A DNA stretch of 64,000 bases from Patescibacteria group bacterium (GTDB lineage Bacteria > Patescibacteriota > Doudnabacteria > UBA920): the NCBI GenBank assembly GCA_036726225.1, contig DAIMCS010000001.1, positions 188,885-252,884 on the forward strand, read 5' to 3'. The number at the start of each line of letters is the position of its first letter. Within the stretch, counting starts at the first letter, position 1. Positions 1 to 64,000 of this stretch are shown here, piece by piece. The notes under the pieces are model-generated. The model had not been told where the DNA came from. It saw only the letters and a program-made list of their open reading frames with translations, and did not search any database. The position numbers and the translations under genes were made by a program.

Positions 1-872
1 ACCCCAATTAACACGCCCGTGTCCAGCAAATCTCCGGCCGCAGAAATACCCTCGTTATACATAATGTCGAACTCCGCCACTTTAAACGGCGGCGCGACTT
101 TATTTTTTACAATTTTTGCCTTAACCCGGTTGCCGATAATTTTATCGCCATTTTTTATTTGCGCGTTTCTGCGCACTTCAATTCTCACACTGGCGTAAAA
201 TTTAAGCGCGTTGCCGCCGGTGGTGGTTTCGGGGTTGCCGAACATTACCCCAATTTTCATTCGAATTTGGTTTATAAAAATAACTGTGGTAGAAGTTTTA
301 CTAATAATTGCAGTAAGCTTCCGCAAAGCCTGCGACATAAGCCTGGCGTGAAGTCCCATATGACTGTCGCCCATTTCGCCTTCAATTTCATTTCTAGGAG
401 TAAGCGCAGCAACGGAGTCTATAACAATTAAATCCACACCATTGCTCCTGACCAAAGTTTCGCAAATATCCAAAGCCTGCTCGCCGTTGTCCGGCTGGGA
501 AATAAGCAAGTCCTCCAATTTAACGCCGATCCTTTTAGCGTATTCCGGGTCAAGCGCGTGCTCGGCATCTATAAATGCAGCCAGTCCCCCGCGCTTTTGC
601 GCTTCGGCTATCATATGGAGGGTTAAAGTGGTTTTTCCCGAACTCTCCGGCCCGTAAATTTCAATTACCCGGCCTTTGGGAATGCCGCCCACGCCCAAGG
701 CTAAATCTAATGAAATGGAGCCGGTAGGCACAGTTTCCACGTTTAAGGCTTTAGTGTCAGACAGCTTCATTATGCTGCCGTCGCCAAACTTGTCTTTAAT
801 TTGATCAAGCGCCGACTCTATGGCTTTCCACTTGCCGGAATCCACAGGGGTTTTGGTTGCAGATTTGCTCAT
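1..872 (-). CDS. recA: Recombinase RecA (C-terminal end truncated by window edge)
   Basis: Reverse-complement translation gives [19 protein letters not shown]...[38 protein letters not shown]...; start codon rc ATG at 870-872; runs off window start. Confidence 0.9.
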
Positions 873-1057
873 ATATTAAATATATTAATTTTTTTTATTT
901 TATTTCAATTAATATTGTTGTCAATAAACAACAACAAACATTACCGGATAAACTGGGCTTTTTAGTTTGTTTGTCCTTTTATGCAAACACTAAAATCCCT
1001 ATTGTCCCTGTATATTATACGAACGTTCACCTAATGTCAAATATTATTTGTGGATAA

Positions 1058-2002
1058 CTAATTTCCGCTGTGAAAGGAAGCCAAAAAAGGGATGTTGTTA
1101 AGCATCTCCCCTACGCTGCCAAGAGGCCCTAAATTTTCTCCGTTTAAATTAACCACAGTGGCTCCGGCATTGGAAGTGGAAAGCACAATTTTCTCCCTGC
1201 CGGCAAAAATTTTACTGTCGCCTGCGCTGAAATTTATGGTTTGCATACTTTCGTCGTCTATAGTAAAACTAAACTCCACCGAATCTGTAAAATTAACCCT
1301 AAGTTCCAGGCCGGCTTTTACAATCTCGGCCTGGCTGGTTGCGGTAACCGTAATAACTTTGCCCACTGACTTGCCGAACCTATTTTTAGCAACCACGGAA
1401 ATTTCTTTTGGCCCGGGAGCCAGGCCCAACTGGGTTTTAAACCGGCCCTCGCTGTCCACAAAAACATTTTGTCCGTTTATAGCTACGCTCATACCCGGCT
1501 CGGTAAGACCCGTAATTTCCACAGCTGCCCCGGCTATAATAGAAAAATTTTCGGGCGATTCAATTTTTAAAGACGGTGCTCTGTTAATTGACCATACCTG
1601 CCAGACAATATAGCTCACGGTCATCACCACAAAAGCCACCCCAACAGCCAAGCTTAAAATTTTGGGAGTAATAACAACTTTGCCAAAAATTTGCCTGGGC
1701 AAAATTTTGGAAGCAAAACCCTGTTTAACCAAATTTTTGTGAATGCCCTTTTCTTTTTTGTACTGCTCAATAAGTTCTTCTGAATTTACCGAATACATTC
1801 TGGCCAGCTGGGCTAAAAAACCCAAAACATAAACGTCTGCGGGTAAAACAGCAAAGTCACCGCTTTCTAAGGCGGCTAAAAACTTTGGCTGAATCCCGGT
1901 TTGGCTGCTGACTTCGTTTAAAGAAAGGTTTAAATTCTGCCTGACTCCGGCTAAATATTCGCTTAAAGTTTCGGTCTGGATTTTTTTTCTTTCAAATGAC
2001 AT
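1058..2002 (-). CDS. RodZ-like cytoskeleton protein (N-terminal HTH, one TM segment, C-terminal DUF4115-like domain)
   Basis: 314-aa ORF; XRE-type HTH at N-terminus, hydrophobic segment, beta-rich C-terminal domain. Confidence 0.55.
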   Translation of the reverse strand: MSFERKKIQTETLSEYLAGVRQNLNLSLNEVSSQTGIQPKFLAALESGDFAVLPADVYVLGFLAQLARMYSVNSEELIEQYKKEKGIHKNLVKQGFASKILPRQIFGKVVITPKILSLAVGVAFVVMTVSYIVWQVWSINRAPSLKIESPENFSIIAGAAVEITGLTEPGMSVAINGQNVFVDSEGRFKTQLGLAPGPKEISVVAKNRFGKSVGKVITVTATSQAEIVKAGLELRVNFTDSVEFSFTIDDESMQTINFSAGDSKIFAGREKIVLSTSNAGATVVNLNGENLGPLGSVGEMLNNIPFLASFHSGN

Positions 2003-2111
2003 TAAAATAAATTCCGATAACCAATTATCAAATTACAAACAAATTCCAATAATCGAAATTGAAAATTGGAATTTTTATTTGTTTTTGGTTTTGGTATTTG
2101 TAATTTGAAGT

Positions 2112-4391
2112 TTACGATTCGTCTTCCTGTATTCCATATTCCGCCTTCTCGTCGGGCGGCACCACACCATACACCTCCCTGGGTTTTGCGCCTTCACCCG
2201 GGCCAATTACCCCTTTGGCTTCCAAAATATCCAGCAGCCTTGCCGCGCGGGCGTAACCCACCCGCAAGCGCCTTTGAAGCAACGAAGCCGAAGCCTTGCC
2301 CGCGCGCTTAACTTCTTCCATAGCTTCTTGCAGGAGCGGATCGTCATCGCCGTCACCGCTGTCCCCTTCTAACCCCGGGATTCCCAGGGCCCGCTTTGGT
2401 TTTTCTAAAATTTCTTCGTTGTAAATGACTGCGCCGGTCTGCTGCTTAAAGAAATCCACAACTTTTTTAACTTCCTTTTCACCAATGTAAGCGCCCTGGA
2501 CTCTTTTGGGTTTGTTAAATTCTGCCGAGGTGTAAAGCATATCGCCGTTGCCCAAAAGTTTTTCAGCTCCCGAGGAGTCTAAAATTGTGCGGCTGTCTAT
2601 TTGGCTGGCGACGGCAAATGCAATTCTGGAAGTGATGTTGGCTTTAATAAGTCCGGTAATAATATCTACAGACGGCCTTTGGGTGGCCAGCACTAAATGG
2701 ATGCCCACAGCGCGCGCCATTTGGGCCAAACGCACAATTGCGGCTTCCACTTCTGCCTGGGCCACGGACATAAGGTCTGCAAGTTCGTCTACCAAAATTA
2801 CAATGTAAGGCATAGACAAACCGGATGCTTCGTTGTACTCCACAATATTCCTTTTACCGACTTCGGACAAAAGCTTATAGCGGCGGTCCATTTCCGCCAC
2901 TGCCCATTTGAGCGCATTAACTGCTTTTTCATTTTCCGTTACCACAGGCGTAAGCAAATGCGGAATGCCGTTATACGGTGTCATTTCCACGCGCTTTGGG
3001 TCAATAACAATAAACTTAACGTCCTGCGGCGTGTTCCTGTAAAGCAAGCCAATGAACAAGCTGTTAATAGCCACGCTTTTGCCCGTGCCGGTGGCGCCGG
3101 CAATAAGCATATGCGGCATTCTGGCCAAATCTACTATAATTGGATGTCCGGCCACGTCCCTGCCCAAAGCCAAAGCCAGTTTGCTTTTGTAATCCACAAA
3201 TTCAGCTGTTTGCATAACCTCGCGTAAGCGCACAATAGCCGTAGATTTGTTAGGCACTTCTATGCCGACTAAGGCTTTACCCGGAATTGGCAGCTCCATA
3301 CGGATGCTGTGAGCGGCAAGGGCAAGCGCAAGGTCGTTTTGCAAAGCCGCAATTTGCGAAAGCTTAACTCCCACTGCCGGGCGCAAAGTGTACTGGGTAA
3401 CTGTTGGTCCCACGTTAACTTCCCCCATTTCCACCTCTATCCCAAAATCCGCCAAAGTCTTTTTTATAACCGCGACATTCACTTCTATGTTGCCGCTGTC
3501 CACGGCGGTTTGGTTGTCGTCGAGCAAATCAAACTGCGGCAGCTTCCAGTCTTTGCGGTCTTGCACTGTCATGGCATCTAACTGCGGAGACTTAATGGTT
3601 TTTGTCTGTATGGTTTGCGAACTGGTTTTACTTTCCGCTTCATTAGCAACTTTTGGATTTTTCTCTAACACCTTTTCTTCCAAAAACCCGCTTTGGCCCA
3701 TAGCGTTAATTTTCAAAACCGGCTGCTCCAAATTATGGACAACCGGCGCCTCTGCTTCTTTCGGCTTTTCTTGTCCGTCTTCTTTCTTCTCCCAGAGTGA
3801 CTTAAGCGACACGTCAAAAATAATTAACAGGCTAATTACAATGAGCGCCACTAAAATTAAGCTGCCCGCCCAAAAACCCAAAAACGAAAACAGCGGACTG
3901 GAAACTGCGGCGCCTAAATAGCCGCCACCCCGGCCTTCTGATGCAATTTCAAAAGCGCTTAAGCCCGAATTTAAATAAAAAATATGAATAAGTCCGCCCA
4001 GGCCGACGCAAAGCAAAACCGCGCCCAAATAAATCCTTAAATAAAAACTGTGGTGCTTGCTCTCTTCATTTAAATCCTGTTTGTACAACGACACAGCAAC
4101 GCTTAACAAAATTAAAGGCACTAAGTAGGCCATTAGCCCGGACGCCCAGGAGAGGCCTTGGAAAAATTGCCGGCCGAGTGAGCCCGCCAGCCCTGCCAAA
4201 CTTAAAAGTGAAACTAAAGCCAAAGCAGTAAACACCACCACCATTATGCCGCGTTTGGTTTCAGGGGAGAGGTCGAGTTTGGGCTTGTTCCTTTTCTTCT
4301 CAGCTTTTTCCAGCTTTTCTAATTTTTCCAATTTTTGCAGCTTTTTTTTGTATCTGTCCATGAATAATTTCCTTATAGTTTCCCTCCCCAA
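2112..4391 (-). CDS. ftsK: DNA translocase FtsK/SpoIIIE
   Basis: 759 aa; N-terminal TM helices, Walker A GATGTGKSV, C-terminal winged-helix gamma domain (LLQEAMEEV...RLRVGYARAARLLD). Confidence 0.9.
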   Translation of the reverse strand: MGRETIRKLFMDRYKKKLQKLEKLEKLEKAEKKRNKPKLDLSPETKRGIMVVVFTALALVSLLSLAGLAGSLGRQFFQGLSWASGLMAYLVPLILLSVAVSLYKQDLNEESKHHSFYLRIYLGAVLLCVGLGGLIHIFYLNSGLSAFEIASEGRGGGYLGAAVSSPLFSFLGFWAGSLILVALIVISLLIIFDVSLKSLWEKKEDGQEKPKEAEAPVVHNLEQPVLKINAMGQSGFLEEKVLEKNPKVANEAESKTSSQTIQTKTIKSPQLDAMTVQDRKDWKLPQFDLLDDNQTAVDSGNIEVNVAVIKKTLADFGIEVEMGEVNVGPTVTQYTLRPAVGVKLSQIAALQNDLALALAAHSIRMELPIPGKALVGIEVPNKSTAIVRLREVMQTAEFVDYKSKLALALGRDVAGHPIIVDLARMPHMLIAGATGTGKSVAINSLFIGLLYRNTPQDVKFIVIDPKRVEMTPYNGIPHLLTPVVTENEKAVNALKWAVAEMDRRYKLLSEVGKRNIVEYNEASGLSMPYIVILVDELADLMSVAQAEVEAAIVRLAQMARAVGIHLVLATQRPSVDIITGLIKANITSRIAFAVASQIDSRTILDSSGAEKLLGNGDMLYTSAEFNKPKRVQGAYIGEKEVKKVVDFFKQQTGAVIYNEEILEKPKRALGIPGLEGDSGDGDDDPLLQEAMEEVKRAGKASASLLQRRLRVGYARAARLLDILEAKGVIGPGEGAKPREVYGVVPPDEKAEYGIQEDES

Positions 4392-4535
4392 GTTTGGGGA
4401 GGGCCGGGGAGGGGTTGATTGATCCCTCTAATTCTCGCTGCCTTATTTTAACATTTTTTTATCCAAACTAAAACCCCGCTTTTTGGCGGGGTTTTTGTAT
4501 CTGCGTAATCTGTCAGTTATCTGTGTATCTGTGGT

Positions 4536-5102
4536 CTACATTCCTTTTACTCTGACCTTCTTGGTCTTGGCTTTGGCTGCTTTGGGTACAACAATTGTCA
4601 GAATTCCGTCTTTCAGGTCTGCTTCTATGTTTTCGCTGTCTATATCTATTGGGATAATTACCGAGCGGGAAAAATTTCCCCAGTAGCATTCCTGGTAAAA
4701 ATAATCGTCAGTCGTTACGCTTTCTTCCTTTCTGCGGCTGCCTTTTACGGTAAGCATATCGTTGGCAACCGTAATATCTATGTCTTCGGGCTTAACTCCC
4801 GCGATTGTAGATTTGATAATCACGTTATCCTTAGTCTGGTACATATCTATGTTAAGCTGGCCTTCAAAATCACTAAGCCATTCCTCGTTGCTTTCCTTAG
4901 CTGTCTGCCTTACTGGCTGGCTTTCCGCCTCTTCTACAATTTCCAAATCTTGATCCTGCTCTTCAACAACGTCCGGAGCAAGCTCTTCCGGTTCTAAATC
5001 CTGTTGGCTGACTTGTGAAACACTAACAGGCTGCGGAGCTTCGTCGGTAACGCTTCCCCCCATAATTTTTCCAAAAAATGATGCTCGTTCTTTCTTAGCC
5101 AT
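4536..5102 (-). CDS. Hsp20/alpha-crystallin family small heat-shock protein
   Basis: 188 aa; alpha-crystallin domain (DMYQTKDNVIIKSTIAGVKPEDIDITV...GILTIVVPK) with acidic N-terminal extension. Confidence 0.8.
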   Translation of the reverse strand: MAKKERASFFGKIMGGSVTDEAPQPVSVSQVSQQDLEPEELAPDVVEEQDQDLEIVEEAESQPVRQTAKESNEEWLSDFEGQLNIDMYQTKDNVIIKSTIAGVKPEDIDITVANDMLTVKGSRRKEESVTTDDYFYQECYWGNFSRSVIIPIDIDSENIEADLKDGILTIVVPKAAKAKTKKVRVKGM

Positions 5103-5309
5103 AACTCTAAAATTTAATTCTTTCTCTGCTGTAGTATGATAAACAATTAAGAATAGGGCGTCAACCCCGTTGCAGTTTCCCTAAATTGTGATATTTTTGA
5201 TGATAAAATCTGTGGAGCAATTGTAATAAAATCAGCAATCTTTCATTACACAAACTGCAATGGGGTCAAACCCTCTAAATCTTGATGGAAAGCAGTGAAA
5301 CAGCGCAAT

Positions 5310-6389
5310 TTAAAGATAGTTTTTAACGGCCCCAAAAACTACCTCTCCTCTATCTGTAATCGCGCTGATGTATTGATTGTTTTGCAGTTGCTTTCTAAAC
5401 TCGCCGCTTTCCAACTCCGTTTTTACTTCGTTGAACAAATTTTTTCCGCCCAGCAGAATTAATTTGCGCTCTACCAGGTAGTCCACGTTGTCTTCCTCCT
5501 GCCCGGGCAGGGTAAAAGTTATTAAAAGAGGCAGTCTCCACTGCAAAGATTCGGCAGTACTAAGCCCGCCCGGTTTGCCCACAAAAATGTCAGCAATTGA
5601 GTAAAGCTCGGCCATGGGAGAGTAGAAAGAAAGCGGGATTACGTTTTTATAGCCTAAGCTATGTATAGAATTAAAAAGCTGCTTATTTTTTCCACAGGCA
5701 AAAATTATTTTGGTATTGGGTAAATTTACCAATTTTTCTAAATCTTCCAGCTTAAAACCAATGCCCAAAGACCCTGTGCCTATTAGCACCACTTTTTCAT
5801 TTTGCGATATGCCCAATTTTTGCCTGACTAATGACGGATCAATTTCTAATTTTGGTTTAAGCGCCATGCCGCAAACAAAAATTTTGTCCGCTGGAAAACC
5901 GCGAGCCACTAATGCCTGTTTTTGCTCTTCAATATTGGCCAAATAAAAATCGGCTTGCTCGTAAAGCCAAAACGGATGCAAGTGGTAATCGCTAAAGCCT
6001 ATGCCAAAAGGTTTGGTGTAAAGTTTTTTACGTTTAAGATAAGCAATAACGCCGGAGGCGGCTGTTTGCACGCTAATTACCATATCGGGCTTAAAGTTGT
6101 TAATAAGATTTAACGCCTGCTTATGGTTAAAACTTGCAATAAAGAGCCTAAAGGGCATACCGGCCAAGTAACCCCATCTATATATCCAGCCCCACACAAA
6201 GGGTAAATGCTTGTTTATAAATTGGTGTATGACAAAAGTTGTGTGGGAAAATTTTCCTTCCTCAACTTTGCCAATATCTTCTAAGCGGACCTCAAAGCCG
6301 GCCCGGGCGAGATGCCAGCCAATATTCTCGGCCATGGTTTTGTGGCCCAGACCAACCGAAGTATGGAAAATTAAGATTTTTTTAGACAT
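5310..6389 (-). CDS. Glycosyltransferase, MGDG synthase/UgtP-like (GT28 family)
   Basis: 359 aa; N-terminal GxGH motif (HTSVGLGHKT), MurG/UgtP-like two-domain architecture. Confidence 0.55.
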   Translation of the reverse strand: MSKKILIFHTSVGLGHKTMAENIGWHLARAGFEVRLEDIGKVEEGKFSHTTFVIHQFINKHLPFVWGWIYRWGYLAGMPFRLFIASFNHKQALNLINNFKPDMVISVQTAASGVIAYLKRKKLYTKPFGIGFSDYHLHPFWLYEQADFYLANIEEQKQALVARGFPADKIFVCGMALKPKLEIDPSLVRQKLGISQNEKVVLIGTGSLGIGFKLEDLEKLVNLPNTKIIFACGKNKQLFNSIHSLGYKNVIPLSFYSPMAELYSIADIFVGKPGGLSTAESLQWRLPLLITFTLPGQEEDNVDYLVERKLILLGGKNLFNEVKTELESGEFRKQLQNNQYISAITDRGEVVFGAVKNYL

Positions 6390-7791
6390 CCCTAAAGTTT
6401 ACTGCTTTATTAAACTCCTTATTTGTAAGTAACTTTTTTCCCACAACCACATCGCGCAAAGTTTTTCCCGATGACACCGCTTCTTTTACCACCTGCTTCA
6501 TAGTCTCGTAACCGAATTTTGGCGTGAGTAGGGTTGCGTAGGCAGTGGATTTTTCCAAAAGTTCACGGCAGCGTTTTGGGTTGGCTTTGATGGTTTTGAT
6601 GCAGCGATCGGTAAAAATCTGTAAAACCTGCGAAGCCATTTTTATTGAATGGATGAGTTTGTCAGCCACAGGCGGAACCATAACAGCTAAATTTAACTGC
6701 GCGCCGTGAGCTGCGTGCTCTATAGTTAAATTATTTCCAGAAACTGTGTAATACAAAACATTTACTGTTTCAGGTAAAATTGGGTTTACTTTACCCGGCA
6801 TTATGGAAGAACCGTTTTGAAGTTCGGCTAAAGTAATTTCGCCAAATCCCCCTCGCGGGCCGCTCGACATAAGTCTCAAATCGGATGCGATCTTCGAGCA
6901 ATCCAAACATAGAGCAGTAATGGCTTGCGAAATTTGTAAAAAATCAGAGGAGCTGGAAGTGTGGGCAACAAAATTTTTAGCCGGTATAAAATTTTGTTTG
7001 GTAATTTTATTTAACTCTTTATACACACTCTTTATGTATCTAGGGCTCGCATTAACAGAATTACCCACCGCAGTTCCGCCTAGATGCAAGGTTAATGCGA
7101 GAGATTTTACCCGGGTGATTTCTTTTTGGTGACCACGGATAATTTCTGCGTAAGCGAAAAATTCTTCTCCCAAAGTAATTGGCACTGCGTCCTGCAAATG
7201 AGTTCGGGCTAATTTTAAAATATTTTTAAACTGTTTACCTTTGCTTTCCAGTGCAGCTGATAAATTTTCTAAAACTGATGATAATTGGTCAAGCAAATTT
7301 GCGGACGCAACCTTAATCGCAGTAGGGTTTACATCGTTTGTAGATTGGCTTCGGTTAACGTGGTCGTTAGCATTTACTACTTCACTCCCTCTCCCCTTGC
7401 GGGAGAGGGTTGGGGTGAGGGGTTTATTTAATATCTCATTCGCCCGACTCGCTATCACTTCATTGACGTTCATGTGAATGGACGTGCCGGCTCCACCCAT
7501 AAGTGAAGGCAAGGGAAATTGATAATCAAAAAATTTCCTTTTTACCCTCTCCCTTTGGGAGAGGGTGGCCGAAGGCCGGGTGAGGGTTCCATGCTCTATT
7601 ATTTCATCCGCCGCCTTTACAATTGCATTCTTTACGTTGCGGTTAAAATTTCCCGCGGTAAAATTTGCAATCGCTGCCGCTTTTTTTATTTGCGCCAGCG
7701 CAATAATAAATTCCCTATGAAACGGGCTCGTATCAAAGGGAAAATTTTTTAATGCTTTTTGTGTTTGCTCGCCAAAATACTTTTTTTGCAT
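6382..7791 (-). CDS. Aspartate ammonia-lyase / class II fumarase family lyase, carrying two in-frame palindromic-element insertions
   Basis: 469 aa; signature GSSIMPGKVNP; insertions at 7385-7422 and 7545-7587 encode low-complexity PTLSRKGRGSE-type segments. Confidence 0.7.
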   Translation of the reverse strand: MQKKYFGEQTQKALKNFPFDTSPFHREFIIALAQIKKAAAIANFTAGNFNRNVKNAIVKAADEIIEHGTLTRPSATLSQRERVKRKFFDYQFPLPSLMGGAGTSIHMNVNEVIASRANEILNKPLTPTLSRKGRGSEVVNANDHVNRSQSTNDVNPTAIKVASANLLDQLSSVLENLSAALESKGKQFKNILKLARTHLQDAVPITLGEEFFAYAEIIRGHQKEITRVKSLALTLHLGGTAVGNSVNASPRYIKSVYKELNKITKQNFIPAKNFVAHTSSSSDFLQISQAITALCLDCSKIASDLRLMSSGPRGGFGEITLAELQNGSSIMPGKVNPILPETVNVLYYTVSGNNLTIEHAAHGAQLNLAVMVPPVADKLIHSIKMASQVLQIFTDRCIKTIKANPKRCRELLEKSTAYATLLTPKFGYETMKQVVKEAVSSGKTLRDVVVGKKLLTNKEFNKAVNFRDV

Positions 7792-7793
7792 AG

Positions 7794-8390
7794 CTATTTC
7801 AACTTAAGCAAAGCTTGTCCGCCTGCCTGCCAATTTTTTATGGCATCCACGGGATGGATTAGCATAATAATATTCAGCGTTAGGTTATCCCTCACCCACC
7901 AGAGCAAAAGCAATTCAATGCCAACTATAGCCAAAACACTTTGCCAGACTTTGGCCCGCCACGCCACCCAAAAACCAATAGCCATCATTACAATGTCGCT
8001 TAAGGAATTTAAAACACTATCACCCACATAGCCGTAATTCACGGTCATATTGCGGTAACGGTCTATTATAAAAGGCGAGTTTTCCAAAATTTCCCACGCG
8101 CCTTCTAAAACAATTGCGGCAATTAGGCGATGCTTTGGCGACAGCTTTCTTGCCACCAGCCAAAGAAAAAAATAAAACAAAAAACCGTGGATTACATGGG
8201 TTAAAGAATAAGCGTCAAAAACTCGCTGGGAATTTTCGCTTCCGTAAATATTCCCGTCCCACCAGCCAAACCTGCCGTCAGGACCAAAGCCCGACCTGCC
8301 CATAAAAAATTCTGCCGCCGCTACAATTACAAAAACCAGTACGCAAGAAAGAATTATCCATTTGTGCTGCTTGATAAATTGCATATGCAT
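7794..8390 (-). CDS. Membrane protein, DUF2585-like
   Basis: 198 aa, multiple TM helices; family assignment from memory only. Confidence 0.4.
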   Translation of the reverse strand: MHMQFIKQHKWIILSCVLVFVIVAAAEFFMGRSGFGPDGRFGWWDGNIYGSENSQRVFDAYSLTHVIHGFLFYFFLWLVARKLSPKHRLIAAIVLEGAWEILENSPFIIDRYRNMTVNYGYVGDSVLNSLSDIVMMAIGFWVAWRAKVWQSVLAIVGIELLLLWWVRDNLTLNIIMLIHPVDAIKNWQAGGQALLKLK

Positions 8391-8557
8391 TAATTATCCT
8401 TTTGTCCTAATTTTCTCTCCCCCTCTGCCTCATCTATAGCTTTACCGTAACGCCTTACCCAGGGAAATTTATCTACTAACTCCCCGTCTTGCAAAGCGCC
8501 TGCGCTATAAGGGCCATCTGCATCCAACCTGTTTTTATAGTCATCTTTCTCCATAAA

Positions 8558-9211
8558 TTAAATAAATTTTAAAAGTTTGTTAATTGTAATCTTTCTAAAA
8601 TCTTTTATTACCAAATTTGCATGCGAGAGTTCTTTGGGATGGTGAGAAGTTGCAACAGCAATTACTTTCATTTTAGCTCTTTGCCCGGCTTTTATGCCGT
8701 TTAAGCTGTCTTCGAACACTACGCATTTTTTCGGACTGACTTTAAGTTTTTTAGCAGCCTTTAAAAAAATTTCCGGGTCAGGTTTTCCGTGTTTTACGCC
8801 TTTTGAATCAACAATAGTATGAAAATATTTTCTTACCCCCGTGCGGCCTAAAACAAAATTCACATTCACAGTTGGCGCAGCAGTTGCCAGCGCAATTTTT
8901 ACTTTATGCTGTTTTAAACTTTCTAAAAATTCTTTCAAACCACTAAGCGGTTTAATATACGGAGCGTAAATTTTGCGGTAATAGGCTTCTCTTTTTATAT
9001 CTAACTTTTCTATTTCTTTATTTGTCAGCCCCTGTCCCAGCATTTGCCGAATAGTTTCGCGCGCAAATTTACCCAAAAATTTTGTCCTGACAGTTTTAGA
9101 CGAAAGCTTAATGCCAAACCTTTTAGCAAACCTAATCCAATTCAACACGTGATACTTAGTATTGTTGACTATAACCCCGTCCATGTCAAAAATTACAGCA
9201 AAATTTTTCAT
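8558..9211 (-). CDS. HAD-IA family hydrolase (beta-phosphoglucomutase-like)
   Basis: Motif I FDMDGV, motif IV FEDSLNGIKAG; start trimmed to internal Met (MKNFAVIFDMDG) because the upstream 10 codons of the track ORF run into a terminal inverted repeat. Confidence 0.75.
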   Translation of the reverse strand: MKNFAVIFDMDGVIVNNTKYHVLNWIRFAKRFGIKLSSKTVRTKFLGKFARETIRQMLGQGLTNKEIEKLDIKREAYYRKIYAPYIKPLSGLKEFLESLKQHKVKIALATAAPTVNVNFVLGRTGVRKYFHTIVDSKGVKHGKPDPEIFLKAAKKLKVSPKKCVVFEDSLNGIKAGQRAKMKVIAVATSHHPKELSHANLVIKDFRKITINKLLKFI

Positions 9212-9307
9212 GTTTGATATATAGGTTCCTAGGGTTCCCAAAGATCAGGGATTTTTGGGACAAAAGAGCAGCGTCCAAAGCGAACGAAGTGAGGACGATT
9301 GACCCGT

Positions 9308-9397
9308 GGCGGAGAGGGAGGGATTCGAACCCTCGATGCCCTTGCGGACATAGCAGTTTTCGAGACTGCCCGATTCAACCACTCTCGCACCTCTCCG
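9308..9397 (-). tRNA. tRNA-Ser(CGA)
   Basis: rc sequence GGAGAGGTGCGAGAGTGG...CTCGAAA...long variable arm...GGTTCGAATCCCTCCCTCTCCGCCA; anticodon loop CTCGAAA. Confidence 0.85.
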
Positions 9398-9660
9398 CGT
9401 CGCAACTTGCTACGAGCCATCGGAATTAACTAAAGTTAATTCCTCAAACTCTCCGCAGTTGCTCCTTATCCCAAAAATCCGTGCTCGTCCAGACAAAGCC
9501 CTGGACTGCGCTCCTAATTTTTGGGAACCCTAAGTGGCTCCCCTTATTATAAATTAAAAACCGCCTATTCTCAATACGGAACTCTTGATAGATCACCCTA
9601 ATATATGTTATATTCAGCCAATCTAAATAGGGTACCAACCACACACAAGGGAGGAAAACA

Positions 9661-10452
9661 ATGAGAAAGACATTGGCTTTCATGACAATTATCATGGCGG
9701 CCTTAAGCAGTGGATGCGTAAAAAAAGAAGGTTTCAAAACCGTTACACAAGCGCCGTTATACGAACCCACGCCAAGCTACGCGGATCTCACTCGGTTGGA
9801 GAAGCTCGGCGTACCAGACAACTGCCGGGACCACCTCAAAAAGCCGGCCAAACAGATCCCTGAATTTTTCAACGATGAACGTGAAGCTTTCCGCTGCGGC
9901 GGTATGTATACCGACAAGCCGTGGCTTTATGGAACACTCATGAAAACGGTGGAAAAAAAAGGATGGAATGGCACCGGAGGGTACTGGGCACTTGTATTTT
10001 ACTACCAGTACGAAAAAGAACCCTGGGCGCCGCAGATGTTTTTAAAAGCCGTAAAGCTAGACCCTGTCGGTGTATTCCATTTCTTCACTGAGCGCATCAG
10101 TTATAACGGCAAGTACGGAAATAGCCACCCGCCTGCTTGGTACGAAAGCCGCATCCCAGGCCTAATGTCCTTGCTTAAACAGTCCATTGAAACTTCAGTT
10201 GAAAAGGGGCACGGACTGGACGCACTGAAATTTCTAAACAAGGAAGTTGATTTCCCTGACAGAGAAGCCCTGCTTGAAAGCCTGATTCCTGAACTTGTCT
10301 TTCGGGAAAATATCCGCTCTATAAACCTCGTCGACATTGCCAGGCAACTACGGGAAATGAACGAGCCGTATGCCAAGTCGGCGTTAGACAGGCTAAAAGC
10401 CGATGTGCATGGAAACTACGCCTTTTTCATACGCGAATCCCCCAACTTTTAG
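9661..10452 (+). CDS. Predicted lipoprotein, hypothetical; markedly GC-rich relative to surroundings
   Basis: 263 aa; signal peptide with lipobox-like ALSSGC; RBS AAGGGAGG upstream; intrinsic terminator downstream. Confidence 0.6.
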   Translation: MRKTLAFMTIIMAALSSGCVKKEGFKTVTQAPLYEPTPSYADLTRLEKLGVPDNCRDHLKKPAKQIPEFFNDEREAFRCGGMYTDKPWLYGTLMKTVEKKGWNGTGGYWALVFYYQYEKEPWAPQMFLKAVKLDPVGVFHFFTERISYNGKYGNSHPPAWYESRIPGLMSLLKQSIETSVEKGHGLDALKFLNKEVDFPDREALLESLIPELVFRENIRSINLVDIARQLREMNEPYAKSALDRLKADVHGNYAFFIRESPNF

Positions 10453-10475
10453 GGTGACAAGCGCTGCTAAGCGAA

Positions 10476-10509
10476 CCGCCGAGATCCGTTGATCTCGGCG
10501 GTTTTTTTA
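10476..10509 (+). terminator. Rho-independent terminator
   Basis: ccgccgagatccgttgatctcggcgg hairpin followed by T7. Confidence 0.8.
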
Positions 10510-11205
10510 AACTGATAAATTTTGGCAAAAACTTAAACGGTGAATAGCGGAAAGGCCGTTTTGCAAAATGAGTTTTCGATGCTGCTGTGTAGCATAACCT
10601 TTGTGCTGTTTGAGATTGTAGATTGGATAAGTTTCATGCAACTTTTGCATTAAACTATCTCTATAAACTTTTGCGATAATTGATGCAGAGGCGATTGAAA
10701 GAATTTTATTGTCACCGTCTACAACTGCTTCTTGTTCAATTGTTAAGCCGGGAATTTTAAACTTGCCGTCAACAACTACCATGACTTTGTCATTCCCGCG
10801 AAAGCGGGAATCTTTTTTAAGATCCCCGATCGGGTCGGGGATGACATAAAAAGATAGCAGATTCTCAACGGCTTTTCTCATTGCAAGCAAGCTTGCGTTG
10901 TGAATATTTATTCTGTCAATCTCTTCAGGTGAAACTTCCGCAATGCTCCAGGCAATTGCATTCTCTTTTATAATTGGCGCTAATTCTTCTCTTTTTTCAG
11001 CCGAAAGCAGTTTGCTGTCCTTAATTCCACAAGACTTTATAACTTTATAACTTTCTACTTTTAACTTGTCGTTTGCATCCGATATAGGCAAAATCACCGC
11101 GGATGCGACGACAGGCCCGGCCAAACATCCCCTGCCGACTTCGTCACAGCCGATGATGTGGGAAAAACCTTGTGATATTTTTTTGTTTTCGTATTTGTTG
11201 TTCAT
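10507..11205 (-). CDS. rnhB: Ribonuclease HII with in-frame palindromic-element insertion
   Basis: 232 aa; GCDEVGRGCLAGPVV and HKGYATQQH motifs; 10789-10845 palindromic element encodes ...DPIGDLKKDSRFRGND... Confidence 0.85.
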   Translation of the reverse strand: MNNKYENKKISQGFSHIIGCDEVGRGCLAGPVVASAVILPISDANDKLKVESYKVIKSCGIKDSKLLSAEKREELAPIIKENAIAWSIAEVSPEEIDRINIHNASLLAMRKAVENLLSFYVIPDPIGDLKKDSRFRGNDKVMVVVDGKFKIPGLTIEQEAVVDGDNKILSIASASIIAKVYRDSLMQKLHETYPIYNLKQHKGYATQQHRKLILQNGLSAIHRLSFCQNLSV

Positions 11206-11402
11206 GTTTTTAGCTTCCCTCCCCCTTGCCTGCCTACCGCAGGCAGGTGGGGAGGGCTAGGGAGGGGGTAAGATCGACAATAATTTTCACCCTCCCCTAA
11301 CCCCTCCCATCAAGGGAGGGGAATCAGAATATTTTGTTCAATGTAAAACGACCTATGCTAACATACCGGTTCCACGAAGTAAAGTGGAAAACTCGAGAAA
11401 CA

Positions 11403-12587
11403 TTACTCTTTTAGTTTTGCCGATTTTAACTTAGATCCATTTAACTGTTTAAGCACACTGGATTCAAAAGTAAAGTTGGTCTGCTTGGACTGCTCGTGCT
11501 TTTCTTGGGCAAATTTTATTAATTCTTTCAATAATTGATCGAGTTCAACCCCCGAAGCCTTCCACAAATGATGGTACAAAGTTCCCGGCAGCGGGTTTAT
11601 TTCATTGGCAAAAAATTCTTTAGTTTGTTTATTATAGAGGAAATCTACTCTAGATATTCCCGAAAGTCCTAATGTTTTATAAACTTTTTTGGCGCTTTCC
11701 TGAATGGCCGATGTTGTAGCATCATCTAACCTTGCCGGAATAACCAAATTGTTTAGCGCTTTGCCGGTTTGCGCTCCGCCTTCGCTAATATATTTGTCTT
11801 CAAAGTTAAAAAGATCATCTTTAAATACGGATTCCTGGAGTAGCGATGCGCGCGGATTTTCGTTGCCAATAAGGCAGCAGGTAACGTCCATTAAATTTTC
11901 CACGCCTTCTTCCACCAAAACTTTTTCGTCGTAGTGCAGCGCCACTTCAATTTTTTGCTCTAACTCTTTAATATTTTGGTCTTTAACTTTGGAAATGCCG
12001 ATAGATGAACCCAAGTGCACGGGTTTAACAAACACCGGCCACTTTAATTTTTTTATTTGGCTGATAATACTCTCTCTATTCTCCTGCCAATCTTTTCTGT
12101 AAAAATAAATAAATTTGGTTGTTGGGATTCCTGCCTGCTGCATTACAATTTTAGTCAGTGCTTTGTCCATGGAAACGGCCGATGCCGGTACATTGCAGCC
12201 AACATAAGGTATGCCTAAAAGCTCAAACCAGCCTTGCATAGTACCGTCTTCGCCAAAAGTTCCATGAAGCGCCGGGAAAGCCAAGTCCACAGTGATGGAT
12301 TTTCCCATAATCCCCTTTTTCTTAAAAACCAGTTTGCCGCTGGATTCTTCTAAGTCCAAATAATATTCAGTAAAACTTTTTTCATCCTCAATTTTTTTAC
12401 CGGGGTCTGTAAAACTTTTTAAGTTTCCCAATTCTTCTGAAATCATCCACTTGCCCGCTTTGGTAATGTAAACCGGCGTGACTTGGTAATTAAGTCCTTT
12501 AAGTCCGCTTATTATAAGCTGGGCAGTGATAATGGAAATATCGTGCTCACTACTCTTGCTTCCAAAGAACACACCAATGTTTTTCAT
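11403..12587 (-). CDS. ddl: D-alanine--D-alanine ligase
   Basis: 394 aa; ATP-grasp; LHGTFGEDGTMQGWFELLGIPYVG and C-terminal VDFLYN...NEINPLPG motifs. Confidence 0.8.
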   Translation of the reverse strand: MKNIGVFFGSKSSEHDISIITAQLIISGLKGLNYQVTPVYITKAGKWMISEELGNLKSFTDPGKKIEDEKSFTEYYLDLEESSGKLVFKKKGIMGKSITVDLAFPALHGTFGEDGTMQGWFELLGIPYVGCNVPASAVSMDKALTKIVMQQAGIPTTKFIYFYRKDWQENRESIISQIKKLKWPVFVKPVHLGSSIGISKVKDQNIKELEQKIEVALHYDEKVLVEEGVENLMDVTCCLIGNENPRASLLQESVFKDDLFNFEDKYISEGGAQTGKALNNLVIPARLDDATTSAIQESAKKVYKTLGLSGISRVDFLYNKQTKEFFANEINPLPGTLYHHLWKASGVELDQLLKELIKFAQEKHEQSKQTNFTFESSVLKQLNGSKLKSAKLKE

Positions 12588-12606
12588 ACGATTATTTTAT
12601 CATAAA

Positions 12607-14124
12607 TTAAAGATACTGGTCTCCCCAGTCGTTCTGGAATAAAACCACATCGTACGGCTGTAAAATATTTTTTAACTCTTGATGCGCCTGCAAAGCTGTA
12701 TTAAACCAAACTACTTTTGGTTTTCTCCCGCCATCTCCTAATTCCAGACTCTTGATCCCTTCTTCAATATAAGGTGATACGCTGTTTTTTATTAAAATGA
12801 CAATATCAACCGCCCCAACTAATCTTCTGCCAATTTCGCGGTGAATTTCCGCCTCCTGGTCCCCCATTTCCACGAGCCCCGGGGTAATGTAAATTTTCCT
12901 GCGGTGCGGAAAACGGCGCAACAACGCAATTGCCTCGGCAGCGCCGTTTGGGTTGCCGTTGTAACTGTCGTCTATTACTAAAATATTACCCCCCGATTTA
13001 ATTGGCTGGAGCCTGTGCTCAACCGGTTTTATTTCGGCTGTGCCTTTTTTTATGTCTTCATTGCTCAAACCCAAAATTTTAGCCGCCTTAATTGCTGCAT
13101 CAATGTCGCCAAGCGCGTATTCTCCCAACAATTTAATTTCCAATTCTCCAATTTCCTCAAATCCCCCTTTCCAAATTAGTCTTTCGGGGTCAAAAATTCT
13201 ATTTTGTATGCTTTCTGCCGTATACTGCTGCACTTGGTTGTCCGGCCAAACAAATTTTTCATAATTTTCCGTTACTAGGGCATTGTCCGCATTCAAAAGT
13301 ATATGTGCCCGTGGCTTTGCGTTGGAAACAATTTCAAAAATAGTAGCAACTACACTTTCCATAGTTTGCATTCTTTCCAAATGCGCCTGGTTAATACCCG
13401 TAACTACGGCAATGTCCGGCGGGGTAATTTTACAAAGCTGCTTTACATCACCTAAATAGTGCTCTCCCATTTCCACTATTAAAATTTCTGTAGAGGCGTC
13501 AACCTTTTCCAAAATCCATCTCGCTACCCCAATAGGCACATTTACACTTTCCGGCGTACTGAGTACTGTATACTGTGTACTGAGTACTGACTTCAATACT
13601 TCTTTCATTGTGGTCTTGCCGTAACTGCCCGCAATGCCAATTACTTTTATATCACGCAAACCTTTTATTTTAAACCTCGCCCTTAAAATTAAAATTTCTT
13701 TTGTAAAAAAATCTGCCGGCCAAATTAAAATTGTTGCGGCCGATAAAAATATGGGGGCAAAAAAATCTAAAACATAGACTGTAACCAAAAAAGTCAGGGC
13801 TTTTTGCCACCAATAAGCAAACGGCATAAAAAATCCTTTATAAAACAAAAAGGCCGCGAGCGCCAAAATTAAAATTTCAGCCAGGCCAAAAAGCAGTTTG
13901 GCTTTAGTGGTCCAAACTAAATTTTTTCTCTGCTCCCCCTTTGGAAACCAGCCTTTTTTTAAAAGCAATGCCCAAAAGCGCGGGAGTTCGTAATTTTCCA
14001 GCTGGAGAAGATAAAGGTGATATTTAATTAAAACGTATGGGTCAAAGGTCATAAAAATATTCTTCGACCTTGTGGAGAAGATATTTTCTTTCACAAGGTA
14101 TTGTTCTCGATTCCACTCGAACAA
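12607..14124 (-). CDS. murF: Mur ligase family protein, MurF-like, with unusual N-terminal membrane region
   Basis: 505 aa; P-loop GSYGKTTMKE, Mur ligase middle and C domains; about 160 aa hydrophobic N-terminus; adjacent to ddl. Confidence 0.65.
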   Translation of the reverse strand: MFEWNREQYLVKENIFSTRSKNIFMTFDPYVLIKYHLYLLQLENYELPRFWALLLKKGWFPKGEQRKNLVWTTKAKLLFGLAEILILALAAFLFYKGFFMPFAYWWQKALTFLVTVYVLDFFAPIFLSAATILIWPADFFTKEILILRARFKIKGLRDIKVIGIAGSYGKTTMKEVLKSVLSTQYTVLSTPESVNVPIGVARWILEKVDASTEILIVEMGEHYLGDVKQLCKITPPDIAVVTGINQAHLERMQTMESVVATIFEIVSNAKPRAHILLNADNALVTENYEKFVWPDNQVQQYTAESIQNRIFDPERLIWKGGFEEIGELEIKLLGEYALGDIDAAIKAAKILGLSNEDIKKGTAEIKPVEHRLQPIKSGGNILVIDDSYNGNPNGAAEAIALLRRFPHRRKIYITPGLVEMGDQEAEIHREIGRRLVGAVDIVILIKNSVSPYIEEGIKSLELGDGGRKPKVVWFNTALQAHQELKNILQPYDVVLFQNDWGDQYL

Positions 14125-14126
14125 TA

Positions 14127-14879
14127 TTATTTTATAAAATTATTCAAAATCTGATTAAACTCCATGGGTTTGTCTACAAAACTAAAATGTCCTGCGTCTT
14201 TTAAAATTTCAAGTTGGGAGTTTGGAATTAAAGAATTCATTTTTTTGCCAAACACTACTGGCGTATCTATATCGTTCTCCCCGGTAACTATGAGGGTTGG
14301 GCAGGTAATTTTTTTCATGTCTTCTGTTAAATCCTCGCCTATAATGTTAACAAAAGTTTTTTGAAGCTCGGGAGTTGCCACATAATCTTCGGCGCCGAGT
14401 TTTTCATAAATTTTTTTTCGCAGCGGCTGCATAAATTTTGGTTTAAAAAAGGGACTTACAATTTTTGCCGCCGTGCCAATTAAACTTTTTTTATTGAAAT
14501 CCATAGCAAATCCCGCACTGTCTACTAAAATTAGTTTGTTAATTAATTCCCTATGATGCGCGGCCAGTTTAATCCCCACTCGCCCGCCAAAAGAATGGCC
14601 AACGATGATGGTATTTTTTAAATCCAACTTTTCTATAAATTCTTTAACCACTTCCGCATAATCCCCTACGGTCATTGGTGTGGATGGGGTCTGCGATCCT
14701 CCAAAACCTGGGAAATCAATTGCGTAAGATTTTTCCTGCAGCTGGCTGATTACTGGCAACCAAATTTCTTTGTTCGACCGCCAGCCATGCAAAAAAAGCA
14801 AGCTTTTACTTGCTTGATTTTCCTGATTTAAAACCGAGTAATTAACTAACAAATTTTTTATAATTATCTGGCCATTCAT
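14127..14879 (-). CDS. Alpha/beta hydrolase fold protein
   Basis: GHSFGG nucleophile elbow; start trimmed to internal MNGQIIIKN because the track ORF upstream extension overlaps tRNA-Pro and its leader. Confidence 0.7.
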   Translation of the reverse strand: MNGQIIIKNLLVNYSVLNQENQASKSLLFLHGWRSNKEIWLPVISQLQEKSYAIDFPGFGGSQTPSTPMTVGDYAEVVKEFIEKLDLKNTIIVGHSFGGRVGIKLAAHHRELINKLILVDSAGFAMDFNKKSLIGTAAKIVSPFFKPKFMQPLRKKIYEKLGAEDYVATPELQKTFVNIIGEDLTEDMKKITCPTLIVTGENDIDTPVVFGKKMNSLIPNSQLEILKDAGHFSFVDKPMEFNQILNNFIK

Positions 14880-14957
14880 AAACGTATAATACCATTGCTC
14901 AAAGCAAATTAAAAGGCTATAATATATTGGATTTTTGACCCGAAATAAACATAAGGG

Positions 14958-15073
14958 CTCCCAAAAATACTGATGAGCATTCACAAAGGTATTTTTGGGA
15001 AAGACGAGCGCCCGCGGAGAGCGAAAGTCCCGATTTTTAAATCGGGACGTGAGCTCGGAGCAAGGCGCGAGGA
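14958..15073 (+). ncRNA. Structured tRNA-leader element (copy A) immediately upstream of tRNA-Pro
   Basis: cccaaaaat-hairpin-atttttggg module, then GGAGAGCGAAAGTCCCGAT-loop-ATCGGGAC-GTGAGCTCGGA enclosed by outer stem gcgcc/ggcgc. Confidence 0.5.
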
Positions 15074-15147
15074 CGGGATGTAGTATACCGGTAGTACACA
15101 CGCTTCGGGTGCGTGGAGACTGGGTTCGATTCCCAGCATCCCGACCA
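15074..15147 (+). tRNA. tRNA-Pro(CGG)
   Basis: CGGGATG acceptor/CATCCCG, anticodon loop TTCGGGT, T-arm GGTTCGATTCC, encoded CCA. Confidence 0.8.
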
Positions 15148-15183
15148 AAAACCACCAATCATTAGATTGGTGGTTTTTGTTGA
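15148..15183 (+). terminator. Rho-independent terminator
   Basis: accaccaatcattagattggtggt hairpin + T5. Confidence 0.75.
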
Positions 15184-15192
15184 CAGGAATAT

Positions 15193-15513
15193 TTAAGCCA
15201 TCGCATTAAATAACTTATCGATCTTTGGAAATTTTTTATAAATCTGCTTAAACAAACAATAAACACCTAAACAAATTATTGTAAATAACAAAATGGAGAT
15301 TAAGGCTTGTTGAGCGAAAAATAAATACACTGCTAACATGAACAATAACCCAATACAAACTGCAAAAACCTGTTTGTTAAATTCCTTTGTTTTATAAATT
15401 CCATATTTCCAGTATTGTGGTCTAGAAAAAGTAGCAATTCCACCTAGAGCAATAACAATAAAAAAGGCTGACACACAAATATATTCAAATAAATTTCGCT
15501 GTTCGTTCACCAT
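15193..15513 (-). CDS. Small membrane protein, hypothetical
   Basis: 106 aa, three predicted TM helices. Confidence 0.45.
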   Translation of the reverse strand: MVNEQRNLFEYICVSAFFIVIALGGIATFSRPQYWKYGIYKTKEFNKQVFAVCIGLLFMLAVYLFFAQQALISILLFTIICLGVYCLFKQIYKKFPKIDKLFNAMA

Positions 15514-15558
15514 AAATAAATTATATCACAAAAATACCTCCAATCTGGAGGTATTTTT

Positions 15559-15632
15559 TGGTGGACCAACCGGGAATCGGACCCGGCACTCATCCATGCC
15601 ATGGATGTGTATTACCACTATACTATTGGCCC
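15559..15632 (-). tRNA. tRNA-Ala(GGC)
   Basis: rc GGGCCAATAGTATAGTGG...ATGGCAT loop...GGTCCGATTCCCGG...TTGGTCCACCA; G3:U70 Ala identity pair. Confidence 0.8.
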
Positions 15633-15701
15633 AATAAAGAAAGTGTAGGAAACTTTTATTCGTCTAGACATTTTATCTAATTTTCTACTATAAATCAAGG
15701 C

Positions 15702-16046
15702 CTACCGGTTCACATTTACAACCTGTCCGTCGGGTAAAGTAATTTGATAATTCCCTTTTAGCTCACTCCCCTGCCCTTCCTGATTCTGATCACCATTGCC
15801 GCCCAAAATTGCCGAAGCTTTGCCCATCATAATTTGAAAATTTTTCATTTGGTCTCTAAGCTGCGGTAATACTCCGCTCTTGTCCAATATCCAGCCCAAA
15901 ATTAAAATTACAATAATTAAACCTACCGCGTAACCAAAAGCTCCGAATATCCCGTTAAAAAACGCGCGTCCAATCCCGTGGCCTTTTTTTATATTTACTA
16001 AATTGGTGTTTATTTCGTCTAACTTTTTTTGTAAATCCGGATCCAT
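15702..16046 (-). CDS. Hypothetical membrane protein
   Basis: 114 aa, central TM hairpin, Gly-rich C-terminus. Confidence 0.45.
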   Translation of the reverse strand: MDPDLQKKLDEINTNLVNIKKGHGIGRAFFNGIFGAFGYAVGLIIVILILGWILDKSGVLPQLRDQMKNFQIMMGKASAILGGNGDQNQEGQGSELKGNYQITLPDGQVVNVNR

Positions 16047-16206
16047 CCCGTTAGAAGTCTTAATTTTTTTTACGAAAGATTAAAATTTTATCAAAGTCTA
16101 TTTTATTTGGACGCCGCTAGTGGTTTGTAACAAACTTCTAACGGGATCCATGGTGTAATTATACCAAATAAGTTTTTATTTTTGCTCCCCGCCCGCCTGA
16201 CTTGTC

Positions 16207-16281
16207 TGGTGACCTCGGCTGGAATTGAACCAACATCAATAGCTTAGGACGCTACTGCTCTATCCGTTGAGCTACGAGGTC
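16207..16281 (-). tRNA. tRNA-Arg(CCT)
   Basis: rc GACCTCGTAGCTCAACGGATAGAGCA...anticodon loop GTCCTAA...GGTTCAATTCC...CGAGGTCACCA; embedded between imperfect inverted repeats cccgcccgcctgac / gtcaggcgagtcgggcggg. Confidence 0.65.
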
Positions 16282-16478
16282 GTCAGGCGAGTCGGGCGGG
16301 TATCCACTCCGACGTTCAACAAAGTTGAAGTCGGAGCCCCGACCGCTTGCGCGTCGGGGTTGAGCCTGCCTGCCAGCAGGCAGGCTACGAAGGCCAAAGA
16401 CACCAAAAAATTATACCATAAAAAACGCCCCTTATGATAGAATCATTAGGGGCCGATTTTTTGAGATTTTGACACTAT

Positions 16479-17816
16479 ATGTATAATTATATCATAAATT
16501 TAAGAAATAGTCAAAAATTTACTAAAATCCTTTTATTTTTGCTGGTTTTGTCTATTTTCATACCCATTAGGAATGTTTTTTTAAGTTCCCAGTCCTACCT
16601 GACTGGTGATTATTCTGACTTTACATCGATCTCCTTATATTTAAGCGATATTTTGTTATTTACCACGTGGTTTTTGTTAATTTTACCACGTGGTAGAGCT
16701 TCCCACCACGTGGGAAGACCTATAAAATTGCTTATTTTATGGGTTTTTTTGGGTTTTTTAATAAATTTTGGACTTTATAAAGGCTTAAACACTTATTTTC
16801 TCTTTAAATGGCTGGAATTAATTGTTGCATATGAAACATTTAGGCTAATTTTCCGAGAAACAGGCTTAAAAATGAGCTTTTTTAAGCTTTTCGCCTGGTT
16901 TTGTGGCATCCAGTCAGTTTTAGCAATCATACAATTCTGCACCCAAACCTCTGTCGGAATCTATAAACTAGGGGAGTCACATTTAAGCCCATTAATATTG
17001 GGAGTAGCTAAAATTGTTTCAGGTGGAACAACCTATATTCGAGGATATGGCACATTTCCGCATCCAAACGCTCTTTCTGCTTTTTTGGTGGTAGGAATTT
17101 TAATTTCTATATATCTTTTACTTAATTCGGCTAAAACCAGATCAAAAATCACCTATGCTACCATACTTTTCGTAAATACCCTAGGATTAACCGTTACTTT
17201 CTCACGTGGAGCATATTTAGCTTTGGCATTAGGATTGATAATTTTCTTCGGATTTTTGTTTTCCTCAAGAGGGGAATCCTCTAAAGAGGATTCCCCTCTT
17301 GCAAAGTTACTAATTTTTTCCCTTTTATCAATCGCCGTCTCGTTTTTAATCTTTAAACCCTTCCTCATTTCTCGCGCAGAGTTTTCCGACAGCTCATTTA
17401 TTGAAAGAAAATTTTATAACGAGACCGGCTTAAAAATGGCTAAAAATAATCCCATTTTTGGGGTTGGGATGGGGGAGAGTGTGCTTCATATGGAACAGTA
17501 CTCGGGTTTAAGGCTGGAACCTTGGGAAAAACAACCGCCTCACAATTATTTCATCATCGCCGCCGCTGAACTTGGCATTGGCGGAGCGCTTATTTTGCTT
17601 TGGATATTTCTGTCTCATTTTTGGGGGCTGATTAAAAAAATAAAATCCGAGGTTAATCCCGGACTTGTCACTTTTCACTTGTTACTTGTCACTGTCCTTG
17701 CCACTTTTTTGCTTCTAATGCAATTCGACCATTATTTTTATACTTTACAGCAAACTCAATTGCTTCTTTGGATGATTTTAGGGATAATAAGCGCTGAGAT
17801 GAATGAAAAACAATAG
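16479..17816 (+). CDS. O-antigen ligase/polymerase-like (Wzy_C) membrane protein with in-frame palindromic insertions
   Basis: 445 aa, many TM helices, TFSRGAYLALALG motif; insertions at 16659-16720 (3x ACCACGTGG) and 17263-17301 (perfect palindrome agaggggaatcctct-aaag-aggattcccctct). Confidence 0.65.
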   Translation: MYNYIINLRNSQKFTKILLFLLVLSIFIPIRNVFLSSQSYLTGDYSDFTSISLYLSDILLFTTWFLLILPRGRASHHVGRPIKLLILWVFLGFLINFGLYKGLNTYFLFKWLELIVAYETFRLIFRETGLKMSFFKLFAWFCGIQSVLAIIQFCTQTSVGIYKLGESHLSPLILGVAKIVSGGTTYIRGYGTFPHPNALSAFLVVGILISIYLLLNSAKTRSKITYATILFVNTLGLTVTFSRGAYLALALGLIIFFGFLFSSRGESSKEDSPLAKLLIFSLLSIAVSFLIFKPFLISRAEFSDSSFIERKFYNETGLKMAKNNPIFGVGMGESVLHMEQYSGLRLEPWEKQPPHNYFIIAAAELGIGGALILLWIFLSHFWGLIKKIKSEVNPGLVTFHLLLVTVLATFLLLMQFDHYFYTLQQTQLLLWMILGIISAEMNEKQ

Positions 17817-17836
17817 TTAAAACAATCAAAGGGGGA

Positions 17837-18124
17837 TTGATGGCAAAAAATAATTTAGGTGTTGTTCTGACACAATTTTCAAAGGCGTGCGCCACTTTAA
17901 CAAAACGCCTTAGGAAAGACGAAGACACGGAAATCGAGGAGGCAGTAATAAAGGTACTCAATGAAATTTTGCTCCAATGGGATTTAATTAACCTTGCTCA
18001 AACTGAAACCCTTAGCACCTGCCTGCTTCTGCTGGAAAATTCCTATGGGGACTGCCCTAAAATACGCAAGATACTAATAGGTCTTGCGGATAAACACAAA
18101 ATTCAGCTAAGTAACCGCACTTAA
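17837..18124 (+). CDS. Hypothetical small protein
   Basis: 95 aa ORF followed by intrinsic terminator 18126-18158. Confidence 0.4.
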   Translation: MMAKNNLGVVLTQFSKACATLTKRLRKDEDTEIEEAVIKVLNEILLQWDLINLAQTETLSTCLLLLENSYGDCPKIRKILIGLADKHKIQLSNRT

Positions 18125-18198
18125 AAGGCGCTGTCTTGTAAACAGCGCCCTTTTTTTATGGTGACTTTTTTGCCCGAAATTTTTACAATGATTTTTTA

Positions 18199-18669
18199 TC
18201 ATTTGTGGTACTCTTTACCGGCAAGAATTGTTCCGGCGCGATAAATCTGTTCAATTAAAATTAGGCGGGCAAGATTATGCGGAAAGGTAAGAGGGGAGAG
18301 CGAAATCGAATAGTTACTATAAGCCTTAAGGCTGCCGTGAAGGCCAATGCCGCTGCCAATTACAAACACCAATTCTTTTCCCAGTCCGCCGGTTCTTTGT
18401 AAAAACTGCGCAAAATCCTGCGAATTTCTTAAAGTGCCTTTTTCTTCCAGCAAAATAATAATTCCGTCATCAGGTAATTGTTTTATTATTTTTTCCGCTT
18501 CTTTTTCTTTTACTTTATCTAAATCTTGGTTGCCGTGGTAGGGCACTTCGGGTAGTTCCACAATTTTAATCTTTGCATACGATGACATCCTTTTTAAATA
18601 TTCTTTTTCCAATTCCAAAAACGCCTGCTCCTTAAATTTTCCTAAAGCAATAATCTTTATTTTAAACAT
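18199..18669 (-). CDS. rlmH: 23S rRNA (pseudouridine1915-N3)-methyltransferase RlmH
   Basis: SPOUT fold, MFKIKIIALGK... start; track ORF 5' extension (54 aa) judged spurious. Confidence 0.8.
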   Translation of the reverse strand: MFKIKIIALGKFKEQAFLELEKEYLKRMSSYAKIKIVELPEVPYHGNQDLDKVKEKEAEKIIKQLPDDGIIILLEEKGTLRNSQDFAQFLQRTGGLGKELVFVIGSGIGLHGSLKAYSNYSISLSPLTFPHNLARLILIEQIYRAGTILAGKEYHK

Positions 18670-18734
18670 AGGTTCTTTACTCACTATAGCCTGTAAGGTA
18701 AAATTAGACCAGCTCGGTTTTAAAGGAGGTTTAG

Positions 18735-18938
18735 GTGAAAAAACAACCACACCTGCTAAAGGCACTAATGTCCGACGGCGACTTAAAACGTCTACAAACC
18801 TTACTCGCCAATCCCAAAACAAAAGGCTCAATAAGAAAAACTCTCATAAGCAAGCTCGGGCAATTGGGGTTGAAAGCAAAAAAAGCGGACGAGATTGTGG
18901 AAATTGCAATTAAAGAAATAATGCGGTCCAAAACCTAA
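18735..18938 (+). CDS. Hypothetical small basic protein
   Basis: 67 aa, followed by intrinsic terminator 18941-18973. Confidence 0.4.
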   Translation: MKKQPHLLKALMSDGDLKRLQTLLANPKTKGSIRKTLISKLGQLGLKAKKADEIVEIAIKEIMRSKT

Positions 18939-19166
18939 AAAGGCGTACCGATGTCATCGGTACGCCTTTTTTCTTTATCGTGGTGGATAAACAATTTGAC
19001 TCAAAATTTTGAGCGGGTCTACAATTAAAATAGCCGTAATTCTCCGCAGGAGAATGTTGTTCGCGGCCGTGGCCCGCTTGTGTGCCGGTTCCCATTAGCT
19101 GAAAATGCCTTAGGGGATACGTGCTATGCAAGTAGCGATGCCGCCATCAAAAAACTAGGAGGATCC

Positions 19167-19922
19167 ATGTTCCAATTAGTGAACGATGGCGGAAATTCAA
19201 GGCGCGTTACTGTGTTGTTGCTGAGAGGGTTAGCAATTCTTCTCTGCACTACGGTATCGCTAACTGTTTACCAAACGTGGCACATTCAAACTCTGTCGGC
19301 AGACCAATTGGCCGGACGTTTGTACCCGTCACCGCCTGTCGGAATACCACATATCACTGTGCTGTTCCCAGCAGGCAAGGAAAGGAGAACCCAGCCTAAC
19401 AGAAGAACCACCAACATTCCTGAACTCCAATTCACTTCACCCCGGGAAATTCCAAAGGGCATTCCGAACATCCCGTTTACAGAAATACCAAACACGTTTG
19501 GTGTCCCTAACGGAGTTCCGGGCGGTGAAATTTCCAAGATTCCGAATTTTGAGTTTTTCTCGAGAGAACCGGAAGCCTTGCCTGTTCCGCCTCCTCCGCC
19601 CCCGCCTCCACCGGTTGTTCCAGCGCCGGCTCCGCGAGCCCGTGTGGGCGGTAATGTAATTGCGGCAAACCTAATCTCTCAGGTTAAGCCGGCATATCCG
19701 CAACTGGCCAGACAGGCCCGCATTTCGGGCGTGGTTGTGCTTGAGGCGGAAATAAACAAGGAGGGGAGCATTGAAAACCTCAAGGTCATCACGGGCCATC
19801 CGCTGCTTATCCAAGCGGCCATTGACGCCGTCAAGCAATGGCGTTACAAACCAACTTTGCTTAACAGCGAACCGGTTGCCGTGGTAACCACAATTACTGT
19901 AAATTTTGCGTTCGCCCAATAA
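19167..19922 (+). CDS. TonB C-terminal domain protein (N-terminal TM anchor, Pro-rich linker, TonB_C domain)
   Basis: Strong RBS AGGAGGA before ATG at 19167; PPPPPPPPPVVPAPAP linker; C-terminal NVIAANLISQVKPAYP...GVVVLEAEINKEG...PVAVVTTITVNF; GC-rich; terminators on both sides. Confidence 0.65.
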   Translation: MFQLVNDGGNSRRVTVLLLRGLAILLCTTVSLTVYQTWHIQTLSADQLAGRLYPSPPVGIPHITVLFPAGKERRTQPNRRTTNIPELQFTSPREIPKGIPNIPFTEIPNTFGVPNGVPGGEISKIPNFEFFSREPEALPVPPPPPPPPPVVPAPAPRARVGGNVIAANLISQVKPAYPQLARQARISGVVVLEAEINKEGSIENLKVITGHPLLIQAAIDAVKQWRYKPTLLNSEPVAVVTTITVNFAFAQ

Positions 19923-20008
19923 CTTGAGCTGATGCAAAAAACGCCCCGGTGACCATCGGGGCGTTTTTATTTAATTACAAAAAATTATTCAAAATGCAAT
20001 AACTTCAC

Positions 20009-21058
20009 CTACCATTTTAATGCGCGCACAACTTCCCAGGCTTTTTTTTGAGTCCCGTCGGCTTTAAGCAGGCCAAAAGTTTGAAATCTTTCGTCAACGC
20101 CGGTATTTGAAGGAATGTCGTACAAGCCGAATTGAGTAACGTATTCAGGCTTAACCTCTTTTAAAAGTTCAGGCAATGCGGCATAAAATTGTGACTGAAT
20201 TTCTTCAGAACCGCCTGCGCCGGAATAAAAAGCAATTTCCGAAATAGCAATTCGTTGGGTGGGCAAGTATTTGCGAATCTCCCCAAAAAAATTCTTCGGT
20301 AATTTAGAAGGCGTGGGAGCGCTTAAAATATTTGGGTAGGTGGTAAAGGAAAAAATATCCGAGCTGTCTTTGAATTGGGACAAAATTTCATACTGTTTAT
20401 CCATACGCATTACATCCCAGGCAAAACTTAAAGTTACCGTTTGGTTTGGGTACTTCTTTTTTACTGCAGCATAAGTTTCTTTACTAAGTGAGACGTAGTC
20501 CGAAAATTCCTGTTCATTTTTCTCATGCAACATTAAGTTCACTTCTGTGCCAATGCCCAGCACGTCAGGTTTCCACGCTGCAATTTTTAAAGTTTCATTA
20601 ATAAAAGCCTGTCTAACCTCGGCGTCAGAAAAATGCCTGCCTTTTAAAGGATCTGGCGGCGCAGCTTCCGCGTGGGACCAACCGGTAAGCGGATCTAAAT
20701 GGATATGGACTTTAAGTCCTTTCTTTTTCGCCTGGTCTAGCACCTGTTTGGTCAACCCTTGGAGTTCTTGTTCATCCCAGCGCATAAGAACACTGGTATG
20801 GTCGCCAATTTCCAAAGCACGCGCAAAATACTCATCAATTTCCTGTTGCTGCATATTTAAAAATGAAGCGGGAAAATTACGCGGCGCAAAATAACTGCCA
20901 AATTCCGTGGTGCCGCCTAAGACAGGCGAGGGGCTCACAGGTTCGGGCGAAGGATCTTTTTCTTTGTTGCCACCCAAAACATTAATAATTAATGCCAGCA
21001 CAAAAAGCCCGGCGAAAAAAATAACAAACCACTTTAAAACTTTTTTTATAAAACCCAT
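20009..21058 (-). CDS. Membrane-anchored hypothetical protein, possible TIM-barrel glycoside hydrolase
   Basis: 349 aa; N-terminal TM, Pro/Ser linker, weak GH5/GH26-like resemblance. Confidence 0.35.
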   Translation of the reverse strand: MGFIKKVLKWFVIFFAGLFVLALIINVLGGNKEKDPSPEPVSPSPVLGGTTEFGSYFAPRNFPASFLNMQQQEIDEYFARALEIGDHTSVLMRWDEQELQGLTKQVLDQAKKKGLKVHIHLDPLTGWSHAEAAPPDPLKGRHFSDAEVRQAFINETLKIAAWKPDVLGIGTEVNLMLHEKNEQEFSDYVSLSKETYAAVKKKYPNQTVTLSFAWDVMRMDKQYEILSQFKDSSDIFSFTTYPNILSAPTPSKLPKNFFGEIRKYLPTQRIAISEIAFYSGAGGSEEIQSQFYAALPELLKEVKPEYVTQFGLYDIPSNTGVDERFQTFGLLKADGTQKKAWEVVRALKW

Positions 21059-21077
21059 ACTTTTTATGTTAATTCTC

Positions 21078-21151
21078 TGGTGGACCTAGGGAGAATCGAA
21101 CTCCCGCCTCAGCAATGCGAATGCCGCGTCATACCACTTGACTATAGGCCC
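21078..21151 (-). tRNA. tRNA-Ala(CGC)
   Basis: rc GGGCCTATAGTCAAGTGG...TTCGCAT loop...GAGTTCGATTCTCCCTAGGTCCACCA; G3:U70. Confidence 0.8.
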
Positions 21152-21206
21152 GTTTAAATCCTAAACATTTTAGCTTATAATGAAGTTAAGGTAAAGACGC
21201 TAACAA

Positions 21207-21458
21207 ATGTTTTATTTCTACATTTTAAAATGCAAAGACGGCACACTGTACTGCGGCAGCGCAAAGGATCTTAACGAAAGATTAAAAAAGCACAATGACG
21301 GGATTGGTTCTAAATATGTCAGAAGCCGCGGGGGCGGGAGGATTGTTTACAGCGAGAGATTCAAATCTTGGGGCAAAACTTTAAGCCGTGAAGCGAAAGT
21401 AAAAAAATTATCTAGATTACAAAAAATTGCTTTAATAAAAACAAAACCCTCCGTTTAG
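21207..21458 (+). CDS. GIY-YIG nuclease family protein
   Basis: 83 aa; YFYILKCKDGTLYCGSAKDLNERLKKHN motif. Confidence 0.75.
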   Translation: MFYFYILKCKDGTLYCGSAKDLNERLKKHNDGIGSKYVRSRGGGRIVYSERFKSWGKTLSREAKVKKLSRLQKIALIKTKPSV

Positions 21459-21471
21459 GAGGGTTTTGTTT

Positions 21472-22983
21472 TTATATACTATGTATCATTTCTATTTTTG
21501 CGCCCAAAGATTTTAACCTGGCGACTAAATTTTCATAGCCGCGGTTTATAGAATAAACATTGCGGAGCACAGATGTGCCGCGGGCGGCGAGCATGGCAAT
21601 TAAAATAATCGCAGCCGGACGCAAAGCCGGCGGACAAATAACTTCCGCGCCCCTAAGTTCTGTTGGCCCTTCCACATACACGCGGTGCGCATCTGCCAAA
21701 ATAATGTTAGCGCGAAGTTTATTTAATTCCATATAGTAAATTGCGCGGTTTTCGTAAACCCAATCGTGAATAAGTGTGGTGCCTTTGGCCTGCGTGGCCA
21801 CGGGCACAAAGAAGGGGAGATTGTCTATATTTATTCCGGCGGCAGAAGTAAGCGGGTGAATTTTTTCTTCCAAAGCAGAAAGTTTGGAAGAATAGGTTTT
21901 AATATCCACCAAATTAGTTACGCCGTTGTGACTTTTGTATTTTTTTATAATTGAATATTTAAAACCCATCTTTTCTAATTTTAAAAGTTCCAATTCAAGA
22001 AAATCTATTGGGCAGCGCTCAATAATAATGGAAGAATTGGTAGTTGCGGCCAAAGACAAAAACAACATAGCCTCAATTGGATCTTCACTCAAATAAAAAA
22101 CCGCGCGTTTATTAATTTGGGGTTTGCCGTAAATTTTTAAGGTGGATGTGCCAATACCTTCAATTTTCACGCCTAAAACCTGCAGAAAATGGCACAAATC
22201 TTGCACCATATAATTTGCGGATGCCAATTTTATTGTAGTGGCGCCGGAAGTTTTGGCTGCTGCCATAAGCGTATTTTCCGTTACTGTGTCACCCATTTCA
22301 TACAAAACAATTTCTGCCGGTTTCAATTTGGGGGAGCTTACTTGGTAATGGTCGTGGAAAGTTTTAATTTTTACGCCCAATTTTTCTAAAGCAAATAAAT
22401 GAGGCCTGACAGTTCGCTCGCCCAACTTGCAGCCGCCGGCCAAAGGTAAGCGAAAATTGCTCAAAATATGAGCAAGCGGCCCTAAGAGCATAAGCACGCT
22501 TCGGGTTTTAACCGCAGCTTCTTTATCTATATTGTTTAAATTAATTTTCCTACCCGGCACTACCTCCACGTCGCTGCCTTGCCACTTTACGTTTACGCCA
22601 ATGCTGCTTAAAACCTCAATGACTCTATGAACTTCCTCTATTTTAGGCACATTTTTTAAAACCGTTTTACCTTCATTTAGCAAAGTGGCGCAGAGTAAGG
22701 CCACAGCCGCATTCTTTGAGGTGTTTATTGAAACTTTACCGGAAAGTTTATGCCCGCCCTCAATTTTAAAGTTAACCGACTTGTCGGCCAGAGTAATAAT
22801 TTCCTGGTTTAACACCGAACTTATTTTAGCCAGCATTTCCGTGGTTAAGTTCTGCTGGCCTTTTTCCATTCTGGCTACGGCCGACTGGCTGGTCTTTAAG
22901 GCTTTGGCAAAACCGCTTTGGGTAAAACCCTTTTGTTCCCTGACTTCTGCAATAAACTGTCCGATTTTTTGCTGGTCTTTCAT
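21472..22983 (-). CDS. murA: HTH(XRE)-fused UDP-N-acetylglucosamine 1-carboxyvinyltransferase MurA
   Basis: 503 aa; N-terminal approx. 60-aa XRE HTH then full MurA (KLSGKVSINTSKNAAVALLCATLL...). Confidence 0.85.
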   Translation of the reverse strand: MKDQQKIGQFIAEVREQKGFTQSGFAKALKTSQSAVARMEKGQQNLTTEMLAKISSVLNQEIITLADKSVNFKIEGGHKLSGKVSINTSKNAAVALLCATLLNEGKTVLKNVPKIEEVHRVIEVLSSIGVNVKWQGSDVEVVPGRKINLNNIDKEAAVKTRSVLMLLGPLAHILSNFRLPLAGGCKLGERTVRPHLFALEKLGVKIKTFHDHYQVSSPKLKPAEIVLYEMGDTVTENTLMAAAKTSGATTIKLASANYMVQDLCHFLQVLGVKIEGIGTSTLKIYGKPQINKRAVFYLSEDPIEAMLFLSLAATTNSSIIIERCPIDFLELELLKLEKMGFKYSIIKKYKSHNGVTNLVDIKTYSSKLSALEEKIHPLTSAAGINIDNLPFFVPVATQAKGTTLIHDWVYENRAIYYMELNKLRANIILADAHRVYVEGPTELRGAEVICPPALRPAAIILIAMLAARGTSVLRNVYSINRGYENLVARLKSLGAKIEMIHSI

Positions 22984-23094
22984 AACATGATATATAGTGA
23001 TTGTATTTTAACAGATAATTGGCAGTTTTGCAACTATTTATATCACATATGACAAAACCGCCCTTGGGGCGGCTCGTTTTCCCCATTAATATTT

Positions 23095-23883
23095 CTACTT
23101 AGATAAACTCGAAGCCATGCTATAAATTTTCTCAAATGCTGACTCTAACAGTTCATCTGGAGTTATATCGGGATTGGCTTGAATTTGGGCCACAATATGC
23201 TCAGTAATTCCGCCCTTAGTCTGCATCAATTTTAGCATCTCCTCAGGATTTCCAGGCGGGCAAAGATCTTCAGCTTCTTCGGGCTTTATTCCTAAAAGAG
23301 GACTTATTGCTTCCAAATGCCGGTCCGGTTCTTTAATAGTTTTGAGCTTCTTCATCAATAGAGTGACAAACATATAGCTCATAGTAGCAGTAAACTCGTC
23401 TACCTGCTTATCAGTTTCGACCGACAAAGTCGGATGAACCGTTAGACCCCCAAAAAATCTTTCGAAATTTTCTTTCGAAAAATCGGGAGTAGCAACTGCT
23501 GCTGAAATTTTCCACCACGGGTCCGCCATGCCTCTTGCTGCGGGACGCCCGGTAATTTCATGGATGGAACTTAAAGGATAGAACCCCGCAAAAGAAACAA
23601 TTTGAGCATCTTTTTTTAAAACAGGGGTAATTTCTCTCAATAACTGCTCAGTGTTATTTGGTTGTACTGATACTACAATCAAATCAGAATTTTCAACGAC
23701 CTCTCGATTATGTAGTTTATCTACGGTGGCCAGCGTATTAAACTTTTTTTCACTGCCTGCAAGCAAACGGTCTTTTAACGCGCCCCCAAACTTTCCTTGC
23801 GCTCCAAGAATCGCGAGTATAGGAAGCTGTGGTTCAAACTCTTTACTAAAATGCAAACCGGATTTTTCCATACTATCTGACAT
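23095..23883 (-). CDS. Pyrroline-5-carboxylate reductase-like NAD(P) oxidoreductase
   Basis: 262 aa; Rossmann N-terminus, C-terminal dimerisation-like region with KGGITEHIV. Confidence 0.45.
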   Translation of the reverse strand: MSDSMEKSGLHFSKEFEPQLPILAILGAQGKFGGALKDRLLAGSEKKFNTLATVDKLHNREVVENSDLIVVSVQPNNTEQLLREITPVLKKDAQIVSFAGFYPLSSIHEITGRPAARGMADPWWKISAAVATPDFSKENFERFFGGLTVHPTLSVETDKQVDEFTATMSYMFVTLLMKKLKTIKEPDRHLEAISPLLGIKPEEAEDLCPPGNPEEMLKLMQTKGGITEHIVAQIQANPDITPDELLESAFEKIYSMASSLSK

Positions 23884-23888
23884 CGCAG

Positions 23889-24110
23889 CTAGAAATGAAA
23901 TATTTTTGCAAAAAAATTATCTACCACGTGCGAACTCTTGTTTGCATAATACAGCCCTAAAAGAGCGACTAAGTATACAACATTTAAAATTACCACCTTA
24001 ATTAAATCCACTTTAATTATGTTGTATTCAGCTTGGTGTTGGGAAGCTGCAGGCTGGCCGGCCGATGTTTGGAACATTTGGCCAAAGTGTTTTTTGTGCT
24101 TTTTCGACAT
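23889..24110 (-). CDS. Small membrane protein, hypothetical
   Basis: 73 aa, one TM helix. Confidence 0.4.
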   Translation of the reverse strand: MSKKHKKHFGQMFQTSAGQPAASQHQAEYNIIKVDLIKVVILNVVYLVALLGLYYANKSSHVVDNFFAKIFHF

Positions 24111-24119
24111 AAATAAATA

Positions 24120-24200
24120 TACAAATTAACAAATGTACAAATGAAACCAATAACAACAAATTGGTGACTATCAGTTTCATTTGTACATCAGTATATTTGT
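24120..24200. repeat. Inverted-repeat element ACAAATGTACAAATGAAAC...GTTTCATTTGTACAT (copy 1 of 2)
   Basis: Second copy at 48590-48690 with same arms and ATAACAACAAAT core. Confidence 0.6.
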
Positions 24201-24351
24201 ATCATAATTACCATTTGAAAGCAACTGCCTTCGGGTGCTACAATGGTTTAGCTACACGCCGCCGTTAAATTATTTTTTCATCCAAAAAGATGCATAATTT
24301 TGGGGCAATTATACTTTTTATAGTAAAATTAAGACCAATTAATTTAATAAG

Positions 24352-24846
24352 ATGCAGGGTAATATTCAAAATTTAAGCCTAATTTTAAGTATTTTGGCGG
24401 TTTTGTTAGGCGCTTACTGTTTCTGGCAAATCCGCTCGCTTTCCAAGCTGCGCTCCATTTTTTTTGGGGGGAGCAAGGGCATAGATTTAGAAGAAGTAAT
24501 TTATTCCCTGGGCAGTGAAATAAAAGACAGCCGTCAGCATTTGGATTTGTTGCAAACCACGCTTAGCCAGTTAAAGTCGGACTTCGGGTTTGCTGTCCAA
24601 AAGGTTGGCCTAATCCGGTTTAATCCTTTTAATGACGGCGGCGGCAATTTTAGTTTCGCGCTAGCCCTGCTCGACGCGCACAACACCGGGGTTATAATTA
24701 CTTCTATGTACGGACGGGAGCAAAACCGCGTATATACCAAAAAAATTGTGGAGGGCGAATGTGAAAACCAGCTCACGGACGAAGAGATACAGGCCATAGA
24801 ACTGGCAAATTCCAAATTTCAAGAACCAAAACTCAAACAAAAATAA
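24352..24846 (+). CDS. DUF4446-like protein
   Basis: 164 aa; N-terminal TM; LIRFNPFNDGGGNFSFALALLD...ITSMYGRE motif. Confidence 0.5.
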   Translation: MQGNIQNLSLILSILAVLLGAYCFWQIRSLSKLRSIFFGGSKGIDLEEVIYSLGSEIKDSRQHLDLLQTTLSQLKSDFGFAVQKVGLIRFNPFNDGGGNFSFALALLDAHNTGVIITSMYGREQNRVYTKKIVEGECENQLTDEEIQAIELANSKFQEPKLKQK

Positions 24847-24982
24847 AAATCCAAATTTTAAAACTTACATTTGTTTGGTACTTGTAATTTGGTCCTTGGT
24901 ACTTTTATAAACCCCTCGTGGGAAATTTTAAAAACAATTTACTATTATTTAGATAGTCTTAACTATCGGAAATACCCATCTT

Positions 24983-25393
24983 ATGGAAAAAATGTTAGAC
25001 AGTGACCTTAACGCCCCGGCCGAAACTGTAGTCGGCCCCAGTGTAAAAATCCAGGGCGATTTAAACAGCGAAGGCAACATAAAAATTGAAGGCATGGTAA
25101 ACGGCAAGGTTAAAACCAGCCAAAGCGTATTTATAGTTCCCGGCGCTAAAATTACGGCCGACGTTTTGGCAGGCAATGCGGTAATTGGCGGTGAAATACT
25201 GGGCAACATAAAAATTTCCGGCCATTTGGTGCTGCAGGGCACTGCAAAAATTTCCGGTGATATTACCTGCAGTGTGCTAAGGGTAGAGGACGGCGCGCAA
25301 TTTTCCGGCAAATGCACTATGGGTAACGGAGGCACTGCGCCGGTTAGCAACGGCACAGGCAAAAGAAAACCCGAGCTGGAACCGGAAGAATAA
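24983..25393 (+). CDS. Bactofilin family cytoskeletal protein
   Basis: 136 aa; beta-helical repeat pattern, DUF583. Confidence 0.8.
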   Translation: MEKMLDSDLNAPAETVVGPSVKIQGDLNSEGNIKIEGMVNGKVKTSQSVFIVPGAKITADVLAGNAVIGGEILGNIKISGHLVLQGTAKISGDITCSVLRVEDGAQFSGKCTMGNGGTAPVSNGTGKRKPELEPEE

Positions 25394-25394
25394 A

Positions 25395-25475
25395 TTCTTT
25401 ACGGAGTACGGATGAATACGGATTTACGGAATAAATCGTATCCGTATATCCGTAAATTTTCGTAATCCGTAAAGT
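25395..25475. repeat. TACGGA/TCCGTA direct and inverted repeat cluster (copy 1 of 2)
   Basis: acggatgaatacggatttacggaataaatcgtatccgtatatccgtaaattttcgtaatccgtaaag; related cluster at 36715-36805. Confidence 0.6.
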
Positions 25476-25476
25476 T

Positions 25477-26319
25477 ATGCATTACTACATAATTGACCAA
25501 GGCAATTTGCCTGTTGAAAAATTTGAAAAGCTACAGACCGAACTTTCAGGCCTGCTGGCTGAATTTAAAATTTCAGGCGAAATTGCGCGTGTCACTCCGC
25601 TGCGTACTGTTGCTGAACTCGTAGACACAGCCAGCCAAAGAGGCGCCAAAACTTTAATAGCCTGCGGCAGTGACGACACTTTTAATTTAATGCTAGCTGC
25701 GCTTAAAGGACGCGATTTCACTTTAGGTTTTATTCCCTTTGACGACAACTCCACTCTGGCAAAAATTTTAGGCATCAGTGATGTTTTTGTCGGCATTAAA
25801 ACCATTGCCGGAAGGCGCGTTGAAAAAATTGACCTGGCAAAAATTTCCGGCAACTATTTTATTAGCTTTTTAGAATTTGGCGTTATGTCGCAGCAGCTTA
25901 AAGACGCTTCCACCTGGCAAATTTTAAAGCTGCTCTCTACGGAAGCTAAGGCTTTCCAAATTCGCATAGACGATTCTTACAATGTGACCATTAGCGGACT
26001 TGGGGGGCTTGTTGCCAACATCCGTCTGACTTCCGACCGAAATGAAAAAATTGCCAACCCCACGGACGGCAACTTAGATTTAATAATTATTGAACGCTTG
26101 GGTAAAATGCAAATACTAACCCACAAACAGGATATTGCCGAAGGAAGCTTAGAAAAACTTCCTAAGACTACAATTATAAAATGCAAAAAAATTGAATTCC
26201 TTGAACCCCGTGGCCTGCCGTTAACCATGCTCGGCAGAGTTGTGGCAAAATTTCCGTCCGTAGTTGAAATTATCCCGCAAAGGCTTAGGCTGATAGTTGG
26301 AAAAAACCGAACATTTTAA
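25477..26319 (+). CDS. Diacylglycerol kinase catalytic domain (YegS/DAGK_cat) family lipid kinase
   Basis: 280 aa; GSDDTFN (GGDGT-like) motif. Confidence 0.6.
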   Translation: MHYYIIDQGNLPVEKFEKLQTELSGLLAEFKISGEIARVTPLRTVAELVDTASQRGAKTLIACGSDDTFNLMLAALKGRDFTLGFIPFDDNSTLAKILGISDVFVGIKTIAGRRVEKIDLAKISGNYFISFLEFGVMSQQLKDASTWQILKLLSTEAKAFQIRIDDSYNVTISGLGGLVANIRLTSDRNEKIANPTDGNLDLIIIERLGKMQILTHKQDIAEGSLEKLPKTTIIKCKKIEFLEPRGLPLTMLGRVVAKFPSVVEIIPQRLRLIVGKNRTF

Positions 26320-26551
26320 CTACTCAAAACAATTTTCAAGCAGGCTCACACGCCTGCTTTTTGCTTGATTTTATTAGGGTTTTCTGGTAAGGTAAATAAG
26401 TTAAATAGCTTTCAACCTAATTTATTCTCTCCAATGCCTGGAGAGATGTCTCAAACTTCAGTTTGAGACAGAGAGGTTAGTCCCAAGGTTAACCTCTCCC
26501 CCGACCCCTCTCCAGGAATTGGAGAGGGGAAATCAATAAGGAAAAACTAAC

Positions 26552-28483
26552 TTGAACCTATCTTCTCTATCTTCACAGCTAAATATGTCCATCCAGGACC
26601 TTCGCCAAAAAGCCAAGGAGAAGGGTTATTTTATTTCGCCCAAAGCCAACAAAGTAGACAACTATGTAGCCAGAAAACTTATGGAGGCATTTGGCCAGCC
26701 GGTTAAAACGGCTGACGCGGGTCCAAAAGAAATTAAAAAAATAAAATTACCGGCGTTTATTAAAGTCCGAGATTTTGCCGATGTTTTAAAATTGCCGGTG
26801 ACTAAAGTCATTACTGTTCTAATCCAAAACGGCGTTATGGCTACAATTAACGAAGAGGTGGATTTTGACACTGCCTCCATTGTCGCCAGCGATTTGGGCT
26901 TTGAAGTTTCCAGCGAAGTAGATACAGCCATAGCCGAGTTTGGCATTGGCTTTTTGCAGGAAGTTTTAAAAGCAGAAAAAGAAGAAAACCTTAAACTCCG
27001 CCCGCCCATTGTGGCAATTATGGGACACGTTGACCACGGAAAAACCACGCTGCTTGATACCATCCGCAAAGCCAAAGTTGCCGAAGGCGAGTCCGGCGGC
27101 ATTACCCAGCACATTGGCGCTTACACTGTTAAGAAAAACGGCAAAATGGTCACCTTTTTAGACACGCCCGGCCACGAAGCTTTTACTGAAATGCGCGCAC
27201 GCGGGGCTAATGTTACAGATATGATAGTGCTTGTAGTTGCAGCTGACGACGGCATACGCCCGCAAACCGTGGAAGTTATAAACCGCGCAAAGTTTACCAA
27301 CACGCCAATGATTGTGGCAATAAACAAGATTGATAAACCCGAGGCTAATGTAATGAAAGTTAAACAGGAATTAGCCGGTCAAGGCGTGCTTACCGAAGAG
27401 TGGGGCGGCAAAACTGTTGCAGTAGAAATTTCCGCCAAACAAAACATTGGCATAGACAATTTGCTAGAAATGATCCTTTTAACTGCGGAAGTGGAAAATT
27501 TCCGCGCCAATCCACATGGCAAAACCGTGGGTACTATTATTGAAAGCAAAGTCACCCAGGGAAAAGGTGCAACAGCCACAGTTATTGTCCAAAATGGCAG
27601 TCTTAAAGTCGGCGACATTATTGCGGCCGGGGCGGTTTTCGGGCGCATCCGAAGTCTGGAAGATGAAACCGGAAAAAAATTAAAAGAAGCCATGCCTTCC
27701 ACGCCGGCGCAAATTTCAGGACTTTCCGAAGTCCCGCAAGCCGGAGATATTTTGCAAACCACAGCAGATTTAGATACTGCCAAACAAATTGCTATGAGCG
27801 TGCAAAAGAAAAACCGCAGCCATAGTCTGTCCAGCAAGCAGGCAATTGTAGGCGACATTAAAAATAAGACTTTAAACTTAATTGTAAAAACAGATGTTGC
27901 GGGATCGCTAGAAGCCATTAAACAGTCTATTGGCAAACTCAAAAACGACGAAGTTAAAATTTCTATCTTGGCTGAAGGCGTGGGTGAAATAAACGAGAGC
28001 GATGTGTTGCTTGCTTCCAGCTCGAATGCAACCATAATTGGTTTCCACACCAAAGTTAACCCCAAAGCCATAAATTTAGCCAAGCAAAAAAAGGTTGTGG
28101 TGGACTCTTACGAAGTTATTTACGAACTGGTGGAAGACATAACCTCGGCGGTTATAAAAATGTTCACGCCGGAACTGGAAAAAGTTGCCTTTGGCACAGC
28201 AAAAGTCCTGGCAATTTTTAGAACAGAAAAAGGTTTAATGATTGTCGGCGGAAGAGTGGAACAAGGGGAGTTAAAAAAGAACAGCAAGATTATGGTTTTC
28301 CGTGAGGGAGCCGAACTCGGCCGCGCGGAAATAACCGAGCTGCAGCAAAGCAAAGTCGCCGCCCGCTCCATTGGCAAAGGTGAAGAATTTGGGATCAAAC
28401 TCAAAACCCCTGTCAAAATTTTGGAAGGGGATGTCCTGGAAAGTTTTGAGGAAAAAATCAAACAGAAAACGTTAAGCACCTAA
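26552..28483 (+). CDS. infB: Translation initiation factor IF-2
   Basis: 643 aa; G1 [24 protein letters not shown]; true start may be internal MSIQDLRQ (26585). Confidence 0.9.
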
Positions 28484-28484
28484 A

Positions 28485-28511
28485 AAACCTCTCCATCTGG
28501 AGAGGTTTTTT
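28485..28511 (+). terminator. Rho-independent terminator after infB
   Basis: aaaacctctccatctggagaggtttttt. Confidence 0.8.
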
Positions 28512-28711
28512 AATCACCCTTGATAAAAACTAAAAATTTGGCTATACTGGTTAGCTGTTATAATTAAAAAGTAATTCATTACTTTTTATCCCCGCGGAGG
28601 CGGGGATCCAAATAATAGATTCCGGATAAATTTTCTAACCTCATTTTTAACCTCTCTGTCCCTTCGGGACATCTCTCCATGAATTGGAGAGAATAATAAA
28701 GATTAAAATCT

Positions 28712-29140
28712 ATGAAACCTGTAAAAAAAGACACCAATAGAATTGCCAAGGTTAACTCCCTTATCCAGCATGAATTAGGGCCGATTTTGCTTGAATTTTT
28801 AGGGGAATTTAATGCCTTAGTTACTATTACAAAAGTTGATACTTCCAAAGATATGAAATGGGCAAAAATATGGATTTCTATTGTACCTACAGGCCTGCAG
28901 CCTGAGCCACAAATTGAAAAGCCCTCGGGAAAAAAAGAAAAAGAATTTTCCGTTTTGGACAAAAAAATCCTGGATTTTTTAGCCAAAAATATTTACGACA
29001 TCCAGGGCGAAGTTAACAAACATTTCCACACCAAAATAATTCCGCGGATTAGTTTTCATTTAGACGTCTCACCGCGCTACGCTCAGCATATAGATGAATT
29101 GATTAAAACAATTCATGAAGAACCAAACACCAAATTATAA
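28712..29140 (+). CDS. rbfA: Ribosome-binding factor A
   Basis: 142 aa; RIAKVNSLIQHELGPILL...VTITKVDTSKDMKWAKIWISI; infB-rbfA synteny. Confidence 0.7.
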   Translation: MKPVKKDTNRIAKVNSLIQHELGPILLEFLGEFNALVTITKVDTSKDMKWAKIWISIVPTGLQPEPQIEKPSGKKEKEFSVLDKKILDFLAKNIYDIQGEVNKHFHTKIIPRISFHLDVSPRYAQHIDELIKTIHEEPNTKL

Positions 29141-29206
29141 GAACCAAACAAGGATTAAATTTAAAATTTTAATATTAAAATTTGTTTGGTACTTGGATCT
29201 TGAATT

Positions 29207-30211
29207 TTGAAATTTATTTTAAAGATGGAACAGAATTTTAAAAAAGCTAAATCACTGATTGACGACTCCTACCGAATTCTGCTGACCATGCACGAACGCA
29301 TGGACGGGGACGACGGAGGAGCGCTTTTAGCTATGGGCCACCATTTGGAAAAAATGGGCAAGGTCGTAACTTATGCCATCAAGAAAGGCGTTCCGCCAGC
29401 TTTGGCTTTTTTACCCGGCTCGGAGAAAATTGCGGATGACATAGACCACCACAACTTTGATTTGCTCATAACTTTCGGTTGCTCCACTCTCGACAGATGC
29501 GGCAGCGCTAAAATCTTAAACCTTTCCGCCCAAGGCGGATCCGCCTCCGGCGGAAAATCGGGAACTTCAATCATAAATATTGACCACCACCCTGACAACA
29601 GCCATTTTGGAAATGTAAACGTAGTAGACCACACTAAATCTTCGGTCGCTGAACTAATTTACGATTTTTTTATGTTCCATAACTGGCCAATAACTAAAGA
29701 AGTAGCCACCTGTTTACTCACCGGCATTATTACTGACACCGGCAGTTTTATGCATTCCAACACCCAAAGTTCCACACTTAAAACCGCCGCAGAGCTTATG
29801 AAAAAAGGCGCGCACGTAAGTAAAATTATAAAGCACACTTACAAAAGCAAATCGCTTTCGGTGCTTAAAGCCTGGGGCAGGGCTTTGGAAAATTCTTTTT
29901 ACGACGAAAAAAATAAAATTATTTATTCTGTAATGACGGAAACAGATTTACAGGAATTTGAAAAATTACCCCTGGCTGCTTTTGAAGGTTTTGCCGAAAC
30001 CTTAAACACCGTGCCCGAAGCTAAGCTTGCCATGTTTTTAAGGCAGGACGGACCAATTATAAAAGGCAGTTTGAGAAGTGATATTTTCAAAGATGTGGAC
30101 GTCAGTAAAATTGCCCACATTTTTGGCGGCGGGGGACATAAGCTGGCATCCGGATTTTCCGTGGCCGGGAAATTAATGAAGGACGAGAGTGGCAAATGGA
30201 GAGTCATTTAG
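29207..30211 (+). CDS. nrnA: DHH/DHHA1 phosphoesterase, NrnA-like
   Basis: 334 aa; HERMDGDDGGA, DHH (INIDHHPDN), GIITDTGSF. Confidence 0.75.
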   Translation: MKFILKMEQNFKKAKSLIDDSYRILLTMHERMDGDDGGALLAMGHHLEKMGKVVTYAIKKGVPPALAFLPGSEKIADDIDHHNFDLLITFGCSTLDRCGSAKILNLSAQGGSASGGKSGTSIINIDHHPDNSHFGNVNVVDHTKSSVAELIYDFFMFHNWPITKEVATCLLTGIITDTGSFMHSNTQSSTLKTAAELMKKGAHVSKIIKHTYKSKSLSVLKAWGRALENSFYDEKNKIIYSVMTETDLQEFEKLPLAAFEGFAETLNTVPEAKLAMFLRQDGPIIKGSLRSDIFKDVDVSKIAHIFGGGGHKLASGFSVAGKLMKDESGKWRVI

Positions 30212-30292
30212 CCACTCTTCTACTAAATACGAAAGTGCCTAAATACTAAATTAAAAGGCTTCCCTGCGGAGCCTTTTCGTATTTTAGATTAT

Positions 30293-30874
30293 TTAGTATT
30301 TAGTAGATTCATCTCTTGCCTTCTTAAGCGCTTCTGCTGACCAAACCAAACTTTTTAAAAGCCCGTCAACTTTCTTATTATAAGATTCGTCCAAAAGTTT
30401 ACCCTCGGCATCAAAAATATTTTCTATTTTTCCAAACATTACAGTTTCTCTTATTGCAAACATCTTAAAAGCTTCAATTACCGGGCGAATATTTTCTATT
30501 GCCCTGGCCCCTCCTAAAATTCCGGTTGAAACCCCGGCGAGCCCCACTACTTTATGCTCATATTCCGGAAACAGCCAGTCCAGCGCATTCTTTAACACCC
30601 CAGAATAACCGTGGTTGTATTCGGGAACCACTAAAACAAAAGCGTCCGCCGCATCGGCTATTTTACTCCACTTACGCACATTTTCGTTGGGATATTGTCT
30701 CTCATAATCCGAAGGCTCTTTTGGAGTATCTATAAATGGCAAGGGCAACTCTGTAAAATCAACCAATTGGGATGTATGCCCTAAGGCTTTAATTTTTTCA
30801 ACTAAAAACCTAGCCGGCTTTTCACTATGCCTGCCTTCGCGTACACTGCCTAAAATTACGGGGATGTTTAACAT
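30293..30874 (-). CDS. NADPH-dependent FMN reductase family flavoprotein
   Basis: 193 aa; flavodoxin-like, VPEYNHGYSGVLKNALDW. Confidence 0.7.
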   Translation of the reverse strand: MLNIPVILGSVREGRHSEKPARFLVEKIKALGHTSQLVDFTELPLPFIDTPKEPSDYERQYPNENVRKWSKIADAADAFVLVVPEYNHGYSGVLKNALDWLFPEYEHKVVGLAGVSTGILGGARAIENIRPVIEAFKMFAIRETVMFGKIENIFDAEGKLLDESYNKKVDGLLKSLVWSAEALKKARDESTKY

Positions 30875-30877
30875 TAA

Positions 30878-31390
30878 TTATTTTCCCAACAACTTCGTGG
30901 TTAATTTTTTTATCAAAACTTTTTCTGTCTCAGGTGTAGGATAGACCCTGCTTTGATCAATGGCGTTGGCAACGGGGAAATAAAATTCAAAAAGCTCCTT
31001 GGCGGAATCTTCTTCAAGTTTCCTGTGATCGACGTCAGCACTGAATAATACTTTTTTTACTTCTCCGTCTTGAGTTGTTGAGTACTTGGTTAGTCTTACC
31101 AAAACCGGAGAGCTGTCTATTTCAACCTCGCCGGCAATTTCTTCCATTTTTTGCCTATGGTCGCCGGGCAAACTCGAGTTGACTTTAACCTCGTCAACTA
31201 TCAGTTTTAGTTTCGACTTTTCCAACATCTTTTGCTGTTCGACGGATAAGGCATTGTACATTGCTTCCCTTACCTCCGAAGCTGCTTGTTGGTAAACAGG
31301 CATATTTGCTTCTGAAATATCACTAAGACCTTTTTCGTCCTTCGGCTCACCCGCGGCCCTAAAGCCTTGGTCTAACTTATTTTCTTGCAT
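30878..31390 (-). CDS. Hypothetical protein
   Basis: Start trimmed to MQENKLDQ because track ORF N-terminus overlaps tRNA-Leu(GAG). Confidence 0.4.
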   Translation of the reverse strand: MQENKLDQGFRAAGEPKDEKGLSDISEANMPVYQQAASEVREAMYNALSVEQQKMLEKSKLKLIVDEVKVNSSLPGDHRQKMEEIAGEVEIDSSPVLVRLTKYSTTQDGEVKKVLFSADVDHRKLEEDSAKELFEFYFPVANAIDQSRVYPTPETEKVLIKKLTTKLLGK

Positions 31391-31411
31391 ATAATAATTC
31401 TTTATTAATTT

Positions 31412-31498
31412 TGGTGCCCAGGACAGGACTCGAACCTGCACGGGATTGCTCCCGCTACCACCTCAAGGTAGTGCGTATACCAATTCCGCCACCTGGGC
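31412..31498 (-). tRNA. tRNA-Leu(GAG)
   Basis: rc GCCCAGGTGGCGGAATTGG...TTGAGGT loop...long variable arm...GGTTCGAGTCC...CCTGGGCACCA. Confidence 0.85.
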
Positions 31499-31537
31499 TT
31501 ATTTTTTAAATTTGTCTACCAATTATACCGAAAACGA

Positions 31538-31652
31538 TCTTTTTTTTCAATAGTCCTTGTCATTGCGAGTGCAGCCGAAGCAATCTAATCCAAGCAATAA
31601 AAGATTGCCACGTCGGCCGTCCGCCTTAGGCGGACTGGCCTCCTCGCAATGA
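31538..31652. repeat. Long hairpin element with GTCATTGCGAG...CTCGCAATGAC termini
   Basis: Approx. 100-nt imperfect palindrome downstream of pyrC. Confidence 0.55.
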
Positions 31653-31656
31653 CAAA

Positions 31657-32916
31657 TTAATGGCTATAAACCTTCCCGGCAATAATGGTGTATTTCACCC
31701 TTCCCGGAAAAGCCATGCCTTCAAATGGCGACCAAGCGCATTTGGTTTTTAATTTGTCGGCGGTGATCGTAATTGGTTCGTTGGGATTGATTACTGTAAG
31801 GGATCCAATATAACCTTTTTCAATTTTCCCAAAACCTTTACCGCATAGCGGCGGTAAAAATTCATTTACAAATTTTCCCGGATTATAAGCACAAACGCGC
31901 GCAATATCTTGAGGCATAAAAGCGTGCTCCTGCATAAGCCAAGTCGTAAAAGACCCGTAAGTGTCCAAATGCGGCACACCCGAAATGCCTTTTAGCTTTT
32001 CTTCGCGCGTATGTGGTGCGTGGTCAGTGGCTAAATAATCTATATCGCCACGCTTTAAAGCCGCTATCATTTCCAGACGATCCTCTTTGTTCCTAAGCGG
32101 GGGATTCATTTGCAGCAACTTATGATTCCCATCATTTAACATTGAGTCGTCAAAATACAAATGGTGGGGCGTTACTTCACAAGTAACTTTTACGCCTCTT
32201 TTTTTTGCTTCGACGATCTTAGGCAAACCTTCTTTGGTAGAATAGTGGCAAAGCTTGCCTACAAGATTATATTTTTCTATCAAATGCAGTGCAAAATCCG
32301 TAGCTGTAATTTCAGCGGCAGCCGGCCTTTGCTGTTCGTGCGTTGGCGCTGATTTATTAGCTTCCAAAATTTCCGGATCCTCACAATGGAAACTTACATT
32401 TTGACCGGCGTACTTAGAAATAACTTTTTCAAGTTCTGCGGATGACGAAAAAAATAAATCTCCCACAGACGGGCCCATATAAACTTTGTATGGCACTTTT
32501 TTCTTTAAAGGATTGGTATTAGGGCCAATTCCGGCATACAAAATTATGTGCACTTTAGATTCACTACCAAGCTTGGCCTTTTCTACGTATTTTTTATCAT
32601 CCGTCGGCGCAACCGGATTGTTAGGCATATCGGCAAAAAATGTAACACCGCCTGAAACTGCTGCCTCCGATGCGCTTTTAAAATCTTCTTTGTAATTTTG
32701 CGTGCCACTAGCATCTTGCCTGGCGTGCACGTGGATGTCGCCAAAACCCGGGAAAATAAGTTCATTATTTAAAACTAAATCCGCCGCGCCAGTAGCCGGA
32801 CCAACGCTCTCAATTAAACCAGTTTCGCTGTTAATTTCGACTCTCGCAACCGATTCAGAATCGTGGTTTATAATTTTTCCTTCGATTGAAAACATTTTCA
32901 TAAAATTATGTGTCAT
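31657..32916 (-). CDS. pyrC: Dihydroorotase-like amidohydrolase
   Basis: 419 aa; metal ligands HVHAR...ATDHAPH; first gene of pyr cluster. Confidence 0.7.
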   Translation of the reverse strand: MTHNFMKMFSIEGKIINHDSESVARVEINSETGLIESVGPATGAADLVLNNELIFPGFGDIHVHARQDASGTQNYKEDFKSASEAAVSGGVTFFADMPNNPVAPTDDKKYVEKAKLGSESKVHIILYAGIGPNTNPLKKKVPYKVYMGPSVGDLFFSSSAELEKVISKYAGQNVSFHCEDPEILEANKSAPTHEQQRPAAAEITATDFALHLIEKYNLVGKLCHYSTKEGLPKIVEAKKRGVKVTCEVTPHHLYFDDSMLNDGNHKLLQMNPPLRNKEDRLEMIAALKRGDIDYLATDHAPHTREEKLKGISGVPHLDTYGSFTTWLMQEHAFMPQDIARVCAYNPGKFVNEFLPPLCGKGFGKIEKGYIGSLTVINPNEPITITADKLKTKCAWSPFEGMAFPGRVKYTIIAGKVYSH

Positions 32917-32918
32917 TC

Positions 32919-33008
32919 CGCCTGCCTGCGGTAGGCAGGGAAAATTTACATTGTTATTAAATTTATCCGGAATCTATTTAATTGGATTCCCGCCTTCGCG
33001 GGAATGAC
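32919..33008. repeat. Composite palindromic element (GTCATTCC...GGGAATGAC family) in pyrC-pyrD spacer
   Basis: gtcattccgcctgcctgcggtaggcagg...aaatttatccggaatcta...ggattcccgccttcgcgggaatgac. Confidence 0.7.
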
Positions 33009-33014
33009 AAAAGA

Positions 33015-34094
33015 TTAAGCATCCTTTCCTACGGCTTCCGAAATATTTTTAAACCCGTCTCTTTTTAACAATTCAACCAAACCCTGATTAATTTTCTTAA
33101 CCAATCCTGGGCCTTCGTAAATAAGTCCAGTATAAAGCTGGACTAATGATGCCCCGGCTTTTATTTTTTCGTAAGCAGCCTCTGCACTATCAACACCGCC
33201 AAGACCAATTATACATGGTCGTTTAAGCTGTTTGTACGCGTGCCTAATTAAATTCGTAGATTTTTCCCTAATTGGCTGCCCCGAAAGCCCGCCTCTGCCT
33301 ATTTGCGCGACTACCGAAGCATTGGTATTCAAATTTTCTCTGGCTGTTGAAGTATTTGTTAAAATATAACCGTCGATTTTTTTACCCTCACAGATTTCCA
33401 AAATTTTATCTAATTTTTCCAAACTTAAATCGGGTGAAATTTTTACTAAAATTGGCTTCTGTAAATTCAAAGCCATCTTCGCTCTAATAATTTCGTCAAG
33501 CAGAACGTTTAAACTTTCCGGCTCTTCAAAAGTCTTACCTTCGGCAGTGTTGGGGCAACTGATGTTTATTACACTTATATCGGCATGCGGGGACAACTTC
33601 CTAAAACAGGTAACAAAATCTTCCACTGCTTTTTCTCCAACTATTCGAGGGTCGGGGGTTTTAACCAAGCTAACAAAAACAGGGCTTCCAAATTTACGGT
33701 CCTTCAATAAAGCAGCAATAAAATCAGCGCCCTTGTTATTTTGACCTAAGCGATTAATTATAGCCTTGTCTTTTGGCAGGCGGAATAAGCGGGGTCTTGG
33801 GTTGCCGGAATGGGGAAGCGCTGAAACATCGCCTACCTGCATATGGCTAAAACCTAAAGCCGGTAACAAATTTAAAAGTTTACCTGCCTTATCAAAACCG
33901 GCAGAAGTGCCTAAGGAATTTTTAAACTTAATGCCAAAAACTTCACTCTCAAGCGTTGGATGCTCAAAATTGAAAAATGACTTAATTAGATGCTGTGCTC
34001 CTATTGATGATAAAAAAACACCCAAAGCCAACATTTGGTTATGGGTCGTCTCGGCGTCAAACTTAAATAATAAAGGGCGGATTAATTTATACAT
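33015..34094 (-). CDS. pyrD: Dihydroorotate dehydrogenase (class 2-like)
   Basis: 359 aa; NxxG (LGQNNKG), PRLFRL, GGLSG, IGLGGV motifs. Confidence 0.85.
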   Translation of the reverse strand: MYKLIRPLLFKFDAETTHNQMLALGVFLSSIGAQHLIKSFFNFEHPTLESEVFGIKFKNSLGTSAGFDKAGKLLNLLPALGFSHMQVGDVSALPHSGNPRPRLFRLPKDKAIINRLGQNNKGADFIAALLKDRKFGSPVFVSLVKTPDPRIVGEKAVEDFVTCFRKLSPHADISVINISCPNTAEGKTFEEPESLNVLLDEIIRAKMALNLQKPILVKISPDLSLEKLDKILEICEGKKIDGYILTNTSTARENLNTNASVVAQIGRGGLSGQPIREKSTNLIRHAYKQLKRPCIIGLGGVDSAEAAYEKIKAGASLVQLYTGLIYEGPGLVKKINQGLVELLKRDGFKNISEAVGKDA

Positions 34095-34099
34095 AGTTT

Positions 34100-34165
34100 T
34101 TATCCATTCCCGCGAAAGCGGGAATCTATTAACTGGATTCCCGCCTACGCGGGGATGGAATGGCT
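34100..34165. repeat. Composite palindromic element in pyrD-pyrF spacer
   Basis: ccattcccgcgaaagcgggaat...ggattcccgcctacgcggggatgg. Confidence 0.7.
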
Positions 34166-34961
34166 AACGATATTTATTTATCTCATCTCTAAGCTTCTTA
34201 GCTTCTTCTTTAGGATTTTCTGCAAAAATAATTCCCCGGGAGGAGTTGATGATCATTCCCAATTTTTTACTATTAAGTCCGGCCTTAACCGCAGCTTCAA
34301 CATCGCCGCCTTGCACGCCAAGTCCTGGCACTAAAAATGTCATATCGCCGACAAGCGATCTAATTATTTGCATCTCCTCTGGGTAAGTTGCACCCACCAC
34401 CAACATACAGTTGTTATTTTTATTCCATTCTTTGCTGACTCTTTCCGCAACAACCTGCCAAACTTTTTTACCGCCGGATTCTAAATCTTGCAATTCGCCT
34501 GCACCGGGATTAGACGTCCGGCAAAGAATAATCGAGCCTTTATCAGCCCGGTCTAAAAAGGGCTTTAAAGCTTCCTTACCCAGGTACGGATGCAAGGTTA
34601 CGGCGTCAAACCCGAAATAATCAAAAATTGAGAACACATAACCGTTATTCGTATTACCAATGTCCGCGCGCTTGGCATCACAAATCGTAAAAATATCCGG
34701 CTGCTTCTCCCGCAAATAATCCATAGTTAACTTTAACTCCGAAAGTCCCTTATCCCCGCGGGCTTCGTAAAAAGCTGAATTTGGTTTAAAAGCCGCTGCG
34801 AATTCCGCAGTCTCATCAATTATCCATTTGTTAAATTCAAACTGCGGGAATTCCATTGCCTTAAATTTCTCCGGCAATTTTGAAAAATCGGGATCAAGCC
34901 CCACGCAAACCAAAGAGTTTATTTTTTCCGCGCGCTGGTTGTATTTGTCAATTGGGTTCAT
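34164..34961 (-). CDS. pyrF: Orotidine 5'-phosphate decarboxylase (type 2)
   Basis: 265 aa; VGLDP...K...D motif. Confidence 0.8.
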   Translation of the reverse strand: MNPIDKYNQRAEKINSLVCVGLDPDFSKLPEKFKAMEFPQFEFNKWIIDETAEFAAAFKPNSAFYEARGDKGLSELKLTMDYLREKQPDIFTICDAKRADIGNTNNGYVFSIFDYFGFDAVTLHPYLGKEALKPFLDRADKGSIILCRTSNPGAGELQDLESGGKKVWQVVAERVSKEWNKNNNCMLVVGATYPEEMQIIRSLVGDMTFLVPGLGVQGGDVEAAVKAGLNSKKLGMIINSSRGIIFAENPKEEAKKLRDEINKYR

Positions 34962-35599
34962 ATAAGGCCCTTTGCTTGTAAATATTTCTTACCGTGGCCA
35001 ACCTTAACATTAATTGGTATCCCCGAAGCGCACAAAGGACAATCTTTCTCTTCATAAGTTTCAGCCGGAATCTCACACAAAGCGTTAAAATGAAAGCCTA
35101 AGGTTTGGGAGGTTATCTCCTTAGGCACACGGTTAACTATAACGCTAAGCCCCTGGATATGTCCGCCAAATTCTTTTACTGCGTCTATCATTTTGTGTAT
35201 AGACAGTCCTGTGGCAATTGTGTCCTCAATAATTAGGACCTTTTTCCCTTTAATCAACTCATCATAGCCGCGCTTGAAAACCAAAGGGCCTTCGTCGGTC
35301 TTGTCCGCATAAACACTCAATACTTCTTTACCCTGCATTTTAGAAAGATGTTGTGCGGTTAAATGGCCTAAAATTACAGCACCAACTACCGGAGCGGCGA
35401 CAACCTCAACATCCAAATCTTTATTTGTCTGGGCCAAAAGTTTAGCTATTTCTTCTGTTTCGCTCGGATGGGTGAGCAGCCTGTCTTTATTTACATAAAT
35501 AGACATATGCCTGCCCGATGTCCCGACAAAATGGCTATCCGTAAGCACCGCCTCGGTTTTTTTTAAAATTTCTAAAATATTGCTCATATTTATTGTCAT
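34958..35599 (-). CDS. pyrE: Orotate phosphoribosyltransferase
   Basis: 213 aa; PRPP-binding VLIIEDTIATG; overlaps pyrF by 4 nt. Confidence 0.8.
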   Translation of the reverse strand: MTINMSNILEILKKTEAVLTDSHFVGTSGRHMSIYVNKDRLLTHPSETEEIAKLLAQTNKDLDVEVVAAPVVGAVILGHLTAQHLSKMQGKEVLSVYADKTDEGPLVFKRGYDELIKGKKVLIIEDTIATGLSIHKMIDAVKEFGGHIQGLSVIVNRVPKEITSQTLGFHFNALCEIPAETYEEKDCPLCASGIPINVKVGHGKKYLQAKGLI

Positions 35600-35681
35600 T
35601 CCGGAAAATTTTTGTTGACATAAAATTTATCCGGAATCTATTTTCTGGATCCCGGATCAAGTCCGGGATGACACAAATTGA
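35585..35681. repeat. Composite palindromic element in pyrE-prs spacer
   Basis: gtcattccggaaaa...taaaatttatccggaatcta...ggatcccggatcaagtccgggatgac. Confidence 0.7.
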
Positions 35682-36566
35682 TTAAAATAATTTAAGGTTA
35701 CTATCCACAGCGTCCAATAATTTTTGCTTTATGGAAACTTTGGCGTGTTCGTTTAATATGGTATCTGTGGAATAAATACAGTCCGTGAATTTTTTTATTT
35801 TGTCTATGCAATTGTACAAAAAGAGGCCGTGGGTGGCAGCGCAGCAAACTTTTTTCGCGCCGGCTTCGGTTAATTTTTCCAAAGCGCGAAGCATAGTGCC
35901 CCCCGTGCTAATCATATCGTCTAAAATTAAAACATTTTTGTCTTTTACGTCGAACTCACCTTCCATTTCACCTATTTCGCGGTAATGGATTTTGTCCCCT
36001 TCGTATTCCTTGCGCACTTTTTTGTAAGACTGCCCGCCGTGTTCTGCAACTAAATAATTCGCGCCCATATCCGGAGAAATTACTTCAAAACTTTCACCTC
36101 CAAAGCTGTCATTTTTGGCGTAAGCTGCCAGCTCCCTGCCCAAAGAAATATTTTCTATTTGTAGTTCCCCAAATTTGGCCGGGCCTTCCTTGTTTAAAAA
36201 ATGGCAGTCAAAAGTAATTAACTTGTCGCAGCCGGCACGCGAGAGTAAATTACAAACTACGAATGCGCTGGCCACTTCGCCATTTAACTTTTTTTTATCC
36301 TGCCTTGAATAAGGCAGGTAGGGAGAGACCACGGTAATTTTTTGCGCGCCAATTTCCCGCAAAGAATCCAAAATTAAAAGCAGAGTCACCAACGAGGTGT
36401 TCTGCTTTGGATATAATCTATGAAAAACAATTACTTCACGACCCTGGCATTGCTCAATAGAGTTGATTTTAACGTGGCTGTCACCATCCGGGAATTTGCC
36501 AATTTCAATATTTGGTTCAAAAATATCGGCAAAATTGGGGGAAACAAGATGCACGGATTGAGGCAT
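35682..36566 (-). CDS. prs: Ribose-phosphate pyrophosphokinase
   Basis: PRPP motif LILDDMISTGGT; start placed at internal MPQSVHL because upstream 14 codons are ATTGACAA-type repeat sequence. Confidence 0.8.
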   Translation of the reverse strand: MPQSVHLVSPNFADIFEPNIEIGKFPDGDSHVKINSIEQCQGREVIVFHRLYPKQNTSLVTLLLILDSLREIGAQKITVVSPYLPYSRQDKKKLNGEVASAFVVCNLLSRAGCDKLITFDCHFLNKEGPAKFGELQIENISLGRELAAYAKNDSFGGESFEVISPDMGANYLVAEHGGQSYKKVRKEYEGDKIHYREIGEMEGEFDVKDKNVLILDDMISTGGTMLRALEKLTEAGAKKVCCAATHGLFLYNCIDKIKKFTDCIYSTDTILNEHAKVSIKQKLLDAVDSNLKLF

Positions 36567-36574
36567 AGAGTAAT

Positions 36575-36705
36575 TGACAAGAATGACATGATTGAACAAG
36601 ATTGACAAGATTAAGTAAAATCGTGTTCAATCATTCCTGCCTGCCGGCAGGCAGGTAAATCTTTTAAATCCTGTCAATCAATTCTGGCTGTATCATAACA
36701 AAAAT
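36575..36705. repeat. TTGACAAG/CTTGTCAA repeat cluster plus cctgcctgccggcaggcagg palindrome upstream of prs
   Basis: Related arrangement at 48900-48990 upstream of gyrA. Confidence 0.55.
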
Positions 36706-36714
36706 TCAAGGATT

Positions 36715-36805
36715 ATGCTACTATTTACTCTACGGATTACGGATACTCGCGGAAATACGGAAGTTGAAATTCAGTAAATCCGTATAAGGTTCCGTACTCC
36801 GTAGA
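36715..36805. repeat. TACGGA/TCCGTA repeat cluster (copy 2)
   Basis: ctacggattacggatactcgcggaaatacggaag...aatccgtataaggttccgtactccgtag. Confidence 0.6.
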
Positions 36806-36808
36806 ATC

Positions 36809-37123
36809 ATGAAAAAATTCCAAAGAAAAGTTGAAAACTTCATCTGCAGGCATTGCAAAACCAGCGTAAAAGGGGATGGCTACACCAACCATTGCCCCAA
36901 ATGCTTATGGAGCAGGCATGTAGATGTAAACCCGGGCGACCGACAGGAAAAATGCGGGGGGATGATGGAACCCGTGGGCCTGGAAATCAAAAAAACTTCT
37001 TACATTTTAACGCATAAATGCGAAAAGTGCGGAGCCGAAAGAAGGAACCATACAGTGGAAAGTGATAATATAGATGCACTTACAAAGCTGTCTGAAACTC
37101 TTGCAAAAAAGGCACTATTTTGA
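36809..37123 (+). CDS. RNHCP domain zinc-ribbon protein
   Basis: 104 aa; CRHC...GYTNHCPKCLWSRHVD..PGDR...CGG.M.P...HKCEKCG pattern. Confidence 0.6.
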   Translation: MKKFQRKVENFICRHCKTSVKGDGYTNHCPKCLWSRHVDVNPGDRQEKCGGMMEPVGLEIKKTSYILTHKCEKCGAERRNHTVESDNIDALTKLSETLAKKALF

Positions 37124-37280
37124 TATAGTATCCAGGCAAGTTATTCTCGGTCTGGCTTCAGTTACAATTTAAACTTGAGCAATGCTACAAAATAGCAGGT
37201 TTAAATTGAGAGGAACATTTTACGGAGCAGCTGAAATTTTGATGCAGTCAAAATTTAACGCGCGGAGAAAAGTGCGACGA

Positions 37281-37357
37281 GGACGATTAGCTCAGTTGGT
37301 TAGAGCGCCTCGTTTACACCGAGGAGGCCAAAGGTTCGAATCCTTTATCGTCCACCA
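37281..37357 (+). tRNA. tRNA-Val(TAC)
   Basis: GGACGATTAGCTCAGTTGGTTAGAGCG CCTCG TTTACAC CGAGG ... GGTTCGAATCC ... ATCGTCCACCA. Confidence 0.85.
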
Positions 37358-37504
37358 TGAACCATTCGCTCCGCTCAGGTTCATGGCACGCCATAAGCGT
37401 GACATGGAAAATAGAGCGAGTGTTCATGCCCTGACACCCGAACGAAGCGAGTGGTTCAGGGCACGGGTCAACCACCTCTCATTACGTTCAAGGTGCTGCC
37501 CCTT

Positions 37505-37685
37505 ATCCCAAAAATGCCTCCGGCATTTTCGGGAACCCTCAATGAAATCCAAACCGCAAAAACGAGTAGCGCAGCTCCGACGTTTCAGTCGGAGCGAGCA
37601 CGCGTTTTTGTGGAAGAGGAGTTCGTGATGGAGAGCGAGAATCCCGATATTAATCGGGATGAAAGCTCGGAAACACGAACGACTA
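37505..37685 (+). ncRNA. Structured tRNA-leader element (copy B) upstream of tRNA-Phe
   Basis: cccaaaaat hairpin, internal caaaaacg-hairpin-cgtttttg module, GGAGAGCGAGAATCCCGAT-ATTA-ATCGGGATGAAAGCTCGGA core, outer stem gttcgtg/cacgaac. Confidence 0.55.
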
Positions 37686-37760
37686 GCCTCGGTAGCTCAT
37701 TGGTAGAGCGCTGCCCTGAAGAGGCAGGCGTAGTCAGTTCGATTCTGACCCGAGGCACCA
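37686..37760 (+). tRNA. tRNA-Phe(GAA)
   Basis: GCCTCGGTAGCTCATTGGTAGAGCG CTGCC CTGAAGA GGCAG ... GTTCGATTC ... CCGAGGCACCA. Confidence 0.85.
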
Positions 37761-37837
37761 TCGGCCCATTTATCCTTACGGCTTACGTGTGCAAAAAAAT
37801 ATTTTGCCCACTTCAGCCTTCAGGATAATGTGCCTCT

Positions 37838-38016
37838 TTCCCAAAAATGCTAATAGCATTTTTGGGAACCCTCAATGAAATCCAAACCGCAAAAACGAGT
37901 AGCGCAGCTCCGACGTTTCAGTCGGAGCGAGCACGCGTTTTTGTGGAAGAGGAACAACTGCGGAGGGCGAGAGTCCCGATTGAAGATCGGGACGAAAGCC
38001 CGGAGCAAGTTGTGAC
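37838..38016 (+). ncRNA. Structured tRNA-leader element (copy C) upstream of tRNA-Gly; shares an identical approx. 85-nt segment with copy B
   Basis: ...GGAGGGCGAGAGTCCCGAT-TGAAG-ATCGGGACGAAAGCCCGGA core, outer stem acaact/agttgt. Confidence 0.55.
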
Positions 38017-38090
38017 GCGGCTATGGTTCAATGGTAGAACTTCTCCTTGCCATGGAGAGGATAGGGGTTCGATTCCCCTTAGCCGCTCCA
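38017..38090 (+). tRNA. tRNA-Gly(GCC)
   Basis: GCGGCTATGGTTCAATGGTAGAAC TCTCC TTGCCAT GGAGA ... GGTTCGATTCCCC TTAGCCGCTCCA. Confidence 0.85.
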
Positions 38091-38282
38091 AAAGAAAACG
38101 CCTCACCCCTTGTGGGTGGGGCGGTTTCTTTTTTAAGAAGGCACGAGGGGAATCGAACGGGTTGAAGTGAGGCCAGACCGCTTCAGCAGAAGCGGTAGCA
38201 GCCGAGCGATCGGGAATGCGAGCTGGCGCAGCATTCCCGCAACCCCGGGCTACGAGCGAGCCTGCAGGCGAGCGAGGACGAA

Positions 38283-38301
38283 ATTCCCCTTAGCCGCTCC
38301 A
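38283..38301 (+). other. 19-nt direct repeat of tRNA-Gly 3' end (att-like scar or tRNA fragment)
   Basis: attccccttagccgctcca identical to 38072-38090; preceded by a leader-like remnant (cgagcgatcgggaatgcgagc) and followed by a terminator hairpin. Confidence 0.6.
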
Positions 38302-38507
38302 AAGAAAAAACTATCACTTTATGTGGTAGTTTTTTCTTTGGTTAGGATAAGCTTGGGACCTTTTCCCTCGAGCGCAGCGAGACCCCGACCTTCTCGTCGG
38401 GGTTAGCCGATCCTTAAAACCCAAAAAGCAAAGTCGAAGGACCCACAAAAAGAGTTTGACTAAGGATGATTTTTTATATAAATTTAGCCAAAAGGAGGAG
38501 TTTACAA

Positions 38508-38798
38508 ATGCTCATAATTTTCTTTTTGGCGTTTTTAATAGGTGCGGTTTTAGGGGTTGCCCTTGGGTATTTTTTGAACTTAGCTTTGGTAATCGTAGTT
38601 GGCGCGCTTTCGCTTGCAATTTTTATCCAAAGCTTAAGAGGCAAAAGCGGTTCTGAAGGCAGCTGGGTTTACGGCGTAATTGGCTGCGGGGCGCTCGGTT
38701 TATGTTTTTCCATGGTTACAACCGCGGCTGTGGTTAGGCGTCAAGCTGTCACAAGCGTCATAAGCAGCGCCGGCGAATCTACGAAAGGGTTCTTGTAG
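38508..38798 (+). CDS. Hypothetical membrane protein
   Basis: Strong RBS AAAGGAGGAG before ATG 38508; 96 aa, three TM helices. Confidence 0.45.
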   Translation: MLIIFFLAFLIGAVLGVALGYFLNLALVIVVGALSLAIFIQSLRGKSGSEGSWVYGVIGCGALGLCFSMVTTAAVVRRQAVTSVISSAGESTKGFL

Positions 38799-38924
38799 AA
38801 ATATGTGCTTAGGTAAAGCTTTGCAAAATTGGCGGAAGCAATTCCGCCATTTTTTACTAATATTGGCTTTTTAAAAGATTTGCGGTAAAATATAGGTAAT
38901 TCAAATTTTAAGAAACAAAAATAT

Positions 38925-39806
38925 ATGGTAAACCAACAATTAATAGACTACATTAAACACGAACAACAACAGGGCAAAAGCCGCGAAGATATTGTTTCGG
39001 CTTTGCATAGTCAGGGCTGGCAGCAAGCAGACATTGACCAGGGCTTTGCCTCGGCAGCGTCAGGAGCCCCCGCCACACCCATGCCCATGGGTCAGGCGCT
39101 TCCCAAGGCCAAGCAAATATTTAGTGATTCCTGGAGAATTTACAAAAGCCATTTTAAAACCTTAATCATACTAAGCGCCATACCCACCATCTCTTTTGCA
39201 ATCGTTGGCTTGATGTTTGCCGGCGGAGCCGTAGCAGGGACAGCGCTCAAGCTTAACATTCAGGCTTTGGGAATATTAGGTTTGCTAGTTGCCCTGGTTG
39301 CAATAATTTTTTTAATTTACCTTAGCATTTGGTCAGCTGTCGCTCTTCTATTTGCTGTTAAAGACCCGGCCGAAAGCCTTTCCTGGATAGAAGCTTACAA
39401 AAGATCGAAACCCAAAGTAAACGAGTTCTTTTCCACTAATTTACTTTCAGGCCTGGCGACCATTGGAGGGTTCCTATTGTTAATAATTCCTGGAATTATT
39501 TTTGCCCTCTGGTTTAGCCAGTCTTCCTATGTTGTAGTTGAGGAAAATTTGCAAAATTCCGCGGCCTTAAAAAGAAGCAAGTACTATATAACAGGCAGGC
39601 TTGGCGAAGTATTCGGCAAGTTCTTCTTTATAGGCATAATTACTCTGGCGGTTTATATTGCTGTTGGCCTCATTATTTCACCGTTTGGGAGTAAGGAGGG
39701 CAATCCTGCAAGTTTTGTCACAAACATTATATCTATACTTTGGACTCCTCTGACCGTTGTTTACGGGTACCAATTATACAAACATCTAAAAGCAACCAGG
39801 CCCTAA
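38925..39806 (+). CDS. Hypothetical polytopic membrane protein
   Basis: 293 aa; soluble N-terminal approx. 60 aa then 5-6 TM helices. Confidence 0.45.
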   Translation: MVNQQLIDYIKHEQQQGKSREDIVSALHSQGWQQADIDQGFASAASGAPATPMPMGQALPKAKQIFSDSWRIYKSHFKTLIILSAIPTISFAIVGLMFAGGAVAGTALKLNIQALGILGLLVALVAIIFLIYLSIWSAVALLFAVKDPAESLSWIEAYKRSKPKVNEFFSTNLLSGLATIGGFLLLIIPGIIFALWFSQSSYVVVEENLQNSAALKRSKYYITGRLGEVFGKFFFIGIITLAVYIAVGLIISPFGSKEGNPASFVTNIISILWTPLTVVYGYQLYKHLKATRP

Positions 39807-40024
39807 AACTGCTTATTTAAGCACCTTAAAAACCCCTTAAAATAAGGGGTTTTTAAATTCCCCAAAACGGCCAAACCTTAGAATGAAATTATGTTTTTAC
39901 TCATATTTAAGCCAAAAAGCAGCAAAAAGGTCTTGAAAAAGGGCTAAAAAAAGAGTATACTTAGGTGTAAAAGTGCTAACAAGCGCTTTTTCAATTTCCT
40001 TAACAACTTAATGCCTTTTAGGGG

Positions 40025-40148
40025 CCCCCGAATTTTCACTCGAAAATTTGGGGAAAGGGACAACATTCCGAACGTTGTGAGTACGATTTTAATCGGGACG
40101 AACAGAGTGAGGAATCGTTGGCCCGCAGAAAGGAGTTTGATTCAAAAA
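40025..40148 (+). ncRNA. Leader-like structured element (variant F) upstream of a protein-coding gene
   Basis: ccccgaattttcactcgaaaatttgggg hairpin then gtgagtacgattttaatcgggacgaac...; no tRNA follows. Confidence 0.4.
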
Positions 40149-40835
40149 ATGAAAACTCTAATCAGCCTAAAGTCAGCCGTTTCTAAAAGCTTTAACTTAA
40201 ATGTTATTGCCTTGCTCTTGCTGATCCCGGTAATTTTTCCGGAATTAGCATTGGCTTCTGAACTTGCCACTTTAGGTTCACAGGGTCAAATTTTTGAAAT
40301 CAAAATTACTGGTTCAACGGTGTTGGATCAGTCTCCAAAACAAAACGACAACAATTCTTTAACAATGAAAGAGCTTGAGGACAACGACCCGTTGGTTGTT
40401 GCCTTAAGACAATATCTTGAAAAGTTAGGTTCACCTTTAAGCATTTACGCCGCAGATATAGTTAAGCAGCCGCAATGGCAAAGAGCTTTGGCTATTTCCT
40501 GGGTGGAAAGCAACATGGGTAAACACTGCTACGACAACAACTGTAGCGGTATTGGGGTAAAACCCGGCCACCCGGCTTGGAGAAAATATAAAACCAAGCT
40601 GGACTGGTTTATAGACATGTGTAAGCTAATGGAAAAACCTATCTATAAAGAAAAGTACACCACCTTCAAACAAATGAGGGGAGTGTACGTGGTCCCGGGA
40701 AGTGATGCGTGGGTAAACGGAGCTACACAAAAATATGGTCAGTTAGTTTCATTAACTGAACAAGCCTCGTTAGACAGACAGAAAAAGGCGCAATTAGTAG
40801 CAGCCTTAGTTACTTTTCCGGAAAATATAGACTAA
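40149..40835 (+). CDS. Secreted hypothetical protein
   Basis: Start trimmed to MKTLISLKSAVS... (signal peptide); track ORF 5' extension overlaps element F; terminator 40842-40870. Confidence 0.5.
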   Translation: MKTLISLKSAVSKSFNLNVIALLLLIPVIFPELALASELATLGSQGQIFEIKITGSTVLDQSPKQNDNNSLTMKELEDNDPLVVALRQYLEKLGSPLSIYAADIVKQPQWQRALAISWVESNMGKHCYDNNCSGIGVKPGHPAWRKYKTKLDWFIDMCKLMEKPIYKEKYTTFKQMRGVYVVPGSDAWVNGATQKYGQLVSLTEQASLDRQKKAQLVAALVTFPENID

Positions 40836-40884
40836 ATTTTAAAACCCCCTCTGCAAAGAGGGGGTTTTGATTTGCATTAATAGG

Positions 40885-41053
40885 GCTCCCAAAAATGCAA
40901 TGCATTTTTGGGAAAGAGGGGCAGCATCCCAAACGAAGTGAGTCCCGACTTGTCGAGACGAACACAGTGCGGGATGAATGACCCGTGGAGGGGTTTTAGT
41001 TTGGCTATTGAATTAATAGTGCTTTTTGATTAAAATGTATTAGTTATACAAAT
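40885..41053 (+). ncRNA. Structured tRNA-leader element (variant D) upstream of tRNA-Cys
   Basis: gggctcccaaaaatgcaatgcatttttgggaaagagg...gaagtgagtcccgac...cgggatgaatgacccgtgg. Confidence 0.45.
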
Positions 41054-41130
41054 GGCGCAGTGGTGAAGTAGTCTAACACTGCGGTCTGCAAAACCGCTAT
41101 TCGTGGGTGCAAATCCCACCTGCGCCTCCA
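41054..41130 (+). tRNA. tRNA-Cys(GCA)
   Basis: GGCGCAG...GCGGT CTGCAAA ACCGC...GTGGGTGCAAATCCCAC CTGCGCCTCCA. Confidence 0.8.
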
Positions 41131-41204
41131 CGGGTCAATCGTCCTTCACTCATTCATTTTTGACTGAAGTCAAAAAATTCATTATGTTCAGGACGTTGCC
41201 CCTT

Positions 41205-41396
41205 CATCCCAAAAACGCGTGCTCTCCCGACAAAAGTCGGGATGCGCTCCACGTTTTTGGGAGGTCTATATAACAAATCCTCAGCTCAAAAAAGGGCTCT
41301 CAAAAATGCAATGCATTTTTGGGAAAGAGGAGTTCGTGACGCAGAGCGTAAATTCCGACGTTAGTCGGAATGCAAGCTCACAGGCACGAACGACGA
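41205..41396 (+). ncRNA. Structured tRNA-leader element (copy E, two cccaaaaa/tttttggg modules) upstream of tRNA-Leu(TAA)
   Basis: ...GCAGAGCGTAAATTCCGAC-GTTA-GTCGGAATGCAAGCTCACAGG core with compensatory changes in the hairpin relative to copies A-C; outer stem gttcgtg/cacgaac. Confidence 0.55.
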
Positions 41397-41483
41397 GCCT
41401 GGGTGGTGGAACTGGCATACACTACAGACTTAAGATCTGTCGCCCGCAAGGGATTGAGGGTTCGACTCCCTCCCCAGGCACCA
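41397..41483 (+). tRNA. tRNA-Leu(TAA)
   Basis: GCCTGGGTGGTGGAACTGG...ACAGA CTTAAGA TCTGT...long variable arm...GGTTCGACTCC...CCCAGGCACCA. Confidence 0.85.
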
Positions 41484-41498
41484 AATAATATACAACTA

Positions 41499-41846
41499 AT
41501 GAATCCTGTTGTTGAACTACTCCAAAAACTTCCGGTCTGGCTGCTGCTAATTTTGAGCGCCTCCTCGGTCATTGCTGGAGATTTTTTTGCAAAATATTGG
41601 TCAATCCATTTGCGTAGTGTCTTTTATTTCCTCGCAATTGCCAGCTATATGCTGTCCGGATTTTTTTATATTCCTACCCTGCTGCGGGAAGGATTAATTG
41701 TAACTTCGGTCATATGGAGCGTTTTGAGCATTGTGGGGTTCCTAGTAATTGGCCTGCTTATTTTTAAAGAAACTTTATCAACTGTGGAAATAGTTGGCGT
41801 TTTATTTGGCGTGATCTCGCTAGTCATTTTAAGTATAAGTAAATAA
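41499..41846 (+). CDS. Small DMT/SMR-like 4-TM membrane protein
   Basis: Start trimmed to MNPVVELLQ (track ORF begins inside tRNA-Leu); 115 aa, four TM helices. Confidence 0.5.
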   Translation: MNPVVELLQKLPVWLLLILSASSVIAGDFFAKYWSIHLRSVFYFLAIASYMLSGFFYIPTLLREGLIVTSVIWSVLSIVGFLVIGLLIFKETLSTVEIVGVLFGVISLVILSISK

Positions 41847-41867
41847 ATGTCCTAAAGCTTTACAAAA

Positions 41868-42035
41868 ACCATTTGACAAGCTAAAAGCTTTGTCGTAAAT
41901 TATGTGTACTATTAATTTTTGAAGGAGTTGGATAGAAAAAAAGACCCACACGACATCTACAACCAAAAACAAGCAAGTCAACTCAATGGCTCAGTTTGGC
42001 GTAAACAAATTCTTTAAGGGTTTGTTTTTTTATTT
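41868..42035 (+). promoter_or_regulatory. Conserved cis-element copy 1: promoter (TTGACA-17-TAAATT), conserved leader, intrinsic terminator upstream of GNAT gene
   Basis: TTGACA 41873-78, TAAATT 41896-901, aaggagTTG 41922-30, terminator aaacaaattctttaagggtttgtttttttat about 42003-42031; paralog at 42666-42832. Confidence 0.6.
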
Positions 42036-42154
42036 GCCACACAGGCTGGCCAAAAGCATTGACAAAAATTCAAAAAATCTATAAAATAAGCGGTTAGACT
42101 TTTTTCTTCCGCCAATGTTCATCAATTTTTGGTGACTGGTGGCGGAGGGAAAAA

Positions 42155-42574
42155 GTGAAGAACTTCAAAATCAGAGAAGCTACAAAAAAGGATCGGCCGG
42201 CTATTTTGGCACTCATCAGGATGATGGGGCCAAAAAAACTATTTCAGACAAATTTGCCGACCTACAAGTCCTTCTTCGTGGCTGTTGTTGGAGGAAAGGT
42301 AGTGGGCTGCGGCGCCTTGCAGATCTATTCTAAAAGGATTTGCGAAATTAGGAGCTTTGCAGTCCACCCGGATTATCAAGGGAATGGGATCGGGCCAGCG
42401 CTGGGAAAAGCTTGCATGTTCAGAGCTAAAGAGAGAGGAATCATCGAACTCTTCACCATTGCCAACAAGAAAGCTAAAGCAATGTTCCAAAAATTAGGAC
42501 TCAGAACCCTGTTCAACGAAAAATACGCAATGCTTGTCGTTTTTGGCAAAAGCCCCGAAACACTCCCGAAGTGA
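42155..42574 (+). CDS. GNAT family N-acetyltransferase
   Basis: 139 aa, GTG start after GGAGGGA RBS; acetyl-CoA motif QGNGIGPALGKA. Confidence 0.75.
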   Translation: MKNFKIREATKKDRPAILALIRMMGPKKLFQTNLPTYKSFFVAVVGGKVVGCGALQIYSKRICEIRSFAVHPDYQGNGIGPALGKACMFRAKERGIIELFTIANKKAKAMFQKLGLRTLFNEKYAMLVVFGKSPETLPK

Positions 42575-42665
42575 CCACCAAGGAAAAGAGTGTTTGGACA
42601 TCCACAAACACTCTTTCCTCCCATCCTGCTAAAAAACCTTCTCTGCTAATAAAATTTAAGGAAAA

Positions 42666-42832
42666 AATATTTGACAAACAATTAGCTTTACTGTAAATTA
42701 TGTTTAATATTAATTTTTTAAGGAGTTGGAAAGAATAGAACACTCGTCCCTTTTTAACCAAAACCGACAAAGTCAAGTCAATGGCTTAGTTCAACGTTAA
42801 CAAATTCCTAATGAGTTTGTTTTTTTATTATA
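42666..42832 (+). promoter_or_regulatory. Conserved cis-element copy 2 immediately upstream of hss (terminator ends about 25 nt before hss start codon)
   Basis: TTGACA 42671-76, TAAATT 42694-99, aaggagTTG 42720-28, short ORF 42726-42800, terminator aacaaattcctaatgagtttgtttttttat. Confidence 0.6.
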
Positions 42833-42853
42833 AAAATTTTAAATCAACAAAAT

Positions 42854-44302
42854 ATGAAGAAAAAATTTGACCACAAAATTTTAATTATAGGCTACGGCTC
42901 GGTTTCACAGTGCACGCTGCCCATTCTTTTAGAAATGATAGACGTGCCGCTTAACAATGTCACCATAATGGATTTTGAAGACAAGGCGACAATGCTTAAA
43001 CCTTTTACTGACAAAGGCATAAATTTCGTCCGCAACCGCATTACCAAAGAAAATTTAGGCAGTGAACTGGCCAAATACACGGACAAGGGCGGGTTAGTTA
43101 TAGATTTGGCCTGGAACATTGGCGCAAATGACATAATTGGCTGGTGCCACGACAACAATGTTTTTTATGTAAATACTTCTGTGGAAGTTTGGGACTCAAT
43201 TGAAGGTTTATTCAAAGACAGCCCGTACGAAAAATCCCTCTACTTTAGGCAGATGAAGCTTCGGGAGATGACTAAAGACTGGAAAGACGCCACCACAGCC
43301 GTGGTAGACCACGGCGCCAACCCCGGACTTATTTCCCATTTTGTTAAACAGGGCTTAGTGGATATTGCCAATAAAATGATTGCAGATGGCAAAGCCACCG
43401 GGTCTGATAAAGAACAACTGGAACAATTTATAAAAGACCGCCAATTTAACAAACTGGCGCAAAAATTAAGCGTTAAAGTTATTCACTGCAGCGAACGTGA
43501 CACACAAATTACCAACCGGCCAAAAGAGGTAGACGAATTTGTAGGCACTTGGAGCGTGGAGGGCTTACGCGAAGAAGGCACGGCGCCGGCGGAAATGGGC
43601 TGGGGAACACATGAACAAAAATTGCCCGATCTCGCACATGTTCCGCCCATTGGGCCAAAAAATCAGATCTTCTTAGCACAAATGGGTATTAACACCTGGG
43701 TAAGGTCGTGGATTCCAAATGAAGAAATAATTGGTATGGTCATCCGCCACGGCGAAGCATTCGGACTCTCTGACCGTTTAACGGTTTGGGAAGGGGAGAA
43801 GGCGATTTTCAGGCCCACCGTTCACTATGCCTATATGCCTTGTCACGAAACTTTATCCAGTTTAGTGGAGCTAAGGGCTAGAAATTACGAAATGCAGCCA
43901 AAGGTCAGAATTATGCAGGACGAGGTTACTTCAGGCAACGACATTTTAGGAGCTCTCTTAATGGGGCATGCTTACAATTCCTGGTGGACGGGCAGCGACT
44001 TGAGCATTGAAGAAGCACGGCGCTTGGCTCCGGGCCAAAACGCGACCACTTTACAGGTGGCATTAGGCGTAATTTCCGCGGTCTTATGGATGTTTGAAAA
44101 CCCAAACCAGGGCATTTGTCTGCCGGACGATCTTCCCCACGATTTTGTGCTGAATATTTCCAAACCTTACTTAGGCAAATTTATTTCCACGCCTTCAGAC
44201 TGGACGCCGACCAAAAACCGCAAAATCTATTTTAAAGAAAACCCGGCCAGCCAAGCTGCTTCCGACGTATGGCAGTATGAAAATTTTAAATTTATTCCAT
44301 AA
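42854..44302 (+). CDS. hss: Homospermidine synthase (NAD-dependent, bacterial type)
   Basis: 482 aa; collinear with bacterial HSS (GYGSVSQCTLP..., GANPGLISHFVKQ, TWSVEG, GQNATTLQVA, SDWTP). Confidence 0.85.
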   Translation: MKKKFDHKILIIGYGSVSQCTLPILLEMIDVPLNNVTIMDFEDKATMLKPFTDKGINFVRNRITKENLGSELAKYTDKGGLVIDLAWNIGANDIIGWCHDNNVFYVNTSVEVWDSIEGLFKDSPYEKSLYFRQMKLREMTKDWKDATTAVVDHGANPGLISHFVKQGLVDIANKMIADGKATGSDKEQLEQFIKDRQFNKLAQKLSVKVIHCSERDTQITNRPKEVDEFVGTWSVEGLREEGTAPAEMGWGTHEQKLPDLAHVPPIGPKNQIFLAQMGINTWVRSWIPNEEIIGMVIRHGEAFGLSDRLTVWEGEKAIFRPTVHYAYMPCHETLSSLVELRARNYEMQPKVRIMQDEVTSGNDILGALLMGHAYNSWWTGSDLSIEEARRLAPGQNATTLQVALGVISAVLWMFENPNQGICLPDDLPHDFVLNISKPYLGKFISTPSDWTPTKNRKIYFKENPASQAASDVWQYENFKFIP

Positions 44303-44314
44303 TAAAAAACATAA

Positions 44315-45586
44315 ATGATATCCCAAGAACGAAAAAAATTTTTACAGGAATTGGCACAAAAACACGGCACGCCGCTGTTTGTGGTTGACCATGAAATCTT
44401 GCGCAAAAATTACCAGGAATTCCGTGAAAACCTTCCGGACGTCCAGGCTTACTTTGCCGTAAAGGCAAACTGCAACCCCGAAATTATTAAAACCATGTTC
44501 GACATGGGCTCAAGTTTCGACGTGGCTTCAATTTGGGAATTTAAGCAGGTTTACGAAAACATTAAAGACTGGGGTGAAAAAGAAAAACAGGATTTTGTTT
44601 GGGACAAAGTAATTTACGCCAACACAATTAAGCCGGCGAAAGTTTTAAAAAAACTCGACCCCTATAAAATTTTAGTCACCTTCGACAATATTGAAGAATT
44701 AAAAAAGATTAAAGAACATGCGCCCAATGTGCGTTTAGTCCTGCGCATCCGGGTGCCTAACACGGGCTCCATGGTTGAGCTGTCTTCTAAATTCGGCGCG
44801 CATCCGGGAGAAGCCGTGGATTTAATTGGCGAAGCCGTAAATATGGGCCTAAGTGTGGAAGGCATAAGCTTCCATGTGGGCAGCCAGTGCCAAAATTTTG
44901 AAAACTATGTCCAGGCCTTAAACCTTTGCTCTTCCATATTTAAAGAGGCGGAGCTTAGAAATTATGAAATGGGTTTTTTAAACCCGGAAGGCATAAGAGT
45001 AAAAACCTTGGACATTGGCGGAGGCTTCCCGGTAAAATACAACGGCGGCGGAAAACCGTTTAGCTCGCTGGCAAAAAAAATCAATTCGGAAATTAAGCGG
45101 CTGTTCGGCAAAAATGGAATTGATGTTATTGCTGAACCCGGAAGATTTATTGTTGCCACCTCCGCGACTTTGGTGACTAAAATTATTGGAAAATCTGTAC
45201 GGGACGGAAAAACCTGCTACTACCTGGACGACGGTGTCTACCATACATTTTCTGGGCAAGTTTACGACCACCAGCAGTATCCGCTTCACGCCTTTAAAGA
45301 AGGCGAGTTAAAAGTTTGCTCCACCTTTGGCCCGACTTGCGACGCTTTTGACACAATTTCGCTTTCAGACGAGCTGCCGGAAGATTTGCAAATTGACGAT
45401 TTGCTTTACGCTGAAAATATTGGCGCTTATACGCTTGCTTCCGCAACTGACTTTAACGGCTTTCCTGAAGCCCGCATAGTCCACATAAACACTAACCGAC
45501 AACCAATTAAGGAAGGGGAGCCGCCAAAAGAATTCGTAGTTGTAGACAATCCTTTGTCTAAAATGTCCAGCCGCCTAGTCTCATAA
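44315..45586 (+). CDS. PLP-dependent ornithine decarboxylase-like (alanine racemase-fold, group IV decarboxylase)
   Basis: 423 aa; YFAVKANCNPEI PLP-lysine motif, GGGF, EPGR; 12 nt downstream of hss. Confidence 0.8.
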   Translation: MISQERKKFLQELAQKHGTPLFVVDHEILRKNYQEFRENLPDVQAYFAVKANCNPEIIKTMFDMGSSFDVASIWEFKQVYENIKDWGEKEKQDFVWDKVIYANTIKPAKVLKKLDPYKILVTFDNIEELKKIKEHAPNVRLVLRIRVPNTGSMVELSSKFGAHPGEAVDLIGEAVNMGLSVEGISFHVGSQCQNFENYVQALNLCSSIFKEAELRNYEMGFLNPEGIRVKTLDIGGGFPVKYNGGGKPFSSLAKKINSEIKRLFGKNGIDVIAEPGRFIVATSATLVTKIIGKSVRDGKTCYYLDDGVYHTFSGQVYDHQQYPLHAFKEGELKVCSTFGPTCDAFDTISLSDELPEDLQIDDLLYAENIGAYTLASATDFNGFPEARIVHINTNRQPIKEGEPPKEFVVVDNPLSKMSSRLVS

Positions 45587-45688
45587 TTTAAACTTTAAAA
45601 CCCCCTAAATCCGGGGGTTTTTTAATTTTTTTAACTCCTTTGGGCTCAAATTTGCTATAATTATTAGAGAAATAACATTTGAGAGGCG

Positions 45689-45922
45689 GTGAGCAAAATG
45701 AAAATTCTGCATACGATAGCTTTTACCTTGCTGGTGATTGGCGGTCTTAATTGGCTACTTATTGGATTGTTCAATTACAACGTTGTAACCTATTTGGGCG
45801 ACATGGGCGCTAGAATTGTTTATATTTTAGTCGGCGTGTCGGCCGTAGTTGAAATTGCCAGGCACAAACACAACTGCAGGCAGTGCAACCCCGGCGATAT
45901 GGCGACCAAACCTCCAATGTAA
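45689..45922 (+). CDS. DUF378 family small membrane protein
   Basis: LNWLLIGLFNYNVVTYLGDMGARIVYILVGVSAVVEI; terminator 45928-45954. Confidence 0.65.
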   Translation: MSKMKILHTIAFTLLVIGGLNWLLIGLFNYNVVTYLGDMGARIVYILVGVSAVVEIARHKHNCRQCNPGDMATKPPM

Positions 45923-45956
45923 AAAAAGATCCTCCGTTTAAGGAGGATCTTTTATA

Positions 45957-47171
45957 TTATTCGGTTTTAACTTCAACCTGCTCAACAGCGGGTTTTTCTT
46001 CTGCCTTTTTAGACTCGTCCGCCGAAGCTTTAGCGGAAGCAGGCGCCTCGGTTAAAGCTTTAAGCGAAAGCCCTAACCTGTGTTCAGCCGGCTCAATTGA
46101 AATAATTTTAAACTCTTTTTCCTCGCCACTTTTAAGTATTTCGTCCGCGGTCTTGCCCGTTTCGTGGGACAGTTCCATTACGTGCGCCAAGCCCTGAATG
46201 TCTTTGTCGAGTTCTACAAAAACCCCAAAGGGCATAACCTTTGCAACTTTACCTTTAACTACCTGGCCGATTTGGTATTTCTTTACCGCTTCCAGCCAGG
46301 GGTCTTCCTGGAGTTGTTTAATGGATAAAGATACACGGCCTTTGTCTATAGAAATGACTTTAGCCGTAACTTTCTGGCCAACCCTAACAATATCTTTGGG
46401 GTTTTCAATTCTCTGCCAGGCAAGCTCACTAATGTGGACCAAACCTTCCAAGTCGCCAAACTTTACAAAAGCTCCAAAATCTACCACGCCGGTAATAGTG
46501 CCTTCTACCACTTGGCCAATTTTGAGTATGCCAAGCCGGTTTTCCATCTCTTTTTCAAAAACCGCTTTTTCAGAGACAATTAACTTTTCCTCGCCGCTGT
46601 CTGCGGTAATTATTTGCACATCGAACGGTTGGCCAATATAACTGTTTAAGACTTCCAAAATACGGTTCTTGTCGCCGTCTTCCACGCGGGGATAATGCTC
46701 CAGGGAAAGCTGGGATACGGGAAGGAAACCGGTAACATTGTTAATTTCCACCATAAGCCCGCCCTTGTTGGCTTCCAAAATTTTGGTGCAGATGACTTCT
46801 TTGCTCTCCAACTTTTCTTTAAGCGTCTGCCAAACTCTTTCCTGGCCGGCTTGCCTTAAGGAAAGTTCTACAATGCCTTCTTTGTTTTCCGGTTCAACTA
46901 CGGAGACAAAAATTTTGTCGCCCGGTTTGAGTGCGGACAAAGTGGCTTCGTCGTCGTAAAGTTCGCGTCCGCGGACTACGCCAATACCGTAGCCCTCTAA
47001 ATCTACGTAAACCTCATTTTTCCCGACACTAATAAGTGTGCCCTCAACCATGTCCGCGGCCTTTAAAACTTTTATATCCACGCCGCTGCCAATGAGTTCG
47101 GTCATGGTCTTGGCGCTGGCTGCCGCAGCCGAAAAAGTTTGTGCCGGGGTAACTTGATTTTCTTCTGACAT
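45957..47171 (-). CDS. rpsA: 30S ribosomal protein S1 (four S1 domains)
   Basis: 404 aa; repeated S1 OB-fold motifs. Confidence 0.85.
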   Translation of the reverse strand: MSEENQVTPAQTFSAAAASAKTMTELIGSGVDIKVLKAADMVEGTLISVGKNEVYVDLEGYGIGVVRGRELYDDEATLSALKPGDKIFVSVVEPENKEGIVELSLRQAGQERVWQTLKEKLESKEVICTKILEANKGGLMVEINNVTGFLPVSQLSLEHYPRVEDGDKNRILEVLNSYIGQPFDVQIITADSGEEKLIVSEKAVFEKEMENRLGILKIGQVVEGTITGVVDFGAFVKFGDLEGLVHISELAWQRIENPKDIVRVGQKVTAKVISIDKGRVSLSIKQLQEDPWLEAVKKYQIGQVVKGKVAKVMPFGVFVELDKDIQGLAHVMELSHETGKTADEILKSGEEKEFKIISIEPAEHRLGLSLKALTEAPASAKASADESKKAEEKPAVEQVEVKTE

Positions 47172-47470
47172 ATTTTCCTTTTCTAAACCAATTTTTAGGT
47201 TAACACCGTTTAGTCAACGATTAACACGGATCCGTGTTAATCGGTTTTTCATCTGTGTTCATCCAATGTTTCTAAATAAAAAACCAACGTTTTAATTCGT
47301 TGGGTAAATTAAAAACAATATTACTTTGGTTAATTGTTAAATAGTGCTAAATCAATGGCTTATTTGGGGTTAATAATTTTATTTATATTCTTTAGCACTT
47401 ACGCAAATAAGCATTAGGATTATAGCATTTTGTATAAAAAAAGCAAGGGCTTCACGCCCCTGCTTTTCCC

Positions 47471-47695
47471 TTATTTTCCCATATTTTCTATACGCTCTTT
47501 ACAATCTTGGATAAGTCGTTCAGCATCTTCTGTGGGCATTCCTCTCTGTTTCATTTCTTTTAAAGTATCTTCTATATACTTAGGAACTGTCGAAGTTACT
47601 GCCCCCTTTTTAACTTCTGACATCCACTGCTCTGTTCCGCTCCTAATTAGCTGGCTAAACCAACCTTGATCATGTTCCAGTTTTGTTTCATCCAT
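47471..47695 (-). CDS. Hypothetical small protein
   Basis: 74 aa; terminator-like hairpin at 47438-47468. Confidence 0.4.
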   Translation of the reverse strand: MDETKLEHDQGWFSQLIRSGTEQWMSEVKKGAVTSTVPKYIEDTLKEMKQRGMPTEDAERLIQDCKERIENMGK

Positions 47696-47957
47696 AATTT
47701 TCTGATTATTAATTTAAATGCATTATACTCACTCTAAAACAGATCGTCAAACCTTACTAAAAGTCGACGGGAGATTTGAGGCAGGCGTGTCTGAAACCAG
47801 TCGAAAAAAGAATACGGCACGAATGCCTGAACCCGAGTCATTTACACCACCCCTCCTGCTTAAGGAAATTTAAAGCTACCATAATACCAAAAAATAGCCA
47901 AAAATCTAGCCCAAAACCCCTTTTCTTTTTGCCCTAAAACCGCTATAATTCATCTAT

Positions 47958-48584
47958 ATGCAAATCCAGTATTTCGGGCTTTCCAGCTTCAAAATCACCA
48001 CTAAAGAAGCCACAATTATCACCGATCCCTTCCATAAAGACAGCGGCCTAGTTGCCCCCAGGGGAGCCGCCGATATTTTAATTTTGGCCCAAAAAAACAG
48101 CAAGCTTTACAGCGCAGATTCCGGCATTTCAGGGGAACATTTTGACATAACTGACCCAGGCGAATACGACATAAAAGGCGTAACTGTAACCGGCATCCCG
48201 CTCAAGCAGGACGACAAGTACGTAACCGTTTTTTTAATTGAAAGCGAAGATATTCGCGTGCTCAACCTTACCCACATCCACGAGTTTAATATGAAGGAAG
48301 ACGAAGTGGAAAGTTTGGGGGAGATTGATATTTTAATTTTGCCTGTAGGCGGCAACACGGTTATGTCGGCGGCAGCCGCTGCCAAGGTTGTAAATGAAAT
48401 TGAACCAAAAATTGTTATTCCGTCCCACTATAAAATGACAGATTTAATACTCGATTTAGATGCGCCTGAAAAGTTTGTAAAAGAAATGGGCGGTAAAAAA
48501 GAAGATATGGACAAGTTGAGCATAAAAAAGAAAGAGCTGACAGAAGAGGGAACAAAATTAGTGGTGCTTGAACCATTAAGGTAA
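47958..48584 (+). CDS. MBL-fold metal-dependent hydrolase (UPF0173-like)
   Basis: 208 aa; beta-lactamase fold sequence pattern, weak. Confidence 0.5.
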   Translation: MQIQYFGLSSFKITTKEATIITDPFHKDSGLVAPRGAADILILAQKNSKLYSADSGISGEHFDITDPGEYDIKGVTVTGIPLKQDDKYVTVFLIESEDIRVLNLTHIHEFNMKEDEVESLGEIDILILPVGGNTVMSAAAAAKVVNEIEPKIVIPSHYKMTDLILDLDAPEKFVKEMGGKKEDMDKLSIKKKELTEEGTKLVVLEPLR

Positions 48585-48589
48585 ACCAT

Positions 48590-48690
48590 ACAAATATACA
48601 AATGGACAAATGATGCTGATAACAACAAATCTAAATCCATAAATCCGTAGTTATTTGTTTCATTTGTGCATTTGTTAATTTGTATTTATG
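48590..48690. repeat. Inverted-repeat element ACAAATGGACAAATGA...TTCATTTGTGCATTTG (copy 2)
   Basis: Paralog of 24120-24200. Confidence 0.6.
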
Positions 48691-48894
48691 AATTTCATCC
48701 AAAAAATCCAAAATAAAACCACGGCTGAAAAAATGCGAATTATTTGGATTGTGGTAATTATCGCGGCGATTTTGTTGGTTGGGATCTGGATTATAAGCGC
48801 AAAATATTACAAGAATACGGATAAAGACACTACGTTTTTTGAAAGCATAGGCAACGGAGTAAAAGAAGTAAAAGATAACTACAAAAAAAATTGA
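48688..48894 (+). CDS. Hypothetical small membrane protein
   Basis: 68 aa, one TM helix. Confidence 0.35.
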   Translation: MNFIQKIQNKTTAEKMRIIWIVVIIAAILLVGIWIISAKYYKNTDKDTTFFESIGNGVKEVKDNYKKN

Positions 48895-48981
48895 CCAGGA
48901 TTAAATAAGATTTAAAAGATTGAACATGATTTATAATTCTTGTCATTCTTGATCAATCATGGTCAATCTTGTCAATCCCTT

Positions 48982-51447
48982 ATGCCCAAAGATTCATCGC
49001 AGCCATTATCAAGTGACATTGGTGTAGTCAAAGCCCGCGACATCCAAACCGAAATGCAGGAGTCGTATTTAGACTACGCCATGAGCGTAATTGTCAGCCG
49101 CGCCCTGCCCGACGTGCGTGATGGTCTTAAACCTGTGCACAGGCGCATTCTGTACGTTATGCACGAACTGGGCCTTAGGCACAACGTTAAATTCCGCAAA
49201 TCGGCAGCCGTAGTTGGAGATGTGCTTGGTAAATACCATCCGCACGGCGACATTGCGGTTTACGACTCTATGGTGCATATGGCGCAAGAATTTGCCATGC
49301 GCTACCCGTTAATAGACGGCCAGGGAAACTTTGGCTCTATGGACGGGGACGGCGCTGCGGCCATGCGTTACACCGAAGCCAGAATGTCAGCCTTAGCAGA
49401 AGAGTTGCTGGTTGACCTGGATAAAGAGACAGTGGACTGGAGAGATAACTACGATGCCACCAGAAAAGAGCCAATTGTTTTGCCCGGCAAAATGCCTAAC
49501 CTGCTTTTAAACGGCATCTTGGGTATTGCTGTGGGTATGGCAACTGACATTCCGCCGCACAATTTAACCGAAGTGGCAGACGCCATAATTAAACTGATTG
49601 ACGACCCCGAAGCAACCACCGAGGACTTGCTGGAATTTATTAAAGGCCCGGATTTCCCCACAGGCGGCATTATTTACGACGTAGCCGCCATTAAAAACGC
49701 CTATGCCACGGGTAAAGGCGGCATTGTAATGCGGGGCAAAACTGAAATTACCGAAACCAAAACCGGCGCTTTCCAAATTTTAATTCACGAAATTCCGTAC
49801 CGTGTTAACAAGGCCACAATGCTTGAAAAAATTGCGGAGCTTGTGCGCGACAAAAAAATTGAAGGCATTAAAGACGTTAGGGATGAAAGTGACAAAGACG
49901 GCGTTAGGATTGTGGTTGATGTTAAAAAAGACGGGCTGCCGAATAAAATTTTAAACCAACTTTTTTCCTACACCCAACTACAGGAAACTTTTCACTTAAA
50001 TATGCTGGCGTTAGTAGACGGGATTGAGCCGCACGTTTTAAATTTAAAAACGGTACTTGAAAAATATTTAGAGCACCGCCAGGTGGTTATAAAAAGACGC
50101 ACGGCTTTTGAACTTAAAAAAGCCAAAGAACGCGCGCATATTTTAGAAGGCCTGAAAAAAGCCCTCGACCATATTGACGACGTTATAAACACCATCCGCA
50201 AAAGCCCGACCAAAGAAGAAGCGCATGCCAACTTAATGAAAAAGTTTAAGCTGACGGACATTCAGTCTGCCGCAATTTTGGAAATGCGTTTGCAAACTTT
50301 GGCCGGACTGGAACGCAAGAAAATTGACGACGAACTTAAAGAAAAAAAGGTTTTAATAGAAGAGCTGGAAGGCATTTTACAATCTACCAAAAAAATCCTG
50401 GCCATTATTAGAAAAGAAGTTTTGGAGCTTAAAGAAAAATTTGGCGACGAGCGCCGCACACAGGTGGTTAAAAACGCCATTGGTTCGTTTAGCGCCGAAG
50501 ACCTAATTCCCGAAAGCAACGTAATAATTACCGTCACAAAGAGTGGTTACGTAAAACGCCTGGCGCCTGACACTTACAAAGCGCAGGCCCGCGGAGGCAA
50601 AGGCATTATTGGTCAGTCGTTAAAGGAAGAGGACGTTGTCGACAAGCTTATTAGCTCAAATACCCACGACGACATTTTATTCTTTACCAATAAAGGCAGG
50701 GTTTTCCAAACCAAAGTTTATGAGCTTCCCGAAGGCAGCCGCACAGCCAAAGGCCAGGCCTTAGTTAACTTTTTACAGCTGCAGGCAAACGAAACCGCCC
50801 AAGCGATTTTAACCCTTTCCAAAAAGGACGAAACTAAATTCTTAGTTATGGCCACTAAAAAAGGCCTTATTAAAAAAACTTCGCGCGAGGAATTCCAAAA
50901 AGTCCGCAGAAGCGGGATGATAGCCATTACTTTACGCGATGGCGATGAACTAAAGTGGGTGGAATCTTCCGGCGGCGATGACCAGGTTATGCTTTCAACT
51001 TCCGGCGGCCAGGCAATTAGATTTAGTGAAAAAGATGTCCGTCCTATGGGCAGGTCTGCTGCGGGTGTTACCGGTATGCGTATGAGGGGCGATGACCAAA
51101 TTATTTCCATGGACATTATTCGCAAAGAGGTAGACGTTAAAGCTTTAGAAGTTTTGGTCATAACCGAAAACGGCCTTGGCAAAAAAACCGAAGCCGGCTT
51201 TTACAAAGTCCAAAACCGCGGCGGCAGCGGAATAAAAACCTTAAAAGTCACACCTAAAACCGGAAAAATTGTGGCAATGTATATACTCAACAACGCTGAA
51301 GAGCACGACCTGGTAATAATTTCCAAAATGGGCCAAACCATCCGCACCCCGCTTAACAACGTCTCTACCTTAGGCCGCGCCACACAGGGTGTAAGGGTAA
51401 TGAGATTAGATGAAGGCGACAAAGTAGCAAGTGCGACAATCATATAA
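48982..51447 (+). CDS. gyrA: DNA gyrase subunit A
   Basis: [29 protein letters not shown]..., active-site AAMRYTE; start moved to ATG 48982 (MPKDSS) because track TTG-start extension is TTGTCAAT repeat sequence. Confidence 0.95.
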
Positions 51448-51454
51448 ACTAAAA

Positions 51455-51479
51455 CTCCGGCAACCCGCCGGAGTTTTTT
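51455..51479 (+). terminator. Rho-independent terminator after gyrA (bidirectional with tRNA-Ile)
   Basis: aaaactccggcaacccgccggagtttttt. Confidence 0.8.
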
Positions 51480-51523
51480 AATAAACTACGATTATTTTTC
51501 TGAATTCATAAAATAAAATTTTC

Positions 51524-51600
51524 TGGTGGGCGTGCTAGGACTCGAACCTAGGACCCTCTTGGTATAAGCAAGATGCTCTAACCAACTGAGCTACACGCCC
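51524..51600 (-). tRNA. tRNA-Ile(TAT)
   Basis: rc GGGCGTGTAGCTCAGTTGGTTAGAGCA TCTTG CTTATAC CAAGA GGGTC CTAGGTTCGAGTCCTAG CACGCCCACCA; anticodon UAU. Confidence 0.7.
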
Positions 51601-51614
51601 ATAAATCCCATATA

Positions 51615-52286
51615 TTATATTCTATTTCCATAATAATCTGCAATAGCCTTAAGCGCGGCCATAACTCTTTCTTTAAGCCTGCTATTGTTGACTAATAAAC
51701 CGCAAGTCCCGTGGCCAAAGGTGCCTTTATTTGTTATTGCTGCTTTATTAGTTTTCTTAACATAAGGGTTACGGAACTGGCTTAATGGCATTTTCAATTC
51801 CTTGCTCCAAAATTTTATTTCCTCGTCTATATCCATATCATTGTACAAATGCAAGTGCACTTTAATTTGTTTGACTGGGACACCAAGGATGTTTTTATAC
51901 CAAGACAAACCAAACTTCACCAACTGAGGGTTTGTGTTATAAAGACCTAGAGGATATTTTAAATCCTTTACACCTTCACCCCAATATAGAAACAGGCCGG
52001 CAATGAATAATTCTTTTTTTGAAAGCGGCAAATGCTTTGCTTTTTCTTGAATATAAAAATCGTCAAAACGCTTTTCTCTTTTGGCCTGCATAGTCTGCCT
52101 AAATCTCTCTATCCTGACTTCATTTACATCTCTCAAGAGCCTTATTTGCTGTTTACTAAGCGGGTACTTTCTTAACCATAGACTCAAACTGCTCTTGCTG
52201 ACTCTCAGCACAGATTTTATTTGGCTATAACTTTTACCTTGTTTTCTCAGCTCCAATGCTTGATTTTTTAATTCCAATTTAGCCAT
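51615..52286 (-). CDS. HTH-domain protein with possible single LAGLIDADG-like motif (hypothetical)
   Basis: 223 aa; N-terminal HTH (LELRKQGKSYSQIKSVLRVSKSSLSLWLRKY); FIAGLFLYWGEGVK resembles LAGLIDADG; abuts tRNA-Ile. Confidence 0.35.
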   Translation of the reverse strand: MAKLELKNQALELRKQGKSYSQIKSVLRVSKSSLSLWLRKYPLSKQQIRLLRDVNEVRIERFRQTMQAKREKRFDDFYIQEKAKHLPLSKKELFIAGLFLYWGEGVKDLKYPLGLYNTNPQLVKFGLSWYKNILGVPVKQIKVHLHLYNDMDIDEEIKFWSKELKMPLSQFRNPYVKKTNKAAITNKGTFGHGTCGLLVNNSRLKERVMAALKAIADYYGNRI

Positions 52287-52388
52287 AAATATTGAGTGCT
52301 ACTATATACCCATTATATAATAAAGGTTCATTTATTACAAATCTGGTTTATTTGCAGAAATATTATTTTATGTTAAACTACGCACATT

Positions 52389-53075
52389 ATGACATTATCT
52401 TTATTTGTGTTTTGGGGAGTTTTAATTTCGCTGCTCACTTCAGTAGCGGCTTTTTATGCCCGTCGGTACGAACGGTCAGATGCACTGATTGTTCTTTATG
52501 TAGTGCTTATTTTATTTGCCAACCTAACCGCATCTAAAATAGTGAGTTTTGATTTGGGCTTTACTCAAATTTTTGCGCCCGCCGCAGTGTTAATTTTTGC
52601 CGTTACCTTTTTGCTTACCGACATTGTTAACGAAAAATTCGGCCGCAAAGAGACACAAAGAATGATATTTATAGCTTTTGCTTCCCAGATTGTATTAAGC
52701 ATTTTTTCTTACCTAATTGTTAAAACCACCCCTGCCCCGTTTTTCCAAAACCAATCCGCTTTTGAAGCAGTGTTTGGTTATGTGCCGAGAATTGTATTTG
52801 CCAGCCTTACTGCCTTTTTAATTAGCGAAAACGCGGATGCATATATTTTTGCCTGGTTTAAAAACAAAACTTCCGGCAAATATTTATGGATGCGCAACGC
52901 TTTTTCATCCCTTCCTTCCATGTTAATCGATAGCGCAATTTTTATTACCATTGCTTTTTACGGCGGACCGGTTCCTCTAATGGGATTAATTATTGGACAG
53001 ACAACAATTAAATGGCTCATTGGAATTATCGATATTCCATTTATGTACGGAGCGAGAAGAATTTTAAAAGGTTAA
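52389..53075 (+). CDS. Queuosine precursor transporter (YhhQ/DUF165, VUT family)
   Basis: 228 aa; 6 TM; conserved DUF165 pattern. Confidence 0.7.
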   Translation: MTLSLFVFWGVLISLLTSVAAFYARRYERSDALIVLYVVLILFANLTASKIVSFDLGFTQIFAPAAVLIFAVTFLLTDIVNEKFGRKETQRMIFIAFASQIVLSIFSYLIVKTTPAPFFQNQSAFEAVFGYVPRIVFASLTAFLISENADAYIFAWFKNKTSGKYLWMRNAFSSLPSMLIDSAIFITIAFYGGPVPLMGLIIGQTTIKWLIGIIDIPFMYGARRILKG

Positions 53076-53078
53076 TAC

Positions 53079-53332
53079 CTCTTGCAAAAAAAATTTAGAT
53101 GTGCTATAATAACTATAGAAAAGTTAGTTCTTCACTCGAAGAAACCAAAATAAAAACCAATTAAATAGGTTTTAAGCGGTCCCGACTCTTCGGGACACAT
53201 ATCGTCTTTATTTTTTAGGCGATGGGCCGCAAAGCAAAATTTTCCGGCCTTTTAAAACTTCTTTTAACTTTTCCGAAAAACCCCTTTTGCCACAAGACCC
53301 GACGGTCAGGCAAAATAAGGGGTTTTTTCCTT
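53079..53332 (+). ncRNA. Candidate small RNA with consensus promoter and intrinsic terminator
   Basis: TTGCAA-17-TATAAT (53079-53107); hairpins gttcttcactcgaagaaac and ggtcccgactcttcgggac; terminator aaaaaccccttttgcc...ggcaaaataaggggttttttcc about 53275-53332; no ORF. Confidence 0.4.
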
Positions 53333-53401
53333 TTTGGACTTGGCTGATACCCAGTTATTGTTGTATACTTAGAAAATAAAAATATTAATTTACTGGGGTT
53401 T

Positions 53402-53680
53402 ATGGATCAAGAAGATATAAAATCACTGTTCGACGACAAATATCGCAAACTTTTAGGTATGTCGTATGAGGAATGGAGCGAGCAGGGTCCGCAAAACGAA
53501 ACCGAAGCCTACGCCAGGATGCAGGAAATAGATGACGAGCTTAAAGGCTCTTACGATGAATGGTTTGAGGCTGAAGGTGATACTAAGGCAGAATTAGAAG
53601 ACTATCGGGATAAACTAAAAGCTGAATACGACTTTATAGAAGGCGCTTTCGGACTGGAAGCGCCGGATAAGAATTGGTAG
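53402..53680 (+). CDS. Hypothetical acidic protein
   Basis: 92 aa, highly acidic. Confidence 0.4.
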   Translation: MDQEDIKSLFDDKYRKLLGMSYEEWSEQGPQNETEAYARMQEIDDELKGSYDEWFEAEGDTKAELEDYRDKLKAEYDFIEGAFGLEAPDKNW

Positions 53681-53744
53681 CAGATTAACTAATAACTGGT
53701 AATTAATAACTTATAACGGTTACTAGTTATAAATTAATTGTTAT

Positions 53745-54500
53745 ATGTTATACATCGTAGCCACCCCAATTGGAAACCTGGGAGACATTACTTTGCGGGC
53801 CATTGAAACTTTAAAGGCCTGCGCTTTTGTTATTGCTGAAAATCCGGGATACAGCAGAAGGTTGTTACAACATATAGACAGCCTTTCTTCCAATACCATT
53901 CCCGCGAAAGCGGGAATCCAGATGTCGATGTCTGGATCCCCGATCAGGTCGGGGATGGAAAACAAATTAGCCAATAAAGAGATAGTCCAATTTGCAGAAC
54001 ACAACGAACAGCAGGTTGTTAAAGATTTAACACGCCGATTGGGAAAAGCAGACGGGGCTTTAATTACCGACGCCGGCACTCCGGGAATTTCCGACCCGGG
54101 CTTTAGGCTAGTACGTGAATGCGTTAAAGAAAATATCCAGGTTATTCCCATCCCGGGAGCCAATGCTGCCACGGTCGCGCTTTCTGCCTCCGGACTTCCG
54201 ACTGACAAATTTTTATTTTTAGGCTTTTTGCAAAAAACCGCGGCCAAGACAGTGGAAGCGTTACAATCTGCAGCCGATGCAGAGGCAACTGCAATATTTT
54301 ACGAATCACCCGAAAGAATTTTTAAAACTTTGGGCTATATAAATAATGCTTTCCCTACGTCGCAGGTGGTAATTGGGCGCGAGCTTACTAAAATCCACGA
54401 AGAATTTATTCGCGGGACTCCGGACTCGGTGATGGCAGATTTAAAAAAACGAGCGTCTATAAAAGGCGAGCTCACTGTTCTGGTCAGTTTCAAATCCTAA
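53745..54500 (+). CDS. rsmI: 16S rRNA (cytidine1402-2'-O)-methyltransferase RsmI with in-frame palindromic-element insertion
   Basis: MLYIVATPIGNLGDITLRAIETL; insertion 53895-53957 encodes ...TIPAKAGIQMSMSGSPIRSGMEN... Confidence 0.8.
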   Translation: MLYIVATPIGNLGDITLRAIETLKACAFVIAENPGYSRRLLQHIDSLSSNTIPAKAGIQMSMSGSPIRSGMENKLANKEIVQFAEHNEQQVVKDLTRRLGKADGALITDAGTPGISDPGFRLVRECVKENIQVIPIPGANAATVALSASGLPTDKFLFLGFLQKTAAKTVEALQSAADAEATAIFYESPERIFKTLGYINNAFPTSQVVIGRELTKIHEEFIRGTPDSVMADLKKRASIKGELTVLVSFKS

Positions 54501-54524
54501 TTCCTATTTCCTAAATCCTACTCT

Positions 54525-55241
54525 ATGTCCGGGCATAGCAAATGGTCACAAATTAAACGCACCAAAGGGGTCTTAGACCAAAAACGGGGACTGCTATTTT
54601 CCCGCTTAGGCAAAAAAATCTCCATTGCAGTAAAAGAAGGCGGGAGCGGGGACCCGGGTTCTAATTTTAAATTAAAAAGCGTTATTGAATATGCCAAAGC
54701 CCAAGGCATGCCCAATGACAACGTAGAGAGGGCAATTAAGAGCGCCACAGGCAAAGACGCCAAAGAAATTAAAGAAGTCATCTACGAAGGCTATGGGCCG
54801 TTTGGCACAGCTTTTTTAGTAGAAGCGGCAACGGACAACAGCAACCGCACTTACAACAACATAAAATTAATTTTCTCCCAAGCCGGAGGTAGTATTGGCG
54901 CGCAAGGCAGTGTAGCCTGGCAATTTTCGACCAAAGGCCAAATTTTAGTAGAGCGGGATAATAATCTGGCCAATATTGAAATGGCGGCCATTGATGCCGG
55001 CGCAGAAGACGTGCGCGAATCTGCAGAAGGTTTGGAAGTTTACACCCAGGCGCAGGATTTAAATAAAATTAAAGAAATTCTGGCAAAAGCGGGGGCTAAA
55101 ATAGCGCAGGCGGATATTATAAAAGAGTCTTCGCAAGGCACGGACCTTACTGAAGAGCAAAAGCCCAAAGTTGATGCGCTTTTTGCGGCCTTAGAGAATG
55201 ATGAAGACGTTTTAGCCGTACATACTAGCGCAAACTTATGA
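54525..55241 (+). CDS. YebC/PmpR family DNA-binding transcriptional regulator
   Basis: MSGHSKWSQIKRTKG... Confidence 0.9.
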   Translation: MSGHSKWSQIKRTKGVLDQKRGLLFSRLGKKISIAVKEGGSGDPGSNFKLKSVIEYAKAQGMPNDNVERAIKSATGKDAKEIKEVIYEGYGPFGTAFLVEAATDNSNRTYNNIKLIFSQAGGSIGAQGSVAWQFSTKGQILVERDNNLANIEMAAIDAGAEDVRESAEGLEVYTQAQDLNKIKEILAKAGAKIAQADIIKESSQGTDLTEEQKPKVDALFAALENDEDVLAVHTSANL

Positions 55242-55726
55242 TCATCCTCGGCATTGACCCCGGCACAGCGACTACCGGATTTGGAATAATTGAGCACACT
55301 AAAAACCAGCCCGAGCTGGTGGATTTTGGAGTAATATCAACGGATAAAAAATTAAGCGACGCCCAAAGGCTGGAAATTTTAGCAACTGATGTTGATCAGC
55401 TAATAAAAAAACACAGACCGGATGCCGTTGGTGTGGAAAAACTTTTTTTAACCACCAACCAAAAAACCGTAATGACAGTGTCGCAGGCCAGGGGAGTGGT
55501 TCTGCTCATTTGCCAAAAAAATAAACTTCCAATTTTTGAATTTACGCCGCTACAAGTGAAAAGCTTTATTTGCGGTTACGGCAAAGCCGAAAAAAAACAG
55601 GTGCAATACATTGTCCAAAAAACTTTTAAATTAAAAAGCGCGCCCAAACCCGACGATGCAGCAGATGCCTTGGCCATAGCGCTTTGCGCAGCGCATCACT
55701 ACGCAAAAAATTTGCGCATTCGATAA
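55238..55726 (+). CDS. ruvC: Crossover junction endodeoxyribonuclease RuvC
   Basis: MIILGIDPGTATTGFGII...; overlaps yebC by 4 nt. Confidence 0.85.
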   Translation: MIILGIDPGTATTGFGIIEHTKNQPELVDFGVISTDKKLSDAQRLEILATDVDQLIKKHRPDAVGVEKLFLTTNQKTVMTVSQARGVVLLICQKNKLPIFEFTPLQVKSFICGYGKAEKKQVQYIVQKTFKLKSAPKPDDAADALAIALCAAHHYAKNLRIR

Positions 55727-55940
55727 CTGCCTGCTATAATCTGTAAACAGTTTGTTTAAAAATTAAAATAATAAACGTATGTTTTTTGACGACGAAGACG
55801 ACATAAAGGACGGCGGCACTGCAGGCGAAACCGAAGCCCCTCCTACTGAAGAGGAAAAAGAAGGCGAAGGTTCAGGCGAAACTGTATAAAAAACGCGGAT
55901 AGCACGCGGATGTGTACGCTGATTACTCGCAGAAAATGAA

Positions 55941-55968
55941 AAACCCCCGAGAAATTCTCGGGGGTTTT
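55941..55968. terminator. Bidirectional intrinsic terminator
   Basis: aaacccccgagaaattctcgggggtttt. Confidence 0.75.
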
Positions 55969-55970
55969 AA

Positions 55971-57143
55971 CTATTTGATTTTTAAAAATCTTTTACCCAA
56001 ACGAAACAAATCGCCGGAAGCAATTTTTACACGGGCATTCTCATCGGTAATTTTTTGCTGATTATGGTTGACCGCGCCTTCTTTAATTTTCCGCCTGGCT
56101 TCCGATTTAGACGAAGCCAGCTTGCCTTCAACTAAAATATCCAGCAAAATATATTCGCCGTCTTTCTTGCTTAAAACCACATCCGGCTCTATTTCTGAAG
56201 ATGAATTTTTCCCAAATTTTTTCCCAAAATTTTCTTTAGCTTGGGCTGCTATTTTGCCGCCATAATACAGCTCTGTAATTTTTTGGGCCAAAACTAATTT
56301 TTGGTCGCGTGGGTTTGCGTTCGAACGCAATATGCCGTCTATTTCCCCGAGTGGCACGCGGGTAGCCAAAATAAAATACTTTTTTATTAAGTCATCGCTA
56401 ATGGACATAACCTTGCCAAACATATCGTTGGGCTCATCTGTCACATTAATAACATTGCCCCAGGAAGAGGACATTTTTCGGCCGTCCGTGCCTTCTAAAA
56501 TCCCCATCATCAAAATATCTTGGGGTTCTTGGTTGTACAGGGGTTGTATGCGCCTGCCGGCCAAAAGATTAAACCTTTGGTCCGTACCGCCTAATTCTAA
56601 ATCAGCCTTAACAGCAACCGAATCGTAACCTTGAAGTAAAGGATACATAGCTTCGTGAAGCGATACCCTTTGCCCGGCCTTCATACGCCTGGCAATAATT
56701 TCACGTGATTCCATTTCATGCAGCCCAAACAGGTTAGCGAGCTTGGCGAGTTCAAAAAATCCTAACTTATTCAGCCATTTGGAATTATAATGAACCTCGG
56801 TCTTTTTCTTGTCCAAAATTTTGTAGGCCTGCTCAAAATATGTCTTCATATTTGCTTTAACTTCTGCTTCTGTAAGCATAGGACGCTCTGAATCTTTGTC
56901 TGAAGTATCACCCACAAGGCCTGTGGAGTCACCAACAATAAACACCGCCTGGTGACCGGCGTCCTGAAAAGCGCGCAATTTTAAAAGCAAAACCGCCCGG
57001 CCAATGTGGATGTTTTGGGAGGTGGGGTCTATGCCCAGTTTTACTCTAAGTTTCTTCTTTGAAACCAGCTGCCGCTCTAAATGATGGTAATCTATAACCT
57101 CTTCCACCCCGCGGCCCAAAAGTTCTGCAATAGGATTATTCAT
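55971..57143 (-). CDS. tyrS: Tyrosine--tRNA ligase
   Basis: 390 aa; class I; KMSSS motif; C-terminal S4 domain. Confidence 0.85.
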   Translation of the reverse strand: MNNPIAELLGRGVEEVIDYHHLERQLVSKKKLRVKLGIDPTSQNIHIGRAVLLLKLRAFQDAGHQAVFIVGDSTGLVGDTSDKDSERPMLTEAEVKANMKTYFEQAYKILDKKKTEVHYNSKWLNKLGFFELAKLANLFGLHEMESREIIARRMKAGQRVSLHEAMYPLLQGYDSVAVKADLELGGTDQRFNLLAGRRIQPLYNQEPQDILMMGILEGTDGRKMSSSWGNVINVTDEPNDMFGKVMSISDDLIKKYFILATRVPLGEIDGILRSNANPRDQKLVLAQKITELYYGGKIAAQAKENFGKKFGKNSSSEIEPDVVLSKKDGEYILLDILVEGKLASSKSEARRKIKEGAVNHNQQKITDENARVKIASGDLFRLGKRFLKIK

Positions 57144-57203
57144 AAATATGACTAATTATAGCATTTTTATTTAATCTCAAAAACCGCTATAATTACTAGC
57201 ACT

Positions 57204-59840
57204 ATGCGCGTTTACAACTATAAATTCCAAAAAGGCAATTCCAACAACTCTAAATTTAAGCTAAGGAAAAATTCCTGGTTTAAAAGATGGGACGGCAGAA
57301 AAATTTTTACCTGGGCTTTCAGGATTTTTGCTTTAGGGGTACTTTTCGTGGCGGTTTTGTTTTTGTACTATGCTAAAGATTTGCCGGATCCAAACAAATT
57401 AATAGACAGAATTGTACCCGAATCCACCAAAATTTTTGCCAGGGACGGCGAATTGCTTTACGAAATTCACGGCGAGTTCAAGCGCGACCAGGTAAACTTG
57501 GACGAAATCTCCACCTATTTAAAAAACGCCACGGTTGCAATTGAAGATAAAGATTTTTACAAGCACGGCGGCATATCGTTAACCGGTATGGCCAGGGCAG
57601 TAATTGTGGATGTCAGAAACTTAAACAAATCCCAAGGCGGCAGCACCATTACGCAACAGTTTGTAAAAAAAGCAATTTTAACGGATGACAAATCCTGGGA
57701 CCGAAAAATCCGCGAAATTATTTTGGCAATTTCCATTGACTCGCGTTTTTCCAAAGACGAAATTTTAAAACTTTACTTAAACGAAATTCCCTACGGCCGC
57801 AACACTTACGGGATTGAAGCGGCCAGCCAAAGTTATTTTGGCAAAAAGGCCAAAGATTTAAGCTTAGCCGAAAGCGCTTATTTGGCTTCTATACCGCAAG
57901 CGCCCACCCGCTACAATCCGCTTGGTCCTAACAGGGCGGCTTTAGATAACCGCAAAAATACTGTGCTTTTAGCAATGAAGCAACAGGGCTACATTACTGA
58001 AGATGAACAAAAAACGGCTTCTGAAGAAAAAGTGGAATTTTTGCCGCTAAGCCACGGCATTAAAGCGCCGCATTTCACTCTTTGGGTCCAGGACTACCTG
58101 GCCAATAAGTATGGCGAAAAAACCTTAGAAGAAGGCGGGCTAAAAGTTTACACCACCTTAAATTTCAAAATGCAGGAAATTGCCGAAGCCGCTGTAAAAA
58201 ACGGCGTAGAAAAAACCGCGACCAAATATAACGTGGGCAATGCGGCGCTGGTTGCCATAGACCCCAAAACCGGACAAATTTTAGCTATGGTTGGAGGCAA
58301 AGATTATTTTGGGGACGTCCTGCCCGAAGGCTGTAAGCCCGGAAAAAATTGCGTGTTTGAACCAAACGTGAATGTAGCGGTTTCGCAAAGGCAACCCGGC
58401 TCCAGTTTTAAGCCGTATGTTTACGCCACTGCATTTAAAAAAGAATTTAAATATTCTCCGGCCTCAATGCTGGTGGATGTAGTTACCAATTTCGGCACCT
58501 TTGGCGGCAAAGACTACATTCCGCGCAACTACAATGAACAATCTTACGGGCCGCTGTCTATGAGAAAAGCCCTGGCGGGAAGTTTAAACGTGCCCGCAGT
58601 AAAAACTTTAGCCTTAGTCGGCGTGGGCAGCGCTACACAAACCGCCCACGACTTGGGCATTACCAGCCCGCTTGCTGACTGCGGCCTTTCCTTGGTGTTG
58701 GGCGGCTGCGAAGTAAGGCTGGTTGACCACGTAGCTGCGTTTTCGGTTATTGCCAATGGGGGAGTTAAGAATGAAAAAACGCCGATTTTAAAAATTGAGG
58801 ACAAAGACGGAAAAATTATTGAAGAATTCAAAAGCGACCCTAAAGAAGTTTTAGACCCGGAGGCCGCTTACGAGTTAATTAGCATAATGACAGACAACGA
58901 CGCCCGAAGTTTTGTTTTCGGCGCCAACTCGCCGCTAATTTTGCCCGGGTGGGTGGTGGCTGCCAAAACCGGCACCACACAAAACTGGCACGACGGCTGG
59001 GCCTTAGGCTTTACGCCCTCTTTGGCTGCCGGCGTGTGGGCAGGCAACAACGACGGCACCCTGCTTAAAAAAGGCGCGGACGGCGTGTTCGTGGCGGCGC
59101 CAATTTGGAATGAATTTATGAAAAACGCCCTCAAAGACACCCCGGCAGAAAACTTTAGCCGGCCTTCCGGCATTCAACAGGTGGTTGTAGATGAAGTTTC
59201 AGGAAAACTTCCCACCAATGCCACGCCCAATACTAAAACCGAAATTTTTGCCAGCTATTCAGTGCCCGAGAGCTACGACAATGTGCATATTAGAGCCGCT
59301 ATAGATATTTTAACCGGGCTGCCCGCAGACGCCCTCACCCCACCGGAGAGAATAAGCTACCAGCTTTTTAACGTGCTGCACAGCGAAAAACCAGAAAATC
59401 CAAGCTGGGAACAGCCGGTGATAGCCTGGGCACTTGCCCATGGTTACAGCTATCCAAGTGCGGAAGTCTCGGGCGGCGGAGCAAGCCCGTCTGCGCCCAA
59501 CACCGGCCAGGGCCCCAACGTAAGTTTTGAACAGCCCGTGGAAGGCTCGGTAATATTCTCTTTGCCAATAAACGTGAGTGTGGCTGCGGCCGGGCCCAAC
59601 CCGGTGGCAAGAGTAGATTTGTCAGTAGACGGCGAATTTGTAAAAAGCCTAACCCAGGCACCTTACACCTTTAGCTTAAACAAAACCTATAGCAACGGTC
59701 GCCACGTTTTGGCTGCCAAAGCAGTCGACACTTTAGGCAACAGTTCTGACACCAGCATTAATATAAGTTTTGAAATAAATTCCGGCCCTCCCCCCGGTTT
59801 ACCGTTCCCTGGTGATTTTAATACAACCACTCCGCAGTAA
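57204..59840 (+). CDS. Penicillin-binding protein 1A (bifunctional transglycosylase/transpeptidase) with C-terminal extension
   Basis: GT51 motifs EDKDFYKHGG, GGSTITQQ; transpeptidase SSFKP, KTGTT. Confidence 0.9.
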   Translation: MRVYNYKFQKGNSNNSKFKLRKNSWFKRWDGRKIFTWAFRIFALGVLFVAVLFLYYAKDLPDPNKLIDRIVPESTKIFARDGELLYEIHGEFKRDQVNLDEISTYLKNATVAIEDKDFYKHGGISLTGMARAVIVDVRNLNKSQGGSTITQQFVKKAILTDDKSWDRKIREIILAISIDSRFSKDEILKLYLNEIPYGRNTYGIEAASQSYFGKKAKDLSLAESAYLASIPQAPTRYNPLGPNRAALDNRKNTVLLAMKQQGYITEDEQKTASEEKVEFLPLSHGIKAPHFTLWVQDYLANKYGEKTLEEGGLKVYTTLNFKMQEIAEAAVKNGVEKTATKYNVGNAALVAIDPKTGQILAMVGGKDYFGDVLPEGCKPGKNCVFEPNVNVAVSQRQPGSSFKPYVYATAFKKEFKYSPASMLVDVVTNFGTFGGKDYIPRNYNEQSYGPLSMRKALAGSLNVPAVKTLALVGVGSATQTAHDLGITSPLADCGLSLVLGGCEVRLVDHVAAFSVIANGGVKNEKTPILKIEDKDGKIIEEFKSDPKEVLDPEAAYELISIMTDNDARSFVFGANSPLILPGWVVAAKTGTTQNWHDGWALGFTPSLAAGVWAGNNDGTLLKKGADGVFVAAPIWNEFMKNALKDTPAENFSRPSGIQQVVVDEVSGKLPTNATPNTKTEIFASYSVPESYDNVHIRAAIDILTGLPADALTPPERISYQLFNVLHSEKPENPSWEQPVIAWALAHGYSYPSAEVSGGGASPSAPNTGQGPNVSFEQPVEGSVIFSLPINVSVAAAGPNPVARVDLSVDGEFVKSLTQAPYTFSLNKTYSNGRHVLAAKAVDTLGNSSDTSINISFEINSGPPPGLPFPGDFNTTTPQ

Positions 59841-61072
59841 TGTTTATTCTAATACTCCTCGCAACTCTAATACTAACCCCGGCCTATACGGTAAGGTTTA
59901 ACTTTTTTGGTATGCCCGCAAACTTACTTATGATGTGGGTGTTTTTAGTTTGGGTTGTCTTTTTTATTTGGTTAATGGTAAAAAATCAGCTATCACAATT
60001 TTTAGAGTCCGTTAAAAATTGTCATAGAAAAATTTTAGTTTTTACCGGATTATTTTTCCTGTCAGGATTAATTAGCCTCTTTGTAAACGGCTTTAGCATT
60101 GCAAAGTTTGGGCAATTCATTGTTTTGTTCCTGCAGCCGATTTTGTTATTTTTTATTGCCCGATATATTTTTGAGCTATCCCCACAAACCAAGACCCGTT
60201 TACTGTTTACTGTTTACTGTTTACTTGCCTTTGCCGGCTTATATGCGATTCTGCAATACCTAACCCTCATCGGCCTTCCGGAAATCTACTGGGGCAACGC
60301 CAACGAACCCAAACGCGCATTAAGCTTTTTTGCCCATCCCAACTTTTACGCCCTTTGGTCTGCGCCCCTGCTTGCGCTTTTGATTCCCGATCTTTTTCAA
60401 AATCTTAAATCTTCAATCTTAAATCTTAAATCTTTTTTTTGGCTTTTAGGCGCTCTTGGCCTGCTGTTTTCTTTTTCCCGTGCAGGCTGGCTGGGACTAG
60501 GTGCGGCTATGGGTATTTACCTGCTAATTGCCGGCGACAAAAAAATTCGCAAACTTGCTCTTGCAGCTGTTATTGTTATAGTTATTGTTATAGTCTCAAT
60601 TCCGAACTTGCGATGGCGCTTTGTTTTACCTTTCTATGGTGAAAAATCAGCCGTCTCCAGATTAAGTTTATGGAATACGGGAGCTAAAGCTATAAAAGAA
60701 TCGCCCATTTTAGGTTTGGGATTAACCGGATTTAACAACAACTGGCAACGGCTCAATACCGACCCCAACCTGGACACCCACAACTTCCCGCATAATATAT
60801 TTTTAAATTTTTGGGTGGAGACCGGACTTCTGGGCTTAATTAGCTTTTTAGGATTAGCCTCGGTTTTAATTTATCGCGGCCTGCGTCGCTCTGTCATCCC
60901 GGACTCCGATCCGGGATCCAGAATTTTAGATTCTCGCTTTCGCGGGAATGACACTATCAAGTTAAGCGTCGCCCTTTTCCTCATCTGCTTAATTTTTCAA
61001 GGACTAATTGATAACCCTTATTTTAAAAACGATTTAGCCTTGGTGTTTTGGATGGTACTATCTTTGTTTTAA
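59840..61072 (+). CDS. O-antigen ligase-like (Wzy_C) membrane protein, second paralog, with in-frame palindromic-element insertion
   Basis: FSRAGWLGLGAAMG motif; insertion 60893-60952 encodes ...VIPDSDPGSRILDSRFRGNDTI... Confidence 0.65.
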   Translation: MFILILLATLILTPAYTVRFNFFGMPANLLMMWVFLVWVVFFIWLMVKNQLSQFLESVKNCHRKILVFTGLFFLSGLISLFVNGFSIAKFGQFIVLFLQPILLFFIARYIFELSPQTKTRLLFTVYCLLAFAGLYAILQYLTLIGLPEIYWGNANEPKRALSFFAHPNFYALWSAPLLALLIPDLFQNLKSSILNLKSFFWLLGALGLLFSFSRAGWLGLGAAMGIYLLIAGDKKIRKLALAAVIVIVIVIVSIPNLRWRFVLPFYGEKSAVSRLSLWNTGAKAIKESPILGLGLTGFNNNWQRLNTDPNLDTHNFPHNIFLNFWVETGLLGLISFLGLASVLIYRGLRRSVIPDSDPGSRILDSRFRGNDTIKLSVALFLICLIFQGLIDNPYFKNDLALVFWMVLSLF

Positions 61073-61091
61073 AAAGCAATAAGGAGGCCAA

Positions 61092-61379
61092 ATGAAAAAA
61101 GTAATTGTGGACCTGGTTGGAATACCTTCAGAGCACGGATTAAAGCCCCTCCGGTTCGAAAGCAGGAGTGAGGGCTGGCCGTTTGCAATACTTCGGTATT
61201 CCATCAACGGAGAGACACAGGAGCACGGGATACGCTTTGACTTCGGCAAAAAAGACAAATCGGACCTGACGCTGACACTGGACAATTTTCAGGAACCGAA
61301 TTTCGAAAATGCAGTAAATTCTATGAGGCAAAAATTGGAGGAATTCCTGCCTTCAGTCCGAAGACATCTCTGGAAGTAA
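61092..61379 (+). CDS. Hypothetical small protein (moderately GC-enriched insertion)
   Basis: 95 aa; RBS AAGGAGG; terminator 61390-61413. Confidence 0.45.
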   Translation: MKKVIVDLVGIPSEHGLKPLRFESRSEGWPFAILRYSINGETQEHGIRFDFGKKDKSDLTLTLDNFQEPNFENAVNSMRQKLEEFLPSVRRHLWK

Positions 61380-61454
61380 CGCACAAAATAAACCCGGAAA
61401 GGTTTTCGGGTTTATTTTAATTTATCGCCGCATAAAAATCGGTAGGACTTCTAC

Positions 61455-61565
61455 AAATTATTCATCGCTCTCTTTCTCATTGTAATAATAACTCAAGGTC
61501 TGATTGATAGTCCTTATTTTAAAAACGATTTGGCTTTAGTATCCTGGCTACTTCTGGCATTTTAA
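61455..61565 (+). pseudogene. Duplicated 3' fragment of the O-antigen-ligase-like gene
   Basis: 61460-61560 approx. 75% identical to 60975-61072 (encodes ...LFLIVIITQGLIDSPYFKNDLALVSWLLLAF*). Confidence 0.6.
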
Positions 61566-61651
61566 AAAAACACCCTATGTCCAGGGTGTTTTTAAAAACA
61601 AACTATTAAGGGATCCTTCGCTTCGCTCAGGATGACGCCGGGTTGTCAGCG

Positions 61652-62131
61652 TCATCTTTTCAGCCTTATAACCACTTTCCTATAAGGTTCGTTGTCTATG
61701 GAGGAACTTTCAACTTCGGGGTGGTGTTCCTGCAAATACGCGTGGACTAATCTTCGTTCATAGTTCGGCATGGGTTCTAACGCCTGCGCCCTGCCCGTCA
61801 TCTTCAACTTTTCCACTGCCGCCTTAGCCGTTTCTTTTAAAAACCATTCGCGCTTTCTTTTGTAGTCATCGACATCCAATGTAAACCAAAAGGGCTGGGT
61901 TGTGTCATTGGCATTAAATTTCTTTGCAGCTAAAGCTTGGGCTAAAATTTGCAGAGAATGCAAAGTTGCGCCCTGACGGCCAATTAAAAGGTAAGAGTCG
62001 GGTGAAGAAATGTTAAAGACCAAACCTTTGGTAAGACTCTCTTCGAATTCCACACTTCCCAAAATCCCGGCCTTTTGTAAAATTTCATTTATTATTTGTT
62101 TTACCTGTTCAATCTTATTATAGTCAGTCAT
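61652..62131 (-). CDS. jag: Jag/KhpB RNA-binding protein (KH + R3H)
   Basis: 159 aa; R3H motif near C-terminus; downstream of yidC. Confidence 0.75.
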   Translation of the reverse strand: MTDYNKIEQVKQIINEILQKAGILGSVEFEESLTKGLVFNISSPDSYLLIGRQGATLHSLQILAQALAAKKFNANDTTQPFWFTLDVDDYKRKREWFLKETAKAAVEKLKMTGRAQALEPMPNYERRLVHAYLQEHHPEVESSSIDNEPYRKVVIRLKR

Positions 62132-62198
62132 TGGATCGGAATTATGAATTATGAATTATGAATCAGGGGATACGCCCATAATTCCTAATTCTTACTTC

Positions 62199-62903
62199 CT
62201 AATTCACCTTTGGCTGTTTTCTTATTATATAGTACTGCTGGGCTACGGCAAAGAGGGTGGTAACTATCCAGTAAAGCGGCAAACCGGCCGGCAGCTTCAT
62301 AGCAATAACCACGCTTATTACCGGCAAAACGTAAGTGGTTTGCAATTGCATAGCTCTCATTGTAGTGTCTTGGCCGGTAGTTTTGGGCATCATTAATTTC
62401 GATTGCCAAAATTGGGCAAGACCGGCAATTACGCCTAACACAATACTCGGTTTGCTTAGGTCCAAAAGATTTAAAAATCTAGGGTCTAAATTTGCCGGAT
62501 GCATAACAAAGTTATACAAACCGCTTAAATTATTGTTCAAAGCTTTGCTGAAAACCTGGTAGAGCGCAATTAAAATTGGCAGCTGGACGAGCAAGGGCAA
62601 ACACGAGGAAAGCGGATTAATTTTATGTTCCTTGTACAGTTCCATCATAGCTTTGGCCTGGGCTTCCTTGTCGTGCTTGTGTTTTTCGCGGACCTCATTT
62701 AATTTAGGCTGCAAATCGTTCATTGCCTTTTGGCTCTTAAGGCTTTTGTGGAAGCTTGGCGCCAACAATAAACGGATAAGCAAAGTGACAAGAATAATTA
62801 CAATGCCTATGTCGTGCCCGGGAATGACATTGTAAAAAAACACCAACAGGTTAAGTAGGGGGCGGTAAATAACTTCGTTGTACGCTAAGGTAAGAAAAGA
62901 CAT
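62199..62903 (-). CDS. yidC: Membrane protein insertase YidC (short form)
   Basis: 234 aa; Oxa1-family core. Confidence 0.85.
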   Translation of the reverse strand: MSFLTLAYNEVIYRPLLNLLVFFYNVIPGHDIGIVIILVTLLIRLLLAPSFHKSLKSQKAMNDLQPKLNEVREKHKHDKEAQAKAMMELYKEHKINPLSSCLPLLVQLPILIALYQVFSKALNNNLSGLYNFVMHPANLDPRFLNLLDLSKPSIVLGVIAGLAQFWQSKLMMPKTTGQDTTMRAMQLQTTYVLPVISVVIAMKLPAGLPLYWIVTTLFAVAQQYYIIRKQPKVN

Positions 62904-62910
62904 AAAGGGA

Positions 62911-63183
62911 TTAGGATTTAGGGACTAAATCTACGCTTGGCTCTGCCCAGGGATGACATTTGCTTAGTCTTTTTAGGCTTAAATACAGTCCTTTAATTAA
63001 ACCAAATTTTATTACAGCTTCTTTAGAATACTGGCTACAGGAAGGGTAATGGCGGCAGTAACCATAAGGAAAACGTGCCCGAAGCCAGCTGTGGTCAGGC
63101 GAAAGCAAAAATTGATAAACATTAATTAACATTACAATAATGTTTTTAGGGAGGTTAATTAATTGTTTAAAAAACTTTTTCAT
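62911..63183 (-). CDS. yidD: Membrane protein insertion efficiency factor YidD
   Basis: FPYGYCRHYPSCSQYSKEAVIKFG motif. Confidence 0.8.
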   Translation of the reverse strand: MKKFFKQLINLPKNIIVMLINVYQFLLSPDHSWLRARFPYGYCRHYPSCSQYSKEAVIKFGLIKGLYLSLKRLSKCHPWAEPSVDLVPKS

Positions 63184-63186
63184 AAA

Positions 63187-63513
63187 TTATTTTACTTTAC
63201 TGCAAAGCTCGGAAAATGCGTTTAAAATTTGTTTTTCCGGAGACGAGCTAATTTTTTGCCTGGCAATTATTGTATAGTCGCCGTTCTTAAACAAATTTAA
63301 ATTTTTCCTTACAAATTCCCGAACCAATCTTTTAAGCCGGTTTCTCTTGACCGCCGATTTAAAAATTTTGGTGGAAACCACTACGGTAAAACGTTTACCC
63401 TGAGGCCTGCTCAAAAATTTTATGCTGAAAAAAGGGTTAAAAAAAGCCCGCCCTTTTGCAAAGACTGCCTTCAGGTCCGTTTCCTTTGCAAGACGGTTTT
63501 TCTTATGGAGCAT
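63187..63513 (-). CDS. rnpA: Ribonuclease P protein component
   Basis: 108 aa basic; RNR motif region NRLKRLVREFVR. Confidence 0.8.
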   Translation of the reverse strand: MLHKKNRLAKETDLKAVFAKGRAFFNPFFSIKFLSRPQGKRFTVVVSTKIFKSAVKRNRLKRLVREFVRKNLNLFKNGDYTIIARQKISSSPEKQILNAFSELCSKVK

Positions 63514-63517
63514 AAAT

Positions 63518-63652
63518 TTAAACCGCTAGTCTCTTTCGCCCCTTAGCCCTGCGCCTGGCAATAACATTTCTGCCGGTTTTAGTCTGCATGCGTTTTAAAA
63601 ACCCGTGCCTGCGCGCTCTTCTTATTTTTTTTGGCTGATATGTCCTTTTCAT
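63518..63652 (-). CDS. rpmH: 50S ribosomal protein L34
   Basis: rc translation [44 protein letters not shown]; not in ORF track (<60 aa). Confidence 0.85.
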
Positions 63653-63828
63653 AAATACTCCGTTAATTCACAAATAGGGAACAAATTTAACCGATGCCAA
63701 ACTTATAGAAATTATCTATAAATCCGCGTCATCTAATTTAATCTGCGTATCTGTGATCGTTAAGTCTTGAATAATTATAAAGAAAATTGTCCCTTAGGTC
63801 AACCTTGCGCGCCCGGCAAAAACCAAAC

Positions 63829-63999
63829 TTAAACTTTCTCACACCTTTTCCACAGCATATTAACATCCTCATAAAATTCCCGCTTACCTTCGACCCTTTC
63901 AGCATCATTTACATGTTGATAACTTAACTGGTAGACTACAGAAAGCACGAAAAGACAAAAATCTTCCGTTACACGCTCGTTCCCTTTTTTGTAGTCTTC
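63829..63999 (-). CDS. Partial ORF (C-terminal 56 codons; continues beyond window end), hypothetical
   Basis: Open frame ...EDYKKGNERVTEDF...FYEDVNMLWKRCEKV*; no support beyond ORF. Confidence 0.25.
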   Translation of the reverse strand, partial: EDYKKGNERVTEDFCLFVLSVVYQLSYQHVNDAERVEGKREFYEDVNMLWKRCEKV

Positions 64000-64000
64000 G

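Follow-up and report, generated by a model that had tools for sequence, protein, structure and literature searches.

A perfect 90-nt repeat, probably the product of recent gene conversion, in a lineage-specific family of hairpin leaders 5' of tRNA genes in a Patescibacterium

The 64-kb stretch of DNA analyzed here (the window) contains a tRNA-Val-Phe-Gly operon on the plus strand, with genes for tRNA-Val (UAC, 37281-37357), tRNA-Phe (GAA, 37686-37760), and tRNA-Gly (GCC, 38017-38090). A TG-extended promoter-like site upstream of tRNA-Val (TTGCAA-17-TATAGT, 37101-37129, plus strand) was the sole such site placed to drive the cluster, and its TTTTGATATAGTAT box was conserved in the related loci L078, L080, L162, and L167. 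No promoter-like sites were found in the two tRNA-tRNA spacers (Val-Phe and Phe-Gly). The operon is closed by an intrinsic terminator-like hairpin with a T-run (38099-38134, plus strand), which was called by the terminator scan at 38099-38123. The tRNA genes are preceded by leaders built from two kinds of hairpin, H1 and H2, and the full module runs in the order AGGGYU, hairpin H1, three to five A residues, rod H2, and tRNA. The arms of H1 are CCCAAAAAU and AUUUUUGGG, often with a conserved AGCGCA-hairpin-GAGCACG insert. H2 is 66-70 nt long, with GGAG at its start and CGAC at its end, and leaves 0-2 nt between itself and tRNA position +1. Between its four short helices lie three purine loops of two-fold symmetry (GA/GA, GNA/GNA, and GAAA/GAAA), and as modeled it should stack about 27-30 pairs into a single, nearly unbroken rod.

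The three leaders of the operon, all on the plus strand, differ in completeness. The H2 rod of tRNA-Val (37212-37278, covariance model score 66.1 bits) is a degenerate, weakly folding copy (z -1.3) with no H1 ahead of it, and its closest match is the H2 of L080_Gly, with 76% identity. The Val-Phe spacer contains a short H1 hairpin in the inverted, trailer-type orientation (H1a, 37507-37533), whose sense strand carries an A.C mismatch, followed by H1b, a 60-nt rod hairpin represented in the family alignment (37554-37613, minimum free energy -36.2 kcal/mol, z -7.9). The arms of H1b are CCGCAAAAACG and CGUUUUUGUGG, with conserved AGCGCA / GAGCACG internal loops and a GC-rich tip. The H2 rod of tRNA-Phe (GGAG...CGAC, 37618-37683, 71.1 bits, z -7.4, with covariation) ends 2 nt before tRNA +1. 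The Phe-Gly spacer repeats this layout, with an inverted-type short H1 (H1a', 37840-37866), the rod hairpin H1b' (37887-37946), which is identical to 37554-37613, and the H2 rod of tRNA-Gly (37951-38016, 85.9 bits, z -6.9), which directly abuts tRNA +1.

A verbatim segment of about 85 nt shared by the Phe and Gly leaders had been noticed from the sequence, and the search confirmed it: the 85-mer occurred exactly at two plus-strand sites only, 37536-37620 and 37869-37953, and none of 100 dinucleotide-preserving shuffles had any match. The first copy lay where the original prediction had placed it, and the second 8-9 nt to the left of the 37877-37962 given there. Perfect identity ran 5 nt further on the 5' side of the 85-mer, making a tract of 90 nt (plus strand, 37531-37620 equal to 37864-37953). 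The distance between the exact copies is 333 nt, and they lie one in each of the two neighboring internal spacers of the single tRNA-Val-Phe-Gly operon. The first copy begins in the 3' end of H1a, continues across the linker, the entire H1b, and an AAGAGGA link, and takes in 3 nt at the start of H2. Around the tract, weaker similarity reached over the entire leader as far as each tRNA, with about 82% identity in 187 aligned columns. The differences were confined to the flanks, with none in the 90 nt and with 9/31 and 25/66 differing positions on the two sides (about 30-38% divergence), and 0 of 200,000 permutations yielded an identity run like this with such flanks. The view that passive ancestry is inadequate to explain the repeat is borne out by this distribution. 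Both copies were present with 100% identity in the independent long contigs L001 and L002. Shorter contigs of other assemblies terminated at the repeat, either exactly at the copy end (L003 and L005) or at most 6-16 nt away (L004 and L006), which is the normal behavior of assemblies at a true repeat and not the sign of an artifact. In practical terms, the leader repeats serve as a marker of loci at which short-read assemblies break exactly.

The shared segment lies within a wider, strand-specific family of structured RNA leaders, which the original prediction had missed. About half of the tRNA genes in the source genome carry such leaders, each roughly 130-190 nt long. In the window, H2 was found six times, before tRNA-Val, Phe, Gly, Leu-UAA, Pro, and Ser. 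On the minus strand, the leader of tRNA-Ser (CGA, 9307-9396) spans 9399-9525, with an H1 rod at 9470-9525 and an H2 rod at 9399-9465, and an inverted-type H1 hairpin (9237-9259) lies in the tRNA-Ser trailer. The other members are on the plus strand. The leader of tRNA-Pro (CGG, 15074-15147) covers 14960-15071 (H1 14960-14999, H2 15005-15071), and its H2 has a compensatory C-G at the terminal pair. The leader of tRNA-Leu (UAA, 41397-41483) covers 41299-41394 (H1 41299-41323, H2 41329-41394). An inverted-type long H1 (41208-41261) lies in the trailer of tRNA-Cys, and in its inner part the AGCGCA...GAGCACG core is found as its reverse complement. A further H1 hairpin (40888-40912) lies about 140 nt upstream of tRNA-Cys and also upstream of the tRNA-Cys promoter-like site; when this hairpin and the next 90 nt or so were read on the minus strand, they resembled by inspection an orphan tRNA trailer module. 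Each of the 10 H1-like elements in the window lies beside a tRNA. Three other matches to the H1 pattern fell within coding ORFs and look like chance. A long-range bracket stem between the leader H1 and the inverted trailer H1 was feasible for Ser and Phe in the source genome, but it was not conserved, and no inverted trailer H1 was found in L078, L080, L162, or L167.

Outside the window, the H2 models matched in four related metagenomic genomes, before tRNA-Phe and tRNA-Gly in both L078 and L080, before tRNA-Gly in L162, and before tRNA-Phe in L167, which with the six window copies makes 12 places only. All 12 copies are on the tRNA strand, immediately 5' of the tRNA, and end 0-2 nt before +1. 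No further significant matches were obtained in the window, in 41.6 kb of two further source-genome loci that overlap and extend it, or in about 84 related loci with 735 kb of sequence. Some 80 more distant loci, at 55-67% RNHCP identity, gave no match to the H2 models R1 and R2, and neither did L079, L083, L084, or L086 with the filters off. Different hairpins, not detectably of the same family as H2, stand beside tRNA 5' ends in L079 and L165, and the one in L079 has a CGUAG...CGGAG loop and a GCGACGU junction. The presence or absence of the module varied at orthologous tRNAs of close relatives, and it was missing in the close relatives L164 and L165. Since L164 manages without the module, it is not essential. 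The empty orthologous spacers (L162 Val-Phe and L164) could not be aligned with the filled ones. In an Rfam search of the window at the gathering score, the tRNAs alone passed, and at E values up to 10 on 37100-38450 nothing meaningful covered H1 or H2. The pattern GGAGNGCGANAN{12,30}GNNAGCNCGGAGCA gave 71 matches in a collection of genome contigs outside which the source species lies; neither their sequences nor their folds had the hairpin architecture of H2, and they were read as chance matches, mostly in high-GC genomes. Literature searches returned no earlier description of such tRNA leaders. The H1-H2 leaders are a previously undescribed, lineage-specific family in a narrow clade of the ultra-small Patescibacteria (CPR), seen in five genomes. 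Named homologs, from Candidatus Doudnabacteria, Parcubacteria, and Moranbacteria, were the basis of this taxonomic placement.

The fold of H2 was examined by covariation among 12 distinct copies from five genomes, a set in which recent copying and shared ancestry inflate the statistics. In an independent MAFFT alignment, compensatory changes were found in 16 of the 19 pairs predicted by RNAalifold. In alignment A3, which was fitted to the model, 17 of 19 pairs changed on both sides, and 94% of the cells were paired, versus 65% in shuffles and 30-48% when the partners were slid. Pair 6-78 is GC in 11 copies and CG in one (Pro). The H2 pairs contained nine G.U cells versus two A.C cells, which favors the tRNA-sense RNA as the folded strand. 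Fold z-scores were between -4.5 and -7.4 for five of the six H2 rods in the window, the Val copy being the exception, and -7.6 and -8.4 for whole leaders. The loop motifs GGAG/CGAC, CGNAG/CGNAG, and GAAA/GAAA were conserved, and the middle N.N was mostly a homo-mismatch; non-canonical pairs are inferred in these loops from the modeled fold. A K-turn or box C/D-like motif was looked for in H2, but there is no 3-nt bulge, and the loops are symmetric (2x2, 3x3, and 4x4). The GGAG was conserved in 9 of 12 copies with neither a conserved start codon nor an ORF after it, and a leader peptide or true ribosome-binding site was rejected. The GAAAGUCC and CGGAGCAAGG of the window copies, which we take to be strings of the E. 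coli M1 RNA, were not conserved in the other copies, and no Rfam RNase P match was obtained, so a reading of H2 as RNase P RNA-like was also dropped. In these alignments, the compensatory changes showed conservation of H2 at the RNA level, and by this comparative evidence the leader family is a structured RNA under selection.

The H2 copies were most often more alike within a genome than between orthologs. Orthologous Phe leaders were 37-47% identical in H2, whereas within-genome pairs reached 78% (window Phe and Leu), 81% (L078 Phe and Gly), and 85% (L080 Phe and Gly). High values were also found across both loci and genomes, for the window Val and L080_Gly (76%) and for the window Ser and L078_Phe (77%). 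The tRNA-Gly H2 of the window was an exception to the pattern, with 79% identity to its ortholog L078_Gly. By inspection, the arms of the window H1b resemble those of the L078_Gly H1b, while its tip is like the H1 of L078_Phe, so that the shared hairpin has the look of a chimera between the two hairpin types, Phe and Gly, of L078. On these identities, the leader modules are shown to have been swapped between tRNA loci without following tRNA orthology. The claim that the leader is copied independently of the tRNA thus stood, with the H2 modules and the chimera-like H1b both in agreement with it. The contrast between orthologs (37-47%) and paralogs (78-85%), together with a perfect 90-nt tract between flanks about 30-38% diverged, supports gene conversion among paralogous leaders as judged from sequence comparison. 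A recA gene was called beside the window. RecA-dependent recombination would keep replacing one leader copy by another and so give rise to the 90-nt identity, and such overwriting could be continual because about half of the tRNA genes carry similar leaders. Our preferred reading, which we consider probable, is that the 90 nt are a recent gene-conversion or copy-replacement tract within a lineage-specific family of pre-tRNA leaders, and that the leaders likely act as processing or stability signals.

Under this reading, the Val-Phe-Gly cluster would be transcribed as a single precursor from the promoter-like site to the terminator-like hairpin, and the rods in the precursor would be cis-acting determinants of processing or stability. 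Their most likely role would be to admit a dimeric endonuclease specific for double strands, such as RNase III. A putative cut of the RNase III type would separate the tRNAs and strip away the helix that stands 2 nt from the RNase P site, and RNase P would then generate the mature 5' end; its protein gene, rnpA, was called in the source genome. Of the possible functions of H1 and H2, a site for a double-strand nuclease that cuts ahead of RNase P seems the most likely. Bacterial RNase P is not known to prefer a helix 2 nt from its cleavage site, so it is equally possible that the rods promote processing, inhibit it, or set its timing. It is conceivable, though unlikely, that H2 is a new class of pre-tRNA leader with a dedicated partner. 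Docked 0-2 nt from the cleavage site, the two-fold-symmetric GA-loop rod would then recruit and position a dimeric nuclease, recruit the reduced RNase P of these CPR bacteria, or accumulate after release as an abundant small RNA that titrates a protein in parallel with tRNA output. In the RNase P case the rod could stand in for lost substrate contacts, since the tRNA CCA-binding UGG motif is missing from many CPR RNase P RNAs (PMC8172020).

Several other explanations were weighed against this processing and gene-conversion reading. The original prediction had proposed a mobile or gene-conversion-prone cassette; gene conversion was supported and autonomous mobility was not, there being no transposase, integrase, or RAYT (the transposase that mobilizes REP repeats) called within about 84 kb of the 496-kb source contig or in the window ORFs scanned, no target-site duplication visible at the module borders, and no copy away from a tRNA. 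A variant of this idea is that H1 and H2 are REP- or MITE-like palindromic DNA elements, mobilized in trans by a transposase encoded elsewhere and inserting near tRNA genes, with the hairpins recognized in single-stranded DNA and any effect on RNA incidental. H1 occurs in both orientations in the source genome, as expected of a DNA-level element, which counts against the RNA-signal view; its inverted-repeat arms are 9-11 nt long, and the flanks are inverted too. The presence/absence polymorphism at orthologous tRNAs and the independence of the modules from tRNA orthology would also suit such an element. Mobility and an RNA effect can coexist, as transcribed Correia elements of Neisseria bind RNase III (PMC2649163). 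However, all 10 H1 and all six H2 copies in the window flank tRNAs, with none in many other intergenic regions, and the inverted H1 is found only in the source genome and is absent from four relatives. The strand of H2 is constant and its distance fixed at 0-2 nt although the tRNA 5' sequences are unrelated, the excess of G.U over A.C is on the tRNA strand, and the loops are conserved and purine-rich on one strand only. We regard mobilized DNA elements as an unlikely account. A stable small RNA derived from the leader, with RNase P releasing H1-H2 or H2 as an abundant rod RNA for a function in trans, appeared a little less probable still; it might bind or titrate a dimeric protein through its symmetric GA loops, with the tRNA supplying only a promoter and a 3' processing site. 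The rod length is nearly constant (66-70 nt), the fold energies are very stable, the rod end coincides precisely with the RNase P site, and the conservation of the loops, with their middle homo-mismatches, exceeds the needs of helix stability alone. The helix sequences nevertheless vary freely between copies, so that these have no guide or antisense sequence in common. No partner protein was identified either, and the two close relatives noted above do without the module.

Two further readings carried less weight. H1, with its A5 / GC-rich stem / U5 layout in the long versions, might be a terminator or attenuator, possibly bidirectional, that meters read-through into each tRNA, and it is indeed palindromic and placed between genes of one operon. 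Its U-run is base-paired within the stem and followed by GGG, however, its short versions have only three or four G-C pairs, and the scan that called the terminator after tRNA-Gly called neither H1 nor H2. As H2 and the fixed H2-tRNA distance would also be left unexplained, we consider this function improbable by a wide measure. There is hardly any likelihood that the repeat is an assembly artifact, or that an old tandem duplication passively left it behind, with no function. The proximity of the exact copies, in neighboring spacers, would fit a single tandem segmental duplication, but the repeat excludes the tRNAs and the unique, proximal parts of the spacers, the differences are distributed extremely non-uniformly, and both leaders are already present at the orthologous loci of relatives. 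The compensatory changes also indicate selection on structure, and the agreement of independent assemblies speaks against an artifact. The gene-conversion reading, with the leaders as probable processing or stability signals, was retained.

The 5' leaders of bacterial tRNAs are commonly regarded as brief, unstructured stretches that can be discarded. In this uncultured, ultra-small bacterium, about half of the tRNA genes have leaders built of two conserved rods, one of which ends no more than 2 nt short of where RNase P would cut. Were the rods processing signals, they would show how a reduced-genome lineage with few RNases separates polycistronic tRNAs, and CPR RNase III and RNase P could be assayed on them as a defined substrate. 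With its symmetric GA loops, the H2 rod is also a candidate new RNA family for Rfam.

The leaders were compared with four known systems. STAB-SD, a 5' stabilizer of Bacillus mRNAs, is a Shine-Dalgarno-like sequence without a start codon. The leaders similarly have a conserved AAAGGAG in a non-coding context with no usable start codon, and this string is the same as the ribosome-binding sites of the source genome, for example, before the ATG at 38489. Unlike STAB-SD, the GGAG of H2 is predicted to be paired with CGAC through G-C pairs and tandem G.A, and because GGAG and its partner both change in the Pro copy, where the former reads CGAG, GGAG is more likely part of a helix than a free 16S-binding site. 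The archaeal bulge-helix-bulge is a two-fold pseudo-symmetric motif of pre-tRNA and pre-rRNA that is read by a dimeric endonuclease, and H2 shares with it the two-fold symmetry and the context of a stable-RNA precursor. It has two 3-nt bulges 4 bp apart, whereas the internal loops of H2 are symmetric (2x2, 3x3, and 4x4), and H2 belongs to a bacterium in which no splicing endonuclease was identified. The Correia elements of Neisseria (CREE/NEMIS) and the REP/BIME elements, like H1 in the source genome, are small palindromic intergenic repeats in both orientations, and like the leader modules they differ in presence and absence among related genomes; transcribed CREE hairpins are bound by RNase III and are cleaved or protected (PMC2649163). 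Such elements are dispersed over many intergenic regions, whereas H1 and H2 were found only beside tRNAs, and H2 with a fixed strand and distance. No target duplication or mobilizing enzyme was seen for them in about 84 kb of the source genome, and H2, unlike CREE or REP, has conserved single-strand-specific loop motifs and compensatory changes. In bacterial rRNA and tRNA operons, the processing stems and spacers are RNase III sites and are homogenized by gene conversion between operon copies. The rRNA stems are formed by 5' and 3' flanks paired around the mature RNA, whereas H1 and H2 are local hairpins of the 5' leader, and complementarity of the rRNA kind is possible for the Ser and Phe units of the source genome only and is absent in relatives. 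H1 and H2 also flank different tRNAs, in contrast to the copies of rRNA operons. Like those stems, they are structured non-coding flanks of stable-RNA genes in one precursor, their double-stranded stretches are long, hardly interrupted, and of a size suited to RNase III, and their within-genome paralogs appear to be kept alike by recombination.

The original prediction of a repeated 85-nt segment before tRNA-Phe (37686-37760, + strand) and tRNA-Gly (38017-38090, + strand) was borne out. The + strand carried two exact copies of the segment, 37536-37620 and 37869-37953, and dinucleotide-preserving shuffles yielded none. When the two spacer ends were aligned globally, perfect identity covered 90 nt (37531-37620 and 37864-37953), beyond which lower-identity homology (187 columns) reached the 5' ends of both tRNAs. 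The 90-nt tract contained the 3' end of the short hairpin H1a, a linker, all of the 60-nt rod H1b, the link AAGAGGA, and the first 3 nt of the rod H2. A promoter-like site (TTGCAA-17-TATAGT, 37101-37129) was located 5' of tRNA-Val, no such site was found in the two tRNA-tRNA spacers, and an intrinsic terminator-like hairpin (38099-38134) was located 3' of tRNA-Gly, from which we infer that Val, Phe, and Gly probably form a single operon with the repeat in its two internal spacers. Just upstream was the gene of an RNHCP-domain protein (36809-37123), whose nearest named homologs were from Candidatus Doudnabacteria, Parcubacteria, and Moranbacteria (best identity 72%), which places the organism among the uncultured Patescibacteria (CPR). 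The window was a bacterial chromosome segment with ftsK, gyrA, infB, tyrS, and pbp1A, and the yidC-yidD-rnpA-rpmH / dnaA-dnaN region at its right edge (~62900-64000, from locus L168) implied that it adjoined a probable replication origin.

Reading of the 220 nt 5' of each tRNA revealed the same order before Ser-CGA, Pro-CGG, Phe, Gly, and Leu-UAA: the hairpin H1, 3-5 A, H2 (66-67 nt), 0-2 nt, and the tRNA, while the Val leader carried a degenerate H2 only. The H1 arms were CCCAAAAAU / AUUUUUGGG, and the hairpin was either short or had the conserved insert AGCGCA-[variable GC hairpin]-GAGCACG. H2 started with GGAG, finished with CGAC, and folded into four helices with three symmetric purine loops between them: GA/GA, (C)GNA(G)/(C)GNA(G), and GAAA/GAAA; the central N.N was usually a homo-mismatch (G.G, A.A, or C.C). 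These loops are predicted to form tandem sheared G.A-type pairs, which would make the rod almost continuous, with ~27-30 stacked pairs. The tRNA-Arg (CCU) leader (16282-16400, - strand) had neither H1 nor H2 and carried other GC-rich hairpins, GCCTGCCTGCTGGCAGGCAGGC and CCCCGACGCGCAAGCGGTCGGGG, related to the palindrome TTGCCTGCCTACCGCAGGCAGG at two other intergenic sites (11226-11250 and 32918-32942).

The H2 fold was examined in copies that were few and akin through recent copying. From 10 copies aligned independently with MAFFT, RNAalifold recovered the rod, with compensatory changes in 16 of 19 pairs. When 12 distinct copies were aligned to the covariance model, an alignment fitted to that model, 94% of cells were paired, whereas shuffled controls gave 65% and slid partners 30-48%; 17 of the 19 pairs had changed on both sides, including the terminal G-C that links GGAG to CGAC and becomes C-G in the Pro copy. 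G.U pairs outnumbered A.C pairs by 9 to 2, which favored the tRNA-sense strand. Compared with shuffles, the fold was much more stable in five of the six H2 rods and in both H1 rods (z -4.5 to -7.9).

The two H2 covariance models matched the six window copies and, among relatives, only L078 (Phe, Gly), L080/L082 (Phe, Gly), L162/L163 (Gly), and L167 (Phe), genomes whose RNHCP protein was 66-72% identical to that of the window. Each match directly preceded a tRNA and shared its strand. No further significant match was found in the window and 41.6 kb from two further loci of its genome that overlap and extend it, or across 84 related loci totaling 735 kb. The Val-Phe-Gly synteny beside prs and the RNHCP gene was kept in relatives, but the leader module was patchy: L162 had it before Gly only, L167 before Phe, and L164 (72% RNHCP identity), L165, L079, L084, and L086 lacked it. 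No Rfam family matched the module, and no earlier description of such tRNA leaders was found in the published literature. The feature is a lineage-restricted family of structured pre-tRNA leaders, apparently undescribed.

The tRNA 3' trailers were also modular (9260-9306 on the - strand, 37358-37505, 37761-37839, and 41131-41207), with the order CCA end, CGGGUCAA (Ser, Cys, Val), variable hairpin, UGCCYCUUU, and inverted H1; after tRNA-Val of L078, only CGGGUCAUUCAUUCCU was kept. The Ser, Val, Phe, and Cys trailers carried H1 inverted together with its flanks (UGCCYCUUU-CCC...GGG-AACCCU), and an orphan inverted trailer module lay upstream of tRNA-Cys; this feature points to DNA-level events. 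By inspection of these small numbers, forward copies contained G.U pairs and two of four inverted copies contained A.C mismatches, a pattern that would be expected of inverted DNA copies of an RNA-selected forward element. Forward leader H1 could pair with inverted trailer H1 around Ser and Phe; however, inverted copies were found in the window genome only and were absent from relatives, so this pairing was not the conserved feature.

The likeness of H2 copies did not track tRNA orthology. Orthologous Phe leaders were only 37-47% identical in H2, whereas identity reached 78% between the window's Phe and Leu-UAA leaders, 81% and 85% between Phe and Gly within L078 and L080, 76% between window Val and L080 Gly, and 77% between window Ser and L078 Phe; window Gly and L078 Gly (79%) were the sole orthologous pair remaining close. 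The flanks of the 90-nt tract differed at 9 of 31 and 25 of 66 positions and the tract itself at none; permuting the differences 200,000 times never gave such a run. The shared H1b combined the arm subtype of L078 Gly (AAAAACGAGUAGCGCA...GAGCACGCGUUUUU) with the tip hairpin of L078 Phe (GCUCCGAC...GUCGGAGC), which looks like recombination between Phe and Gly leaders followed by homogenization. Passive duplication or an artefact is scarcely credible: both copies were present at 100% identity in two independent long contigs, and several short contigs of other assemblies terminated in or at the repeat, two exactly at a copy's end, which showed that the repeat was genuine and of sufficient length to break assemblies. 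A miniature mobile element seeking tRNA flanks is unlikely; all 10 H1-like elements in the window adjoined tRNAs, and no transposase, integrase, or RAYT domain was found among the genes called in the fetched loci of the genome or the window ORFs scanned. The genome contained recA. Together with the orthology mismatch, the bounded tract, and the mosaic, these results supported the gene-conversion half of the predicted "mobile or gene-conversion-prone cassette" and not its mobile half.

The account we consider probable combines a family of structured, cis-acting leaders with gene conversion. Most economically, the rods, transcribed as part of the pre-tRNA, would act as cis determinants of processing or stability. 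H2 stopped 0-2 nt short of the RNase P site. The RNase P protein subunit prefers a single-stranded leader, and the presence of rnpA leads us to expect a conventional RNase P of the protein-plus-RNA type. A dimeric double-strand nuclease, for example RNase III, would be well matched to the rod's length and two-fold-symmetric loops, and could cut the tRNAs apart and remove the helix ahead of RNase P; RNase III specifically is a tentative assignment. CPR RNase P RNAs are reported to be diverged and often to lack the CCA-binding UGG (PMC8172020), which leaves room for a more novel idea, that the H2 rod supplies substrate contacts. A stable small RNA derived from the leader, with a protein partner, is a somewhat poorer prospect than the mobile element, and an attenuator is very improbable.

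Other repeats and insertions were also observed. Downstream of tRNA-Gly (region 38135-38345), the last 18 nt of that tRNA (TTCCCCTTAGCCGCTCCA, 38073-38090) were repeated at 38284-38301, and a separate terminator-like hairpin followed each of the two copies; the intervening ~190 nt included an inverted T-arm fragment, AGGGGAATCGAAC, and a further degenerate copy (GGGGTTAGCCGATCC) lay near 38400. The same kind of duplication, with the two terminators swapped, was found in L078, and these 3' ends look like integration/excision scars. In the more distant relatives L084 (~4975-5075) and L083 (~980-1078), the first 13 nt of tRNA-Val (GGGCGGTTAGCTC) were duplicated ~100 nt upstream of the intact gene, with a structured insert (CCTCCTTCGCTAAAGCTAYGGAGGG...) between, which may be the footprint of an element entering the D-arm region. 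In L167 (5738-~6800) and L165 (1611-~1915), tRNA-Phe was interrupted by a long intron-like insert that follows the anticodon stem and is missed by ARAGORN; in L167 this insert appears to contain a 298-aa ORF. L164 had a LAGLIDADG-like ORF (731-1477) between tRNA-Val and tRNA-Phe. These observations fit the group I introns reported in CPR tRNAs (PMC8172020). A second, unrelated palindrome family (CATTCCCGCGAAAGCGGGAATC, GATCCCCGATC..GGGGATG variants) lay between protein genes in both orientations (10791-10816, 28588-28623, 32985-33011, 34105-34160, 53897-53922, 60927-60953, and others); it was REP-like or terminator-like in behavior and, unlike H1/H2, had no tie to tRNAs. Two ~170-nt segments (41864-42034 and 42662-42829), 795-798 nt apart and ~80% identical, each with a promoter-like box (TTGACA...TAAATT) and a ribosome-binding site (AAGGAG), suggest a tandem pair of small paralogs whose 5' regions were duplicated. 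A tRNA-Ile with anticodon UAU (51524-51600, - strand) offers an uncommon bacterial route to AUA reading without lysidine modification. The ARAGORN "tRNA-His (anticodon atg)" (56337-56424, - strand) was almost certainly a false positive, lying within the tyrS ORF (55971-57143) and being missed by the Rfam tRNA model.

As a family, the leader modules fit none of the four systems that are their closest analogues. The processing stems of rRNA/tRNA operons show concerted evolution, but the leader modules have no enclosing long-range stem. RNase III binds transcripts of Correia/REP-type palindromic repeats and can either cleave or protect them (PMC2649163), whereas H1/H2 show no genome-wide dispersal. 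The archaeal bulge-helix-bulge motif is symmetric, but H2 has no bulges, and in contrast to STAB-SD stabilizers, the SD-like GGAG of H2 is apparently base-paired.

Follow-up and report, generated by a model that had tools for sequence, protein, structure and literature searches.

A conserved leader element upstream of polyamine genes in Candidatus Doudnabacteria, most likely an undescribed genetic switch

The stretch of DNA analysed here (64,000 nucleotides, referred to as the window) carries two similar elements, each composed of a promoter, a leader and a terminator, one upstream of a GNAT acetyltransferase gene and the other upstream of a homospermidine synthase (hss) operon. The question raised by this locus is what such an element does, and whether it controls the genes behind it. 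To our knowledge almost nothing is known of gene regulation in Patescibacteria (CPR), whose genomes are tiny, in which few transcription factors can be recognised and the Shine-Dalgarno (SD) sequence is rarely used. The observations confirm the element, its conservation and its specific tie to polyamine genes; judged from sequence comparison, the most likely role of the cassette is that of a genetic switch, not described before, for the production of polyamines.

Copies of the element in the window and in related genomes

The two paralogous elements of ~165 nt are located at 41868-42035 (copy 1) and 42666-42832 (copy 2) and showed ~75-80% identity on alignment. The description of the pair given by the sequence-only reading was borne out by re-reading of the sequence and by the two-copy alignment, save for two details. 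Both copies have the promoter TTGACA-17-TAAATT, an AAGGAG abutting TTG, the GTCAAnTCAATGGC block and a terminator made of a weak hairpin and a T7 run; TATTAATTTTTnAAGGAGTTGGA, AAGTCAAnTCAATGGCTnAGTT and CGTnAACAAATTC ... GTTTGTTTTTTTATT are also common to both. The long blocks occurred exactly twice each in the 64-kb window with 3 mismatches tolerated (shuffle expectation 0.00-0.01), and a covariance model run over the window recovered copies 1 and 2 alone (E ~1e-17; next match E 0.2). The predicted RNA is ~120 nt long and starts with an AU-rich segment followed by (A/G)GGAG abutting UUG. The features of the locus are as follows.

41873..41901, + strand: copy 1 promoter, TTGACA-17 nt-TAAATT (promoter scan, 10/12 matches)
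41922..41930, + strand: copy 1 AAGGAG abutting TTG with a spacing of 0 nt; GAGTTG motif and start of the mini-ORF
41928..42017, + strand: copy 1 mini-ORF, 29 codons and TAA, the stop lying inside the terminator loop
41976..41991, + strand: copy 1 hairpin AGUCA / loop ACUCAA / UGGCU, with the core GTCAAnTCAATGGC at 41977-41990
42004..42031, + strand: copy 1 terminator, AACAAATTC, loop TTTAA, GGGTTTGTT, T-run (hairpin dG -6.1 kcal/mol)
42059..42087, + strand: second promoter P2, TTGACA-17 nt-TAAAAT, between the copy 1 terminator and GNAT (scan, 11/12 matches)
42098..42156, + strand: very stable hairpin (-34.6 kcal/mol, z = -6.1; 0/200 shuffles fold as well)
42155-42574, + strand: GNAT acetyltransferase, 139 aa (Pfam; nearest to ArgA-like amino-acid N-acetyltransferases, below cutoff)
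42671..42699, + strand: copy 2 promoter, TTGACA-17 nt-TAAATT (promoter scan)
42720..42728, + strand: copy 2 AAGGAG abutting TTG
42726..42800, + strand: copy 2 mini-ORF, 24 codons and TAA, the stop overlapping the beginning of the terminator 5' arm
42771..42786, + strand: copy 2 hairpin AGUCA / AGUCAA / UGGCU, with the core at 42772-42785
42799..42826, + strand: copy 2 terminator, AACAAATTC, loop CTAAT, GAGTTTGTT, T-run (dG -6.0 kcal/mol)
42854-44302, + strand: homospermidine-synthase-like protein (hss), 482 aa, saccharopine dehydrogenase fold (Pfam)
44315-45586, + strand: PLP-dependent Orn/DAP/Arg decarboxylase family protein, 423 aa, second gene of the operon (Pfam; below every NCBIfam cutoff, so the substrate call is at family level only)

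A search of related genomes yielded eight further distinct homologues from seven Candidatus Doudnabacteria genomes, giving a total of ten copies in eight genomes (L-numbers denote homologous loci). The downstream gene was resolvable for nine of the ten copies, and the link with polyamine genes read earlier from the window held for every one of them: a polyamine-linked gene lay directly downstream on the same strand in 9/9, and the picture of an element standing in front of unrelated genes only is contradicted by all nine. This gene encodes a 461-aa protein of the Orn/Arg decarboxylase family in six copies (L094, L095, L103, L104, L106 and L109), hss in two and GNAT in one, at a distance of 20-230 nt from the element. 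In L100/L101 the element lies between GNAT and hss; in the window copy 1 precedes GNAT and copy 2 precedes the hss-decarboxylase pair. Between the window and L100, where a GNAT gene comes before the element and hss, the GNAT proteins share 56% identity; the hss following the element in L100/L101 shares 80% with that of the window. Copy 1, copy 2 and the L100 element have mutual identities of 75-79%, and the duplication in the window is old. The neighbourhood of the element holds conserved stable RNAs, the element following tRNA-Cys and tRNA-Leu. The link to the polyamine gene was kept despite inversion of the neighbouring tRNA-Cys/Leu (L095, L109), in L100, where the element adjoins hss instead of the tRNAs, and through the duplication in the window.

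No copy was present in the 7-kb locus of a relative without the decarboxylase there (L113/L115), nor upstream of hss at 80 hss-relative loci of other phyla and of further Patescibacteria (aa identity up to 82%) searched with nhmmer and the covariance model; thus outside the Doudnabacteria relatives the element does not travel with hss generally. The GNAT homologues (~50% identity) were found in unrelated contexts without the element. A scan of viral contigs for the element gave none, eight of ten metagenome pattern matches were chance matches to the 19-nt core, and five more assemblies of the same genome, being 99.9-100% identical, offered no informative variation. The Rfam search, at gathering score over the whole window and at E <=10 over 41700-43000 (1.3 kb) with 4227 models, returned tRNAs and noise only. 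Nothing relevant was found in the literature on this element, or on CPR or polyamine leaders and riboswitches.

In copy 2, 27 nt lie between the end of the T-run (42826) and the hss ATG (42854), in accordance with the approx. 25 nt given before, and the promoter scan called no promoter in this gap. Read-through of the terminator is therefore needed for the copy 2 hss-decarboxylase operon, which has no other detectable promoter. In L095 only 20 nt separate the terminator from the ATG. The earlier statement that expression requires read-through holds for copy 2 but fails for at least 4/10 copies, copy 1 among them, which have a second promoter past the terminator (copy 1, L094, L103, L104; 10-11/12 promoter matches); L109 probably has one as well. 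In those copies read-through is consequently not obligatory, attenuation being bypassed or merely additive, and a stand-alone small RNA therefore stays a live rival. Copy 1 is indeed upstream of GNAT on the same strand, as had been read, but it does not abut the gene, since P2 and the very stable hairpin, in which the GGAGGG SD and the GTG start codon of GNAT are sequestered, lie in between.

The leader RNA and its open reading frame

Three things only were conserved across the homologues, namely the promoter, the GAGTTG-spacer-invariant block and the terminator. Both promoter hexamers were invariant in the 9/9 sequences of the homologue alignment (A3). The terminator consists of a 9-10-bp A/U-rich stem followed by U7-U8 in all ten copies; the window stem has 9 bp (AACAAAUUC / GRGUUUGUU). 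Compensatory changes were seen in 4/9 terminator pairs with 94% of cells paired, a covariation score reached by 0/500 shuffles, while slid controls were 24-50% paired. The terminator is under selection as a hairpin. Its hairpin dG is only -6 to -10 kcal/mol across the copies, so the terminators are weak. The terminator scan called those of L104, L094 and L109; the window terminators, which have fewer than three G-C pairs and fall short of a G+C-rich stable stem, were not called by the consensus scan. In an AT-rich genome, so low a G+C content of the stem would fit a terminator that is weak and tunable.

The invariant block GUCAAnUCAAUGGC folds into a hairpin of 5 bp capped by a hexaloop, with ~12 nt left before the terminator. 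It is separated from GAGTTG/UUG by a fixed 46-49 nt of A/C-rich spacer of free sequence. The 14-nt block is wholly invariant although the flanking protein X is only 51-64% identical and the spacer sequence is randomised. The RNAalifold consensus contained only the invariant 5-bp hairpin and the terminator, the 5' 75 nt being unstructured, and the single-sequence folding z-scores of the window copies were -0.1 and -0.8. An exhaustive helix scan gave nothing further that was convincing, and no covariation outside the terminator. Thus, of the attenuator or riboswitch geometry proposed from the window alone, the terminator hairpin with its compensatory changes stood, whereas no covarying aptamer, nor any structure of aptamer size, was recovered. 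The extended pairing of GAGUU in the SD region with AAUUC at the terminator 5' arm had 76.7% of cells paired against 72.2% in shuffles (31/500 shuffles reach it, permutation p = 0.065), and it was present in the truncated-RNA MFE folds of 5/10 copies. Complements of the invariant block occurred in the 64-kb window no more often than by chance, two extra 2-mismatch matches being within expectation. T-box-like tRNA sensing, in which UGGC would pair to the tRNA 3' end and CAA act as specifier, was rejected by inference from geometry, the sites being adjacent and the RNA too short. An antisense promoter (TTGAC in the complement of the block) was also rejected, as no conserved -10 follows it.

GAGTTG is present in 9/10 homologues and its TTG is invariant; in L103 the GGAG is wholly absent. 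The frame starting at this TTG is open in 10/10 copies over 24-29 codons, while the other frames were open in 3/18 cases among the first nine copies. Relative to the point where the terminator 5' arm begins, its stop falls between 2 nt upstream and 13 nt downstream, always at the 5' foot of the hairpin or in its loop. In dinucleotide shuffles the probability of an open frame was 0.20-0.49 per copy, with a joint value of ~3e-5 if the copies are independent; because of the A/C-rich composition, an open frame of such length is not rare by chance in a single copy (0.2-0.5). In L104, +1 and +2 indels occur on either side of the invariant block and the frame is restored. The short TTG ORF, set aside in the sequence-only reading, is accordingly not to be dismissed: none of the ten copies interrupts it, and its end falls at the terminator every time, a pattern that speaks for translation-coupled attenuation.

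The peptide itself is a different matter. The claim that the two window peptides are not conserved was overturned within the window, where they are similar (MDRKKDPHDIYNQKQASQLNGSVWRKQIL vs MERIEHSSLFNQNRQSQVNGLVQR), with the conservative exchanges D/E, I/L, Y/F and L/V and a frame-preserving 3-nt indel, but it was upheld once further homologues were added. The invariant block is read as 'SQxNG' in five copies and as 'SxQWL' in the other five, and since it is crossed in two different frames the peptide is not conserved; by the same token the conservation of the 3' block, taken earlier to act at the RNA level, is indeed at the level of nucleotides. The N- and C-termini of the mini-ORF peptides vary freely among the homologues, and no shared codon run or conserved peptide residue was found across the copies, whose peptides are unrelated. 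Codon differences between copy 2 and L100 numbered 4, 5 and 4 at positions 1, 2 and 3, with no third-position bias.

The start of the mini-ORF is peculiar. An SD abutting UUG without a spacer is a poor context for canonical initiation, no genuine gene of the window has an SD directly abutting its start codon, and SD use is rare in this genome (12/54 long ORFs). Due to the zero SD spacing and this rarity, translation of the mini-ORF is only putative. The homologue alignments held no consistent alternative start codon at the canonical distance from GGAG. The ATG inside the invariant block was rejected as a start codon, a stop following it at once in most copies, and +1 frameshifting at CUU-AGU was rejected as the site is unconserved in copy 1, L103 and L104.

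Proposed mechanism and rival explanations

As the best explanation, held tentatively at somewhat less than an even chance, the element would be a lineage-specific cis-acting leader of Candidatus Doudnabacteria (Patescibacteria/CPR) in which translation of the mini-ORF sets the read-through of a weak intrinsic terminator. A ribosome on the mini-ORF, following close behind RNA polymerase, would reach the stop codon and cover the 5' arm of the terminator; with the hairpin blocked, the polymerase would enter the hss-decarboxylase genes in the window or the decarboxylase gene in the relatives. Without a ribosome on the mini-ORF the terminator would form and a short RNA would be released. Initiation at the UUG with its zero-spaced SD would be rate-limiting and tunable. 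The invariant hairpin would be the likely sequence-specific control point, either as a pause or synchronisation hairpin or as the binding site of a factor or ligand. GAGUU in the SD region can also pair with AAUUC, with which the 5' arm of the terminator ends, a weak candidate for an antiterminator. The gene context suggests polyamine, ornithine or arginine as the signal. Against this translation-coupled attenuator count the second promoters, the zero-spaced SD, the missing GGAG of L103 and the odds of an open frame by chance in a single copy; further, a mere pause hairpin would not need a 14-nt block that is wholly invariant, and no convincing alternative antiterminator structure was found by the helix scan and the pairing statistics.

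The same invariance, amid the diverged flanking protein X and a randomised spacer, favours an attenuator that depends on a factor or ligand and in which the ORF is incidental. Here an RNA-binding regulator or a small cation (polyamine) would bind AGUCA-AnUCAA-UGGCU and its flanks and decide the action of the terminator, by a logic of the PyrR, TRAP or ANTAR type or as a minimal riboswitch. The fixed distance of 46-49 nt between GAGTTG and the block suggests two-site recognition, the weak terminators (-6 to -10 kcal/mol) would be easily tipped, and the association with polyamine genes fits this reading and the best explanation equally. It is nevertheless considered unlikely, though worth serious weight: there is no aptamer-like fold, no covariation beyond the terminator and no Rfam match even at E <=10, the z-scores are near zero, and the single hairpin, not two, has a hexaloop AnUCAA unlike ANTAR targets, whose hexaloop follows the pattern A..G... 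The frame open in 10/10 copies and the stops clustered on the terminator are also left unexplained by it. A shade less probable is a stand-alone small RNA gene, trans-acting or dual-function, whose ~120-nt transcript merely adjoins polyamine genes; the block would then be a seed or a protein-binding site, and the downstream genes would depend on their own promoters or on leaky read-through. Each copy makes up a full transcription unit, from promoter to terminator, and strong independent promoters lie past the terminator in at least 4/10 copies. The seeds of sRNAs typically have such a design, with an invariant block, single-stranded or in a hairpin, between variable flanks, and the stable-RNA neighbourhood after tRNA-Cys and tRNA-Leu is conserved. 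A trans-acting RNA would not account for the orientation and adjacency to polyamine genes outlasting tRNA inversion, relocation and duplication, or for each of the two polyamine transcription units of the window having its own copy, as expected of a cis element. Copy 2 and L095 have no room for another promoter, the block has no complement in the 64-kb window beyond chance, and the open frame is conserved, all of which speak against the small RNA.

The remaining alternatives are weaker. That the cassette has no conditional function, being a conserved strong promoter whose terminator leaks, or an operator or roadblock site at the level of DNA, carried along with polyamine genes, is quite improbable. 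The -35 and -10 hexamers are among its most conserved parts and the block could be a DNA-binding site, but the compensatory changes preserve an RNA hairpin and its U-run, spacer length and open frame are conserved, and a promoter followed by its own terminator would have little evident use unless termination is conditional or the short RNA functional. Hardly credible is a small-protein gene whose 24-29-aa product would be functional, for example by modulating the decarboxylase. Promoter, SD-like motif, start, ORF, stop and terminator follow one another as in a gene, the ORF occurs in 10/10 copies and the two window peptides look alike; however, the only conserved nucleotides are read in two frames, by which this reading is largely refuted, and in addition there is no third-position substitution bias between copy 2 and L100, the termini vary freely and the SD-start spacing is zero.

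Comparison with known systems

Classical attenuators (pyrBI and the trp/his type) have, like the present element, a mini-ORF close to the promoter and an intrinsic terminator between it and the structural genes. By analogy with these, a ribosome trailing the polymerase would block the terminator hairpin in the Doudnabacteria element, and its small hairpin stands at pause-hairpin distance before the terminator. The element differs in having no regulatory codon run and no U-rich pause tract, in the SD that abuts UUG, and in the second promoter past the terminator of several copies. The Rfam speF element (RF00518) is likewise a cis element upstream of an ornithine-decarboxylase-type gene; against it and other known cis-regulatory RNAs, the present element has no Rfam match, belongs to a CPR lineage and has no comparable structure.

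Genes of the polyamine pathway in E. coli are under uORF-dependent premature termination by speFL, which responds to ornithine, and mdtU, which responds to spermidine (PMC7815308). The speFL leader upstream of speF-potE is a ~30-codon ORF encoding an ornithine-sensing arrest peptide, and the position of the ribosome at the end of the uORF decides between termination and read-through (PMC7815308). The two are alike in that an operon for a basic-amino-acid decarboxylase or for polyamines has an ORF of ~30 codons in its leader. However, speFL works by a conserved nascent peptide and Rho-dependent termination, whereas the Doudnabacteria element has an unconserved peptide and an intrinsic terminator; its conserved determinant is the 14-nt RNA block, and there is no sequence similarity between the two. 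None of the sensor or effector residues of the speFL type is conserved in the mini-ORF peptides, and the frame differs among the homologues. The mdtU leader of the mdtJI spermidine exporter is similar in that uORF translation and premature termination act, in response to spermidine, on a gene of the polyamine pathway (PMC7815308). It differs by its Rho-dependent termination, its conserved peptide C-terminus and its restriction to Gammaproteobacteria.

It is rather unlikely, though conceivable, that the cassette is an RNA device sensing the polyamine pathway through polyamine, arginine or ornithine, the first described in CPR, with uORF translation coupled to a weak intrinsic terminator and with either the invariant 14-nt hairpin as a minimal sensor recognised by a ligand or by the ribosome, or the SD-abutting UUG as a polyamine-tuned gate of initiation. 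Such a device, to which we would give the same low probability, would be distinct from speFL, mdtU and every known riboswitch. With ~120 nt the cassette is small, and its motifs (GAGUUG, GUCAAnUCAAUGGC and the terminator), being short and well defined, lend themselves to direct tests in vitro though the organism is uncultured. If the proposed switch is true, it would be among the first candidate regulatory RNAs of CPR and would be dedicated to polyamine synthesis. The uORF-linked premature termination of polyamine genes would then have arisen independently of E. coli speFL and mdtU and with parts that differ from theirs, the terminator being intrinsic, the RNA block invariant and the peptide unconstrained.

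Paired elements and their homologues

The two promoter, mini-ORF and terminator cassettes of the window, copy 1 at 41868-42035 and copy 2 at 42666-42832, matched in sequence the description of the sequence-only reading. They aligned over about 165 nt with a single 3-nt indel, and their identity in the nine-sequence alignment was 75%. Both long conserved blocks occurred exactly twice each in the 64-kb window with three mismatches tolerated, against 0.00-0.01 matches expected from shuffles. The 3' end of each copy formed an A/U-rich hairpin of 9 bp (AACAAAUUC / GRGUUUGUU) with a U7 run after it. The features of the locus were as follows.

41873-41901, +, promoter P1 of copy 1, TTGACA-17-TAAATT (promoter scan)
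42059-42087, +, strong second promoter after the copy 1 terminator and before GNAT, 11/12 matches (promoter scan)
42098-42156, +, very stable hairpin, 17+7 bp, -34.6 kcal/mol, z = -6.1
42155-42574, +, GNAT acetyltransferase gene downstream of copy 1
42671-42699, +, promoter P1 of copy 2, TTGACA-17-TAAATT (promoter scan)
42854-44302, +, homospermidine-synthase-like protein (hss), 482 aa, saccharopine-dehydrogenase fold
44315-45586, +, Orn/DAP/Arg-decarboxylase-family protein, 423 aa

Between the T-run of copy 2 and the hss ATG lie 27 nt, in which the scan called no promoter. The hairpin at 42098-42156, lying just 3' of the own promoter of GNAT, buries its GGAGGG Shine-Dalgarno sequence and GTG start, and appears to be a distinct element for the translational control of this gene. 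GC-rich CCGCC...GGCGG hairpins also come after the element in L094, L100 and L104 (L-numbers denote loci fetched from other genomes and metagenomes).

The homologues were searched by several routes. The identical locus was found with zero sequence variation on contigs of about 0.5 Mb from several soil and groundwater assemblies. By the names that homologues of a flanking protein bear, it belongs to Candidatus Doudnabacteria, within Patescibacteria. None of 80 hss loci from many phyla carried the element upstream of hss, and GNAT homologues used as anchor recovered no further copies. When metagenomes were scanned with the 3' block core, two true homologues came up, L094 and L095, which exposed a conserved synteny of protein X (window 40149-40835), tRNA-Cys(GCA), tRNA-Leu(UAA) and the element. 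Contigs fetched with protein X homologues (51-64% identity) yielded six further distinct copies, namely L100 (= L101), L102, L103, L104, L106 and L109 (= L110/L111). The covariance model derived from the ten copies together retrieved just those copies, two of them in the window.

A promoter-like block unrelated to the element, CTTG(C/T)GCATTTT...(T)TTATAAT...TAATTTAAT(T/A)AT, precedes hss in three other Patescibacteria hss loci (L005:5880-5960, L006:2960-3010, L007:820-870). In the window, GCTAAATCAATGGCTTATTTGG at 47340-47366 (+) has 13 consecutive bases (AATCAATGGCTTA) in common with the invariant 3' block. This site, 40 nt past a TAAATT in the intergenic region that separates an S1-domain gene from the genes after it, has no SD/TTG and no terminator (covariance model E = 0.21). 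Relatives have no such match in the corresponding region, and it could represent either a third copy in decay or mere coincidence. The 12 tRNA genes of the window are dispersed singly. A mechanically called 158-aa ORF (41370-41846) runs across tRNA-Leu (41397-41483), and the true gene here probably encodes a hydrophobic protein of 115 aa (41499-41846), as called in other assemblies; this protein had no family match and was not at this position in relatives.

Conserved RNA and the mini-ORF

The -35 and -10 hexamers were invariant among the copies and were followed by some 20 nt of AU-rich sequence and then (A/G)GGAG touching TTG without gap (GAGTTG in nine of ten copies, TCATTG in L103). The spacer from TTG to the block was essentially randomised in sequence, A/C-rich and G-poor, with a nearly fixed length of 46, 47 or 49 nt. 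The block GUCAAnUCAAUGGC was invariant save one loop change in L109 and can fold to a 5-bp hairpin, AGUCA/UGGCU with hexaloop AnUCAA, about 12 nt before the terminator. In the terminator 94% of cells were paired (slid controls 24-50%), with compensatory changes at four of nine pairs and a covariation score reached by 0/500 shuffles. RNAalifold left the first 75 nt unpaired, single-sequence z-scores were -0.1 and -0.8, an exhaustive search for further conserved helices yielded only weak candidates, and no Rfam family matched the element. A riboswitch-type aptamer, one of the two earlier proposals, is therefore not supported, since nothing but the block hairpin and the terminator folds. The terminator U-run and next bases (e.g. 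UUGUUGUC) can also pair with a stretch about 20 nt downstream (GACAACAA), and a second hairpin overlapping the terminator tail is possible in three relatives (L094:961-1000, L100:8120-8160, L104:6598-6636).

The TTG frame was open in all ten copies over 24-29 codons, and the other two frames were open in just 3/18 cases. The chance of an open frame per copy was 0.20-0.49 by dinucleotide shuffles, giving a joint probability of about 3e-5 for fully independent copies and about 5e-3 with about five independent lineages. The stop codon fell on the first bases of the terminator 5' arm in copy 2, L100, L102 and L106, 3 nt inside it in L103, and in the terminator loop in copy 1, L094, L095, L104 and L109. 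The invariant block reads ...SQxNG... in five copies and ...SxQWL... in the other five. L104 has the N-terminus (MERI...NQN) common to copy 2 and L100; a 1-nt indel before the block shifts its frame and a 2-nt indel after the block restores it. The differences between copy 2 and L100 were spread over codon positions 1, 2 and 3 (4, 5 and 4 sites). Judged from these alignments, the peptide is therefore not conserved and the conservation of the block is at the nucleic-acid level, which bears out the earlier claim of RNA-level conservation. The ORF should not be dismissed for its divergent peptides, given a TTG frame open in every copy and stops placed at the terminator; it is probably part of the mechanism and, if relevant, matters as an act of translation. 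A functional small protein is extremely unlikely, since the difference in frame among the copies all but excludes it.

The mini-ORF has an unusual start context, with zero spacing from the SD-like motif to UUG, an arrangement used by no genuine gene in the window. Initiation in this organism seems largely independent of Shine-Dalgarno pairing, because GGAG, GAGG or AGGA precedes a candidate start by 3-11 nt in only 12 of the 54 long ORFs of the window.

Genomic context and bypass promoters

The genes directly downstream of the copies on the same strand were tabulated.

L094, L095, L103, L104, L106, L109: 461-aa Orn/Arg-decarboxylase-family gene
Window copy 2, L100/L101: hss, 80% identity between the two genomes
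Window copy 1: GNAT, of which a 56%-identical homologue precedes the element and hss in L100
L102: contig stops about 50 nt past the terminator

The 461-aa decarboxylase has the N-terminus MTTKSAxKKKNGFxKFWRLG and is nearest to SpeA-like arginine decarboxylases, below cutoff. The association with polyamine genes was kept despite inversion of the tRNA pair (L095, L109), where the element moved from the tRNAs to beside hss (L100), and through an old duplication in the window (copy 1, copy 2 and L100 being mutually 75-79% identical). The L113/L115 relative has protein X and the tRNAs without the decarboxylase, and no element was found in the 7 kb available. This comparison, called for by the sequence-only reading, supports a functional link of the element to polyamine genes, and the cis-regulatory link proposed from the two window copies alone held up.

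Several relatives carry homing-endonuclease-like ORFs (LAGLIDADG or GIY-YIG), inserted between tRNA-Cys and tRNA-Leu or beside them.

L102:5910-6581, homing-endonuclease-like ORF
L106:5961-6602, homing-endonuclease-like ORF
L113:6063-7011, homing-endonuclease-like ORF
L103:5869-6114, homing-endonuclease-like ORF

The tRNA-Cys 5' half is present twice in L113/L115, on either side of the inserted ORF, which suggests insertion into or beside the tRNA gene.

The promoter scan revealed a near-consensus promoter between terminator and gene in window copy 1, L094, L103 and L104, and L109 probably has one too (TTGACT-17-TACTCT). The own promoter of the 461-aa decarboxylase gene of relatives, TTGACA-17-TAnnnT, lies downstream of the element terminator.

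L094:1051-1105, decarboxylase promoter region
L103:6622-6665, decarboxylase promoter region
L104:6735-6785, decarboxylase promoter region
L109:6188-6242, probable decarboxylase promoter region

It is followed by a 5' UTR motif, AGCAGTTAATTA, conserved in L094, L103 and L109 and diverged in L104 (ATCAGTTAGTAATT), in a region without Shine-Dalgarno sequence. Where a decarboxylase locus has such a promoter, the element formally makes up a transcription unit complete in itself.

Proposed mechanism and relation to known systems

The evidence best supports a cis-acting leader, in which transcription of the downstream genes would require polymerase to read through a weak terminator (hairpin ΔG -6 to -10 kcal/mol) and the ribosome position on the mini-ORF would be decisive. 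From the stop/terminator geometry, a ribosome at the mini-ORF stop codon would cover the terminator 5' arm. The invariant hairpin stands at pause-hairpin distance from the terminator, and its invariance suggests that the block may be specifically recognised by a factor or ligand. An attenuator bound by such a factor or ligand, with the ORF incidental, accounts better for the invariant block but worse for the ORF, and is doubtful. The alternative pairing of GAGUU in the SD region with AAUUC at the end of the terminator 5' arm was present in most copies (7-12 bp in six); 76.7% was paired against 72.2% in shuffles, a value reached by 31/500 (permutation p = 0.065), and it is a lead, not a finding.

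The chief reservation about the leader reading concerns the second promoters, which, by leaving the element self-contained, would fit a stand-alone small RNA with downstream genes on separate promoters. However, both polyamine transcription units of the window have their own copy, adjacency and orientation to the gene are always preserved, and copy 2 and L095 have no room for another promoter, making this unlikely. A purely DNA-level or non-regulatory reading leaves the compensatory changes of the RNA hairpin unexplained and is very unlikely.

Polyamines, arginine or ornithine are suggested as candidate signals for the leader, from the regulated genes and precedent only. In E. coli, translation of the uORFs speFL (ornithine) and mdtU (spermidine) is coupled to premature Rho-dependent termination (PMC7815308). 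The element family, found in CPR bacteria, a group with nearly unknown regulation, is undescribed, as neither an Rfam match nor a literature description was found. Taken singly, its parts are of familiar kinds: a short ORF in the leader, intrinsic termination, and cis regulation of a polyamine pathway through a leader. The combination is unusual: the peptide is unconstrained, the ORF contains an invariant 14-nt RNA block, the SD directly abuts UUG, the spacer is fixed in length but free in sequence, and bypass promoters are frequent.
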